DNA of 64,000 nucleotides from Savitreella phatthalungensis (lineage: Eukaryota). Location: NCBI GenBank assembly GCA_051599415.1, contig AP039700.1, positions 248,001 through 312,000 of the forward strand. The letters are read 5' to 3'. Made by a program: the position numbers and the translations under genes. Numbering within the stretch: position 1 is the first letter of the stretch; each line of letters starts with the position of its first letter. Positions 1 through 64,000 of this stretch are shown here, one piece after another. The notes under the pieces were generated by a model. That model was not told the origin of the DNA. It ran no database searches and saw only the letters and a list, made by a program, of their open reading frames with translations.

Positions 1-275
1 GCGTACACGAGCGTCAGTCCAGGGCACGTACCCCAGTGACCGAGTAGTCTAGGCTTGATGTCCGAGTGTCTGAGTTCACGTTCCAGCAGGCTGTTCTCCT
101 TCAGGAAGATCATACTCGCCGCCAGGTAGTTGGCTGCACGCCGGAATGCCACGACGTTGGAAAGCACATCCTTCTCGAGGAAGTCTTTGTGATCGAGCTT
201 GACACTCAGAAGGTCTGCCACTTCCTGAGGTAGGAGAGACCGCTCTGCCTGCGGATTAGGCGTATCTAGGACCAT
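1..275 (-). CDS. xfp: Xylulose-5-phosphate/fructose-6-phosphate phosphoketolase, 5' part (runs off the window's left edge)
   Basis: Not in the ORF track. Manual translation from ATG 275 gives MVLDTPNPQAERSLLPQEVAD...FRRAANYLAASMIFLKENSLLERELRHSDIKPRLLGHWGTCPGLTLVY. The IKPRLLGHWGTCPGL segment is the XFP N-terminal signature. Confidence 0.95.
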   Translation of the reverse strand, partial: MVLDTPNPQAERSLLPQEVADLLSVKLDHKDFLEKDVLSNVVAFRRAANYLAASMIFLKENSLLERELRHSDIKPRLLGHWGTCPGLTLVY

Positions 276-636
276 GCCTGTATTCCAGTGATGGGACACA
301 ACACGATTCAGCTTGACTTGAAGCGACTAGACCTCACCTGTAGACGCCTTGGACAGAGATCCTTCGAGCTTCGAGAATTCTGCGGTTGTCGTTGCAGTGA
401 CTTGGGCGAGGACGTTCGGACGTGAACGTGTTCCCGGATCTCCGAACGAGATCTGATTATACCTGATTGAAGCTTTCAATCCTGATATGACGTCGGTGAC
501 AGAGGTGGGATTTCAATCTGATGACGGTCGATCGTATTTATCCGAGTAGCCGAGATATTGTCTCGTTCAGATTGCAGGCTTGTGACAGGAGCTGTCGATG
601 CCGGGGTGATAGCTCTGTAAAGCCAGCGGTGTCTTG

Positions 637-1968
637 ATGACCAAGAGCTTCAGCCTGATGGGTGAGGACAAGAGGTCGTCAAAGACTGTGCTAGCGGTCA
701 ATGCCGGTAGCTCATCTGTGAAAGCTAGCGTGTTCCGGTGTGCACTGGGAGATGCGGACCCTGAACTCTTGGGAGAATGCTCGGTGTCCGGGTTGACATC
801 GTCTCCGACGACGCTGACACTGAAGCTGGCAGATGGTACAAGTCCTCACGACGGCGAAGAACTGGATGGAGTGTCCTCGCAGGAGGACGCGTTCTCGAAG
901 ATTCTGGATGCCTTGGTGGGGTGCGAGGGACTGTCGTCTGTGAGTGGTGCGGAGTCTGTGGATGTTGTGGTGCACCGGGTGGTACACGGTGGTGACTACA
1001 CGGGCGTCGAGCGCGTCGACAAGTCTACGCTGGCGACGCTTGAGAGGCTATCGAGTCTAGCCCCGCTGCACAACGGTCCTGCGCTGTCGATCGTCAAGGC
1101 GTGCCACACCAATCTGCTCCCACACGCTTCCAACCTCGCCTGCTTCGACACCGCCTTCCACAGAACCATTCCTCCTGCCGTCACGACGTACGCGATTGAT
1201 CGGCAGGTATCTGATCGGCTCAAGCTCCGCAAGTACGGCTTCCATGGGATTTCATATGCATTCATCACCTCTGCTGTTGCGGCGCACTTGGGAAAACCGC
1301 AGGCGGAGGTGAACCTGATCGCGCTACATTTGGGGTCTGGTGCTAGCGCTTGTGTGGTGCGGGCTGGCGAGTCGGTCGATACGACGATGGGGCTGACGCC
1401 GCTTTCCGGGCTGCCAGGGGCGACGCGATCTGGGGATGTGGATCCTGCGCTCGTGTTCCATTACGCTGCGGCCGACGATATCGCAGAGCAGACAGATGCA
1501 CAGGAAGGGCTACATATCACGAAAGCGGAGCAGCTGCTCAATAAAGAAGCAGGCTGGAAAGCGATGACAGGGACATCCGACTTCGGGAAGATTGTGACCG
1601 CTGCAACGGAAGGCGATGACAAACTAGATTCTAAAGCGTGTCAACTTGTGGTCGATATGATGGTTGATAGACTGGCCAAGGTGATCGGTGGGTACTTTGT
1701 GGCTTTAGAGGGCAAGGTGGACGCTCTGGTATTCGCTGGCGGGATTGGCGAGAAGTCTGGGTACTTGAGGTCAAAGGTGGTTGACCGAGTCAGATGTCTC
1801 GGATTCTCAGCAATAAACCCTGACACTGGCGATGGACACAGAGACGATGATCGAGTGGTCAAGACATTAGCAGATCGCATTTTATTAGTGCGTACAGACG
1901 AGCAACTCCAGATGGCTCGAGAGATCTTGCCACTGCTACGCAGCGGTGGAAAGCACGACAAGCAATAG
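637..1968 (+). CDS. ackA: Acetate kinase
   Basis: Motifs VLAVNAGSSSVK, HRVVHGG, LAPLHN, FDTAFH, KYGFHGISY, HLGSGAS, TMGLTPLSG, TRSGDVDP and FAGGIGE. Start is ATG 637 or 658. Confidence 0.97.
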   Translation: MTKSFSLMGEDKRSSKTVLAVNAGSSSVKASVFRCALGDADPELLGECSVSGLTSSPTTLTLKLADGTSPHDGEELDGVSSQEDAFSKILDALVGCEGLSSVSGAESVDVVVHRVVHGGDYTGVERVDKSTLATLERLSSLAPLHNGPALSIVKACHTNLLPHASNLACFDTAFHRTIPPAVTTYAIDRQVSDRLKLRKYGFHGISYAFITSAVAAHLGKPQAEVNLIALHLGSGASACVVRAGESVDTTMGLTPLSGLPGATRSGDVDPALVFHYAAADDIAEQTDAQEGLHITKAEQLLNKEAGWKAMTGTSDFGKIVTAATEGDDKLDSKACQLVVDMMVDRLAKVIGGYFVALEGKVDALVFAGGIGEKSGYLRSKVVDRVRCLGFSAINPDTGDGHRDDDRVVKTLADRILLVRTDEQLQMAREILPLLRSGGKHDKQ

Positions 1969-2172
1969 TGTTTGCAAGATAGACGATCAACGGGTCGTGA
2001 AAATCTATTCGTCTAGTGCTCGATGCGATGCTGTGCTAGCCAGTGCGCCACCGGCGTCGTTACTTATTGTTGGGTGTTTCTTGCGGGATTCAAGAGTCGT
2101 TACTATGATGTTTTCGTGGTCTTTGTTTGGATGTGTGTGTCTGACTAGACGAGATTTTCTCCTGTAGTGTGG

Positions 2173-5100
2173 TTATTCCGTACGCTGACGACCTAGGTCT
2201 GTGTCGGGAATCGATGGCATGTCTGCCTGAACGGTCATGTTGGCTGGGTTGGCAGCTTCAACTGCTGTAGGCGGCAGAGTCTGATGCCAATCTGAACCTT
2301 CCGCTCTGCCAGATGCTGTCTCTGGCGATCTCGTGTGTGGATCGATGAGACCCAGGGCGTTGGCGAGACGCTGATGTGAGATCGAAGGGGGTCTCGACGA
2401 TTCTTCCGGGATGACACTCATATCACGTGCATAGAAGGAGGCGTCTGACGGTCGAGCGTCCCAGGGCGATTGCGGCGCAGCAGATGGAGAGAGAACCTCG
2501 CCAGCTGCCGTTGGTGGTGCAGTGCGTGGCTGGCCAGCGCTGTGCAATGCGCCGAGGTTACCAGTCTGAATCATCGGCTTGTTGAAGACGTGCCTGCGGA
2601 TGGACGCGGACTTGCGCGGCTGCTGGGAAGCTACCGTGCCACTCGAGGCAATGCGTTCCATCCCGTCTCCGTCATTGCTTACTGAGGCCTCTTCATCGGT
2701 GATGTTGGACAAGTTGTTGTGATCACGTCTGCCAATCAGGCGGAAACGGTTCCTCCGTGACTCGACTGACATGGCAGTATTGACTCGACGCACTGAGTCC
2801 AATCGACCCGGTCCTGGTGGCCCATTCGAAGTCTGAGAGTTGGAACGCATACGCGATCGCGACGCCTTGTCCTTCTCTCGGTTGTACTTCTCTTCTGTTC
2901 GACGCTCTTCTGCCTGTTCTGCAACCTCGCGAACGGAGTCGTAGCCACGCTGCTGTGTTTCCTCGAAGAAGTCGTTGGCGTTCGAGGCGGCGAACTCGCA
3001 AGCGCCGAGTGAGTAGTCGACCTGGTTCATATGGTTGGAGACGCTGGTCAGTCTGCCACGACGACGACGGGTGCCTGGTGTCGCATTCTGCGATGGACGT
3101 GGGGCGGTTGTCGTCGGTGCGGGATGCGGTTGCATGCCTCCAAAGCTGGAAGCGTGGTCTTCCGTGTCGACCACCGAATCAGCATAGTCATCCGCCACGG
3201 CTTCCTCCTGGATGTTTGCGAGAGACACACGTCGGCGAAGCTCTGTGTTGCCAGAATCAGACTGTGGCAACCCCGGCACGCCTGCAACATGCTGGAAGCC
3301 TTCCGGCAGCGGACCAGCAGTCGTTCCACCGGGCACTGCTCCGCCCGGAACTGAGCCTCCGGGGACTGCGCCGCCAGGAATGCTGCCACCTGAATAAGGG
3401 TCTGGTTTGCTACCAGTTGGCCCGATACCACCGAAGCCTCCCATGTAATTGACATACATGGGCTTGCTGCCGTTACCTCCAGGCTGGTTGTAGATGTATG
3501 AATCGAGACCAAGACTCTGACAGTTGACCATGAGCGCACACATGAACTTGTTGCGTCGGCCAATACGAAGACCCTCGTTCTGCCAGTTTTGCTTGTGGAA
3601 GAAGATGATGCTCAGCTTGACGCCGAGCAGGTTGGGAATATCTGTGAGCTCCGTGAGGATGTCTGGCTTGTAGTCACGAGGCTCGGACCGGACAAAGTCG
3701 AGCATGCGAGCTCGCAATTGATCGATCAGTTCGATGGAGACGCCGAAGCGGAGTGTGATGGGGACACCCTCAGCAACACCACCAGTACGGCGCATGTTGA
3801 GGATGAAAAGCTGATTCAGAACATTGTTCGGTGCTTGCACGACGCGGCCATCAAGCATGCGGAACTCTGTTGCCAACAGAGAGATCTCCTTGACGATGAC
3901 TGAGGTGACGACACCGTTCATCAGAACATCGCATCGGTCTCCGACATCGAAGGGGTGCTTGACAAAGACAAAGACCACGCTGGCCAGGAATTCTTGAGCG
4001 AGTTGGGAGAACAGCCAAGAAAGTCCGAGGATCGTGGTACCTGCTGAAGTGAGGACGCCTGCAAAGCTGCGAGAGATCAGCGCGACAAAGATGAGGATGA
4101 CGACGATGACGATGGCCACCATGCAAATATCATCAAGCTTGCTCACTGCATGATCGAGATCTTTTAATGACGATGTAATCGCTTTGCGCTCTTTGCCGAT
4201 CTCGACGCAAGCCATCTCCATCTCCTCACATGTTACATCACCGTTGAAGTCTTGATCGAACATGGCGAAGGCGGCGTCTGCTTCCTCGTCGGAATCAAAT
4301 GCGCCGCGCATCTGATCTTGCTTGATCTCCTCGTCCTCGTCTCCATAGTGGTAAGAGTTGTAGAGGCGGCGAGCGAGTGTCTGTGCACCGCTCGTGGTGT
4401 CAAGCAGGGCGAGCACCATCTGACGAGGTGACGTTGAGTGCTCCATGCGCTTGCCGACCATCTCGCCTGTCACCTTTCCGATAGCGTCTCGTGCTGTGTT
4501 TTGCACGACCCTGGCAGCATTGCCGAGCGCGGCGGCCGGCGTCCGCGCACCTGAGTCGGGCTCATCGTACTCTTGTGTATCGACCTCTAGGCGATGCTGT
4601 TCGCGGGAGTACTTGTACAGCTTTGTCAATGAAGCGATATTGAATTTATTGATGACGATGCGATCCTCATACTGTCGCTGGTGGAAGCCGATGGCAACAA
4701 GCTGAATGAGGAACTTTTCGATGAGGTTCAGGACCGTGAAGATGAAGATGGCCAGAATGATGCGATTGAGTGTGGTGATCCATTCCTGCCGGCCGCCACC
4801 TAGCTCTGGGTTCTGGTGGTGCTCGGCGATGGGAAGCCATGAGATGTAGATGGCTAGCCACCAGAAGAAGAGCGTGAAGGCAGTCTCCAAAGCGATCGAT
4901 AGGTCACGCCACTTGATATAGCTGTTTGTGAAAATGGAGAAGAGTGGTCCGACAATGAGCGGGATGATCTTACTTGCGAGCTTACCGGCCCAAAGTGACA
5001 GCCAGATGATCTCCCACCAGACTGCCCACCACTGAAGCTCAATGTTCGCGAGGTAAAGGACCTTGCCATTGATCCTCTTGACGAGCGAGCCGACGAGGAG

Positions 5101-5841
5101 CGGGACGAGGATAATCAGTGTCGGTGGGGTGATGTAGAGGATCCATCTAGTGATCATGCTGAAGTTGTGAACCCACTTGAAGAACTTGCCAATTTTTGTC
5201 AAAGGTTTTCGATTGACGCGTAGCCGTTGCGACATTGGGACGTGCGCTGGATGATCAGCACGTCTATCGAAGCTGTCTCCGTCGTGCTCGCTTGACGTTG
5301 CAAACTTCTCTGAGGGGTTAGTGTCGTCATCGCTACCACCCCTGTTCGGACTGTGCATGGTCTTAGCACGTTGCAGACTGCGCATTCGAGATGCCTCTCG
5401 TTCAGCCGAACGCATGTTCTCGCGGTCCTGCTCGCGGAACGCTTCCAGGCGGGCGCGCGTGGGCGAAAGCATGTCGTAGCGGGAAGCGTCAACTGCCTTG
5501 TCTTCTGCTCCGTGTCGTGACTCTGGTCCGCCATTTGGCCGGATGATGTATCCCTGCATGGCAACCTTGGGATCAAGTGAACCACCACTTGCCTGTCTGC
5601 CATGCGAGCTGAATGCAACCTCGTCCTGGACGTCATAAGATGGCTTTCGGATAGGCTGGCTTTGCTGGCGCTGTTGTTGCCTGGATTCCTGAATGTGTTG
5701 TGGCGCACCAGCAGTGGAATCAGAATCTGTCTGACTGTCTGAGGATGGTCTAGCTTCCTTCTCGCTCTCCTGCTTGATCGGCGTCCGTTGAGCAGGCGAA
5801 TTTGACACTGGCTTTGGCGAGCTGACAGGCGTGACTGCCAT
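2173..5841 (-). CDS. MscS-like mechanosensitive ion channel with EF-hand (fungal Msy1/Msy2 type)
   Basis: Several TM segments, an EF-hand-like loop DQDFNGDVTCEE, and the MscS core FVFVKHPFDVGDR...APNNVL...NMRR. Long disordered termini. First ATG is 5841. Confidence 0.9.
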   Translation of the reverse strand: MAVTPVSSPKPVSNSPAQRTPIKQESEKEARPSSDSQTDSDSTAGAPQHIQESRQQQRQQSQPIRKPSYDVQDEVAFSSHGRQASGGSLDPKVAMQGYIIRPNGGPESRHGAEDKAVDASRYDMLSPTRARLEAFREQDRENMRSAEREASRMRSLQRAKTMHSPNRGGSDDDTNPSEKFATSSEHDGDSFDRRADHPAHVPMSQRLRVNRKPLTKIGKFFKWVHNFSMITRWILYITPPTLIILVPLLVGSLVKRINGKVLYLANIELQWWAVWWEIIWLSLWAGKLASKIIPLIVGPLFSIFTNSYIKWRDLSIALETAFTLFFWWLAIYISWLPIAEHHQNPELGGGRQEWITTLNRIILAIFIFTVLNLIEKFLIQLVAIGFHQRQYEDRIVINKFNIASLTKLYKYSREQHRLEVDTQEYDEPDSGARTPAAALGNAARVVQNTARDAIGKVTGEMVGKRMEHSTSPRQMVLALLDTTSGAQTLARRLYNSYHYGDEDEEIKQDQMRGAFDSDEEADAAFAMFDQDFNGDVTCEEMEMACVEIGKERKAITSSLKDLDHAVSKLDDICMVAIVIVVILIFVALISRSFAGVLTSAGTTILGLSWLFSQLAQEFLASVVFVFVKHPFDVGDRCDVLMNGVVTSVIVKEISLLATEFRMLDGRVVQAPNNVLNQLFILNMRRTGGVAEGVPITLRFGVSIELIDQLRARMLDFVRSEPRDYKPDILTELTDIPNLLGVKLSIIFFHKQNWQNEGLRIGRRNKFMCALMVNCQSLGLDSYIYNQPGGNGSKPMYVNYMGGFGGIGPTGSKPDPYSGGSIPGGAVPGGSVPGGAVPGGTTAGPLPEGFQHVAGVPGLPQSDSGNTELRRRVSLANIQEEAVADDYADSVVDTEDHASSFGGMQPHPAPTTTAPRPSQNATPGTRRRRGRLTSVSNHMNQVDYSLGACEFAASNANDFFEETQQRGYDSVREVAEQAEERRTEEKYNREKDKASRSRMRSNSQTSNGPPGPGRLDSVRRVNTAMSVESRRNRFRLIGRRDHNNLSNITDEEASVSNDGDGMERIASSGTVASQQPRKSASIRRHVFNKPMIQTGNLGALHSAGQPRTAPPTAAGEVLSPSAAPQSPWDARPSDASFYARDMSVIPEESSRPPSISHQRLANALGLIDPHTRSPETASGRAEGSDWHQTLPPTAVEAANPANMTVQADMPSIPDTDLGRQRTE
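3325..3392 (-). repeat. Coding 15-bp tandem repeat (GGSIP/GGAVP/GGSVP/GGAVP/GG) in the channel C-terminal tail
   Basis: Peptide repeat visible in the translation. Confidence 0.7.
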
Positions 5842-7535
5842 GGTGGAGAAAGGGCTCAAGACCAAGCTCTAGGTGTTACAAGTGCTCAGAGATATATAGT
5901 CAAGAGTTTCCCAGCACGCGCGTGAGGATGAAGAGGGAGAATGGACGGATGAGCGAGGGTCTAGAGTCCAAGAACGAGTGTGAGTTTGTCTGTGTGTGTG
6001 TGTTGTGTCGCGGCGGGAAGTCGTTCTCTATAATACACAAGCGAATGAGTTGCTTCTGATAATATGAGCGCGGGAGCCAAGAGTCAATCAGTCGATATTC
6101 AGTGAGGAAGTGTGTACCTTGGCAAGTGTAGTGAAGACGAAGTCAAGGCTGTGTAGTGTTGGATAGGTGTATAATGGGAGGGAGTATGAAGGTGCGTGTA
6201 TGTGTTTGGACTGTATACTGTTGAGGATTGGGTCGGGCGGGAGGTCAGGCTGATCATCGATCGAATTGGCTGGATGCAAGCTGAGCACTGCGATAAATCA
6301 ATTGATATCGCTTCTTTCTGTTCAGATAGGCTGAATGGAAGAATGAGTGAGTGACTGCAGGATAAGATGAATAACTGTGGTATCTTCTCCTGTTCTGGGT
6401 CAAATTATCTCTGACCTTGGTGAGATTGTGTGATTGGCACTGGGAAAAATGAAAAAGCACGGTGACGTGGTTGAGCGATTACGCTTTCACGGCAATTAGC
6501 TTGGATACTCTCGGGCTGTTTTCCAGAACGGGTAGCTAAAAAAATCTCAATCTAAATCGTGTAAACGCCCTTCCCGCCGATGAAGGCGAGTCTCAACCAA
6601 TTTAGCCTGCTTCAGCTCACTAGTCAATCAATCATCCATTCATTGTGGTCTCATCAGTTTAGCCGCGGACGGGACGCTGCAATTGAAATACTCATGCGCA
6701 TGCACACGCGAAACATGATTGATCATGCGCAGGATCCCGACCTTTACTTGGTCCAGGTCAGATATCTGCAGTGCAGATCGCTCGCTTTGGCGCAGGCACC
6801 GTCAATTTCGCTTGGTTAAGAAAAGGATATACACTAAACATTCGTGTCCATGCTTGTACCTCTTGTTAATCATACTGATTCACATGCACATGTCAATGCT
6901 AATGACAAGGTTCACCCGGTCTAATGTCTGACTGCGTTCGAGCGCTATTCTATTTGCTGTTTCACAATCTGTTGAAACTGCATGATCGATTAACATGAAG
7001 GCTTACACGCTTTTTGCCCTCTGATGACCTTAAGTCCATGATCAAACTTCTGACGAAAGTCATGAACAAGCTCATCTCTCATTGATCCAGGCGACAGGGT
7101 CATCGAAGTTATTTGATTGATTTGTCTACCGTATATCTTCCAAAATTCGGATCTCGGTGTGTTCTACCACTAGAAGCTTCCGAGATCTTTCCATATCGGG
7201 ACATCTTCACCGCCACTCCCGTCCTGCTTCTACTTGTTCCCAAATTGCAAATATCACACATTGGGAGGGGAAGGTGAAATAGGGAGTATGACGACATTTT
7301 TTCCAATGTGGATACTTTCCTGTCATGAGCTTACCGATTCCACGGCACTCCATTCTCCATCATTACATCCACGTGCACCATGCCATACTTCGGTACCACC
7401 TCTCCCCCAAAAGCCCCGCCCGCACGCCACCTTCCGTGTCGCCGGAAGTCGACTCGGACGAGGCGACTACCAACACCTCGCTCATCTCGATCAGATACAT
7501 CTCTAACATTTGGAATTGTCTTTTCTACATCCCTA

Positions 7536-10500
7536 CTACATGATTGTGCACTCTGATTCCTTCTTGCTTGCAATTGGGATTCCCATTTCCTCGAACGTCA
7601 GTGCTTGCTTTTTCGCTGGCTGCGAGCTGGTGACTGACAAGGTGTGTGGTGTGTGTGGTGCTGAGATAGGTGGATCATGGAGTTCTGTGTATGACGTGGT
7701 GGAGGAGGATGAAGATGTGGGACAATTGGTGAGTGTGGTTGCTGATGTGGACGGTCTCGATCGGTGATCGTCCTCGACCACACTCGCAATCTCGTACGAC
7801 GTCTGCATGCGCGCGTGTCCGTGGAACGCGTACGCAGACGAGCCACGTCCGTGCCCGTGCCGGCTGGGCGACGGCTGTCGACGACCACCACCGCCATCGG
7901 AAGAGTACACAGAGCTCGAGAGGTCAAAGATCGCGCTCGGCATCAGCTGCTGCTGCTGTTGCTGCATGTGTGTATGTAGGTGATGTGGAGATTGGAGTGG
8001 GGCACGGTGACGAGGCTGGACTTGCCACGCCTGCGACGCGGTGTCGAGTCGGTAAGGTAGGATGTTCGAGACTGAACTCTCCGGTCTCGGCGAGTTCTTG
8101 CCACGGAGTGTGGCAATGTCTGACGGTGCAACGCGCGGTGATAGTTGCTGCGGCGACAGGAGACCTGACATTGAGTCGGCAGTCGCGTCGACGTCCGCTT
8201 CACCGCTCCAGATGTGGACACGCGACATGTCTGTCATCGGTAATCGAAGCTCTTTCTTCCCATCAACTGCGTCTGCCTCTCGTCCTGGTGGAGACCCTTC
8301 CATCAGTCGTGCCAGCGTGTCTGCCCGCGCGCGATCTCGTTCGCGATCTGCAGCAGAGTCAGAACGCGGTCGAGCTGCAGGATGTTGGAACTCTGATCTG
8401 TTGCGCCTGTGTTCACGCAGGAGGGTCTGCGGAACTGGCAGTGGTCGAGCCTCATCGATCGAGTCCAGTGTTCCGACGACCTTGTAGGGATTGCCTTGTG
8501 CTTGCGCGAACCCGGAGATGCTCATTTGCGCCCGATGACGGATTCTGCCAGCAGCGCGTGCGCTCATGCGCAACGTTCGGCGCCGCTCGTGAATCTTCGA
8601 CTCGATATGTTCCTCGTGTTCCTTTCTTGTGAGCGTCAGACTCCGCGATAGACCCTCCAGACGCTCGTTTGCCTCCGAGGACCCGTTCTTCGCCGCCAAA
8701 GCATACCACCTGTGCGCCAGATGGGTGCTCTGCTCACAGGCGATTCCTACCTCTGCGAAGTAGCCAAGGGCAAATTGGGCGCTCGGCAAGTGTCTGAGGG
8801 CCGCGAGCTCTGCATGTACAAGCGCACCGTGCTCGTCCTTTGCCACAGAGCCATCGTCCGATCCAGCAAGAAGCCACTTGCTGACTGCGAGATCGGCGTG
8901 CTCGTCGCCTTGCTCCGCTGCGAGCCCATACATTTCAAGCGAAAGCAGGGCATCGAGCGGCAGATCAAGTTCTGCCTCTTCGTAAGCCTTGCCTAGCCGT
9001 GTCTGCGCACCTGCGTGGCCGAGCTGAGCTGCTCGCGCTAAGAACGCGACCGCGCCGTCGAGGTCTCGGGGGAGCTCGCTCTCATTCACATCGAATCGTG
9101 TCTCGCCTGCGAGCAGTAATCCGAACAGGTATGCTCCCTGTGGCGCCTCGTGATCAGCAGCGAGCGCTGCGAGGTGTATACAGGCGAGCGCCTTATCAAC
9201 ATCCCGAAGGAAACCGGCTTCACGGGAAAGCATCATCGTCGCAAGCTTGCAGAGGCAGGCGGCGTCATCGTGAGCAGCGCCACGCTCGAAGCACGTCCGG
9301 GCTCGTGTCAAATCACCTGCACGCTCATAGTTCAGGCCGAGGCGGTAGTGTGCACGAGCATACCCGAGAGCGGCTGCAGTCTTGTAGCACCGAATAGCCT
9401 CAGAGCCGTTGTGCGTGTAGCCGTTGACGCCAAATTCGTTCAGGGTTCCCGAGATGTAGAGAGCTCGTGCGTTGTTGAGATGCACAAGCCGGACGACGAT
9501 GTCCAGTGCGTCTTGTTGCAAATCTGCATCGCCGGCGTGCTTTGAACTTGGCAGCGGGCGGCTCTCAGTAGCCATTGTCTGGCGTTGGGCAGCATCGAGC
9601 TGGCGTTGTCGACGCTGGCGCTGATGTACTAGCCGTAATGCCTCTGCCGCCCACTCGAGCTGCGTCTCATGATCATCCTCTGCATCGAGCACTGAGCATC
9701 GGGATTTATGCAGTCGCGCCACATTCGATGCAGTATCCTTGTTGTCCGCTGCAAAGTTGAGCAGTGCCTGCGATTCAGATCGACGGTGCTTCGGGGAAGA
9801 CACCGGTACTAACACCTGTTCTGGTGCTAAAGTAGGCTCCTGCAAAGGACTGGCTTGGCGCTTCGGGGTCAGTGGAGTCGTGTCGAATGTTGGTGAGGCA
9901 GCTGCGGATCTGGACGGTGGCGGAATTTCAAGGGAAAGGATCTTGAGCTTTGCTACTGCAGTGTCGGCTTCATCGTCTCCTCCAGAGTAGTCCACAGGTT
10001 TCCGTCTCGGTGACACAGAGCGGGATGAGGCTGGACTCGGGACCTTCTGGAGAGCGTGAGTCAAGACCTCGTGGCGTGTAGGTGACATGCTCTGAGCTGC
10101 GCGTGTATGTCCTCGTCTCGCAAGTAGCAACGAGGCAGGAGATTGGTCAGCTTTGGCGACTTGAATGCGCTCATATGATTCTGCTTGCACAGGAGCAACG
10201 CTTGGAGACTCAGCCTCCTCGTTCTTGTCGAGCTTCTCTGATTCATGTTTGCGAGCGACCTCCAAAATCCCGAAGCGAGGAATGTTCTCCCTTATCGAAG
10301 AGTCTGCTGCGGATGATGCGAGTGGAGATCTTGCTATTGCGAGTCGTTCAACTTCGAGTGCTTTGAATTTTGCTAGATCGAGAGATTGTGTTGCTTTATG
10401 ATGACCCTGACGAACGCGGGCTAAGCCAGACTTGTTTGATCCTCGCTCAGGACTTTTCCTAGGAATCAAAGGTGTTGTGACCCAGTTGCCGTGTAAGGAG

Positions 10501-10634
10501 GTGCTAGATGGAGAGAAAGAGGGTGAGGATGTTGCTGCTACTGCTGCAGAGGCCGTAGGGATATCGGATGAAGCGGCTTTGGCCATGAAATTGTTCTCCG
10601 CCATGCGTGGAGGCGTTTGCTGCACCTTTGCCAT
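7536..10634 (-). CDS. CHS4: Sel1-repeat chitin synthase activator (Chs4/Skt5 family), prenylated
   Basis: Tandem Sel1-like repeats (AHYRLGLNYE, AQTRLGKAYE, AQFALGYFAEVGI) and the family segment LSRSLTLTRKEHE. C-terminus FEEMGIP...KKESECTIM ends in a CaaX box. First ATG is 10634; an upstream exon is possible. Confidence 0.88.
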   Translation of the reverse strand: MAKVQQTPPRMAENNFMAKAASSDIPTASAAVAATSSPSFSPSSTSLHGNWVTTPLIPRKSPERGSNKSGLARVRQGHHKATQSLDLAKFKALEVERLAIARSPLASSAADSSIRENIPRFGILEVARKHESEKLDKNEEAESPSVAPVQAESYERIQVAKADQSPASLLLARRGHTRAAQSMSPTRHEVLTHALQKVPSPASSRSVSPRRKPVDYSGGDDEADTAVAKLKILSLEIPPPSRSAAASPTFDTTPLTPKRQASPLQEPTLAPEQVLVPVSSPKHRRSESQALLNFAADNKDTASNVARLHKSRCSVLDAEDDHETQLEWAAEALRLVHQRQRRQRQLDAAQRQTMATESRPLPSSKHAGDADLQQDALDIVVRLVHLNNARALYISGTLNEFGVNGYTHNGSEAIRCYKTAAALGYARAHYRLGLNYERAGDLTRARTCFERGAAHDDAACLCKLATMMLSREAGFLRDVDKALACIHLAALAADHEAPQGAYLFGLLLAGETRFDVNESELPRDLDGAVAFLARAAQLGHAGAQTRLGKAYEEAELDLPLDALLSLEMYGLAAEQGDEHADLAVSKWLLAGSDDGSVAKDEHGALVHAELAALRHLPSAQFALGYFAEVGIACEQSTHLAHRWYALAAKNGSSEANERLEGLSRSLTLTRKEHEEHIESKIHERRRTLRMSARAAGRIRHRAQMSISGFAQAQGNPYKVVGTLDSIDEARPLPVPQTLLREHRRNRSEFQHPAARPRSDSAADRERDRARADTLARLMEGSPPGREADAVDGKKELRLPMTDMSRVHIWSGEADVDATADSMSGLLSPQQLSPRVAPSDIATLRGKNSPRPESSVSNILPYRLDTASQAWQVQPRHRAPLQSPHHLHTHMQQQQQQLMPSAIFDLSSSVYSSDGGGGRRQPSPSRHGHGRGSSAYAFHGHARMQTSYEIASVVEDDHRSRPSTSATTLTNCPTSSSSSTTSYTELHDPPISAPHTPHTLSVTSSQPAKKQALTFEEMGIPIASKKESECTIM

Positions 10635-12277
10635 ACTTTGTTTCAGGTTTAGAACGGCGTCCAACTGACCTTCCGCAGCTTCTATACGGATGATCTCTGG
10701 TTAGAGATGAAACACGGATCGTCCGCTCGTTTGGTAGGGACTCAAGTAGCTTAGTCACGAGTCATTGCCGACCACTGACGCTTCCACGCGCCAGTACAGG
10801 AGAAAAGTGTATTAGGCTGAATAAAGCGGCTATCACGGCTTTAGTTGATGACACGATAGACTCTCTATGTTCTTCGTTCGTGTTGTCCCTGATCGATCGT
10901 CGTACTGGTATAGTACCTGGTTTCTTGGTGTGTCTCGATGCTATCAGAGGAACATCATTCTACCTTCATCCAGCGATCGACCCTAAATTTTGTTTTTGTT
11001 GTTGTTTGGCCGTGCTCTGGGATTCGCGCAGCAACGGTTGACTAAAATTGAATTTGAGTAAAGCCTGTCATGTCAAGCTGATGACGACCCAGCATTCTCA
11101 GCTTGGAACCTTGATTCATGATTCAGTCGATTTTCACTCAAGCTACAGACACCCAATTTATCAAACAATTCTTAGCAACGTCATTCGTTCTGCGGAAATT
11201 TAGAATCGCTCACAGACCACGCTTTACAGGCATGCTGTCGACTCTTCCAGGTCACTCACAAATACGTGTCGTAGAGCCTGAGCAACAAATAACAGGGACA
11301 ACGACTCTGTTGCTGTCGAAGTCAGGCCAATGAAGAGACGCTAGTTCGCTAGTTGTGAGCTTGAACGGAGATGGTTGTAAGCATGCTCTGTGCTTTGGTG
11401 ATAAAGTATGTTGAAAGTCCAGTCAGTGATAGATCATGTGTCCTTCCAATCGGATTGCCCACACGATTGAGTCACAGGAAGGATGTAGCAGCACGATGAT
11501 GAATACTTTGTGTGATGTCTCTCGTGTCACTACGCGTGTAAGTTTCTCGTGCTTCGCTTAATGGCACCTGGCATCACGTGGCCAATCAACCTTGTTTGCC
11601 ACGACAGCTTTTTTGCTGTAGACTGACAAGCCATGAGCGTGTAACATCGTGACGCAAGCGGCCAGAACATTTGACTCGTTGTGCGTCGTCAGATTCCAAG
11701 TCTCAACATCGGTCGATCGGTCACTTGTTCGCTCCCGATTGCCCGGGTTCGGAAGCTCTGTTGCATCGGCTGACTGAGACAAAGCTCCAGTCTAACAATG
11801 TTGCGCATATCATACCAGTGCGCAGCCACTTCTGTCCTCTCGCTCAGAGATTCCAGACGAGACATAGCCGGATCGTTCGCTTGAAACATGACCACCAAGG
11901 AGCTTCTAGATCGTACATTTGGCTTCGAACGCTGTAGATCAGGCAAGATCTGGCTGGACAATCAGACCGTGCTTCTGATACACGTCAGGTAGAGTCAAAC
12001 TTTTGACGATGGGTCAGTGCGCGTGTTTGCGACAAAGCGTCCGAGCGTCAGCATGGGAGACAGGCAATTAAGTAGCATTGGTCGCTGAACAAGCATGCGG
12101 ACGTGCGGGCGGGAAAGCAGGCGAGCAAGTAAAAAGTCACCCACTCACTCGTGCCACCATCCGCAATATATAGCTCCGAGCGCATCTTATCTAACCTTTT
12201 CTCCGTCCCGGCACCCACGTCCGATTCTTCCACGGTCATCACAGCGCTCCGATTATCGCTCCCTTTCCACCATACCC

Positions 12278-13213
12278 ATGGTCAACAAACCCGCTGCCGT
12301 CCGTAAATTCCGCTCAGAAGCGAAGGACATGAAAGACTGACTCAATCAGCTATACGAAGAAGACAAGCGGCGAGCTGCAAACCTTCGACTGCAGCGCTTG
12401 ACGCGCCGGAATGCTTTCTCATCTCCTCGGCGAGAAACTCCAGATGCAGACGGCGTCGACGGGATTGAGTGCTCAGACTCGTGCGAGGTGTGTGCGACTG
12501 ATGGTGTGGAGCGGTATCGGGAACGGCTCTTGCAGCTGAGTGATTCGTTGCAGACTGTGTTTGCGTCGCAGCGTGAAGGCTTTCGGCGGCAAGAGACACA
12601 GTTGGACACTGTCGGTGATACGACTGCAGGGCCAGTGTTATATGGCACGATGCTGAATGTCTCATCCTCGCGCATCAGCCGGACGACGACATCCTCCCCT
12701 CCGCAGTACGCGCGCACACTAGCCGCGTCAGAACGCATCTCTCTGGCTGCCTGGCAACACAGTCAGGTCCTCCAGCAGCAAGGTCCACTGAGTGTCTGTG
12801 CCACGCTGTCCTCAGGCCTTCATTTTGACGCACTCCTGTCAGCCAGAGGTAAGCATCCGAACGCCGATCGTCTAGGGCCACATTCTGAAAATGACGACTG
12901 ACCAAGCCGTTCGCGATTAGATACAGGAAGCTACGTGTCGATGCACATGCTCCAACACATGGCACCACAACCGGTCATTCGTGTCTCCACAGAGCTCCAG
13001 GATGGGTCAAACGAGGGTGTCCGACTAGTCCGCTTTCACAATGGCGTCTACACGACGCTCGGTAAAGTTTCCTTTACTCTGATGCTGAAAGACTACCATC
13101 GACAAGGCCAGATGCTGGAGGTGACGGTGGTCGAAGCTGATGTGGTGCAGGACTTGAAGCCTGACCTTTTTATCGGTCGGAATGACTTGGTTGGTGATAT
13201 GTTTCTGCCGTAA
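12278..13213 (+). CDS. Putative spliced orphan gene with a C-terminal retropepsin-like (aspartic protease fold) domain
   Basis: Three in-frame blocks are separated by stops that fall inside intron-like segments. Intron 1 is ~12299 (or 12281)-12349, with an ACTGAC branch and CAG acceptor. Intron 2 is 12849-12920 (GTAAGC...ACTGAC...TAG, 72 nt). The spliced product contains FDALLSARDTGSYVS and DLFIGRNDL. Confidence 0.55.
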
Positions 13214-14167
13214 AGTAGCCGATATCCTATCAACCGCGGCTCTAGTTCACGCCCGACGAGCTTCAGAGCTGACTTACGCAGTTCGACTGGTGCCCCAACA
13301 TTCGAGGAGCTAGGGCGCCAGCAGAAGATTCAATACGTCAAAAGAGATATACATCATGAATCATAGAATGAGTGCTAGCACAATCGCGTGAAACGTAACA
13401 GGGAACCACAGCCATTGCGATAACAGGTCAACGAGGCCCGACATGCCTGGCGCTGTGACGAAAAGTCACATTGTCTTCCAGATCGCAGGCTGGGTAACGC
13501 AAAATGGGCATGTCAGTCACCTGCAACTACGCTTTTTCTAGCATGGATCAACTTGTCAGGTGTCTTGCTCAAGGCCAGGCTGTAAACTCAGGTGCATGCC
13601 GACTACATGTTTCTGTGCTCTCCATTGACCACGGCGAGGACATCTTCCAGAATGAACTAACTGGACTGACATTGTGAAGATGGTTAGACGATAACCTATG
13701 TAGATACAATGATATCACGCCTGGTTTACAGCCGTTTTGCAAATAAACTTCTGTGCGACCGTAGATTGCTTCATTCAGTTAATTAATCCCGATGAACGAG
13801 AAGCGGGCTGAGGAAATTTGTTTGAAAAGGCCGACTGGTACAAAGTCATCGACAATGCTGGAATCACACTTCCATCAGGTTGAAGTATTATTAGAAACAA
13901 CGACCACAAAGCCTATACACGCCTTGGCTCTGCAGGCAGTCCAATCTTCAGCGCCTCCAATATGCACTTCAGGTGGAGATCGGCACGCCGTGCATGAGGA
14001 ATGCAAATGAGGATATGAGTACGGGCATGAGCCTCCATCATGCTGCAACTCGACGGCTGTCTCTGACTGTTGCTCGTACTACCCCAGAAGTCCGAATGTC
14101 CTCCATCATATAAGATGCAAGACCTCCCCAGTCTAACAGCAAGGACCTCATCTACACCCTTTGAACA

Positions 14168-14896
14168 ATGCTTTCCTCCCTTGCACTCCTCTTTGCTGCT
14201 ACAGGCATCGTTGCAGGTCATTATCCTGCATCGACGATCGTCCCTGCACCGACGACGCTCAATACGTCGATGGCAGCGACACCCACAGCTAATGCTTCAA
14301 CACACAGCTCACTCGTTTGCACGGACGGTTCGACTCTCAAGGTGACGTCTGACTGCACGTACCCCACACTCACGTCGACAATTTGTTACAAGGAGCCTAC
14401 GCCCACTGCCTGCCCACCAGGAAAGTACCCGTACAAGGCCTATAATCGGTGCAACTACTTCTGGGCCTGTGCGGATGTGCCAACGACGACATCGACGTGC
14501 ACGAGCAACGGTTTCACCGCATCAACGGGAACCCTCTTCGAAGGCACACTCGCCGGAGCTCCTACACCCACAACGATCTTGCAGGTACGCTGCGTATGTG
14601 ACGAGGGCTACTACTCGTACGCTCCGGGAATATCGACCACGGTTATTAATGGCACGACCTCGTACTCCCAAGCTAGCTACTGTTTGCCGACGCTGACAGC
14701 CGGCCAACAAGACTCCTGCCCGACAGCCCTCACACCATCCCTCTCGAGCTTCACAATCACTGTCTCAAACACCCAAGCGATAGGTCGCACCTTCACCTCT
14801 TGCGTGTATCCGCCCTCACAGACACCAGTCTTCGCGAGTGACGACAAGACTCCCTTCATCTGTGAGCCCACACCACCACCACGCACCACCAATTGA
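14168..14896 (+). CDS. Secreted Thr/Cys-rich protein of unknown function
   Basis: Hydrophobic N-terminus MLSSLALLFAATGIVAG (signal-peptide-like), 13 Cys, high Thr/Ser/Pro content, no TM segment. Confidence 0.8.
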   Translation: MLSSLALLFAATGIVAGHYPASTIVPAPTTLNTSMAATPTANASTHSSLVCTDGSTLKVTSDCTYPTLTSTICYKEPTPTACPPGKYPYKAYNRCNYFWACADVPTTTSTCTSNGFTASTGTLFEGTLAGAPTPTTILQVRCVCDEGYYSYAPGISTTVINGTTSYSQASYCLPTLTAGQQDSCPTALTPSLSSFTITVSNTQAIGRTFTSCVYPPSQTPVFASDDKTPFICEPTPPPRTTN

Positions 14897-15002
14897 AGTA
14901 TGAAGCAAACGTGTGACGCACGCCATTAGAACCACGACACGAGAAATGAGAACGACCGTATGAACCTGTATATCTTACAACCTGCCCCGAACAAGATCTC
15001 TT

Positions 15003-16067
15003 CTATGCATGGAGAACATTTATTTGTGTGCCGATCGACTGTGTGGCGAGCCAGGAGAGTGCTTCTTGATATTCGACGTCAATTTTCCGTGACCTCTCTT
15101 GTGCAACCTGCATTGCTACGTCCTTGAGAAGTTGAGCCTCCTCGAGAATGGCATGAAGTGCGAGTCTGATCTGTTTGATAAGCGTCGTGACCGACCCATC
15201 GGGCAGAATGACCTCGCCATGCCCACCACTTCCTGACCGCCGTCTGACTCCACTACTCCCGGGACTATTTTCGACCGATACGGCTGAGCCGGCTGACAGC
15301 CTGCCATCTTCCAATCTCGCCGCCAACCCATCGGTCGCCGTCATTTGCGCTGCTGCCAACTCACCAATCCTCTCCACCCCTTCTCCCCACCCGATCGAGC
15401 TCTCCTGCCCCACATCGAGCTCCCTATGCCGGGCTGCGAGATCTGCTGCCAGGCGATCGATTCTGGCGAGCCCGGCGTCAAGGACAGCTACATCTGATGG
15501 TGTGAGGCTCTTCAACTCGGTCGCGTCTGCCAAGAACGATGCTGCTCTCAATGCCGCATGCGATGCTGCATGCATCCTCTTCAGCTCGTCCCAGTGCTTA
15601 CCCAGCTTTCTCTCGGCGTCTTCCGAGACCTTACCCAGCTGGACCTCCCCGACCCTCGCACTACCCATCATCTGCAGCGTCTGTACACGCACAATCGTCC
15701 GGTCGATCTCGTTCAGCGCACCGGCCGACGCCGGAGCAGGTCGCTTCGAGGGAGATGATCCAGGCTCTACACGCCGCCGAACGCTCGCTACGCTCACGCG
15801 CGATACATCAGATCGACCTGGCTTACCTACAGCTCCGACATCCGGTGCGGTGGTTGCTGCTGCGCGGCGCACTGGTACCTGCATGTACCGCGACGGTATG
15901 ACCCTTGCGGAGTGTTTTGGGTCTGGCGTGTGATCTGCGGTGGTGTTGGGCGGTGGTGGTGGTGGCTTGGTCGGTGACGATCTCGGTATTCTCGAGATGG
16001 TGGATGATGGAGGGCGCGTCGACCTCGAGCTCGACACGGTCGGCTTTCGAGGCGGCGCGAACGCCAT
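15003..16067 (-). CDS. Coiled-coil protein, probable augmin subunit HAUS8/AUG8-like
   Basis: Basic Ser/Pro/Arg-rich N-terminus containing RVIPSRYMQ (compare the RVIxSRY motif of HAUS8/QWRF proteins), followed by predicted helical/coiled-coil blocks. ATG 16067 chosen as start. Confidence 0.6.
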   Translation of the reverse strand: MAFAPPRKPTVSSSRSTRPPSSTISRIPRSSPTKPPPPPPNTTADHTPDPKHSARVIPSRYMQVPVRRAAATTAPDVGAVGKPGRSDVSRVSVASVRRRVEPGSSPSKRPAPASAGALNEIDRTIVRVQTLQMMGSARVGEVQLGKVSEDAERKLGKHWDELKRMHAASHAALRAASFLADATELKSLTPSDVAVLDAGLARIDRLAADLAARHRELDVGQESSIGWGEGVERIGELAAAQMTATDGLAARLEDGRLSAGSAVSVENSPGSSGVRRRSGSGGHGEVILPDGSVTTLIKQIRLALHAILEEAQLLKDVAMQVAQERSRKIDVEYQEALSWLATQSIGTQINVLHA

Positions 16068-16206
16068 CTCCGACACCCTTGAGTACCACGCCTTCTTGTC
16101 ACTCGACTTGTGTCTTCCACTGTTTTTGTGAACGCACCGCCCGGCTCCACAAAGTACCGACAAACACACGTATATCACGGCTTGCAGTCCGGGGGGAACG
16201 GACATC

Positions 16207-17352
16207 ATGGCGGGCTTAAGGAGTCCGTTTGACATGGACGGTGGGCTGGATCGTCATGATCTGCAAGGCAGCCTGCGTAGACCTGGGTTTCGATCTGCTG
16301 GTGGACCGCCTGAGAGAGGAGGGATCGACGAGGATCAGCTGGTGTCATCGACTGATGACGATGCACTGGCCGCTCGTGCATCTGCCGTGCAGCTTGGATA
16401 CTTGGACGATGCCTTCTTGAGCTGCTTCGTGAAGAGCGTCTGGCGGAAACCGCCGCTGATCAATCGAGGCACCTTTGTGCGGACACTTGCAATCGACGCT
16501 GTGGTTGATGCCTTTTTGAACGCTCCTGACGAGGACAGGGAGGGGAAACCGAAGCAGGTGGTGTCGCTAGGTGCTGGGAGCGATACGCGCGCTTTCAGAC
16601 TGCTCGCTCGGCGCGCAAAGCAACAGAAGGATGGCGTGACATCATCGAGATTTGTCTATCATGAGATCGATTTTCCGCACGTCACACAGCGCAAAGCACT
16701 CACCATCTCCACAAAGCGCGTCCTCAAAGACCTACTTGGTCAGTCGTGTAAGATCGATGGACGCCGTGGTGCGATCGAGAGCGAGTCGTACTACTTGCAT
16801 CCTATCGATTTGCGGTCGACGGATGCGCTGTCAAGTGGCTTCACGGGATTTGATGTTGAGGCGGACACGCTAGTGGTGAGCGAGGTGTGCTTGATATACT
16901 TGGACAAAGGGTCTGCCGATCGATGTGTAGGCTGGGTGTCATCGTTGAAAGGGAGGTCAGCGATGGCGATCTATGAGCCGATCCAGGGTGGTGACGCTTT
17001 CGGACAGATGATGGTGCGTAATCTGGCATCACGCGGACTGGAGCTGAAGACGCTGACAGCGTATCCGGATTGTCCTGCGCAGGTCGAAAGACTTCTGCGG
17101 ATCGGTGGATACGGCGACAGTGGGGGCGCGAAGGCTGTCACGACTCGGCACATCCACGATAAATGGCTCTCACAAGAGGAGAGAGACCGAATTGGGCGGA
17201 TCGAGATGCTGGACGAGGTCGAGGAATGGAACATGCTCGCCGAGCACTATTGTGTTGCTGTCGGCTGGTGCGGCGGGGTTACGCACTTTGCCCAGGCTTT
17301 CGAGGGCCTGTTCGATGGTCGTCCGGAACTATCAGCTCAGGAGACGCCATGA
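16207..17352 (+). CDS. PPM1: Leucine carboxyl methyltransferase 1 (PP2A methyltransferase)
   Basis: Motifs TDDDA, SAVQLGYLDD, PPLINRGTFVRT, QVVSLGAGSDTR, EIDFP, SEVCLIYL, DAFGQMMVRNL and MLDEVEEWNMLAEHYC. Confidence 0.95.
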   Translation: MAGLRSPFDMDGGLDRHDLQGSLRRPGFRSAGGPPERGGIDEDQLVSSTDDDALAARASAVQLGYLDDAFLSCFVKSVWRKPPLINRGTFVRTLAIDAVVDAFLNAPDEDREGKPKQVVSLGAGSDTRAFRLLARRAKQQKDGVTSSRFVYHEIDFPHVTQRKALTISTKRVLKDLLGQSCKIDGRRGAIESESYYLHPIDLRSTDALSSGFTGFDVEADTLVVSEVCLIYLDKGSADRCVGWVSSLKGRSAMAIYEPIQGGDAFGQMMVRNLASRGLELKTLTAYPDCPAQVERLLRIGGYGDSGGAKAVTTRHIHDKWLSQEERDRIGRIEMLDEVEEWNMLAEHYCVAVGWCGGVTHFAQAFEGLFDGRPELSAQETP

Positions 17353-18864
17353 GCCTGGGAAGAGTCCGTCAGCTCGCGCATCCCGCACAATTTGCTTTGC
17401 TTCTGCTTCTGAGAAGCTCAGCCTGAGAGGCGGCGGTTTCATAGCGGGATCAAGAAGCTCAGACTCGATGATTATTTGCTTGAGATGAGCTTCGTTGCGG
17501 GTGCGCTGGAGGGCTGGCACTCGCGCTTCTGCAGCTGCTCGCGTATAGAACTTCTGTGCGTTGGCCAGCAATGTACGACGGGCATTCTGGGCGACATCAC
17601 GCGGTACTGTCGCTCGGAGGAGATCCAAATCACCTCGACTGAGCCACACGCCGGCGCTCGATGGGTCACCCTCGCTCGCGCTTGCCAATAACTTTGCCGC
17701 GTGCTGGCTCAATCCCTCCCAAGCTAGGACAGAAGCAGCATCAGCAAGCTCGGGCTCACCTGCCGCTAGATCGAGCGCTGTTCGGGCAAGTGAAATGAAT
17801 GCATCCGCCAACGCTGCAAGCCGTGTCGTGGACGCGCGTGGTGACTGCGCCTGTAGCTGCCGACTGGATCCCACGAGACTATCGTACCACGTCTTCAGAC
17901 TCGGCAGGGTCGGAGTAGGCAAGGTGGCCAGCCGCTCTAGCTTCGCTAGCTCGTAAGCATCAACGGCGTCCTGAAACTCATCAGCTGCTGCCGTGTCGCC
18001 GTCGTCCTGGACACCTGCGGAGTGCATGTCGTCTGTGATCCTCTCTATCGCGAGAGCCGCGCGTGGCTGAGCCGCCTGGACGACCTGATCGATCTGTGCG
18101 AGTGTGTCGTGTGCGGCGGCTGTATTATCAAGAAGCAGCAATTGCGCCGCTAGCTCTACCTGGGCCGTCAACGTATCGAGCAACTGCGACTCTGTCGCCC
18201 TCACTACCGCCACAACCCCATCCCCACCCACCAACTCCTCACCCTCGCCACTATCCCCACGAGCCAGGTCACTCTCCTGGATCCCAACCACTTCTGCTAG
18301 ATCTCCCCACCCCATCTCTCCCATCCGCCAGCCCGCGTCACCAAGCGCTTCTCGGACGGTATCGGTGGTGATGGAGAAGTCGATGTGGTGGTGCTGGCTT
18401 AGTTCTAGGAGTGCTGCGGCTGCTGCAGCCCTGTTGAATCTTAGGTCAGCGAGATCGAGGGTGTTTGATTGGTTGTGGAGGGTGAGGAGATGGGTGTGGT
18501 GTGTGAGGGCGGTGGCGAGGGCGTGGAGGGCGTCGTAGAGGAACGCCGATGGGAGTGTGCCGACGACGAGGGATAGCCGAGCTCGATTGAACAGGGCGTC
18601 CATCGTATCGTCATCGGTACCACCCGCGTGCAAAGCGTCGGAGTACCCAGCCATCGCCTTCTCGTAGAACCGCACAGCCTTCGCAGGATCTGCAGACACC
18701 CATCGATCGCCGGAATCCTCGTCCGCCAGAGCACTAGCTAGCAGGGAAGGCCCGGATGATTGTGATGCCCGGGACGAAGTTTTGGGATTACGCTTGCCAT
18801 TCCCGCCGCCGCCTTGGAGTGCCGGACGACGTGATTTGTCCTTCCCAGATGGCTCTCGTGGCAT
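17332..18864 (-). CDS. Conserved fungal TPR-like helical protein (UPF0656-like)
   Basis: N-terminal block DEDSGDRW...DPAKAVRFYEKAM...Y...DALFNRARL and C-terminal block VWLSRGDLDL...LLANAQKFY. ATG 18864 chosen as start. Confidence 0.7.
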   Translation of the reverse strand: MPREPSGKDKSRRPALQGGGGNGKRNPKTSSRASQSSGPSLLASALADEDSGDRWVSADPAKAVRFYEKAMAGYSDALHAGGTDDDTMDALFNRARLSLVVGTLPSAFLYDALHALATALTHHTHLLTLHNQSNTLDLADLRFNRAAAAAALLELSQHHHIDFSITTDTVREALGDAGWRMGEMGWGDLAEVVGIQESDLARGDSGEGEELVGGDGVVAVVRATESQLLDTLTAQVELAAQLLLLDNTAAAHDTLAQIDQVVQAAQPRAALAIERITDDMHSAGVQDDGDTAAADEFQDAVDAYELAKLERLATLPTPTLPSLKTWYDSLVGSSRQLQAQSPRASTTRLAALADAFISLARTALDLAAGEPELADAASVLAWEGLSQHAAKLLASASEGDPSSAGVWLSRGDLDLLRATVPRDVAQNARRTLLANAQKFYTRAAAEARVPALQRTRNEAHLKQIIIESELLDPAMKPPPLRLSFSEAEAKQIVRDARADGLFPGSWRLLS

Positions 18865-19381
18865 CGTCTGAGTGAGGCGAGGATGGTAGGCGGTGATTGG
18901 AGCGTCTTGAGAGAGGAAAAGGATGCATCGAGAGATGAATTGTGGAGCCGCGTGACGGCCTGAGACGTCATGCATTGCAGCACAGGTACAGGAGAATCGA
19001 GATACACGATCGATTCTATAGTCTGTAACAGAGGCCACACGCTTGCTTCACGCTTGCTTACACTCCACTCATAAGATAGGGCCTGGCTTTGGTCGCTCGA
19101 TTACATGTTATAAGAAAAAGGCTGTCTGTAGTACAGATGTGTGTAAGAGTTCAACGAGCCCGTTGTGCGCCTCTGTTGCCTGAAAAATGTGATTGGTGAT
19201 TGAGGGGAGATGTGATATTATGTCGTGAGTCGTGCTCTGGCTGGAACCTTCCGGCTTGTCATCCTCTGTCTCTGACTGAGTGAGATGGAGAGCGACAGCT
19301 GGCCCGCGAGCTCCGTCGTATACGTTTAAATAGAATTTTGTTTTGCCTGACAATTTGGGTGGGAGACTTTCGTGAACACCG

Positions 19382-21559
19382 TCAACGTCGTGTGTCCGGT
19401 GTAGGTGTACCTGTGCCACTGCTCGGTTGACCGAATGCTTCGATCATCTTTGCATCATCGGCATGTCCAGCGTCGTGGCCGTCGGCGGTCGTTGTCATTT
19501 TTGTGGAAGCGTCTTCCTCGAGAGACATCGACATAGACTCCGGCAGGAGTTCGAGGTCTTGGTCGTCATCGCCGTCACCATCGCCGTCACCATCGCTCCT
19601 GCTCGATGCACCAGATGATGAGAGAGCCGTGTTGGCGGACGGCACTGCGAGACGATCGACTTCTGTCCCTGGTGTTGAGCGGTTGTTGACGTTGTGGCTG
19701 CTGTTGTTGTTGCTGCTCGATCGACTGGAGTTCATGCTGTCGAGCTCTGGTGGAAGCTCAATCCCGGATTGCTTGATCAAAGCACGCAGCTGAGCAATCT
19801 CATCGTCTTTCGCCCGCAGATGCATCTGCTGATCCATCAATTGCTCATATCCCTTCTTGAGGAGCACAATTTTGGACGCACCGATGTCCGGCTTGTCTGC
19901 GAGCGCAGATCGAAGCTGCTCGAAGCACTCCTTCAAGTGGTCACGCCGCTTCTGCTCTGCAGCTTTGTGGGATGTCCTTCGTGTTTCCAACCCGTGTGTC
20001 ATGCCTGTCGGATAGCTGATGTTGAGCTGGTCGTACGTGCCATCAACGATGTGCTGGTAATTTGACTTAGACGCAAGCATAGCACCTAGCTGCGGCGACA
20101 TTCCACCTGGAAGTAGCGGTCGAAGTTCAGGTGATGCACGAATGCGGGCGTTGCTCCCGTTGCCTCCGCCGCTGCTGCCATTCACATTAGCTGACACAAT
20201 AGTCGGACCAAGTGCTGGGCTCGATGTGACAGACTTGGCCTTTGAATGGCTTGATTTTAGGGAAGGCGTCTTGGAACCGCCGCTTGTCGTACTGACACGT
20301 GGTCGCAGCGGGGCATTCGATGGCGGCGGGAGAGGAACAACAGGAGAGCGCATCACAGCTGCAGGACTGCCCGCTGAAGAGTCCGTATCTGCCTTGGTGT
20401 CACTCGCCACTGGGCGTCCTCCACGAGACTTTATTGGCCTAGCATCATGGAGACTGGTCGCTGGTGAATGAGTGCTGGAAGCTGCGGTGTCGGGTCGCTG
20501 TTGCGTCTGCTGCTGCTGCTGCTGAAGGTGCATCAGCATGGCAGGAGTGATTGGCGCTTGGGCATTACTGCTGTCGAGCGAGATTCCATTGACCTCGCCG
20601 ATCGATGCAGGCGAGATGGCTTCTGAAGGCACTGGCGAGGTTTCCTTCGATGTTGATGTCCACTCAAGCCGACGACTAGCAACGTTGCGGCGATTTGCAG
20701 ACGCTGAGACTGCTGGTGTCGCAGGGCTGCCTTGGCGACTGCTGTTGCGACTGGACGCCGCAGTCTTTTGCTTCTTGGCAACGTGATCATTGACAGGCAT
20801 GGCAAATCGCCCCTGAACAGGACCGGCAGAGCTTGGCTGCGAGGTCGGTGCTATGTGTTGAGGGATGGAAATTGGCGGTGGGGCGATATTCTTTTGTCGC
20901 TGCTGGATATTTGCTGTGTAGGGCATCTGTCTCGGAGTCATCTGAGCGAGCTGTTGCTGACGGTAGAGCTGCTGCTGTTGCAATTGTTGCTGGTTCGCAT
21001 CCATCGTCGCTCCGGGGAGACTGAAGAGCTGCTGATTCATATCCCATTCTCCATCGGTATTGATGCCTGGTCTCATCAGGGTAGAACCCATCGGAGTCAT
21101 GGCCGGCGAAAGCATGGGCGTAAACAGAATCTCGTCGAGTTCTGCAAGGGATGCATCTAGCGGCAAGTGGGGTGTGGATTGCTGTCCCATGTTCGCGCCG
21201 TTGTCCCTGCGGCCATCCATGACTACGTGCTGCTGATGGGCTGTATGGGGGCCAATCGCGAACGGGGACATGAAATTGTTCTGTTGCTGCTGATCTGGGA
21301 TGAACGGGGCTGAATTGACAGGAGTAGGATAAGAAGAGCCATTGGGATGAATGGCGTTGTCGGCAAGGACAGCATGTTTGGTTGCTAGAGAGTTCTTGTG
21401 ATCATGCTGCGCCTGCTGCTGATGCTGTTGCTGATGCGGATCTCCCATCAGTCCTGCCATTTCTGCGCCATCACCAAAGACCTCAAAGTCCGACAAGGGC
21501 CCAAGGGCATCGAGCTGAGCATTGTCGCCCTGGAGGTAAGCTTCGAAAGCTGGATCCAT
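19382..21559 (-). CDS. PHO4: bHLH(-zip) transcription factor, Pho4/NUC-1/PalcA family
   Basis: LASKSNYQHIVDG...YP block preceding the basic region RRTSHKAAEQKRRDHLK (H-E-R residues of CACGTG binders). SPAL/SPEL/SPQL sites and polyQ tracts. ATG 21559. Confidence 0.78.
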   Translation of the reverse strand: MDPAFEAYLQGDNAQLDALGPLSDFEVFGDGAEMAGLMGDPHQQQHQQQAQHDHKNSLATKHAVLADNAIHPNGSSYPTPVNSAPFIPDQQQQNNFMSPFAIGPHTAHQQHVVMDGRRDNGANMGQQSTPHLPLDASLAELDEILFTPMLSPAMTPMGSTLMRPGINTDGEWDMNQQLFSLPGATMDANQQQLQQQQLYRQQQLAQMTPRQMPYTANIQQRQKNIAPPPISIPQHIAPTSQPSSAGPVQGRFAMPVNDHVAKKQKTAASSRNSSRQGSPATPAVSASANRRNVASRRLEWTSTSKETSPVPSEAISPASIGEVNGISLDSSNAQAPITPAMLMHLQQQQQQTQQRPDTAASSTHSPATSLHDARPIKSRGGRPVASDTKADTDSSAGSPAAVMRSPVVPLPPPSNAPLRPRVSTTSGGSKTPSLKSSHSKAKSVTSSPALGPTIVSANVNGSSGGGNGSNARIRASPELRPLLPGGMSPQLGAMLASKSNYQHIVDGTYDQLNISYPTGMTHGLETRRTSHKAAEQKRRDHLKECFEQLRSALADKPDIGASKIVLLKKGYEQLMDQQMHLRAKDDEIAQLRALIKQSGIELPPELDSMNSSRSSSNNNSSHNVNNRSTPGTEVDRLAVPSANTALSSSGASSRSDGDGDGDGDDDQDLELLPESMSMSLEEDASTKMTTTADGHDAGHADDAKMIEAFGQPSSGTGTPTPDTRR

Positions 21560-22100
21560 CTGGATCGTGGTCGCAGTGAGAACTGCTAAAGCAAAGAGCT
21601 GGAGGATCAAAATTGTCAAATTTGTGCAAGGTCGGCCTGCTGCTATGGCGCGCGTGCCACGCGCTTTAGCCGTAAGGTCGGAAAGTTAAGGAGCAAAAGG
21701 TCGTTTCACCTCACCTGTACTCGTTAAAGATTGCCGATCGATTGATGATCTGGTCTTGGGCGAAAGCTCTCGTGACCTGTCGATGACTTTAGGTCAGGAG
21801 GACATGAGAAATCCTCGGAACAAGCTAATGGTTCTGGAAGCGGTCGAATGTCGACTTGCGATCCTGGCTGTGAAGTTGGAGTGCGTCTGACCTTTTGGAA
21901 AAGGAAGAATCTATGTAGAGGCGCGCGTGCCTAATGCTGTCGGTCGTTCGACGAGAGCGAGACTGGTCTGTGATGTGCTTGCTTGCTTGCTTGCAGACTA
22001 GTGTGAACAAGAACTACTTTTGAATAGCAACGGGGATTGGCAAGCGAAGCAGTGGGTGAGAGTGAGTGAACAAAGTTTGACCTTTGATTTCTCGTGACAA

Positions 22101-22252
22101 GTGAGTGAGTGAGTGAGTGAGTGAGTGAGTGAGTGAGTGAGTGAGTGAGTGAGTGAGTGAGTGAGTGAGTGAGTGAGTGAGTGAGTGAGTGAGTGAGTGA
22201 GTGAGTGAGTGAGTGAGTGAGTGAGTGAGTGAGTGAGTGAGTGAGTGAGTGA
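22101..22252. repeat. (GTGA)n microsatellite, ~38 perfect units
   Basis: Directly visible; source of the spurious THSL-repeat ORFs. Confidence 0.98.
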
Positions 22253-24680
22253 ATGAGTGTCCTGAGCATGCAATCAAAAGTTGTCGGATACGATGTTGAG
22301 GAGAGATTGGCTGGTGGAGCTGCTGAAGCGGAAAGGGGCGGCTAGAATGGAAAGAGAGTTGGTAGAGAGAGAGAGGGCAACTAAAAGTAAAAGTGAAAGT
22401 AAAAGTGTAAGTTAACCTGAACTTGAATGTGAAAGTGACAGTGGAAGAAAATTGGATACCGAGGATTAATGGTATGTTGGATGAAAAGGTGATGAAAAGG
22501 TAAAGAAGAAGATTTTGTTGCTCATTCAGCCCTTGTTGCTTCCTCCATCACTCTAAGGCTGCTTGTCGGGTGTGTTAATTTCTCTTCCGTGTATGAGTTG
22601 TCAGTCTCATCATAGCAGTGAGGGCGGTTGACGGTCGGGCTGATTTCTTTACTCAGGCCGGATGATAGGTGTCGAAGGTGTGCTCGATAGACCCTGGAGG
22701 CTTGTCACTGCACTCAAGCCCAAAGCCCTCAGAAGTATGGCAGGTGGGTCAAATTGATTCAACCGAGCTCAAGTTCATCATAATGAACTTGCAATCGTCT
22801 TTTCAACAGTTCTGAGCTTCAAGCTTCGGGTGCCCTCTTTTTCCAGGTGCAAATTCGATCCTTGTATCTGTGTAAACAGCAATATGGGAATCTTAACCTT
22901 TGGATGTGGCGCCAATCTCGTGACTCACGAAGCTAGTCTTGAATCTCTCTTGGCCTGACAGTCCACTCACCCGTCTTCGAAGCTGCGATAGGTGATGAAG
23001 TGATGTTGTCAGGATTATCACTCTGACTGGTGGACTTTCTCCTTCACTAACTCGGAAGGGACCTAAGGAGGAAGCATCCTTGGTAAAGCGGTCTCCCTCG
23101 TATGATACAGACTTCCGATTGATGCGCGCTCACAACGCATCCTTCAGATACTGTAGCTGTCCAGGGTCATCCCGAAAAGCCCAGAGCTCTAAACAGTGGA
23201 AGCTGCGCTGTCGGTCTGTGGTCATAGTTGTCACCGTTCTAGTGCCCGTCTCGCTAGCTGCCATCGCTAAGTAAAAGCAAAGCAGGATTGCGACTGTATT
23301 GCGGTACCGAAACGATCCGAGGTAGAGTACTCGGACATCCAGTCATCGAATGTGCTAGCTGTTGGAAGTAACATGCAATTCTGCCTATCACAGGAGCCTT
23401 CGGATCCACATACAGGCTTCAAATATCACCCAAGCACTTTCGGAGAAGCTCGTCAGTCAGTTGAATTCTATGTTGGCAGATTAATTCGCTTGGAAGCACT
23501 GTTTTGGGAAAGAACTTCTTTGTCCTGAACTCCTCTCACCTCAGACAGCAACGATTCTATTCTAGGATAACTGGTTCTTCCATAGTTCGTCATCCACTTG
23601 ATCGGTAGTCCAATGAAGTCTCATTCTCCTCGAATCAAATCAATAATGCATGAGCACCCACAGCATTCAGTCACTCATTTTACAATTCTCCCCGTCAACA
23701 TCCTCCTACCTGAATGATGCACGGGCTCATACGTTTCTCCTTTCTTTCACCTAGCTAGATATATAGCTAGCTCATATTCTTTCTCACCTGACCTGTCGGA
23801 TCACGGATCACGGGACATTATTCTTCCTACTACGGCAAGACAGCGATGTAGAGTCTCAAGTGAGCCTGTCGGCTGACACCCATGCTGTTGAATGATGATC
23901 CGCTCCGCAATCGTCCATGGATGGGACTGGCAATACGCACGCGACACTCCTCCGTCGTTTCAAGTCCCGCAGAAATAGAAAAATACCAATAATTCATTTA
24001 AGTCTCCAAATGCCATAGATGACAAGCGGACGTCATAAAGCCTGCTCATTTCAGCCTATGCCGTCGTTCTGCCACTCTCCAAGCGTTCCTTTGTATGCAT
24101 CCATCTCGTTATCTTGCATAATACTCGATTGCCGACATTGATTGATCTGGTAATTTGGAGGATGTGGAGGAAGTCGAAGTGCTGAATCTTTCATGCCCTA
24201 AATAAAACAGGCCCTTAAGGAAAAGGTTAATTCAAAATGCCGTCTTCCGGCACTGGTGGAGAAACCAGAGCTCCCGCTGAAGTGGAGTCATGGAGTGTCT
24301 GTATGAGTTAGTATGCACCACAGACACGCACATGTTGATAGATGGCCAGCTTTGCACGTCCGGAGAGTCTCGGGGACGGTGGCAAACAACAGTGATGTGC
24401 ATACCCGAGCAGATGAGTCTCGAGTCGATCACGTCGACATGGCGATTGCGACCTTCATTTCGTTGCAACAGTGTACCACGAAAGAGTTGCTCAACCACAC
24501 AGTTGTATATTCACATGCATGGGGAGCTTGGTCGGAAGATTGAATCTCTTATCCTGAGAGCGCTTACTTGCTCTTCTTGTCGTACGTGTCTTCGTAAAAT
24601 GCTTCTTCTTTTCTCTCTCCACGCTCTAACGCATGCCACGGCATTGTGCGTCAAAGGGTTCCCCTCGGCTCTACTGATTT

Positions 24681-26237
24681 TCAATCAAGTCGGAGAGTCT
24701 TGGATTCGCGCAAGGCCGCTGTAGGATCCTTGACCTGGTTTGATCGATGCTTCGGCCGGCTTTCGCCATCTTTTGAGGAACTCCCTCCCTCCTCTTCTTC
24801 GTCGTCCTCATCCTCCTCCTTTCCGGCGTCCTTGATCCGTTTGAGTTCACCGACAAACGAATTGCCCCAGTATGCGGACGTGTATTTGTGCACGTACTTC
24901 TCCAGCTTGTCAAAGTTGTCTTTCCGCTGGTCGTGCGGCAAGGTGACGGCTTCGTGGATGGCGAGTGCCAGGTCGTCCACGTTCCAGGGGTTGACGATGA
25001 TGGAGCCGTTCAGAGACTGGGCTGCGCCTGCAAACTCGGAGAGAATGAGTGAACCGTGACGCTCGCCCTGGCAGCACACGTACTCGTAGCTCACAAGATT
25101 CATGCCGTCGCGCGTGGACGTGATCAGGCATACGTCCGAGACTGCGTAGAGCGAGATCAGCTCGTCAAACGGCACGCTCTTGTGCATGAAGTGGATTGGC
25201 ATGAATTCGGCAGTGCCAAATTTACCATTGATGCGACCGACGAGCTCGTTGACGACGGCGCGCAGGTTCTGGTATTCTTCAACATCGCCGCGCGATGGTA
25301 CTGCCACTTGGACAAGCACCACCTTGCCGATCCACTCAGGGTGCTCCGTCAGGAAGACCTCGAGCGCGTGCAGCTTCTGCGGCACTCCCTTGATATAGTC
25401 CAGCCGATCAACGCCCACGATCAGCTTGATCCCCTTGAATTTCTCCTCAAGAGTCTTTATCCGTGCCTGGACCTTTGGCTTCGCCAGACCTTCTGCAAAA
25501 AGGCTCGGGTCGATGCCGATCGGATATGTGCCGACGTGAACCATGCGCCCATTGAACTCGACACCGTTCGGCAACGTTGGCAGCTTTAGGATGCGCGAGC
25601 ATGCGCTCAGAAAGTGCCGAGCATAATCGTACGTGTGGAAGCCAATGAGATCACATGACAAGACGCCCAGGAGAATCTGCTGACGAACGGGCAGGATGCG
25701 GTAAATCTCGGAAGAAGGGAAAGGGGTGTGGAGGAAGAAACCAATGCGGACGTTTTTGAACCGGTCTCCCATTTCCTCCCGGAGCATCTCCGGGAGCAAC
25801 ATCAGATGGTAGTCGTGTACCCAGATGATATCACCGTCTTCCACACCTTGCGGTCCATGAACAATGGCTCTCGCAAATGCCCTGTTTGCCTCCTGGTATG
25901 CAGCCCAGTCCTCCTCCAGGAAGCTGATCTCTCCCGGATGGTAGTGGAACAGTGGCCAGAGGATCGAATTGCTGAACCCATTGTAATGCCGATCTGAGGT
26001 CTCTTCATCGAGATAGACCGGTACAGTTGTGTAGTCACGCATCAAAGTCTCTTCTACCCCTGCGCGATCGGCTTCCGGCACCTCAAGGCCAGGCCAGCCG
26101 TACCAGGTGAATTTGGTAGTCCGCGCAAGACCGGCAAGGGAGGAAACAAGACCCCCTGCACCCTGTCCGAAACTGTATCCATGCTCGTCCTTCTTCATGG
26201 ATACCGGCATCCGGTTTGAAGCCAGAATGAGCTTCAT
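24681..26237 (-). CDS. TPS1: Trehalose-6-phosphate synthase
   Basis: Motifs SNRMP, GGLVS, HYNGFSNSILWPLFHY, WVHDYHL, GFFLHTPFPSSEIY, GVDRLDYIKG, RDGMNLVSYE and LSEFAGAA. Confidence 0.98.
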   Translation of the reverse strand: MKLILASNRMPVSMKKDEHGYSFGQGAGGLVSSLAGLARTTKFTWYGWPGLEVPEADRAGVEETLMRDYTTVPVYLDEETSDRHYNGFSNSILWPLFHYHPGEISFLEEDWAAYQEANRAFARAIVHGPQGVEDGDIIWVHDYHLMLLPEMLREEMGDRFKNVRIGFFLHTPFPSSEIYRILPVRQQILLGVLSCDLIGFHTYDYARHFLSACSRILKLPTLPNGVEFNGRMVHVGTYPIGIDPSLFAEGLAKPKVQARIKTLEEKFKGIKLIVGVDRLDYIKGVPQKLHALEVFLTEHPEWIGKVVLVQVAVPSRGDVEEYQNLRAVVNELVGRINGKFGTAEFMPIHFMHKSVPFDELISLYAVSDVCLITSTRDGMNLVSYEYVCCQGERHGSLILSEFAGAAQSLNGSIIVNPWNVDDLALAIHEAVTLPHDQRKDNFDKLEKYVHKYTSAYWGNSFVGELKRIKDAGKEEDEDDEEEEGGSSSKDGESRPKHRSNQVKDPTAALRESKTLRLD

Positions 26238-26934
26238 CCTGGTGATCTTTGTTCAGCTGATCGTGTAGGTGATGTGGTCGTCTGCTGAGCCGGAATGAAA
26301 TACACTTGCTTCCTTTATAGTCAATGTGGTGTTGAATATGCTACAAGTACTGCGTGTAGTAGATGAACTTGCCCACAGCTGACTCTGTGATTCACACTGA
26401 GCGAGTGCCGTTGCCGTTGCACGTCGCGTGACCCTTGATGATAATGCTTGATGAAAGAGCAAGTGGATGGAGAATGAGGCAGGAGTTGCTATTGCTGTTG
26501 TGGTTGCAGTTGAGCGTGGTGGAGGAGGAAAGGAAGATATGACGCCTGTGCTGATTTGGTTTTTCTTTCCAAGGATGAAATTGAGATTGCTTGAATGCAT
26601 GATCCGGAGTGATGCTCACTGGCTTGAAACCGTCGAGGTCGAATGCAGGAATGGATTTCTCAAACGGCCCCGGCGGTCGCCATGTGTCATGTGCCACACA
26701 GGTCGTGTGGACTAACGGCAGCTAGTGAAAGGCATAGGACTCCGCTCAAGGACGAAGCTACATATGATATCACATGTGAACGGAAATGGGCACCACTATA
26801 GATGAGGTAACTCTTCACATGTTGTCGTAAATACTGATCGGCTCCAAACCTTTGGGAGTGACCGGGTCTCATCACATCTTCACCTTGTCCATCTGGTCAG
26901 GAATCCAAACAAGGTCCAGCAATTCATCTTCAGC

Positions 26935-27867
26935 ATGTCGGAGGATGCGGCACTACAGATCTACCAGGACATGGCAAACATGGACAAGCAAGCATTTGGG
27001 AGGGGCAAACTGCCCGGGTGTATGTTCTGGGATCTGCTGGAGGAGTGTACAATGATTTTATTCCCCATGAATCCCACAACCAGGCGCTGGATTGCCGTTG
27101 TTGCGTCCCTCAGGTCTACCCATCCCATCCTAGAGAAGGGCATATGTGTGGTGAAAGCCACAATCTTTGACTCCATTGGCGACAACACCTCCTACAAGGA
27201 TCGCATGGAGTTTGACGTCGTGCAGCTCCTCACCTTGCTTGTCCAAAACAAGTCGTTATCGGTCACTCTTGACTGCGATGTGCATGTGCAAGTCAAAATC
27301 GAGTATGGCCGATGCTCCAAGCAACACAATGATGAGGACTGTGGCGTGCTGACCTCCGACAACCTCCTTCGGCTAGACAACCTCCTTCGGCTAGAACGAG
27401 ACGGGGAGCTCCCTCTGCCCATCACAGATCTGCCCATCACAGATCCCCATGAGATGCAACTTCATGGTGAGGAACTTCGCTGGACCACCATGGGGGAGAT
27501 ACGCGCAGCCTTTGAACGTCAAACCTTTGGGCCCTATGTCCGTCACCCTAAGAAGAAGCACCAAAAGACCGCACGTCGCATCGCAGCTTTGGAGGAGCAG
27601 GACCTAGACCGCATGACAGACACATCACCTTCATTCATTCCGCAAGTGCTGGCTCCAAAAGAACTGTGCAGCTCGCAACAGAATCTGACACAGCTCATCA
27701 TGGACCACTTAGCCATTTCTGGCGGATCTTCTACCTTTGGGTCAATCTTGAAGTCAGTGGAAGCCCAATGGCATCATTGGTTTGTCAAGAACAAGAAGTC
27801 CCCAACTTTACTTGTTCAAGCGCTACTGAGAGCCTGCAAGGCGTTGTTCCAGGTGGTTGACAATTAA
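26935..27867 (+). pseudogene. Ulp1/C48 SUMO-protease-like domain plus winged-helix-like domain (fragment 1)
   Basis: ILFPMN...RWIAVV (Arg where the catalytic His of the HW motif is expected), IFDSIG and KQHNDEDCGV. Then LTQLIMDHLAISGGSSTFGSILKSVE...FQVVDN. Confidence 0.7.
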
Positions 27868-28827
27868 TGCATCTTGCGTCCGATGCCCGCCACATTCACA
27901 ACAGAGCAGATTGCTGCAATCCATGATCCAGTGGACAATCCAGATACTGTCACTGTGCCTGGTCTTGACAGCTATGAAGAAACAGATCTTGTGGTGGCGG
28001 TGTTGCGGAAGAGCCGCGGACACATCAACAATCACGCCGTACAGGCTCACAAGCGCAGACCTCAAGAGATTGAGGAGGCCTTCTATGCTAGGTACTCCAA
28101 TACACCAGAAAGATGCATCGAGGTCAAGAATTCTGCCCACTTAGACACAGTCCTTGACAGTGGAAGGCTTGGATGGTATCCACTGCCAATAGAGCCGGTT
28201 TCCAGTCGCGCAAGGTTCCTGGAGCGCAACAATCCCATAAACTCGGACTGCCTGGAGCTGCTCCAAGGCGCCAATTGGCGCGGCCTGAGCGTGCGTCTCA
28301 TTGCCATTGGATGGGATGGGATCCCAACAAATCCAGAGACGTTTGCCTGGCTAGCAGAGACATCTCAGGACATCAACTTCACACTCACACACATTGTTTG
28401 GGGCAGCTCGATTGTCGATCATCCAGATCTTGCTCAGTCAATAGGCCTCAATTGCTTGGACAGCAATCAGCGGTCAAATGTCATTGCCTCATGGCTTTGC
28501 CATCATGACGAGGAGAAAGACCTGACATGGCTTCACTATAGCGTCAAGTGCCTTGCCTCCTTGCGGAGTGGCAACCTGACCTTGATAGAGCTAAACCAAG
28601 TAACAGCTCATCACTTATGCCTCATCTTCTACCTCTACAAGATTGACTGTGCCAACGCTTTGCAAGGCGCAATGGAGAAGAGCTGGGGCTACAAGGACAA
28701 AAGCTTCAAGAAACTGGGCAAATTTCTTGGTTGCTATCTAGCAAGCACATGGACGCGCCTCGGTCTGCGTCTGCCAACAGCCAACGATCGACCAGCCGCC
28801 AACAATCGATCACCTGCCATTGATTGA
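27868..28827 (+). pseudogene. Serine-recombinase/resolvase-like domain (fragment 2)
   Basis: VVAVLRKS (compare YaRxS), EPVSSRARFLER...LELLQ (compare ExvSG...RPxlxxll) and VRLIAIGWDGIPTN (compare lvVxklDRLxR), in resolvase order. Confidence 0.4.
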
Positions 28828-28839
28828 TCAGCTGCCTGA

Positions 28840-29823
28840 ATTCCAGCAGATCTTGATTGTACAGATCAATGCGCAACTCGAGAGGAGAGCAGATACCTCT
28901 GTCCAGTATGTGACAAGGAAATGCCGTTAGTCAAGGCACGAGGTCATCTGGGACGGCACATCGCATGCTCTGACAATGGTAAGAAGTGCCCTGTGACAAC
29001 ATGCACTCACACTATCTCAAAGTCGCATTGCCCTGCTATGATGAAGCATCTCAAGATCCATGAGACTGATGTGCATGGCAGGGATCGCCCGAGACTGGTC
29101 TGTGATGACTGTGGTGCCTGCTTCAAGCACAAGCATCAGCTTGTTCAGCACTCAGCAATCCACCAAGGAGAGTACGTCTGCAAGGACAGCAATTGCGGCA
29201 CTGCCGATGTTGTTCGCATCTTTGACAAACGCGGGTTAAAGGGCCACCAGAAAAAGATACATGGTCATCTGTACAAGCACCACAGTGCCTCAAACTACAA
29301 TCTGCCATATGTCTGCGGGCATTCAACCTGCCGAAAGGGATTCAAAAGCCTTCAGGCATTGCAAACGCACAATCGGCTTGGGCACAGACGTCATCAGACA
29401 AGAAAGGTGCCAGACAACCTTTTGACGGGTCAGAACACCAGTGACCATGCGAACAAGGCTACGAGTGAGAACACAAGCGGCGACCCGAGTCGGGACACGA
29501 GTAATCATGCAAATGAGGCTGCGGATGAGAATACAAGCGGCGATTTGAGTGGGGACACGAGTAAATATGCAAATGAGGCTGCAGGTGAGAACACAAGCGA
29601 AGATGCGAAAAGTGAGGACCCGAGTGAAAATGATCAAGACGCGCTGGAAGATGAAGACAATGGAGAGGCACTCGAAGACACAGACAAGGTAGATGCAACT
29701 GGAGACCAAGATGAGGAATGGAATTTGCCTTCAAGCTCTCCTGCACCACAAAGTAACGACAAGACAACTTTATGGCGCCAGGTGCCGGTGGCAAAATTTT
29801 GCCCGTGTTCCACTCCTGTGTGA
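28840..29823 (+). pseudogene. C2H2 zinc-finger array with acidic repeats (fragment 3)
   Basis: Five fingers: CPVC..HLGRH (begins upstream of the track's ATG), CPVTTC..HLKIH, CDDC..HSAIH, CKDSNC..HQKKIH and CGHSTC..HNRLGH. Confidence 0.8.
29433..29612 (+). repeat. Three ~60-bp coding tandem repeats
   Basis: NTSDHANKATSENTSGDPSR / DTSNHANEAADENTSGDLSG / DTSKYANEAAGENTSEDAKS. Confidence 0.85.
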
Positions 29824-30380
29824 TATAAACATGATGAACTCCGATCCCAAGACCATTCATTTATCAGCTTTTCAACTTCATGCCTTATCACTCTGTTGTC
29901 AGATCTCAAATACGTCATGATCGAACTGCTCGACCGACGGCACCATTGCCGGAGGCAGCTACGCAGCATCAATGCCTCACGCCCGCCGAAATTGCAGTGC
30001 TTTCAGTCAAACTTGAGTGAGGCAGATTGGTATAGTGACCTTAAGAGATAAGCACGTGCTCAAATCATCGACGTTGTCCAGACTTCTGTACTGCACGTGC
30101 ATGCAGTGGATCAAATGAGTCTGCAAATAATTCGTTCTACAAATTATATTTTTGGCAAATTATACTGAATTCATGCATTTAATCCTGCTTAAATAGAAGC
30201 TCCCAATGGCATGCACACGCGCTTCACACAGCGCGCGCCCGGCCCCAATTGCGACAACATGCATTAACACAATTATAACCCATGCTCTAAAGCAAACATC
30301 TCTCCTGACCATACCAATCTGCGAGAGATTTGTACATCTCCAAAGCTGTACAGCACAGCAGACAACACGACATTACAATC

Positions 30381-32708
30381 ATGTCAGGTGAGGACATTTC
30401 CCATTTCCACAATCGCGCAGCCGTGATCGAGGTGCAGTGAGACAGACGAGACGTTGAAGGGGTTGTGCCCGAAGCTGGACTTGGTTTCAGAGGATCTTAT
30501 TTTGAGGTGAACAAATGGGGTGGGTGAAGGTCTCGGGATGAAATTGATTCATGGAGGCACATTCTCTTTCGAGACGCGTCGTGCAGCTCCTCAAAGCGCC
30601 GGGAAAGGCAATACAGCGAGCGTGTACGCGATGAGGGGGAATCGACTTCATGCGATCTTGCGTCGCATGGCAGATCGAAACCAGCACGTGTCGTTCTCGT
30701 CGCTTCTATCAGGAGTCAGGGTGAAGGACATGCGCATGCACGCTGACGTCGGGCAATATGCTGGCAGAATCACTCTGTTACTGAATTGGATCATGCACCA
30801 AATATGCAGTCCCATGTATACGCATGTGGACAGACTCGCTCGTCTTCCATGACGAATAGACAAGTCACTTGATGAGTCTGCGAGAAACAAGACACCATCA
30901 TTTTCCCCTCCCCACTTTTGACCCTCATCTCCTCATTGCATCCTAACCTTGATTGACGACTGCGCAGTGCTCCTCAGTAGAGCGTTGGCGAAGGAACAAA
31001 AGCTGATATATTTGCAATAGCACCATTAGGACTGGCAGATCGGATAAGAGACTACTCTCCAGCACGTGACGGCAGATCGCGATATTCTGGCGGAGGAGGA
31101 GCAGCAGACGACGCACCTTACGACAGATATCAGGCCGGTTCACGAGGAAGGTCTCGTTCGCCTGGAGTCGACGCACGTCGCTACTCGTCTGGTCGGAGAG
31201 ACGACGATCGCTACTACGACGCAGGCAATTCCAGACCTAGATCCAGGTCTCCGCTTCGACGTGGCGGAGCTGGCGGTGACGTCGACATGCCAGACGGCGA
31301 TTTCCGTCGTGTCTACGTCGGTAACCTCTCCTATGACACCAAATGGACCCATCTCAAGGATCTGATGCGTGAAGGTAAGTCGCCCCTTCCATGGACCTTG
31401 ATCTCTCAGTACTGACCCGCACAGTTGGTGAGGTGCTCCACGCTGATGTCCTCACTCAGTCTACTGGTCGATCGAAAGGTTGCGGCATTGTCGAATTCGC
31501 TTCCGCAAGCGATGCGCGTAGAGCAATCCGCGAGCTGACTGAGACCACCTTCATGGGCCGCAAGATCTTCCTTCGTGAGGTACGTTGCCCGCCTGTGAGA
31601 CAAACATGATAGCAGGTTTACTGACATCTCGCAGGACCGTGAAGAAGGACGTCCACCACGCCACAACGCACCACCTCCGCGTGACGACTATGGTAGACGC
31701 GGCGACGATTACGGCCGCCGTGGCGGCGATGACTACGACCGTCGTGACCAGAGCTTCGAGGAGCGCAGACTGCCACCTGGTCGTGGCGAACTCGCTCCTG
31801 TCACTATCAACAGCCCGCAGCTCTTCGTCATGAATTTGTCTTACAGCGTCGATTGGAAGGAGCTCAAGGACTTCTTCCGATCCGCAGGCAAGATTGTCCG
31901 CGCTGACATCCAGACCGGCTCGGATGGTCGCTCGCGCGGCAACGGTATCGTCGTCTTCGAGACAGTCGGAGACGCTCAGAATGCTGTCGATCGTTTCAAT
32001 GGTTACGAATGGCACGGCCGCCGGATCGAGCTGCGTGAGGACAAGTTTGCCCGTGAGGGCGGTCGGGGTGGCAATGGCCGTGACGATCGTCGCGGTGGAG
32101 GTGATGACTATCGTGGCGATGGTGATCGTGGACGTCGGGAGCGTCGCAGGTCCGACGACTATGACGACAAGCCGTCTCGCGCACCAAGAAACGCCTCACC
32201 TCGTGCACGGAACCCATTCACCGACGACGCGCAGTCTTCAGAGACACCATCGGCTTCTATCATGGTCCGTAATCTCCCATGGGCCACCACGAACGACGAC
32301 CTGCTCGACCTCTTCACCACCACAGGCACTGTCGAGCGTGCAGAGATTGCATACGATCGTACCAATCGTCCTGCTGGCACAGCCGTCGTGCAATTCGCAT
32401 CGACTGAACATGCTCAGCAGACGATCGCCAAGCTCGATGGCTACAATTATGGTAACCGCCCGCTAATGCTGACATACGCGTCGTATGGAGACGACGTTGC
32501 GCCTGCAGCTGGATTAGCCGACGGAGAGGACAACGCCATGACCGGAGTGGATGATGGCGCAACTCCGGCCATCCCCAACGGAGCAGGTGACATCACCGCC
32601 TCGTCCATCCAGATTGCCAATGTCTCAGACGAGCCAGCCCAGCCTATCGAGCCTCCAGTGCCAGCTAGCGATGGAGACGACCTCGACGTCCCCATGCCAG
32701 CGGTCTAG
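30381..32708 (+). CDS. GBP2: SR-like mRNA-binding protein with three RRMs (Gbp2/Hrb1 family), 4 exons
   Basis: Exons 30381-30387, 31021-31374, 31425-31579 and 31635-32708. Introns are GTGAGG..TAG (633 nt), GTAAGT..ACTGAC..CAG (50 nt) and GTACGT..ACTGAC..CAG (55 nt). RS-rich N-terminus, RVYVGNLSYDTKW, GRSKGCGIVEF, LFVMNLSYSVDWKELKDFFR, GRSRGNGIVVF and VRNLPWATT. Exon 1 is less certain. Confidence 0.9.
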
Positions 32709-32805
32709 CGCTCGTTTCCGCATTGCCCTAGCGAGGTCTCTCAATTCATTTAATGCGCTTCCGTGATCTTGGTCGTTGTTTTTTCCCTGTCGTTAATGCG
32801 TCCCA

Positions 32806-33777
32806 TCAACTACCTCGACCGCCTCGTCCTCGAGATCCTCTGCCTCTGCCTCCACCACGAGACCCTCTACCTCCTCCACGGCCGCCTCTGCCCCTTCCTC
32901 CTGCTCCCGACGAGCTCCCGCCACGCGTGCCGCCTCTCCCACCAGCCGTTGCGCCATCGCCATGGAACGCTGTCGGTGGCGTATACGGTATCTCCTGAAC
33001 GCCCGCCATCGGATCTCTCTCGCTCTTTGGCAACTCCTTCCTCTTCCTCTCCAACTCGTCTCTAAGCGCCCTCAACCTGCCCACCCCTACCCTATCCCCC
33101 TGCACCGGCAACCCAAACACCCGCGCCCCACTCCCACCACCACTCCTCTCACCAGCCGGTAACGGACCATCCAAATCCACATCCCACTCCCTGCCCCCGA
33201 ACGCCTTGAACGGCCTGAGCTGGATGACTCCGTGGACGACCGGTGTGTTCTCTAGCAGGAGTTTAGCGCCTTTTGCGTCCACGACGGTGATTGCGTCACC
33301 TAGGGAAACACACTCGATCGCCGCGATCCGTGTACCTGCTGCGTCGGAGAGAATCAGCTTGAGCATGTGCTTGGGCAGTGAGTGTTGTGGGGTATCGTCC
33401 TCGTCGTCGTCGTCAGGGACATCCGCGATCACGCGCCGGTCAAGGGGCTTGTATGACTCTAGCGCACCATCCACACTATCCACCTGCCGGCCTAAACTCA
33501 CACCAATCTCCGAAGCCTCCACAACCTCGGCCCACACGGGACCCCGGACGACCCCTGCGGCGCCGTGAAGAGGTAGTGGGCTGGGGAGCGAGGTATGTGG
33601 GAGTGAGTGGGAGAGTGAGAGGGTTAGGAAGGCAGCGAAGACGAAAGCTCGGAGATCGTCAGGTGAGGGTGTTGGGTGTGGGACGGTGGAGAGGATGGTG
33701 GAGACCCAGGAGGGGGTGACGGGGATGGTGTAGGTGGTATTGAGCCAGGAGGCGATCGAGGATGCGCGTGGGTCCAT
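32806..33777 (-). CDS. RMI1: RMI1-like OB-fold protein with C-terminal RGG tail
   Basis: N-terminal helical block (VTPSWV...), EIGVS, and HMLKLILSD..G..IAAIE...GAKLLL..V.HGVIQL.P...FGG typical of the RMI1_N OB fold. Ends in about eight RG/RGG repeats. Confidence 0.75.
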   Translation of the reverse strand: MDPRASSIASWLNTTYTIPVTPSWVSTILSTVPHPTPSPDDLRAFVFAAFLTLSLSHSLPHTSLPSPLPLHGAAGVVRGPVWAEVVEASEIGVSLGRQVDSVDGALESYKPLDRRVIADVPDDDDEDDTPQHSLPKHMLKLILSDAAGTRIAAIECVSLGDAITVVDAKGAKLLLENTPVVHGVIQLRPFKAFGGREWDVDLDGPLPAGERSGGGSGARVFGLPVQGDRVGVGRLRALRDELERKRKELPKSERDPMAGVQEIPYTPPTAFHGDGATAGGRGGTRGGSSSGAGGRGRGGRGGGRGSRGGGRGRGSRGRGGRGS

Positions 33778-34417
33778 CGAAAGGGAGTAGAGAAGAGATT
33801 ATCAAGCAAGGTGACGGCGTTTGCAGAGGAGAGGCATCGTGGTAGGATGGTGGGCTAGTGATCGAGGTGCAAAGGAGATTAAGTGTAGGGAAATCACGAT
33901 CGAGCGTCATAGCTCCACAAATCACATGCACATGCATATGAACCACAAACAGGGAATTCATTTGCACCATAGAGGGGCAGGATGTGTCCATACAAATACG
34001 ATGGTGATCCACGCATTTTACAGGAAAAAGGTAGACTATCATTCAGGAAACAGGTCATGCAATAGCAGCTAAGGAAGTTCTTCGTGAGCATAAGCATGAA
34101 TGGGATGATGGTGGTGTTGGTACTTTTTGATGTGTTGATAGTAGTTGGTTGGAGGGGATTTGAGTCGATGTGATGGTTAGAAAATCCCGGAAAGAAAGCG
34201 GGCCGGGTGGACATGTATGGGGTGTGGTTTGATGAAGATGGCCGGATTGAATGGGTCGATGGTGTTGCCGAGAGGAGCCGTGGATGTGGTGTGATGTGCT
34301 GGGTTGACTGATTGGTTGAGGTATGCAGGATATGGCGCAGGGTAAAGAAAATGGAACGCTAAAGACGAGCAAGCAAAGTGGAAAGAGAAAGGTGGATCGG
34401 TCTGCTGATCGAGGCGC

Positions 34418-35908
34418 TTACTTAGCGGCACCCTGAGCACGAGCCTCAGTGGCACCCTGACGATTGCCCTTGTTCTGGCGCTGAGAAGGGATGCTGCCGG
34501 GAGTGCGTGGACCGTTGCCGTTGCCCTGCTGGCGACGCTCGACACCAGCGTTACCGCCGTTCTGCTGAGCCTGTTGCTGCTGGCGAGCCTTGGAGACGTA
34601 AGGCTTGTTCGGGTTGTCCTTGCGACGTTCCTCGACTGAGAGGAGCTCACCGTTACCAACGTCGATCTTGGACGCGCGAATGGCGGCGGAGCAGGAAGCA
34701 GCATCGAGGTAGTCGACAAAGCCGCAGTTCTTTGCACGGTTCAGCTCGACGGCCTTGAACTGGCCGAACTTGCGGAGGGCTGCACGGATGTCCTCGTCAG
34801 ACATCTTATTCGACACGTTCTTGAGGAAGGCAGACTTGGCTTGTGCATCAATTGGCGCGTTGCCTGCAGAAGACGAAGCGCTAGCGGCAGCCTGTCCGCT
34901 CGATGACGGGCCGGACTTCTCGTCGCTCGATGCTGCGGCAGCAGGGGCTGATTGTGCAGGGGTGGACGCAGGAGCAGCGACCTTCGATGGCTGGGGCACA
35001 GCAGCAGGCGAGGAAGCGGTCTGCTTTCCGGCATTGGCGGCTGCACGTGCAGCCCAGGACAGTGGTGCTGCGGGCTTGGCTGGAGCAGCAGGCTTTGCAG
35101 GAGTCTCTTGCGGAACGGCCTTCGGCAGTGACTCGACGGCCTTTGCATCGGAAACTGCAGCTGAAGCAGACGCATCAGGTGCTGGAGTCTCTGACGAGGA
35201 AGGCGTGGGGATAGATTCGGACGGCTTGGTGCGTTCGACCGAGCCATTCGTCTTGCTCTGCTGCTGCACGACTGGCTCAGCTGATGCACCGTTGGCCTCC
35301 TTGCTGGCGGCGACAGGCTCAGCCGGCTGGACTGATGCCGCAGGAGCAGCGGCGTCGTGGGAGAACAAGGTAGCGTCATTGCTGCCGCCGTTCACGCGAG
35401 CCTCGGCTGGCGCAGCTGCCTGCTCAAACTTTGCAGCGGAAGTCTGGGGAGCGGATGAGCTGTTGCTGGCCTGTTGCTGCGCGGTCGAGTCCTCCTCGTA
35501 GTCCGAGTCGACATCCTCCTTGAGGAAGCGGAATACGTCGTTGTAAACATAGAAGCCTGACTCCTGGGGAGCTAGGCAGAAGCTCTGGACGAATTTGCGT
35601 GCCTCCTGACCGTTGTTGGAGAGCTCTCCGAGGACCTGGATGAGGATGCCGCCGCCGATGGTTGATTGTGAGTCGACGTTGGAGACGAGGACCTTGCAGT
35701 CCTTGAGGTTGAGCTCGCTGATCTGTCCGTAAATCTCCTGCTGACCCTGTGCAAGCTTGACAGTTTCTCCCTCGATGCCATGAACTTTGGAAGAGAGCTT
35801 GGTGTAGAAGAGGTGTAGTTTTCCTGGTGTCTTGTTCATCATGGTGTAGTATTGCTGGACAAAGAGCCAGCCGATCTCACCGGGAGCATTGTTCTTGACG
35901 TCAGACAT
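34418..35908 (-). CDS. NTF2 + RRM protein, G3BP/Bre5/Nxt3 family
   Basis: NTF2 domain EIGWLFVQQYYT...LHLFY...ILIQVLGELSN...KFVQSF.LAPQ..GFYVYNDVFRFL, an Ala/Pro linker, and RRM AFLKNV...KNCGFVDY...VEERR. ATG 35908. Confidence 0.93.
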   Translation of the reverse strand: MSDVKNNAPGEIGWLFVQQYYTMMNKTPGKLHLFYTKLSSKVHGIEGETVKLAQGQQEIYGQISELNLKDCKVLVSNVDSQSTIGGGILIQVLGELSNNGQEARKFVQSFCLAPQESGFYVYNDVFRFLKEDVDSDYEEDSTAQQQASNSSSAPQTSAAKFEQAAAPAEARVNGGSNDATLFSHDAAAPAASVQPAEPVAASKEANGASAEPVVQQQSKTNGSVERTKPSESIPTPSSSETPAPDASASAAVSDAKAVESLPKAVPQETPAKPAAPAKPAAPLSWAARAAANAGKQTASSPAAVPQPSKVAAPASTPAQSAPAAAASSDEKSGPSSSGQAAASASSSAGNAPIDAQAKSAFLKNVSNKMSDEDIRAALRKFGQFKAVELNRAKNCGFVDYLDAASCSAAIRASKIDVGNGELLSVEERRKDNPNKPYVSKARQQQQAQQNGGNAGVERRQQGNGNGPRTPGSIPSQRQNKGNRQGATEARAQGAAK

Positions 35909-35954
35909 GGCTGTAGTAGGTTGAGAGATTGGCTGTAGTAGGTTGAGAGATTGG
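35909..35954. repeat. 22-bp tandem duplication directly upstream of the G3BP-like ATG
   Basis: ggctgtagtaggttgagagatt, two copies. Confidence 0.85.
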
Positions 35955-36367
35955 AAATGTGCAGAATGAGCCGCAAATGAGCGTGTAAGCGTGAATAGAG
36001 GGAGATGTTCCGGTGTGGATGAAGGCTCCTCCTGCACGTCACCAGGGTGTCAGAAGCAAGCGAGCGAGCTAGAAAGCTATTTGTAAAAAAAAAAAGCTCA
36101 GGGAAGAAGAAAATCTATAGAGAGCGTCGGGAAGGGTGTGCTCTTGATTAGATTTTCTGTGGGTGTAAGCGTGACTGACCGGATGAAAAGGAACTTGGCC
36201 TGTACGGTGATGTTGTCGCGCAAGAAGGGTGTTGTTGAAGTGCCTGATCTGTGTATGTAGATCTGTCAGGAGGGATGGGTGAGGATGTCAACCTGAGAGA
36301 AGAACAAGGACGAGTGATGGATGTCAGATGTTGGATGTAGGAATCTGACGGGTTGTGGATGAAGTAG

Positions 36368-36740
36368 TGATGATGATGATGATGATGATGATGTTGAGGG
36401 TGAAGAGGATGAAGGCAAGGATAGTGGTCTTGCTGGATGAGTGTGAGAGTGAGTGTAAGCGTGAATGTGTGAGAGGGAGATGTCCGTTGGTACGATTGAC
36501 ACAGTTGGAGGTTGGATAGACGTGGATAGACGTGGATAGACGTGGATGGGAGAGTGGTTGAGAGAGAAGGGATTGGAGGTGAGTGTAGGTGTGAGTGAGT
36601 GAAGGGAGTGACGGAGGACAAGGGTAACGTCGTAGGGATTGCTGAGAGTGAGAGTGAGAGTGACAGACGGAGTGTGTAAGTGAGAATGGTGTGAGTGTGT
36701 GACTGAGTGAGTGGGTGAGTGAACTCAATTTAGTGAGTGT
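36368..36740. repeat. Low-complexity leader region: (TGA)n, (GACGTGGATA)x3 and degenerate GTGA/GAGT repeats
   Basis: Directly visible. Confidence 0.8.
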
Positions 36741-38504
36741 GGATTCAACTGTGGCTAGAGATTGGAATTAGGATCCATGATGAATGCACATGCACATGCA
36801 CGGACCCCTTGAGCTTGTGAAAATGCTTCTGTTCAATTTCCGGTATGAGACTGTACTAGTTTGAGTGTATGAGTATGAGCGTGAGTGTGAGGGTGAGTGT
36901 GAGTGAATGTTGGAGATGGGTTTGATTGAGCACGAGTACTGTTGAATAGCTGCAGACCCTAGCTCTCTTCACCTACTCTCTCCAAACTGGCATTGCTCGG
37001 GCGAATAGAAAAGAGAAGCTACTCATTCAGGCTCTTGATTACACCTGAGCTAGATACAGTTTTGGAGTTTCATGAATGTTACCCTGATCAACATCTGGCG
37101 AGGGCTGTAATGAGACTCTAGCGGGAAGAAAAAATCAGTTTTTAATTTTTCTTGGGTGTTTCAGCTCCCACCATGCACAAAACCTTACCCGTCTCTCAAT
37201 TCATCACCATATGCGCCCTCCAGTTCTCATAGAAATCTTGTTGCTCAGTGTGCATGTGCTCAGTACATGTGTGAGAAAAGCGAAGACATATAAATTTTAT
37301 ATGATGAAGAAAAAAGATTGAACCTGAATGCACGCACGTACAGCAGCATCATAATATGCACGTACTGTACATCTGCACATTCGAAATCCATCATTCCGTG
37401 ACCAAGGATCGTAGATGGAAATACAGATCAGTTTTATATCCTGGCCGCTGATCTGCTGCACGGGTCACTGATCTGGGCACAGAAATAAGCTTCACTGGAT
37501 AATGTGCAGTGTCCAAGTGCAATCACAAGATGGCCATGGCACTGGTTGATCGCATGAGTATGAGAGTATTGAGTCTCTTACCTCTTTCCTCGTCTACTTC
37601 ATTCGAATTCTTCTACTCTGGTCAAAGGGTGCTTGCAGGTCGGCGAACGGTGCAGTAGATCAAGTCATCGTCGTGCATTCACTCGAGCAACTTCAGAATC
37701 GAGATTCAAACCTATGCACGAATTTACAAACGCTGGAAATACGATTGAATTATATGCACAGACTCACACTCTGTATATCCAGTCCACGAAATTAATGAAT
37801 CAATTCCTATGCAGACATCCATCATCCTTGATGGCTATAGTCAAACACGTACTCACTTGATCACTCACTCACCCACTCATTCACTCTTTCAGTCATTCAC
37901 TCATTCAGTCACTCATTCATTCACAGCAGAAGATACACATGCGTACAGATGCAACACGATTCAATCTACTAAACTCCTCTTGATTTTACTCAACCAAACT
38001 CTAAATTATACCTTTCAGTCTATAGTACACGGGAAAAGCAAATCAAAAAAGTGTCACACTCACTCTATCCCTATACAGCAGAGATCATCTACAACGCTCA
38101 TCTCATTTCCTCATCCTCTGACTCACTCGCAGCGCTCATTCGAACGTTGTCAAGAGGGACTCAGCTGCAACCCATCAACTGCCTTGAGCGATCGTCTTCC
38201 AAACGAGTCTGCTGCTGATCTTTTCCTGAGCAACTCGCATCCAACCCACCAAGTCAGACCTTCACAACTGCACACCCACATCGTCCGCAAAAGCATCATC
38301 GTAGCTCACTCATCACACTGGAGCAGACCTAACACGTGCACATCCCATCTCTCCTTCCATCTACACACTCGCGTACACATTTCACGCGCATACACACACA
38401 CACACATATACGCACGCACAAACACACATACAACCTACGCTGCATCCCAGGTCAGCCCTCCACTGCCACCTCACTCCTCCCATCCAGCTTCGATAGTGAT
38501 ACGG

Positions 38505-41500
38505 ATGGAGGACAGCCTTGAGCAGGCAGTCGAGATCGCGCTCAGACAAGACGTTACAGATCCATCGCTCAGGCAACAGGCCACAGATTTCTGTACACAG
38601 GTCAAGGACTCCCCTGACGGCTGGCAGCTATGTCTATCACTCTTTCAGCAGCAGTCCCGGCGCTCACAGAACAGTCGCTTCTTTGCCCTGCAAGTGCTAG
38701 AAGATGCCCTCAGACATCGTGCCCCACAGATCGGTGAAGCTTCGATCGACCTCATGCGGCAGGCGCTCATGCCTTGGCTCGCACAAAACCTCCTGACCGA
38801 CAATAGCAGCGCTGCCGCCGGCGTAGCCGAATATGACCCACCTTACCTGCGCAACAAGCTTGCAGAAATCATCTCACTTCTTTTCGTTCACTTGTACACT
38901 TCCACCTGGACCTCCTTCTTCCAGGATTTTTACGCTCTTATTCCCAAGAGCAGCAGAGCTGCAGACTTTTTCTTTCGTGTCTGTGTCTCAATCGAGCAGG
39001 AGATTGCAGATGTCCTCATCGTCCGTAACCAGGACGAGGCAAAGCGCGCCACACTCATTAAAGACGAGATCCGTGCGCGCGATATGGCAAAATTGCCAGA
39101 GGTCTGGTTCTCCCTGTTTGACCAGTATCGCGAGTCAGACAAAGGCATCGTAGCCATCGGACTCCGCGTCGTCGGAGCCTGGGCTTCCTGGATGGACATC
39201 AGTCTCATCGTCAACGAACCTTTCATGACCTTCCTGTTCAACCTGCTTAAGGACTCTTCGCTGAAGACGCCAGCTTGTGAGGCACTGATTGGCATCGTCT
39301 CCAAGAAAATGGCTCTTGCAGACAAGGTCCAGCTCATCTCACTCCTTAACCTGCCATCTCTCATGAGTGCTCTGGACAAGGACATCGAGGACGACCCAGA
39401 TTTTGCAGAAAACGTGGCAAAGCTGACGAACGTCCAGGTGGTAGCGCTCGCTCAGGCTTCACTCGCCGGGAATGCACAGCAAGCCATGGCCACACAAATG
39501 CTTCTGGACCTAGTTCCAAATGTCCTCCGCTTCCTGTCGAACGAGTACGACGACACCTCGGCCGCCGTCTTTCCTGCTGTCAATGATGTCATCCTTGTCG
39601 TCGGCCAACTAGTGAATGACGCAAACGCTCGTCGTTCCATGCTCTCCGAACTCCTCCAGGCGATCATTCTGAAGATGAAATACGACGAATCGAGCGATTG
39701 GGGCGACGAAGCGGACGCGGTCGAGGATGCAGAATTCAGAGAAATGCGCGCTCGTCTCCGGGTGTACCAGGACATGATCATGAATCTCGACTACGACCTC
39801 TACATGCGGGCCTGTCTCGAGCTCGTCTCGGGAACCTTTGCAGGCATGGGTAAGCACGATTGGCGTCAAATCGAGCTCGCCATGTATCAGCTATATTCCT
39901 ACGCAGAAGCCGTCAAGACACTGGCCCGCGATTCGCCAATGAAAAGTTCCGCCGTCGCAGCGCAAGACCGCATGCTCGATGATCTGTTCCGCTACGATGT
40001 CTCGCGCTTCCAGCATCCATCCGTGCAATTCCACTTCTTCGAAATCGTAAACAGGTACATCACTTACCTCGAGTCACGCCCGGATGCCATGCTCAAGACA
40101 CTAGAAGCCTTCATCGACGGCCGTGGAGCGCACCACGCACTGGCTAGCGTCCAGCATCGGTCATGGTATCTCTTCGCCCGTTTTGTAAAGTCGACTGGCA
40201 ACAAGCTGGGCAATGTGGCACATGACGTCCTCAACGCCGTTCAGGACTTGCTCGTGATCGAGCCCGCTCAGCAGGATGCTGCAGACGAAGGCAACAACAG
40301 CGACAGCGATGACTATGCACCTGCATCTGACCCATTCGAGAACAAACTCTATCTGTTTGAGGCCATGGGCACATTCCTCACGGCACCTGCTGTACCATCG
40401 CAGGAGCAGGCTGCGCTTGGCACCGCCCTTCTCGAGCCGCTCTTCAATAACATCGAACGTGCCGTCTCCCAGGGTGAAGGCAAGACGCAGGTCGAATTCC
40501 TGCAGCACAATATCTCAGCCATCGGCCGCTTCGCTCAGGGCTTCCCAGCCAACACAAGGCTAAACAGGAGTGACACCACGGCGTGGTCGCCAATCTTTGA
40601 TCGCGCAGCCAGCTATATTCTCGCCGCGTTTGACGCGCAGGTCGAGCAGTCTGCCATTCGCGACGCCGCGCGCTTCGCCTTTGCCAGACTGATCAATGTT
40701 GCGCCGGACGACAGACTGCTCCGTAGCATGCCGCGTCTGATACGTGGCATCATCGAGCACTCCGACATCAAGCAGCTCACCGAGCTCTTACCCTTCCTCG
40801 GCCAGATCATCTTCAAGCTGAAGGAATCTGTGAAGCCCGTGATTGACGAGACGCTGACGCCACTGCTCCTGCGCATCTTCGCCTTGCTGAACGCGCCCGT
40901 CAACGGCACCGACGACGTCGTACAGCTTGGAGACCTTCGTCGAGCATACCTGACCTTTGCACTCTCCCTGTACAGCAACCGGATCGACGACGTCCTCTTC
41001 TCGGAGGCCAATCGGGGTGTGTTTGAGCAATTCCTTGCGAGCGTCTGTCACTGTGCCGCTGGCAATCCGGACGACAAGCAGGATGGCACGAACGGCCCAT
41101 CTGGATCGTCCACCTCCGCTGCCGCTGCTCAAGCAGATGCGCCCACACAGCGCACCGCCTTTGCCGTCCTACGCGACGCCACAGCGACCTGGTGCTCGTG
41201 GGCGCCAGGACGCCCTCGTCGGGCAAATGCGGTCGCCCAGCCAGCACCAGGTAGCGTCTCCGCCAAAGGTGGATCTGGCAAGTCCAACAACAGCTCAAAA
41301 TCGAACGGTGTCGTTGCAACATCGAACGGTGTTCCCGCGCAGCAGACTTCCTCCGATGAGACTGCCCCGTTCAATCGCCCTCTCGATGGATTCGACGCTT
41401 ACGCCGGATCGACCATCACCCCCTTGTGCTTCGCCGTCGGCAGGTCTCTGGTGAGTGCAGGCCGATTGCGTGACGCTGGCGCTCAGGGTGTGTTGGGAGA

Positions 41501-41681
41501 AGCTGCCACGTGCCTCCGCCAGATCTGGCTCATGCGAGGTCCCCTGCCCATCACCGAAGCCCTACCACACCCACCCAACGCAGCCCAACATCTCCTCGAC
41601 GCACTCGAAAACTCAGACCTAAGGCAATTCAAACAACTCTTCAAAGAATTCCTTCAGGCAATCATCGCCGCCTGCGCATGA
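38505..41681 (+). CDS. LOS1: Exportin-T (tRNA export receptor)
   Basis: HEAT-repeat karyopherin with RFFALQVL, PPYLRNKL, IKDEIR, WASWMDISLIVN, IVSKKM, EFREMRARL, FFEIVNRY, RSWYLFARFVK and LYLFEAMG. ATG 38505. Confidence 0.92.
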   Translation: MEDSLEQAVEIALRQDVTDPSLRQQATDFCTQVKDSPDGWQLCLSLFQQQSRRSQNSRFFALQVLEDALRHRAPQIGEASIDLMRQALMPWLAQNLLTDNSSAAAGVAEYDPPYLRNKLAEIISLLFVHLYTSTWTSFFQDFYALIPKSSRAADFFFRVCVSIEQEIADVLIVRNQDEAKRATLIKDEIRARDMAKLPEVWFSLFDQYRESDKGIVAIGLRVVGAWASWMDISLIVNEPFMTFLFNLLKDSSLKTPACEALIGIVSKKMALADKVQLISLLNLPSLMSALDKDIEDDPDFAENVAKLTNVQVVALAQASLAGNAQQAMATQMLLDLVPNVLRFLSNEYDDTSAAVFPAVNDVILVVGQLVNDANARRSMLSELLQAIILKMKYDESSDWGDEADAVEDAEFREMRARLRVYQDMIMNLDYDLYMRACLELVSGTFAGMGKHDWRQIELAMYQLYSYAEAVKTLARDSPMKSSAVAAQDRMLDDLFRYDVSRFQHPSVQFHFFEIVNRYITYLESRPDAMLKTLEAFIDGRGAHHALASVQHRSWYLFARFVKSTGNKLGNVAHDVLNAVQDLLVIEPAQQDAADEGNNSDSDDYAPASDPFENKLYLFEAMGTFLTAPAVPSQEQAALGTALLEPLFNNIERAVSQGEGKTQVEFLQHNISAIGRFAQGFPANTRLNRSDTTAWSPIFDRAASYILAAFDAQVEQSAIRDAARFAFARLINVAPDDRLLRSMPRLIRGIIEHSDIKQLTELLPFLGQIIFKLKESVKPVIDETLTPLLLRIFALLNAPVNGTDDVVQLGDLRRAYLTFALSLYSNRIDDVLFSEANRGVFEQFLASVCHCAAGNPDDKQDGTNGPSGSSTSAAAAQADAPTQRTAFAVLRDATATWCSWAPGRPRRANAVAQPAPGSVSAKGGSGKSNNSSKSNGVVATSNGVPAQQTSSDETAPFNRPLDGFDAYAGSTITPLCFAVGRSLVSAGRLRDAGAQGVLGEAATCLRQIWLMRGPLPITEALPHPPNAAQHLLDALENSDLRQFKQLFKEFLQAIIAACA

Positions 41682-41934
41682 CAAAACTAATGAAAAACCC
41701 CCCTCACAACTGACTCAGCCGGGCTGGAGAAACGCTCATTCTAGCATAGCATGGACAACGACAACGTCAAAAAAGATTGATTGACATTATATCATATCAT
41801 GGCATAGCATAGCATATTCCGAAGACTCACTCACTCCTTCATTCACACTCTGTATACGACGTCGATGATTGATGGGAATGAGAATAAATGCGCGCGTTGT
41901 TATGTACTGGTACAGGAAGGTGGATGTGGGTGGT

Positions 41935-42855
41935 CTAGTGCATAAAGCCTCCTAGAAGATAATGCCTGAAGCCTTCAAAGCATACCCAGCAGATTGCATT
42001 TGCCGGAATCACAGCAACAACCCTAGGTCTAATACCAGCAAAGAAACCTTTCCACCCATTCCGGTCGTAGATGATGGAGGCGGCATCCACAAGTCCACCA
42101 GCGTTCCTGATCCTAGGATCATCGACGGTACCACGTGTCTGGAGGAGAGTCTTGATGACGTCTAGGGGTGTGGTTGCTGCGGCTGCGGATGCTCCTGCGA
42201 TACCTCCAGCGAGCATGTGTGCGAGGGGGTCGTATTTTTTCTGTGGGTTTACGAGCTTGGATGCGGACTCGTAGGTGGAGAACTGGATTGCCTGGAAGGG
42301 GACTGTCATGGCGAGGGTGGTCGGGTAGGAGAGGTAGAATGCTCGAAGTCCCTCGGCGGCGTACACGTGCCTGGCACATTCGACCACCCCGCGGAACGTG
42401 CTCCCGTGGACCTGCATCCGCTGCTTCACCGTATCGAACGGGTTCATCAGCGCGTCCGAGCACACGGTCGCGCTCGCACCAGCCAAGCCAGTGATAAACG
42501 GGTGGTGACCAGCCTCGTTACCACCCATCGCCTCCTTCGTGAACTCGTACGTGCCAAAGTACACCGCATGCGCCGGACCTGCACCCATCACCACAGAACC
42601 CATCCCGCGCCACAGCGATCGCACACCTTCGGTGGTCGAGATGCGGGAGATTGCGTTCGCGATACCCGTGTACACGGCAGCAGGAGACGGCTGCACAATC
42701 TGCATCCGCGTCTTGATCGCATCAACAGGGTACATCAGTGTGTGCTCGGCAATCCCAGCAAATGCGCCAGCAATCAGGTTCGCACTCAAGGGAGTTTCGG
42801 CTGGTAGACCCTCGTAGTCGTACTCGTCTACTAGCAGGGCTTCTGTCGAGCTCAT
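41935..42855 (-). CDS. MRS3: Mitochondrial iron carrier (mitoferrin, Mrs3/Mrs4)
   Basis: DYEGLP...AGAFAGIAEH..MYPVDAIKTRMQ, GAGPAHAVYF, MNPFDTVKQRMQ and TTPLDVIKTLLQT. ATG 42855. Confidence 0.95.
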   Translation of the reverse strand: MSSTEALLVDEYDYEGLPAETPLSANLIAGAFAGIAEHTLMYPVDAIKTRMQIVQPSPAAVYTGIANAISRISTTEGVRSLWRGMGSVVMGAGPAHAVYFGTYEFTKEAMGGNEAGHHPFITGLAGASATVCSDALMNPFDTVKQRMQVHGSTFRGVVECARHVYAAEGLRAFYLSYPTTLAMTVPFQAIQFSTYESASKLVNPQKKYDPLAHMLAGGIAGASAAAATTPLDVIKTLLQTRGTVDDPRIRNAGGLVDAASIIYDRNGWKGFFAGIRPRVVAVIPANAICWVCFEGFRHYLLGGFMH

Positions 42856-43785
42856 TTTGGGGGAAGTGGGGAGTTGGGGAAAGAAAGGGGGGAAGAGAAG
42901 GAGGAAGAGGAGGAGTAGACTCCTGTGGAGATGGAGGAGATGAAACTGAAGAGAGAGAGAGAGCGAGAGAGAGCAGAAGGTGAGCGGGTTGGCTATTGGA
43001 AGAAGTCGTCTGTAGCGTGAGCCTGATGAAGACTTTTGAGAAGATTTGATCCCGGGCACAAGAGGTGTGCTCTTGAAAGGATAGTAGTCTTTGTGGGTTG
43101 GAATATGTGAGTGACAGAGTAGAGGAAGGAAGGTATGTGACAGAAGTGGAGGTCTAGGTAAGTTAATCTTTTTTTTCTTTTTTTCCGTGCTGCGTAAGTA
43201 TGTGTCGAGATGAGATGAGAGCGAGTCTCCCCATGCATGCAGGCTCTCTGTTGTGCGACCTTGACCTGCGCCGGGGTAAGCAAGTCAAATTAGTCAAAAT
43301 AGTCATTTAAGTTCAAAATGTCCAATAGTTAAGATGCAGGATTGGAAAGAGAAAAAGATAAGATATGAGTAGATAGAGAAGAGTAGGTCTACCAGTAATT
43401 AAACGCGGAGTTTGTCATTGCATCGGCCATATTCATCAATTATAAGAATGACGGTGTCTGATGAGATTTTAATTCATATAAAATTGATCGATTGATTCAA
43501 CTCAATTGAATTGAATGAGGTATATGGCGTATAACAGACATCTCCCTATAGTCTTTCAATATCTAGCTATGAGATATTTGAATTGAGACTTTTAGTGTCG
43601 ATCATCCACGGCGATGACAATGCCGTCAATTCCATTCGATCGCCCTCTAAGCACAAAACGCCCGAGTACACATATTAAATATATACGTACCCACATATAT
43701 GTGTACGTATGTGTATGTGCATCACTCAATTGGTATACACAGGTGGATACACGATAGACTTGTCTCTGCCACCTGAATTCATCTA

Positions 43786-44856
43786 TTACAAGATCGAGTC
43801 TAGCCTAGTAAAGACCTGAAGTACTGCTGCTACCACTTCCAGATGTAGATCAATCTCCCTGTTCTGCTGGACTTCTGTGGATGTGAGTGATTGGAGGTTG
43901 GCTCCTGCGTTGCCTGAGGCTGATGCTGGACCAGGTGGGACGAATGGCCACTGTGAGAATCCTGCTAGGAGTTCGTCTACCCTGTTGAATGCACGCTCCC
44001 TCGACTCGTGGCCGATCTTGTCGAGCGCGTTCTCGAGCACGTTGGCCGCGTACGCTGCACAGACGAGCGACACTGTGCGGATGAGTCTGAGCGGGTAGGA
44101 CTCTGGCAGCCACTTGGAGTCCTTGATGGCGATATTCTTGTTCACCAGGAGGGCAACACACCTGGCCCGGATTTCCTCCTTCGCAGATCCGTCCACGATC
44201 GGGTGAGTGGCCATGTCAAACAAGAGGAAATTCCGCTTCTCCGTCCTCAGAAGTCCCTTGTCGACGAGACCCTTGGCAAGCCGCTCACGCACCTGCTTCA
44301 GCTGGTACCCGATCTTCATCAGGTTCCACGTCTCCCCAGACATCAAGTCGATCCATGTGCCCACACTCATCCGCTCGCTCGCCTTCATCATCTTGAGCGC
44401 CTCGTCCAGCAGCGTCTCCCCTGTCGGCCTGTCATCAACAACCTCAATAAGCCTATCGGCTAGCGGGAACCGCCGACGTGACGAGTCTCCCTGCATTGAG
44501 ATCTTTCCTCGGATGGCGAGCTCGATGACGATGCAGCCTCGGAGTGTGAAGGAGATGTTGTCGTTCCAGAACGACAGATACCCTTCACGGTCTTTGAGTC
44601 CGAGGAGTAGGATCTCTTCCATGAGTGTGAGTCTTGGCTGCTTTGCTCGCTCTGCGCCCTGAGCTAGATCCTGTGGGTCGTACGCGATCTTGTGGTCGAC
44701 ATCGACGTTTCCTGGTGACCCGCCTGCCACAGTCTCATCCTTCGCTGCTCGGGAAGGCGTACCAGTCCGAGATGGGTATGTATCCTCATCCCCAAGGTTC
44801 CCATTCCCACCACCACCAGTGCCTCCAGCACCGCGTCTGCGCGTCACGCCGGACAT
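43786..44856 (-). CDS. VPS74: Golgi phosphoprotein 3 / Vps74
   Basis: Motifs SGVTRRR, RLTLMEEILLLGLKDREGYLSFWNDNIS, SGETWNLMKIGYQLKQVRERLAKGLVDKG and NFLLFDMATHP. Confidence 0.98.
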   Translation of the reverse strand: MSGVTRRRGAGGTGGGGNGNLGDEDTYPSRTGTPSRAAKDETVAGGSPGNVDVDHKIAYDPQDLAQGAERAKQPRLTLMEEILLLGLKDREGYLSFWNDNISFTLRGCIVIELAIRGKISMQGDSSRRRFPLADRLIEVVDDRPTGETLLDEALKMMKASERMSVGTWIDLMSGETWNLMKIGYQLKQVRERLAKGLVDKGLLRTEKRNFLLFDMATHPIVDGSAKEEIRARCVALLVNKNIAIKDSKWLPESYPLRLIRTVSLVCAAYAANVLENALDKIGHESRERAFNRVDELLAGFSQWPFVPPGPASASGNAGANLQSLTSTEVQQNREIDLHLEVVAAVLQVFTRLDSIL

Positions 44857-45525
44857 CGAATAATCACTCCCTCGTGATCACTTCTCTGTTAAAGAAAAAG
44901 GTGTAATGGATGTATGCAGATGCGCGTTGGCTGACGCGACGGAGAGATGGACTTATGTTGATGCAAGCGCGGTTACAAGATTGTGACTCGGCGTGTGATT
45001 AACCGTTGTCGATGGGGATTTGGACTGCCGCGTGATGGTGTAATAGTAGTGTGCTCTGATAGTGACTGGAGAGTGTCGTTCTGAGGTGTTCGCTGGTTGC
45101 TGGTTGATTGTGGTTGGTCACCTGGACTGGCGATGCAGCTTAGCTTAACTTGGCTTAGATTTGTTGTCAAAGTGGTGGTGGGTGAAATTTGGACCTGCTT
45201 AGGATTACGCTTGTGTGGATGCACAGTTGTCTGGAAAGAGGAAGACTCGATAATAAAATTCAGTTTCAAATTTGAATTGGACCTAATTTACATGGTAACT
45301 TCGATTGAAAATTATAAAAGAATAGGGCGGGGCGGTATTGATCAGATAGATCAGCATTACAAAACTCTCTAAAAAAGAAAGCCTCAACTTTATCGATACC
45401 ACATCATCGCGCCTATCAACACGCCACTGCACTCACTCACTCACTCACCGGCCACTCGACACAGACACGACCTAATGGACAAACCTCTTCACGCTACGAC
45501 AATGCTACGAACTACTTCTGATCAC

Positions 45526-46585
45526 CTAGTCGAAATGGCCAATTGTCAGCATAGCCACTTCACGCACATGCCTTGCCATCTCGTCCGCCTCGGTGTCTTG
45601 ATCCTTGTCCTGCAGGTCTGCTCTGCCATAGTCCTGCGACTTTCGCCTTTGGGAGATCGGCTTGTCGTTGAAGACAGTCGCGATCGGAGAACCCATTCTG
45701 GATGGAAGCGTCTGGCCTCTTGTGGACGAGGACGTGGTTGAGAAAGCTCTGGATCTCGGAATGTGCTCTTCGAATCTGACGGACGGGCTCTTTGGCGTGA
45801 GGCTGTGATCGTCGTCTGCGGCGATGATGGCAGGTAGGCCTGGGGCTGAGTAGATGGTCGTCATCTGTGAGCTTGAGGTGGAAGACGTTCCGAGTGAGAC
45901 ATCGCTGCCTGTCGGAGGTGTCCCACCTCCAGAACCAGACCTCCGAGAGCTCCCGGACACTCGGAAGAACTTGGCAGCTCGCGATCGAGCAATCTCCAAC
46001 GAGTTCTTGGCCATGTGTCGGTGGAACGTCGACGGTTTTGTTACCGATCCACGAGCGACATCGCCTGCCACCTCTGCAGGGAGTGCTTCCTCGCGAGGGA
46101 CATCGTCGCATGGCGTCAGACTCAGATTCTGGATCGGCGCCGTCCATGATTTGTGCTTGGCGCTGGAGGTGAGCGAAGGTCGACTGGCATCGTGTGAGTG
46201 ATGTGTACAGGTGGCAGTAGGTGGGATTCTTCAGCTTACCGTAGCATGGTGAGGAGCTTCAAGCGAGGACGGCTGTCTTTGTGTTTGAGTGCAAGCCCCG
46301 TTTCCGGAATCGCCAAGGACTCAGCAGACGGTATGCGAGACACATACGGCGTGATGGACGGCTGACCGATCGATTGGGGCACCAGGTCATCTTTCTCAGG
46401 TAGAGCTGGCGGTCTGTCGTTCGTGTCACTTGGACACGGATCTTTCGGCGGCGGTGTGGGTGCTCGCTCGCTCTCTAGACCATTCTGGCCTGAGTTAGTT
46501 GAGTATGATCAGGAATAGGACGACTCACGCCATGATGCTTGTCGATCTGCTGAGATTGGTTGATGACAGAGACTTGGCTTTGCAT
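45526..46585 (-). CDS. Hypothetical Ser/Pro-rich disordered protein, 3 exons
   Basis: Exons 46585-46529, 46484-46240 and 46183-45526. Introns GTGAGT..CTAAC..CAG (44 nt) and GTAAGC..CTCAC..CAG (56 nt) join into one open frame. Confidence 0.6.
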
Positions 46586-46830
46586 GATACCTGTCGTAGA
46601 AGAGTCGAGCTTGCTATGTGTCGTGAAGTCCTGCTTCCGACACTTTGACCCTGTGTGTGGTATTAACAAGTCCGGCAGTCCTTGATATACGTGTACGAGG
46701 CAACAAAACTGATCAGCATGCAGCGAGTGTTGTACGCGACGGACATGAATGCATGAGATGAATGGCATTGAAAGTCATACGTATACGGAGGTGTCTGTGA
46801 TTTCATGGCTTGATAGGGAGCTTGTCCGTA

Positions 46831-48630
46831 CTAGGCGACTGACCGTACGAGCGAGAAGCAGATCGATAGGAGTCCGACCCCGCAGGAAAGCTCGACGAGT
46901 AAGGAGACCGTGCGTTTGATACGGCGATTCCATCTCTCCCGGAGACGGATGAGACCAAATGGATCTCTGACATCGACGTCAGACGCTTCTTGCGCATGGA
47001 TGAGCTGCCGGCGCTTGTCACTCGCAGTCGAAGGAGTACCGTTGTTGCGCTGGTCATGCTCGACAAAGTCGTTCAGCCTTGACATGATCCAGGCTGCTGA
47101 CTTCTCGCTCGCCGCTGGATTTGGCGGCACGCGTTCTCCATTCGGTCGCGCGAGCGTATAGGAAGTCCGCATGCGCTCTGTCCACGCTGACAGACGCAAC
47201 CGTGATCGCTTGTCCTCGCGTCGGTTGTGCTCAGCCACGCGTGTCATCGTGAAGTCTGGAGACGGCAGGAGCAGCAGACCGGATTCCTGTTCTTGAGTGA
47301 TGCCACGCAGCGCCATCTGGCTCAGCTTGGCCGTCCTCCAGTCGAGGAATTTGCGAGCAGCAAGGTGTCTGAGTCGCGCTGGCGAATCGTCGTGGAAAAT
47401 TGTTGCACATAGCTCAGCAAGATCCGATTGTCCGTGATCGAACGAATAACCATGCGTCATCATGAGAGATGCATCGGTCTCTGTGTCGATACAGGAGACA
47501 AGCAGCGGTGTCTTGTCTGTACCGTCGAGGCGAGTGAAGAACGGCAAGCCAATCTGCTGCAGTTGCACTCTGGTCTTGGCCACAAGCTCCTGCAGAGTAT
47601 CCTCGTCACGCCAGTCAGCCTTGGTAATGACAGGCATGACGGTTGAGAAGCCGGCGAGTCTGTGGATATAGTCCAGGTCGATCTCAGTGAGCTCGTTCGC
47701 GATGCAGTAGATGATAGCATCGACCAGCGACAGTCCCGTACTAGAGGAAGAGGCAACGAGATCGATCAGCTCATCATCTGCCAAATGACCGGCTGCGCCG
47801 CGTAAGATGCCACAAGTCTCCTGAAGACAGGCCTCGAGATGTGCCAGCACTGTGCCGGTGGCATCATTGGCATCTTGAGAAAGTGCGTAGAAGCCGGGAG
47901 TATCGAGCAGAGTCAGATTGCGCTCCATCACGACGTCATCGCCGACAGGATGCGTGGCAGAGGAGAGCAACTTCCAACTAGGGTAGGGCTGAGTGGAGGC
48001 GCGCACCTCGATGATCTCTGTGACGGGACTACCTGGGACGATGGCTGAGACGTCTTCCGTAAAGACGATATCCGGACATGTGATGATGGTCTGGAGGAGC
48101 TTTGTCTTTCCGGCACCGCTGTCGCCACAAAACATGATCCGCAGCCTGCCGACACGGCGTCCCTGATCAGTGAATGGTTTGCGCTGAGCCACTGCCGGCA
48201 ACGGCACGGTCGGCATGACGAGCGGGAAGTTGCCACCTAGAGCGTCTTCTGGCATCGTAGAAGGATTAGAGATCGGCACACGAGGTAAGGAATTTGGCGA
48301 TGGGAGTGTTTCCGGCAGAGAGGACGGTGTCTGTGAGACATAGCCCGTGCGACTTGGCATCTGCAGATCATAGGCTTGGACGGGAGGATCTCGCTGCTGG
48401 CGGTCCGTGGGCGGATCATTGTTGACGGACGATCGAGAGGAAGGTGAATGTCTGCCTTGCGCGTGCATTTCTGGTGTCAGTGCCCTAGATACAAGTTCTT
48501 GCTGCGCGAGGGTGATGCCGCGCGCCGGCGAAGCTTCAACTGATCTCTTTCGTGCAGGCGAGATGTCGCGCGAATGTGAGGATGTATCTTCTGTGGTCAA
48601 ACTGCCTGCGAAAGAGGCAGCGTCGTCCAT
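46831..48630 (-). CDS. Atypical septin-like P-loop GTPase with C-terminal hydrophobic segment
   Basis: G1 LRIMFCGDSGAGKT, G3 LTLLDTPGF, VDAIIYCI and G4 PVITKAD. Tail DPFGL...VSLLVELSCGVGLLSICFSLV. Start is uncertain (48630 or upstream ATGs). Confidence 0.8.
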   Translation of the reverse strand: MDDAASFAGSLTTEDTSSHSRDISPARKRSVEASPARGITLAQQELVSRALTPEMHAQGRHSPSSRSSVNNDPPTDRQQRDPPVQAYDLQMPSRTGYVSQTPSSLPETLPSPNSLPRVPISNPSTMPEDALGGNFPLVMPTVPLPAVAQRKPFTDQGRRVGRLRIMFCGDSGAGKTKLLQTIITCPDIVFTEDVSAIVPGSPVTEIIEVRASTQPYPSWKLLSSATHPVGDDVVMERNLTLLDTPGFYALSQDANDATGTVLAHLEACLQETCGILRGAAGHLADDELIDLVASSSSTGLSLVDAIIYCIANELTEIDLDYIHRLAGFSTVMPVITKADWRDEDTLQELVAKTRVQLQQIGLPFFTRLDGTDKTPLLVSCIDTETDASLMMTHGYSFDHGQSDLAELCATIFHDDSPARLRHLAARKFLDWRTAKLSQMALRGITQEQESGLLLLPSPDFTMTRVAEHNRREDKRSRLRLSAWTERMRTSYTLARPNGERVPPNPAASEKSAAWIMSRLNDFVEHDQRNNGTPSTASDKRRQLIHAQEASDVDVRDPFGLIRLRERWNRRIKRTVSLLVELSCGVGLLSICFSLVRSVA

Positions 48631-49118
48631 CTGAGCTAAGAAGTATGAATCGTCTTGACGCGAAGCGCCAAAGGGCCTCGGGCAACGCCGAGGCATTGGC
48701 GTCCGGTCATCAGATGCACATGAGGATGAAGGTAACATGATGCGCGTGGGAGTTGGTGAGGTGGATTCGCGGGGAGGAAAATTGAGCGCGTGCTCTGCCT
48801 GTCACGGATGCGAGCGACAAGCGTAATTTCAGAGGTGTGATGATCCCTGTAGTCACACAGCGTACTCGATGGGCTGCGTGAGTGCTGATTCGTTTATGCG
48901 CTGCAGTCGAGGTGAAACAAGTGGAGTAAGCAGGTGTGACGCGCTTCCTTTGGTGAACCGAGACGATCAGCTGGTCCGCAGAAAGAAGCGAGGTTGGAGC
49001 GCTTCTGGTGGAGATGCGCGTGTGCGCCTGTCAAAGCGTCCAGACTTCTCTAGACTGCGATCCAGCGAATGATCTCTGTGAGTGATCCCTGTTAACTGAT
49101 GCCTGTGATCGAGCGTGT

Positions 49119-49150
49119 ATGCGTGCGTGCGTGCGTGCGTGCGTGCGCGT
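49119..49150. repeat. (GCGT)n microsatellite
   Basis: Directly visible. Confidence 0.85.
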
Positions 49151-50506
49151 GAGTGTATGTGTGCTCACTAATAGATGATGAGACAAGGTGGAAGATGGGA
49201 TCACACTAAGGAGATTTAGGCTGGAGGAGATTGAGATAGATAGATCCTTTGTAGAGATCGGGTTGATTGGAGGACTATTGAAGTTGGAGATTGATTGGAG
49301 GTGAAAGTGGAGGTGCAGGTCGATATCTGAACTAATTTACAGTATACAGATGATGATGTCTGGTGAGCGTGCATGTGTGTGTGTATGGATCAGTCAGTAT
49401 CAGTACGTATACATACGTATATACGAGTATGGGTATAAGTATAGTATCAGGCTGAGCATAGATTGAGATGTGAGTGCTCGTGTGCGTGTGTATCTGACGG
49501 TGATTGAGTTGATGAAACGTTTACGCCTTGCTCGAAAACAAAATAGAATGTATGATTGGTAGACTGTTGTGCATCGATCCGGTCATCTCTTCTTTCATTG
49601 GAAACTAGAGATAAATCTGCACTGCATCGTCAGGGATCTCTGACCTTCTCCCACCTGGATTGAGCTGGATTAAGTATGGTTGAGCTGAAACTGTGGAGCT
49701 TTTTGGTGTAACAATCTGGGGTGATGGTAGCGTAATTCCGCTGCAGCAGCTTAACTGTTCAATTGGCTTCCCTGGTATATCACCTGAGGCAAAATCAATA
49801 CTTTTGGAGGCACTCGGAGTTTTATCCCATATGGCCAGTCAGCTCTCAAAAAACGAACGTGAGCTGTCACTCTTGAGCACTCTGTGCACTCTCCACCACT
49901 CATCCATTGACCATCAATCAATCCATGGACCATCAATGGAATGAGTACATGATTATGAGCTCAATCGCGCGTTTTCGAGGACTACACTGGAACCCTTGCT
50001 GGCCGCACAGCTAACAGCTTCAGTAGAGTGTGCGTCTATGCGAGTCAGTAAACCCGATGATGAATCACTAGATGCCCATTGATAGCAGACCATCATAGCA
50101 AACGATCAGAGTGAATATCTACAGAGAAACGCATGCGTCCAATCTTTTTAGACTCTGTCCAGCGTCCACGCAGACGAGTGAGAATCGCCATGCTCGAGGC
50201 GACGGCTGAAAAGAATAAAGAAGACGGACGGGATAGCTAGATCTTTTGTGAGGCGATGATCCACTGCATTTGAAGTTTCCCAATCCATGGCTATCGACCC
50301 CGAGTGGGAGGTCTTATATGGTATCCCTTTGCAAGGACACGTGCACAAATTACACCTGCGCTCGAGCGTCGAGTACAGTATGCACAAATACGATCATCAT
50401 AAATCACCACCACAGGTCCAACCCACCACATCGGCATCTACCCTAGCACGGACGCACGCATAGCCAAGCTGCAGGCTCTCAGCAAGTCACTCCTTCTCAA
50501 AGTCCG

Positions 50507-50932
50507 ATGGCAGTGTTATCGCTCTTGATCATCAACAAATCTGGCGGACTGATCTACAATGCGACCTACCCTGCCGCTGGCTCTTCTGGTCTAGGCAAGC
50601 TTTCTGGGAATGACTACTTGATCTTGGCTGGTACGTTTCACGGTGTGCACGCCATCAGCTCACAGATATCGCCTCTTGGCGTGAAGGGTGGATTGGAGTT
50701 GCTCGAGACGGATACGTTCAGGCTTCACTGTTTCCAGACGCTCACTGGGACAAAGATCCTGGTGGTGACGGACGTGCGCGCCCAGCGTGAAGGTGTCGAT
50801 GCCGTCTTCCGGAACGTATACCAGCTGTACGCGGACTACGTTCTCAAGAATCCATTCTACACGTGGGAGATGCCGATCCGGTGCGCTCGCTTCGACAAGG
50901 CTCTCGACGCCTACTGCACTCGGATCTCATAG
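50507..50932 (+). CDS. TRS23: TRAPP complex subunit Trs23 (TRAPPC4/sybindin)
   Basis: Motifs IINKSGGLIY, NDYLILAGTFHGVHAI, FQTLTGTK and YADYVLKNPFY..EMPIRC..FD. Confidence 0.97.
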   Translation: MAVLSLLIINKSGGLIYNATYPAAGSSGLGKLSGNDYLILAGTFHGVHAISSQISPLGVKGGLELLETDTFRLHCFQTLTGTKILVVTDVRAQREGVDAVFRNVYQLYADYVLKNPFYTWEMPIRCARFDKALDAYCTRIS

Positions 50933-51237
50933 ATTCCCCGCCACTCACACACTTCACGGCAGCTCCCAAGCACACGACGACCTCCACGACATTCACGAAC
51001 CCATGCGCAAACACACACTTCTGTACAGAAGCAGGACGAGGCAATATAAATTTGTAAATTCTAGCCCAATGCCACAACACGCAGAGTCATCTGGAACGCC
51101 CACATCCATGCACGCGTTCCTCCTCTCTGCGCCTGGAGAATTTCCTCCCCAAGTTAATCCTGTAAGGTCGATTGACATGACGCGGCAGCGTATATGGTGA
51201 CGCCATTCCTCTACCTGCGTCGCTCGGGTGGCTTCCA

Positions 51238-51731
51238 CTAGCGTGCTGTTCCGTCTGTCAGTATCGCATTCGCATGTGAGAAGGGTCTTGTGTGTGTGGA
51301 AACATACCGTCTGGGTGAGATGCAATGTACTCGACTGCCTGACCAACCGACTTGATCTCGTCTGCTTCCTTGTCTGGGATCTCGACGTTGAATTCCTCCT
51401 CGATCGCCATGACGACTTCGACCGTGTCGAGGCTGTCTAGCCCGAGATCGTTTGCGAACGAGCTTGTCGCGGAGATCTGTCGGGCAAATGTGTCAGTCAC
51501 ACCATTCGATCAAGGTTGCGTCGAAAAAATCAGGAGACGTACCTTGCTCGGGTCCTTGACCTTGTCGAACGCACGCACGATATCCAGCACACGTGCCTCG
51601 ATGTCAGACTTGTCCACTGACGAACCTGCGTAGAAACGCTGCTGTGTTGCGAGAACGGCCGACTGGCGAGGGGCTGTGAAGGCCGGTCGAGCGGCAGCTG
51701 CCGCGATCGAGCGGAGACCTGTTCTGAACAT
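51238..51731 (-). CDS. ACP1: Mitochondrial acyl carrier protein, 3 exons
   Basis: Exons 51731-51543, 51476-51308 and 51245-51238. Introns GTACGT..ACTGAC..CAG (66 nt) and GTATGT..ACTGAC..CAG (62 nt). Arg-rich presequence, [20 protein letters not shown], ends HPDAR*. Confidence 0.96.
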
Positions 51732-51995
51732 TCTTGCTCGCGAGAGACTGGGGTTTTGTTACTGGCAAGAGCACAGTTCTTCACAAGGAACCTTGCTTGA
51801 TAGACACCTTCCAAGACTCGTCGTTCGGAGCGATGACAAAGTGTTTACGCAGGCGATCAGACAAATTGTCCCGTGGGACAAATACTATGCACACTTTGAA
51901 ATAGTATTTTTCAAACTCATGGTGTTTTCAGAATTCTGATAGAAACACATATATTTTTCACCCTTCTACGTGTACAGGATGTTCTGGCTATGGGA

Positions 51996-54900
51996 TTAGA
52001 CCATCCGGCAGTGAGCGTCGTATACTTGCGTGGCCGCATAGGTACCAGAGACACTCGAATAGACCTTGTAGGTGTGTTCCTGAATGCCAGAGACGGAGTG
52101 CGTCTCCATCACCTTCAGACGCCCTCGTGCATCCTTCTCCGACCGCGTGTAGGTGAGTGAGAAGGGCGGCTGTCCGACGAGGTGGAAGACGATCTCTGCT
52201 TGATCACCTTGGTGGATGGACTCGACAAAGTATTTGCCATCACTCACACGGACGCTCGGGATGTCGTGGATAGTCTTTTCCTGATTGGTGATCGATACTT
52301 TGCACCGAGAGGCAGAGTCGGCGAGGGTGAGGAGCTTGAAGTGGCCTGGCTTTTCAGCCACACGAGAGAAGACAGGCCCATTGACCGTCGCCTTCTTGTG
52401 TGATCCCTCGAACGTGTACTCGACGACGAAAGGCGGTTTGCCCTGGAGCGCATACGTGATCTTGTCGCCGACGCAGAGCTCCCTGCGTGACGAGCTAGGC
52501 AGGATCGTTGGCCGTTCGGAGATCTCGATGAAAATTGCGCCCTGCTTCTCTGACAGCAGCCGCGTACAGCCCTTGGCGTCCGTGACCTCGAGCACGCGAA
52601 TGGCGTGGCGACCGAGTGAGAGCAGACGACTCGGTACGCGTAATGCCCAGTCGTGCGTGTCGACGTTGGTTTCTGTGAAGTGCTCGGTAATGCCAGAAAG
52701 CTCGTGCTTGATACTTAGTTCGAGCTTGAATGGCGCCGCGCCAACGAGCTTCATCGGAATTCGATCGGCTTCCTGATCAGCCAGATCTACTTCCAGACAG
52801 TAGCTGTGTACCTTGCCGGGGCTGACAAAGCTCGCCTGCGGCCGGCTGCGGACGTACTGCTCCACGACGAGCGGCTCACCAGCCTTGCCACCTGTCAAAT
52901 CATACCTCGCGTCGGCGATGCCGTCGAATGTGTATCGGTAGAGGCCCGCAGGTGACGTGACAGCCTTGATTCCGACCACCGGTAGAGCAGCATTCAGCTC
53001 GACCTGTTTCCGGTCCTGTGCCACGCCACGGTCGTTGACTCTCGCACGCTCGTACTTGATGGCGAACGGCGCAGCTCCGCGGATATTGATGTTGAAGGCA
53101 TCTTCGTCACCTTCGCACACTTCATTTCGCGTGAAGTGGAGCGGTTCTGTCGATGGAGCCACCTGGGTTGGATCACTTTCGATAAATAGGATCGGTTTGT
53201 CAAAGTGCGAAACGGCGAACGAGGTCATTTCGGGTGTCAGCACACCGGGACAGTACGCATCCTTCACGCCCAGCAGTCTATATGTGCCCGCCTTGGACAC
53301 GGAGATGTGTCCATTCGGATCAGATACGGTGGTCGTCAGCCTGCCTTCGGGCCCTTCGTATTCTATCCGCCACGGGGCGTCACCCAGCAGCCGCAGAGGC
53401 AGCGCCACAGACGTGCCCTCGATCACCGTCACCTCGCGCTCATCATTGATGGTGGCGAAGGCAGCGCTGGGCTTGTCGCGGCGAACATCAATTGTCGCAT
53501 CCTTCTCCTCCAACGGCGTCTTGCACCCGTTGGCATCCTGGATCGAGACAAGTGAGACGGTGTGTTGGCCTCCGAGTGTCATCGGCGGCGTAACGATCTC
53601 GTAGAGGAAGTCCCGGAGGCCAATCTGTTTGAAGTGCTCGCGCTTGCCGCTGCTGCTGATGAGTTCGTACTCGAGCGTCCACGGGCCGGTGCCGACGAGG
53701 CGGACTGGCAGCTTGACCGCATCGCCCATACAGCACCTGCGCGGCAGGCGATCGGCGAACTGCGCACCAGCCAGAGGGTAGACAGAGACCTGCTGTTGCA
53801 GCCCTTGTCCAGAGACATCGATGCCCTTGTAGACCGCATCGTCGAGCGAGAAGAACTCGTATGAGAATGAGCCAGCCTCTTCTGGCAGGAATCGCAACTG
53901 CTGGCGCGAACGGTCTATTCGCTTCCTGTGAACGATCGCTCGCCCTCCTTTGCTCTCTCGCCAGGCAACCTCGAACGGCGGCGTGCCAGTCAACGTCAGA
54001 TCGGCCAGAAGACCGATCGAGCCGGCGCACTGATCAGAGATGGGCTCGAACGCCACACTCAAGCTCGGTCTCGGTGGCGTGAAGACGACACAACTCGCAG
54101 GCATCCTCACCTCTCCCGGACAATACCTGGACGAGAATGATTCGATAGAGTATACGCCCTCGGTGTCGACGGGAATCGTCTGGCCTCGGGTAGTGAGCTT
54201 TGTCTGACGGAAGAGTTCCATTGGCGCCTTTGTCGAGATGAGCGCGTCGGGATTTGCCTTGCTGATCGCGATGTCGAATGGCCCTTGCTCTGGGCTGTTG
54301 ATTGCGAAGCGCAGATTCGTCTTTTGGCCCTCAACCAGGCGCAAGGGATTTTCCGGATCGCAGCCGAAGAACGAGATCGCTGGCCGGCGGTGGACGCGGA
54401 ACGAGTAGTTCGGTGCGCCTTCAGAGTCTCGCTCTTTTGCGCTGTTGAAGTTGACCACGTTGCCGCAAGCATCTTCGACCTCTTCGATCGTGTAGGACCA
54501 CTGTCCGGGAGTGTTGAGGGTCGAGTTCAGCTGGACGTCGACTGAGCGCTCATTCGCCCACTGGACGTCGTCGAGCTTAGTCAGCACGCCCAATGGGTGT
54601 TCTTCCCCGACGTCGTGACGACTGACCATGAGCGGCGAGACATAGTCAATCGGTTTGACCGAGTCGATCGTCGAGATTCGCTCCGCGCCTTCCACGTATC
54701 GATTGTACTTGACCTTGAGAGGTGGCAGACCTGTGACGCGGAGTGTCAGCTCGTCCAGGTCTCCAGTGCAGCGGTCGCTGCGATCCTGTAACTGTTTTGG
54801 AATGACAAGTGATGCGCTCGGACAAGTTACGACGAGAGCGCGACTGCGATACAACCGAACGTCGAGCGTAGACTCGTCAAGCACCCTGTCGATCATGTAT

Positions 54901-55673
54901 AATCCCGGCTTGCTGATTGGGAGTGGCAAGTCCCAGATCGTATGCCGGCTGTGTTCTGTCCGCTTCAGAATTGTCTTGAGCTCCTTTCCGGTTAGATTGA
55001 AGCGCTCAATTGTATTGTCCTCCGGAGAGATGCGCGAGTACGAGATGAGCATCGGGACAGTTGCATTGAGCCTCAGAGGAATAGCAATGGGCGCACCTCC
55101 ACTGTCGATATCTGTGCAGAAACACGCTCCTTGCGGATTGAGCTTTGCCGTTGACTCTGGCAAGATGTTGATTGTGTGCTGACCAAGAATCCGAGAGGCG
55201 TTGTGGATGATGCTGGACAGCTTGATGTTGTGCTCGAGAACAGCCGTCTCTCTGTCAAAGAAAAGCTTGAGCAATGCCGAGAGAATGGCCATCGGGCTTA
55301 TGGATATCCTGGCCGACAGACAAACGTTCAGCACTGAGAATACCAGGACCTGGAGCATAACGGTGCTCAATCTGAAGGAAAGCCATGGTATCCGGAGGTA
55401 TGGAACGAGGACAAAGTACGCTGTGTCGATAGCGATCCACTTGACCACAAAGATGGTCTCTGATGACGCTGCAGAAGTTCCAGGTGTGTACAACTGGAGC
55501 AGATCATAGAACTTGAGGGCCTGGAGAAAGACCAGAATGCTCAGGACGTAGAACCGCTGTGTAGGCGCGTCAGCGATAGAAGCACTGATGAGCATCTGAT
55601 CTGCTGCATTGGATGTAGAGCCACCCCTGCCTCCAGCCGCCCCTCCTCTTTTCTCAGGTGGCGCCTTACTCAT
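51996..55673 (-). CDS. POM152: Nuclear pore membrane protein Pom152
   Basis: DAPTQRFY, LRIPWL, ILGQHTINILPESTAKLNP, and repeated Ig-like units with G.PPF/G.GPW and D..GC motifs. Confidence 0.95.
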   Translation of the reverse strand: MSKAPPEKRGGAAGGRGGSTSNAADQMLISASIADAPTQRFYVLSILVFLQALKFYDLLQLYTPGTSAASSETIFVVKWIAIDTAYFVLVPYLRIPWLSFRLSTVMLQVLVFSVLNVCLSARISISPMAILSALLKLFFDRETAVLEHNIKLSSIIHNASRILGQHTINILPESTAKLNPQGACFCTDIDSGGAPIAIPLRLNATVPMLISYSRISPEDNTIERFNLTGKELKTILKRTEHSRHTIWDLPLPISKPGLYMIDRVLDESTLDVRLYRSRALVVTCPSASLVIPKQLQDRSDRCTGDLDELTLRVTGLPPLKVKYNRYVEGAERISTIDSVKPIDYVSPLMVSRHDVGEEHPLGVLTKLDDVQWANERSVDVQLNSTLNTPGQWSYTIEEVEDACGNVVNFNSAKERDSEGAPNYSFRVHRRPAISFFGCDPENPLRLVEGQKTNLRFAINSPEQGPFDIAISKANPDALISTKAPMELFRQTKLTTRGQTIPVDTEGVYSIESFSSRYCPGEVRMPASCVVFTPPRPSLSVAFEPISDQCAGSIGLLADLTLTGTPPFEVAWRESKGGRAIVHRKRIDRSRQQLRFLPEEAGSFSYEFFSLDDAVYKGIDVSGQGLQQQVSVYPLAGAQFADRLPRRCCMGDAVKLPVRLVGTGPWTLEYELISSSGKREHFKQIGLRDFLYEIVTPPMTLGGQHTVSLVSIQDANGCKTPLEEKDATIDVRRDKPSAAFATINDEREVTVIEGTSVALPLRLLGDAPWRIEYEGPEGRLTTTVSDPNGHISVSKAGTYRLLGVKDAYCPGVLTPEMTSFAVSHFDKPILFIESDPTQVAPSTEPLHFTRNEVCEGDEDAFNINIRGAAPFAIKYERARVNDRGVAQDRKQVELNAALPVVGIKAVTSPAGLYRYTFDGIADARYDLTGGKAGEPLVVEQYVRSRPQASFVSPGKVHSYCLEVDLADQEADRIPMKLVGAAPFKLELSIKHELSGITEHFTETNVDTHDWALRVPSRLLSLGRHAIRVLEVTDAKGCTRLLSEKQGAIFIEISERPTILPSSSRRELCVGDKITYALQGKPPFVVEYTFEGSHKKATVNGPVFSRVAEKPGHFKLLTLADSASRCKVSITNQEKTIHDIPSVRVSDGKYFVESIHQGDQAEIVFHLVGQPPFSLTYTRSEKDARGRLKVMETHSVSGIQEHTYKVYSSVSGTYAATQVYDAHCRMV

Positions 55674-55985
55674 GGCATCCCTAACGATGCTGCCACTGGA
55701 TCACTTCGAGGATCACGTTTTGGACCAGCCTGTCAATCTCGAGTAAAGCTCACGTTATCTGTATAACCACAGGCGTATGTGCAGCTTTGGATGTTGTCCT
55801 TTGAAGAGTCTCATCGTTGCATCTGTGTATCACGTGAAGGATGACTACAGTATTTTCCACTTTTCGAGCAATCCAATTCGAATGCACATAAAACGCTTCA
55901 GGTGACGTCGACAGACAAAAGGATACTCTTCACCACAGCATAGTACCTATAGGAGCTGTTTGCCGAGTCTGCTTTCTAGGAGCCA

Positions 55986-58634
55986 ATGCGACGATGTCTT
56001 CCCGGAATACAACGAATCACTAGACATGCTTCTACACAGACAACTGGTTCGACGAGAGAGCTGTTAAGAAAACGTGCTCAAGACTTTTCTGCAGATCTTC
56101 AGAAGCTCGAGCCAGACCAGCTCGTTAGCGAGCCGTATAAGGTCCGCGTTCAGGAACGGTTTCAGAAAGTTGCTTCGCAGAGGAAACCGAATGAGCCGCG
56201 TTCACAGCACAAAGCTGAGCCCAATGTGAACATACAGCTAAGGGAGGACTTTGCGCAGGCAGAATCCACAACTGACTCGGGAGAGCACCTGAGACTTGAG
56301 CCTGGCGACCTTGTAGAGTATTGGCCAGACAATGGACGACGATCGACCTGCGTCATTGTTGATGACGTTCCGATCAAACAACGATTCATGACGCTGAGTG
56401 AGGGCGGTCTTTTCAATTACACCAACCAGAACAGATACAGGCTTGTACTCAAGGGATTCTACAAGGGAGAGCTTCCCCTCCTGAAAATCAACAACGACCC
56501 TCGCTTCACGCCGCTCAGACAAGCTCTCAGAGCTTTCAAGTCAGAAGTTCACAAAGTGCGCGACGCCAACAGGGTCAAGCTCGCATCCATGCACAACCTC
56601 GTGAAAGGTCTCTATGCGAGCGTCGACGAGTGCGCAAATCTCATCTTCGAGACCGACAACCCTACACATGTACAGCTGTACTGTACCTTCGAGACCATGA
56701 CCCTCGACAGGCTACACTATCTTCCTGATGCAGCGCTGCACATGCGGCTGCCTCGCTTCACCAAGAGACCGGCCGACGAGGTCAGGATGATTGAAAACAC
56801 GCAGACTTGGGTAAACAGTAGGTCACGTGAGTACAACGACTTCCTAGCAAAGGCTCGTCAAGTCATCTCGGAGGGGCAGGCTATCACACGCGATCCAGGG
56901 GTGCCGTTTTCCAAAAAAGAGCTGAGTATGCGCTGGTCAAAGACAGACTTGACCATCATCGATTTCCTCCTGAATGCGTGCACCGAGCGTCGCGACACGT
57001 TCGAGACGGAGCTCTACACGACAGTCGTTGCACAGGTTGTCAAGGATTTGGAGCTTGACGGTGGTCAACCTGTGTCTCGGTCCGTGGCCCACGCTGCTCT
57101 CAAAAAGCTCGGAGTGGTGACGCCGTGGGACGCAAATGTCTCGCGAGCACCGGCCATGGAAGTGCCTGGAAACTCTGCAGCGGCTGATCGAGCCGACCGA
57201 TTCGTGAGAGAGTACAAAGTCGACCGGGCGGGCATGAAGGACAGATCTGCCTCCGTCCGTGTCGACCTGGAAGACATGCCGGTCTACACGATCGACGGCG
57301 AGCACGCGCACGAGCTCGACGACGGTCTGTCGTTCGACGGCACAAACCTGTACATCCACATCGCAGATCCAGCGGCATACATCTCTCACAAGTCTGAACT
57401 CGGCCTGGCTGCGAGGCAGCGATTCGAGACGCTGTACTTGGGCGGAAGCAACACCCTGCCGATGTTGCCCCCGCAGCTCACCCAGGAGCACTTTTCTCTC
57501 GCAGCCCGAAGGCAAGGCACGCCCTCACTGACCTTACGTGTTGGACCTAAACGCAAGGACGGATCGCGCGACACCGAGCTATTCGCAGCCACCGTGCGCA
57601 ATGTCCACCAACTGACCTACAAGCAGGTGGACCAGGTTGTGTTCCGCTGCTCCGGCCCGGATCCTGCGCGATTCTCAGTCAACTGGCCAGCAGGTCTCGA
57701 CGTCGACGACGCTTCTCCCTCGCGATCCCTTCACACCTTGACCGACGAAGACTGTGACCGAATTCGCGGCATGAACACCTTCCTCGAGGAGTTCCGTCGG
57801 GAACGGCAAGAAAACGGCTCTCTTGATCAGCCATTCGTGTCTCTGAACGCGTCGACGTACCCTGCTGAGCTACCCTCGATCACGGACCGTTCCACGCCAA
57901 CATTCTTCTCTGGACGGGTAGGGATCACGATCACGCGGGAAGAGTCTATCGATTCTGCTGCTACGGCGCTCGTCAGCGAGGCCGCAATTCTCTACAATGC
58001 GGAGGTCGCCAAGTGGGGTCGTCGTAAGAAGATTCCACTGATTTACCGTGAGCTGTCGACGTCCCTGACCGCGTCCGACCTCGCCACCCTCTCACTCCTT
58101 CGCGACGCGCGCGGCAACATCCCGGACCACGCCCTCCAGCCGTACCTGAGCAAATTCGAGACTGCGAAACTGCGCGCACACCCTGCACCCGCCTATGTGC
58201 TCGGACTCCCTGGTGGCTACACGCTGGCGTCGTCGCCTCTGCGGCGGTACGTCGACATGATCACTGGCTGGCAGGTTCACGCGTGGCTTGTGAGTGAGGA
58301 GTTCCCGATCGATGTTGTGGGTGAGTTGGCATGGCTGACTAGGCGATCTCGCGCACACAGATCGTTCAACAAGGCTTATGCTAAAGTCTGGCCACACCAG
58401 TACCTCGACGCCCTCGATAACCCTCAACTCACAGCACGCATCCACAACATCGAAACAAAGAGATCTCAGGACCCAATCAACGTCACTCTTCAACCGATCG
58501 GTCTAAGAGCGATCCTTCTGCGAGCGGGCGACGCAGGTATCAAGGGTAGGTCGTTGGTGGTTGGAGACGAGTGCAAGGTGAGAGTTGTGGATGTGGATCT
58601 GATGGACAACATCGCGACGGTCGTTGCCGTGTAG
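55986..58634 (+). CDS. DSS1: Mitochondrial RNase II/RNB exoribonuclease (Dss1/Cyt-4-like)
   Basis: Basic presequence-like N-terminus. RNB motifs VYTIDGEHAHELDDGLS, YIHIADP, TLYL...PMLP and SSPLRRYVDMI. Confidence 0.88.
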   Translation: MRRCLPGIQRITRHASTQTTGSTRELLRKRAQDFSADLQKLEPDQLVSEPYKVRVQERFQKVASQRKPNEPRSQHKAEPNVNIQLREDFAQAESTTDSGEHLRLEPGDLVEYWPDNGRRSTCVIVDDVPIKQRFMTLSEGGLFNYTNQNRYRLVLKGFYKGELPLLKINNDPRFTPLRQALRAFKSEVHKVRDANRVKLASMHNLVKGLYASVDECANLIFETDNPTHVQLYCTFETMTLDRLHYLPDAALHMRLPRFTKRPADEVRMIENTQTWVNSRSREYNDFLAKARQVISEGQAITRDPGVPFSKKELSMRWSKTDLTIIDFLLNACTERRDTFETELYTTVVAQVVKDLELDGGQPVSRSVAHAALKKLGVVTPWDANVSRAPAMEVPGNSAAADRADRFVREYKVDRAGMKDRSASVRVDLEDMPVYTIDGEHAHELDDGLSFDGTNLYIHIADPAAYISHKSELGLAARQRFETLYLGGSNTLPMLPPQLTQEHFSLAARRQGTPSLTLRVGPKRKDGSRDTELFAATVRNVHQLTYKQVDQVVFRCSGPDPARFSVNWPAGLDVDDASPSRSLHTLTDEDCDRIRGMNTFLEEFRRERQENGSLDQPFVSLNASTYPAELPSITDRSTPTFFSGRVGITITREESIDSAATALVSEAAILYNAEVAKWGRRKKIPLIYRELSTSLTASDLATLSLLRDARGNIPDHALQPYLSKFETAKLRAHPAPAYVLGLPGGYTLASSPLRRYVDMITGWQVHAWLVSEEFPIDVVGELAWLTRRSRAHRSFNKAYAKVWPHQYLDALDNPQLTARIHNIETKRSQDPINVTLQPIGLRAILLRAGDAGIKGRSLVVGDECKVRVVDVDLMDNIATVVAV

Positions 58635-58666
58635 AAAAAAAAAGTTTTATATTAAGTCTTGGTAGA

Positions 58667-60158
58667 TCAAGCATCCAGTCTTGCTTTCTTTTGGATCGGG
58701 CCGGCGGGATTTCCTGATTTGGTAGCTGCTGGGGATGGATGTGTTTGTTTCTGCGACGTCGACGATTTGGTGTCTCTTGGGCTGCCACCACCACCACCAC
58801 CAACACCAACACCTCCCGGCTGGTGAGGCTGGCCACCGAGGACCACAGGAGGCTGCGAGTGGACCTGCAAGTCATCGCCACCCATATTGCCGGCGTGATC
58901 AGCCGTCCGTCGAATCCCGTTGCCCTGCATCAGGCCCGACAGCATCCCCAGGTACTCCGCCTCAGACACGTTGAATGCGGAGTCTGACGCGTAGCCGCCT
59001 TGCTGCTGCTGCTGCTGATGCATTTGATGTTGTTGCGGCGGCAGCGGTTGACCGGGCATGCCAGAATTGTATTGCAGTCCAGACTCCTCGAGTGCCGCGC
59101 GAGGGATACTGCCGTGCTGCTTGAGCGTCTTGAGGTGGATGAGATGCTTCTCCAGCATGCCCAGCAGGCCGTCCTTTGTAAATGGCTTTGGAAGGATGTC
59201 GTTCATCCCGTGTGAGAAGTACGTCATGACATCGCCGGACTGAACGTTCGAGGTCATCGAAATGATCGGCGTCAGCGGGTCGAATTGACGAATGAGCGAG
59301 GTGGCAGAGACACCATCGAGGTTGGGCATCACGATGTCCATCAACACCAGATCGTACTTTGTCTGATTCATCTTGTTGACCGCAGAAACTCCATCGACGG
59401 CCATGTCGATGTCACACCCGAAGATGCTCAAAAACTTGGACGACAACCGCCGGCAGACCGCATCGTCTTCGACGAGCAGCACCTTCGGCGCCACCGCCCA
59501 CGGCACGAAATTCTGCTTCATCGACATCACAGCTTTCGAGCGAGAGGCTGCTGCAGCGCCAGCCGACTGCGCCCCACCCAATTTCTGCGACCCGACGACC
59601 TGCTGCGATGGGTTTTGGGGCTGCGGCTCCGCGCGAGCTTCGTCCCCAGGCAGAACTGTGAGTGGATCCACCATCTCGTCCTTGATCTGGAGGTTTGATG
59701 ATTGCCGTGACTGAACCATCGGGGTCGACGCCGCCGGGTTTGGGGGGACATGCCCGGAAGCCTGGATGCTGTGAACAGATTGACCTCCCGGCGTGGCATG
59801 CCCGCTGCCAAAGTACGTGTTCCCTGGCGTTTGGACACCTGCCTGTGCAAAGTCGTGTGGCGAGCCATTGGTGTGGTGCGAGCTCGAGTCGTCAGAGTAT
59901 GATGGGTAGTGCCCCCCCTGTTGATGCTGTGTGGAGGGGTGCTGGTCATGTCCACCGTCTCCATGGAAACTGCCACCACCACGCTCGAATCCTTGTGACC
60001 AGTAGTGGCTATCCGCGTCCAGCGTAAGACCCATCGTCGATGCTCGTCTCGACATGTTGTTCATCTGCTCATAACTCGTCTTTGAGAGTTGAGCATAGTC
60101 TTCGATCATTTTCTGAGCTTGTTCATTGGCAAGGCGTTGTTGATGCTGTTGTTGTTGT

Positions 60159-60196
<38 letters not shown>

Positions 60197-60907
60197 CGGG
60201 TCCATCAAGAAACCTATCAGGTTCTGCATTAGCTGGTCTTGGGCGACCATATTGCGCTGAAAGTTGAGCATTTCCGAAATGACCGTCTGATAGTTTTTTG
60301 TCAGCGTCTGGAGGTGGTGGTTCATGCCGGTACACATCTTATGGAGTGTCTCGATCTGGTGCTGCATATGCTGGACCTGGCCAGGGTACACGACACCACC
60401 ACCGCCACTCATGTCACCCATGTCGCCCGGCCCACCGCCCACACCACCATCAGTCCTAGCACGTTTCGCTGTGGGCGCCTTGCGCTTGATGTTCTCTAGC
60501 GAATCCTTGTTGTGGATCCTGAAGTTTTCGTGCTTGAACTCCCAGGTCCCCTCTCCGTACGGGTTGACCTCTCCATTCTCAGTGTTGTTGCGGACCTTGT
60601 GAAAGTCGTACTTGTTTAGTTGTCTCACGAAGGAAGCAAAGTTTGAGTGTTTGAAGTGCCGGGGCAAGATGGTCTTTGTGAATTCGTTGGTATCGAGGAC
60701 GATGAAGCTGTCTCCGAGATCGTTCCATCGGACGATATTCTCGTACTCGTGCTCCTCGAGCATCTTGAACAGCTTTTTCACGAAATCTGGCGAGCCCGAG
60801 CCACTGCCTCCTGAGGCATTTTTTTGGGAGTCGCCGTTATTGCTGCCCTGGTTGGACGGTTGATGAGCCATATGTGGTGGTACATTCGGAGCTGGCATAT
60901 GTGACAT
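58667..60907 (-). CDS. SKN7: HSF-type DNA-binding and response-regulator transcription factor (Skn7/Prr1)
   Basis: HSF domain DFVKKLFKML...HFKHSNFASFVRQLNKYDFHK, a coiled coil, and receiver domain VLLVEDD...DLVLMDIVMPNLDG...ILPKPF. ATG 60907. Confidence 0.97.
60136..60196 (-). repeat. CAG/CAA polyglutamine tract in SKN7
   Basis: About 20 Gln codons. Confidence 0.9.
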
Positions 60908-61514
60908 TCTTGGTGGATTTTTGGGGAGGCGGAGAGCTCCCACGTCCTAGATACTTGGGGTGCCGCCTATCCCGTTGTCACTGTTCTTCCCCGAGGAAAA
61001 GGGAGCGAAGCTGTCCTCGAGAGTTGCTCGAGGGCCAGGTCTGTGCTCGAGACTGCCTGCTCACAGATTAGATGGTGAAACGGTAGGAGTCACCCGAAAG
61101 CAAATCGTCGACCCTTTTTGAAACTTGTGGGAGCAGGTGACCGGCCCTGGAGAGTGTTTTGTGGTGATGTTATCGCGCGTGTCAAGATGGAATTTTGTCT
61201 TGGGGGGGAACTACGATGAGGGTTGCAACGAGGCTTTTGTGGGTGACCTCGTGATCTCTTGAGGAGTACTTTCCAAGGACCTCTACCACAGTCGACCTCG
61301 AGATGGGGATCTAGGGTCGCCTTTTTCTGAAGTGCTTTCCGAAAGTGCTAGGAAAAGAGAGTGAAGGGGTTGCGAGAGAGGATCGCGCTTGAGTGTTGAG
61401 GGCGCTTTCAAAAAAGGGCTTGCTCGCGGGTCACTTTTGAGGAAGACTCTCCACTTTTCGGGTATGCCCGGTGGACCGATGGACGAGCGGCGTGTATACG
61501 TGTGAAGAGAGTGC

Positions 61515-61608
61515 TGTGTGTGTGCGTGTATATAGAGTATAAGTTTGTGTGTGTGTGTGTGTATGCGTGTGTGTGTGTGTGCGTGCGTGTGTGTGCGTGT
61601 GTATGTGT
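61515..61608. repeat. Degenerate (GT)n microsatellite upstream of SKN7
   Basis: Directly visible. Confidence 0.85.
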
Positions 61609-61903
61609 TTCCCCAGCTGTGAATTGGGTCCGCCCATAGGATTATGAGCGCTTCCTGTCAAAGACTGACTGGCTGGCTGACCCACCCACCCAGTTTGTTT
61701 CTGAAGATCGATTTGAAAGGTCGTGGAGTGAAGATTGTGGACTGCCTGTAGATCCAAAGTTGTCAAGTGGTTAGAAGTCGACTTTTAATGGAGATCCTCA
61801 GTCGGTCGAGAGGAATAAATTCGATTTGGAATTCAAAAGTCATGACGAAAGTTCAATTCAAGTCTACGGCGGTCAAGAGTGTTGTTTGTCGTCTATGTCT
61901 CTA

Positions 61904-61967
61904 CTGCTTCTGCTTCTGCTTCTGCTTCTGCTTCTGCTTCTGCTTCTGCATCTGCATCTGCATCTGC
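61904..61967. repeat. (CTGCTT)n/(CTGCAT)n hexanucleotide repeat
   Basis: Directly visible; about 10 units with a polar switch of unit type. Confidence 0.9.
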
Positions 61968-64000
61968 GAAAGATCTGTCATCCGTTCAGCTTCATCTTTT
62001 GTATTTGTCGCTCCTGCATCTTCACCTTCGGCTGATCTGCTCGCCCGACTATCAATTCGATCTGATCTGTCGCAGCTCGGGTTCGAATTGTGTGTTTGCT
62101 TTTCCATCGTGAATGGGCAGCTCTGAATATAATTTCCGAGTTGGAGGTTCGACGACGGCTGCGACGAAATATTCATAGGCGCCCGGCGGTAGGAGAACAT
62201 GAGAAGCGGCCGATATGGCTTTCGAGATCAACTTGCAGCAGCAAGTTCTTGGGAATTTTATGTCTGGCGCAATGAATTTGTGGAAGGTGAAACAATGCCA
62301 CGAGTGACCCACATCTCTGGAACGCGGTACTGCAGTGTTCTGCCAACTTGACCTTGCCTTCTCCTCTTCTATCTCCACTCTTTAGGCTCCACATTGGACA
62401 GTCCGATAATCCGTCTCTCGAGACTTGTCACATCTCGACACATGCTGGAGTTTGGCTCCTGTCCTGATTGCAACATCCGTAGGCGTGGCTTGCGAGAGGA
62501 TGTATTCTTTTTTATTCTGTCGCGGATCTTCAGCTCATGATCAATGGTAGAATATCCGTGAATTTTGACAAAGAGCAATCTCATCGAGAAGGACTTCTAA
62601 TTCCTCCTCTAGCCTGATCTACAAGTTTCTTGTGTCCGCTGCAGCACGCTTCTCTCCGCTTCTCTCGCCTCTCTACTCTTCTCTCCGACGACCTCGCGTT
62701 GATCTGTTGGTCAGATGAGCCGTCCAGAAGACCTGTGTATCCTAGATCTCGTTTTCTAGAAATGTGATAGGTCGATTTCTCTGTCGTATTCGATCGTTTG
62801 GGTGGGTAGCATTCACCCAGGCAGAGTAAGCACTCGATCGTGAATTGAATCAGACTATCCAGAAACGCCACAGACAAGTAATTGGCTCTCACAATTGTGA
62901 GAAAACGGTGGCAAGAACAGCGCTGGAAAATTTGTGAGTAGACGTCGTCTGCCGCTCCTTTTGTCAGGCGTCATCACAGCTCCACGTAAGGTGTGACTTG
63001 CATTTGCAGAGCTCATGCCACCGACATTTGCTCTTGCAGATGCATTCGGGCAGTGTTTGTCCGATCACAAGTTGACATTTGACGACCGCGACTCAAGTCG
63101 CTTCGTGTGTCAAGCTCCATCTAATCTCCGGCATTGCTCAAATTATCAGACGGGCAAGCAACAACATGTGCGCATACTTATCATGTGCGTGACTGACGTA
63201 AAGCTCAAAAACATGGCGTAGCTCTGTCTGGTGATTGTTTGTCTGCATCTACTCGAAACCACTGCTCGTATGACCTCTTCCAATCGTGCTTCATAATCTT
63301 GGGTATCATGCTGGCGAAGCTTTCGGGGTCATTTTGAGGTGTGTGCCGCTACTGTCTCGGAGTCGTGTCCCAAACTGTATCAGATACGAGATACAAGGAT
63401 CAGGATTGTGTTTCTAGAGGGTGTGCTCAACAACGATCCATCCTCAGCGTTCCGGCGCGGAGTCTCCCTGATTGACATTGCCAGTTTGTGATCCCCATTG
63501 GTGTTCAATGCTGCTGTCGGATGCATGAGACGATGGTAACGGTGAGCAGGCGCTATAAGGCACGGCAGGCATTGCTCGAACCAGGTCAAGATCTTTTTTT
63601 CACTGAGCGGAACATTGTCCAAGTCCATCCCACGAGCGACTCGCTTGGTACGCGGCTGAGTTCTTGCACAGGCTCTCTAAGCCTCGCGAGGCACTGCGCT
63701 GGGGTCAACAGTTCGGTGCCATCACCATTGCCTCCAGCGCTTTGGTACCGCGTGCCCCTGTTCGCTGGTCTGCATGGCGGCCAGTAAGATTCTCTGCTGT
63801 GGTGGACGAATGAGATGGCTGACATGAGGAGGTCGACGATGGGCGTCTACCACGGCGAATTGCTGTCCACGTGCACGGAGTTGACAAGTCACCTCATATG
63901 GGGACTCAATGCAAGACAGAACGAAATAGCTATCTGACGTAAGAGAACCAGTCGCATTGCACGATCGATGTTTGCACCTGCGATTAGGCCTTTGACTTGC

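Follow-up and report, generated by a model that had tools for sequence, protein, structure and literature searches.

A conserved, undescribed Arg-x-Ser domain in a stop-interrupted fungal gene and its possible descent from the serine-recombinase fold

To our knowledge, there are hardly any records of serine recombinases from the nuclear genomes of eukaryotes, IS607-type elements apart, and a literature search on this topic turned up only IS607/Fanzor-related work. A segment reminiscent of a resolvase catalytic domain in the genome of the fungus Savitreella phatthalungensis raises the question of what this domain is and in what kind of gene it resides. The segment lies within a window of 64,000 nucleotides (contig AP039700.1, positions 248,001 to 312,000; all coordinates below are those of the window), and the sequence-only reading of this DNA had proposed that it adopts the resolvase/invertase fold, with the nucleophilic serine kept and the DRLxR motif replaced by DGIPT. 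The strings on which that proposal was built are all present, at the places given for them, in the frame-1 translation of 27868-28827, namely LVVAVLRKS (in which Ser44 is the AGC codon at 28012-28014), EPVSSRARFLER at 28192-28227, LELLQ and VRLIAIGWDGIPTNPETF. Frame 1 also has the best codon usage, with a score of +0.113 vs -0.11 to -0.40 for the five other frames. It should be noted that such motifs are easily found. The pattern hh.h.R.S occurs in 1,268 of 20,000 shuffles of the 314-residue protein, and a loose three-part pattern (RxS ... [ST][SG] ... hh.h.{1,2}D) occurs in 112 of 20,000, so that the pattern seen by eye could by itself be due to chance, given a 64-kb window read in six frames. 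Moreover, because the serine motif is what drew the earlier reader's eye, its presence in the protein of the window is not independent evidence. What lifts the pattern above chance is the conservation of its residues across homologues.

A conserved domain of about 190-200 residues, hitherto undescribed and unnamed, has its core in the flagged segment. The protein that contains this domain (P0001; Table 1) matched no Pfam family at E<=10, and its comparison with PDB sequences gave marginal rows only, the best at E 0.015 (a CHAT-domain protein, residues 208-280). In an exhaustive phmmer search of 1.84 billion representatives, its only relatives were two long proteins, P0002 from Elasticomyces elasticus (1869 aa) and P0003 from Hortaea werneckii (1567 aa). 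In this long form, the matched region is preceded, at a distance of approx. 200 residues, by an Ulp1/C48 peptidase domain and is followed by zinc fingers. A compact subfamily that lacks the peptidase came to light in profile searches; it consists of P0005 from Lophium mytilinum (659 aa) and two JGI proteins of approx. 450 aa (P0006 and P0007); in this short form, the domain makes up the C-terminal part of proteins of 450-660 aa, and hhalign comparison of the family profile with these three members gave probabilities of 94-99%. A metagenome scan for relatives of the compact subfamily contributed one further confirmed member among 148 pattern matches (L019, on a 2.2-kb contig). The named members are thus all Dothideomycetes (H. 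werneckii, E. elasticus and L. mytilinum), the three others being metagenomic, and the family is tiny, with a narrow taxonomic range of a few Dothideomycetes of the black-yeast type.

Several features outside the domain may be recorded here. In their N-terminal halves, ahead of the domain, P0005, P0006, P0007 and L019 bear one to three copies of a short motif of the form (A)P.(V/I)F..KG.FR, and an AT-hook-like KRGRGRPKK is present in P0005 as well (Pfam AT_hook, E 0.27). At residues ~782-809 of P0003, in the stretch that separates the peptidase from the domain, the cysteines show the spacing C-x2-C-x6-C-x5-C-x2-C-x7-C; by eye it resembles a Zn2Cys6 cluster, a candidate that was dropped because Pfam reported nothing at E<=5.

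Alignment of seven sequences, in which identity to the protein of the window is 16-29%, reveals seven residues that are invariant in 7/7 sequences: R42, S44, R59, S108, L127, D145 and T149. The serine of the RxS motif is therefore conserved together with its arginine, as the sequence-only reading would have it, and both the Asp and the Thr of DGIPT (D145 and T149) are kept as well, as is the second Ser of VSSR (S108). Around these positions, the first-strand motif varies as VVAVLRKS, IVPVMRKS, LVPVVRHS and I.I.FTRAS, and the two other family motifs can be written as (V/T)SS(R) and G.DG..T; R109 is retained in 6/7 sequences, with P0006 having its Arg one position later. The polar residues R42, S44, R59, S108 (with R109), D145 and T149 constitute a candidate active site; in the predicted structure they directly follow strands 1, 2 and 3, apart from R59, which is located early in the first helix. 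Two template-free AlphaFold models, built from 4 and 6 sequences with most of the input common to both, agree on a beta-alpha-beta core with predicted strands at 34-42, 97-103, 135-142, 165-173 and 214-220 and helices between them. The resulting order of elements (strand, helix, strand, helix, strand, helix, strand) comes from low-confidence models, with mean pLDDT of 53.0 and 54.7 and pTM of 0.53 and 0.58; the core blocks reach pLDDT 62-86, and the loops bearing the conserved residues stay below 50. Beyond strand 4, the predicted elements are short helices, a hairpin (206-220) and, at 245-268, helices of low confidence (pLDDT 41-46).

Table 1. Features of the locus and its surroundings (window coordinates)
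Feature	Position	Strand	Evidence
Glyco_transf_20 (trehalose-phosphate synthase family) gene	24684-26252	-	E 6.8e-189
ORF1, Ulp1/Peptidase_C48-like remnant	26806..27864	+	Pfam PF02902
In-frame TAA stop, ORF1/ORF2 boundary	27865..27867	+	sequence
ORF2 (P0001, 314 aa), holds the flagged domain	27883..28824	+	translation, codon usage
Conserved alpha/beta domain core, P0001 residues about 33-230	27979..28572	+	AlphaFold models, alignments, hhalign
R42-K43-S44, invariant Arg-x-Ser right after strand 1	28006..28014	+	7/7 sequences
R59, invariant, early in first predicted helix (53-71)	28057..28059	+	alignment
E104-P-V-S-S108-R109, loop after strand 2, S108 invariant	28192..28209	+	alignment
W144-D145-G-I-P-T149, after strand 3, D145 and T149 invariant	28312..28329	+	alignment
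Two in-frame TGA stops, ORF2/ORF3 boundary	28825..28827 and 28837..28839	+	sequence
ORF3, C2H2-like zinc fingers and acidic repetitive tail, same frame as ORF1 and ORF2	28840..29820	+	
Protein gene with two RRM domains	31599-32705	+	Pfam

The open reading frame that encodes the domain does not stand alone. It is the middle third of a single frame (26806-29820) that is interrupted by three in-frame stops, and the thirds encode, in order, an Ulp1/C48 peptidase remnant, the flagged domain and C2H2-like zinc fingers, which is the domain order of P0002 and P0003. ORF1 exceeds the curated Pfam cut-off for PF02902 (E 7.3e-5, 23.1 bits, cut-off 20.7) and aligns to residues 579-779 of P0003. The catalytic residues of Peptidase_C48 (Ulp1) are His, Asp and Cys, and ORF1 lacks the full set: Asp (FDS) and Cys (DCG) are retained at their positions, and an Arg is found where P0003 has the His of 'HW'. 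The zinc-finger matches of ORF3 to Pfam zf-C2H2 are weak (E 0.0095, under the cut-off). Single BLASTP/tblastn alignments span the TAA, and the read-through translation, with the stop written as X, aligns in one piece to residues 579-1171 of P0003 (E 7e-22) and 912-1398 of P0002 (E 2e-18). Splicing does not offer a credible way around the stops. A GTRNGT donor is absent from all 22 in-frame GT..AG candidates over the TAA, as is a CTRAY branch site, the 20 candidates over the TGA pair are likewise without consensus splice signals, and the count over all stops is thus 0/42. In addition, the copy in the window is without the N-terminal 580-900 residues of the long form.

Within the same frame, ORF1 contains two perfect tandem duplications just past the C48 Cys region, 27358-27393 (18 nt x2) and 27414-27443 (15 nt x2), which encode DNLLRL-DNLLRL and LPITD-LPITD. 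ORF3 holds three tandem 60-nt units at 29426-29605, 68-75% identical to the first unit, whose product is an acidic 20-residue unit rich in Ser/Thr/Asn.

Since homology is continuous across the first stop and the domain order matches, the copy in the window looks like a decaying relic, and we infer that the three ORFs are the shortened, stop-interrupted remnant of one long-form gene. With its N-terminus and its peptidase His lost, and with TAA/TGA/TGA stops that no credible intron removes, this copy is best viewed as a probable pseudogene (at most a gene in fragments) and is itself probably non-functional. A recent gene fission, which would have left three separately working genes with ORF2 as a live stand-alone protein, is the less likely account and in our estimation an unlikely one. 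In its favour, ORF2 has its own ATG five codons past the TAA, all seven invariant residues are retained in it, and codon usage is coding-like in all three ORFs, with no frameshift over 3 kb. However, homology in ORF1 begins at residue 27, 5' of its first ATG (26935), and the first ATG of ORF3 falls inside the first finger, after its C-x2-C. Nor does fission fit well with the missing peptidase His, with the loss from the copy in the window of a Cys-rich stretch into which the homologues run on, past the shared LPT..(D/Q)R, at the place of the ORF2/ORF3 boundary, or with the fact that the homologues are single long proteins. The practical message for the window is that the locus should be read as one broken gene and not as three genes.

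The surroundings of this broken gene are those of an ordinary, gene-dense region (Table 1). No terminal repeats or element-end repeats were found in 25.5-31.5 kb and no second copy of the locus within the window, and an IS607/Fanzor-type setting, to which the sequence-only reading had alluded, receives no support, as no TnpB-type family was found by Pfam among the ORFs scanned in 24.6-32.7 kb. Short separate DNA contigs match 27697-27794 and 29281-29418, with 12 differences each over 98 and 138 bases, and then continue into unlike sequence; they were found in both DNA runs, made from a single sample, and suggest that the genome contains, at another place, a further copy or haplotype of the gene that has diverged. 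In one diverged Logan contig, 29418 is joined directly to 29708, and 289 bases around the repeat array of ORF3 are skipped. All the Logan contigs of these runs that align here are diverged, partial look-alikes.

Whether the domain is related to serine recombinases was approached at the level of sequence with profiles and with a comparison set of 13 serine-recombinase sequences, fetched from E. coli and phage records. The relationship that the sequence-only reading proposed to check by profile comparison did not appear there: neither P0001 nor any of 4 members matched the Pfam Resolvase profile at E<=10, a family-profile search of PDB sequences matched nothing at E<=10, and hhalign against the 13-sequence resolvase alignment gave a probability of 0.2-0.7%. 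The hhalign score was 15.6 vs 11.8 +/- 2.2 for a column-shuffle null, and 15.6 was attained in 5/60 shuffles. The preferred local alignment places strand 3 of the domain on resolvase strand 4, and forced extension puts R42/S44 on the resolvase R-x-S in an alignment that is not significant. When the catalytic signature is followed along the chain, an Arg-x-Ser is found where it should be at the end of strand 1, R42/S44 lying directly after the predicted strand 34-42. The Tyr at -4 is missing, as it also is in the large integrases of the resolvase alignment (e.g., L017 has V). The Asp-Arg-x-x-Arg expected after strand 3 is replaced by D145-G146-x-x-T149. In the 13-sequence resolvase alignment, D-R is present in 13/13 sequences and the second Arg in 12/13; in the fungal family, these arginine positions are taken by Gly (Ala in P0007) and Thr. 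Because there is no profile match and the DRLxR arginines are absent, the domain was not filed as a member of the Resolvase family.

Structural comparison, which covered 48,161 PDB cluster representatives, is more favourable to the relationship, within limits set by the quality of the models. Foldseek found nothing at E<=0.001 in the PDB with either model, or in BFVD with model 2, and the rows at E 0.04-0.1 include resolvase/serine recombinase entries along with methyltransferases, aminotransferases and others. Nonetheless, serine-recombinase catalytic domains recur among the top matches of the low-confidence models, accounting for 5 of the best 50 entries for one model, rank 1 included, and for 10 of the best 50 for model 2 (9dxd, 3guv, 3g13, 9iu2, 3bvp, 5cy1, 4bqq, 2rsl, 6dgb and 2mhc). 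Only 21 distinct PDB sequences are matched by phmmer with PinE, and serine recombinases are therefore strongly over-represented in the structural lists. Beta-carbonic anhydrases, which SCOP places in the same fold class as serine recombinases, appear among the matches as well. Unrelated folds tie with these entries, among them P-loop kinases, zeta toxins, SRP GTPases, vWA domains and the beta-CASP domain of RNase J, and neither AlphaFold model contains a long helix E predicted with confidence. Of the original proposal of a resolvase fold with its serine kept and DRLxR replaced, the conservation of the serine and the replacement of the arginines have thus stood, whereas a profile link is lacking and the structural evidence for the fold is weakly positive.

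Taken together, these results make it possible, with a probability of roughly 35-40%, that the domain derives, with very strong divergence, from the catalytic fold of serine recombinases (resolvases) and acts on DNA. In such a derivative, Ser44 would occupy the position of the resolvase nucleophilic serine, as we infer from its place in the predicted fold; R42, R59 and R109 would supply positive charge; and D145 would be placed where resolvases carry the Asp of DRLxR. Since the arginines of DRLxR have given way to Gly and Thr and a long helix E is not evident, intact members would have either a re-wired active site or serve as non-catalytic modules that bind DNA or a partner. A more specific extension, which is doubtful at present, would regard the family as a Dothideomycete, eukaryote-specific offshoot of the serine-recombinase superfamily, with the Arg-x-Ser nucleophile loop retained and the DRLxR arginines replaced, fused to Ulp1 and zinc fingers and representing either a new mobile-element transposase or a domesticated DNA-rearranging enzyme.

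The same observations can be accommodated by a new Rossmann-like alpha/beta domain that has nothing to do with serine recombinases, for example a CARF/SAVED-like or P-loop-less kinase-like one. It would be an enzyme or a small-ligand sensor with binding-site loops after strands 1-3, its resemblance to resolvases would be of the generic kind that three-layer sandwiches show, and we rate this account at somewhat less than an even chance. The missing profile similarity and the missing DRLxR arginines argue for it, as does the fact that the structural scores are all in the noise range, with many folds tied; Csm6 CARF chains hold ranks 2, 4, 5, 8 and 9 in the Foldseek list for model 1, five of its ten leading rows, and six CARF/SAVED entries are present in the best 50 for model 2. 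Yet generic likeness does not readily explain why so rare a group of PDB sequences as the serine recombinases should recur to the extent described above. CARF families keep motifs after strands 1 and 4, unlike the pattern seen here, in which conservation follows strands 1, 2 and 3. Furthermore, no Gly-rich P-loop or methyltransferase motif follows strand 1, and no Pfam family of such kinds matches. On inspection, methyltransferase, P-loop and caspase readings were set aside, as neither Gly-rich loops nor a His/Cys dyad is located at conserved positions.

It is far less probable that the domain is a leucine-rich-repeat-like, or another non-enzymatic beta-alpha repeat, scaffold for protein binding. 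This idea derives from ESM Atlas, in which both the whole protein and residues 28-232 fall near RNI-type clusters (LRR_6 and LRR_TMOD-LMOD) with scores of 0.77-0.85, and from the alignment, in which the later strands of homologues appear to be spaced 25-29 residues apart. However, these scores are under the trust level of 0.9, and 0.8 is attained by a third of shuffled proteins; no Pfam LRR family matches at E<=10, and the AlphaFold models, despite their low confidence, form a sandwich and not a solenoid. The invariant loop Arg, Ser, Asp and Thr are also more in keeping with an active or binding site than with a scaffold of repeats.

If descent from the serine-recombinase fold is true, a conserved fungal family with a resolvase-like core and an altered active site would extend the reach of serine-recombinase chemistry, provide a natural experiment on the residues that the resolvase fold needs, and might point to mobile elements of a new class. 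Should the fold be assigned wrongly, the analysis still yields a clean definition of an unnamed domain by its seven invariant residues, its two architectures and its occurrence in few taxa, and this domain can be named and tested. A full-text literature search listed no paper linking a resolvase-like domain with Ulp1 in fungi.

Among known systems, CARF/SAVED domains share with the fungal domain the three-layer alpha/beta sandwich, a conserved Ser/Thr after strand 1 and weak structural matches. They differ from it in the absence of a sequence match and in a strand-4 signature that the fungal domain does not have, its own conservation being after strands 1-3, and they belong to prokaryotic defence systems. 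IS607/Fanzor2-type elements, in which a serine-recombinase TnpA neighbours a TnpB/Fanzor gene, differ in their surroundings, as ORF2 is adjoined by a C48 remnant and zinc fingers and flanked by Glyco_transf_20 and RRM genes. A parallel in architecture is provided by Ginger1/Mutator-like elements. Fusions of Ulp1 domains with the DNA transposases of Ginger1 and Mutator are known (PMC2836005), and such elements resemble the long form in combining Ulp1/C48, a putative DNA-acting domain and zinc fingers in one polypeptide (PMC2836005). Ginger1/Mutator-like elements are characterised by DDE enzymes, terminal inverted repeats and many copies, whereas no DDE domain, terminal repeats or second copy were found in the window.

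A further comparison is with the serine recombinases (PF00239), i.e., gamma-delta/Tn3 resolvase, the Gin/Pin invertases, the large serine integrases and IS607-type TnpA. The fungal domain has no significant sequence or profile similarity to them, Gly (Ala in P0007) and Thr replace the DRLxR arginines, it has longer loops and, in the long form, one more helix between strands 1 and 2, it is without a confident long helix E, and its family is eukaryotic, confined to a few Dothideomycetes and fused to Ulp1. The repeated strand-helix order of serine recombinases is the one predicted here, with an Arg-x-Ser after strand 1, a Ser loop after strand 2 and an Asp after strand 3; no other family recurs as often among the best structural matches of the fungal domain; and, like theirs, the fungal domain is attached in its homologues to modules of a DNA-binding type.
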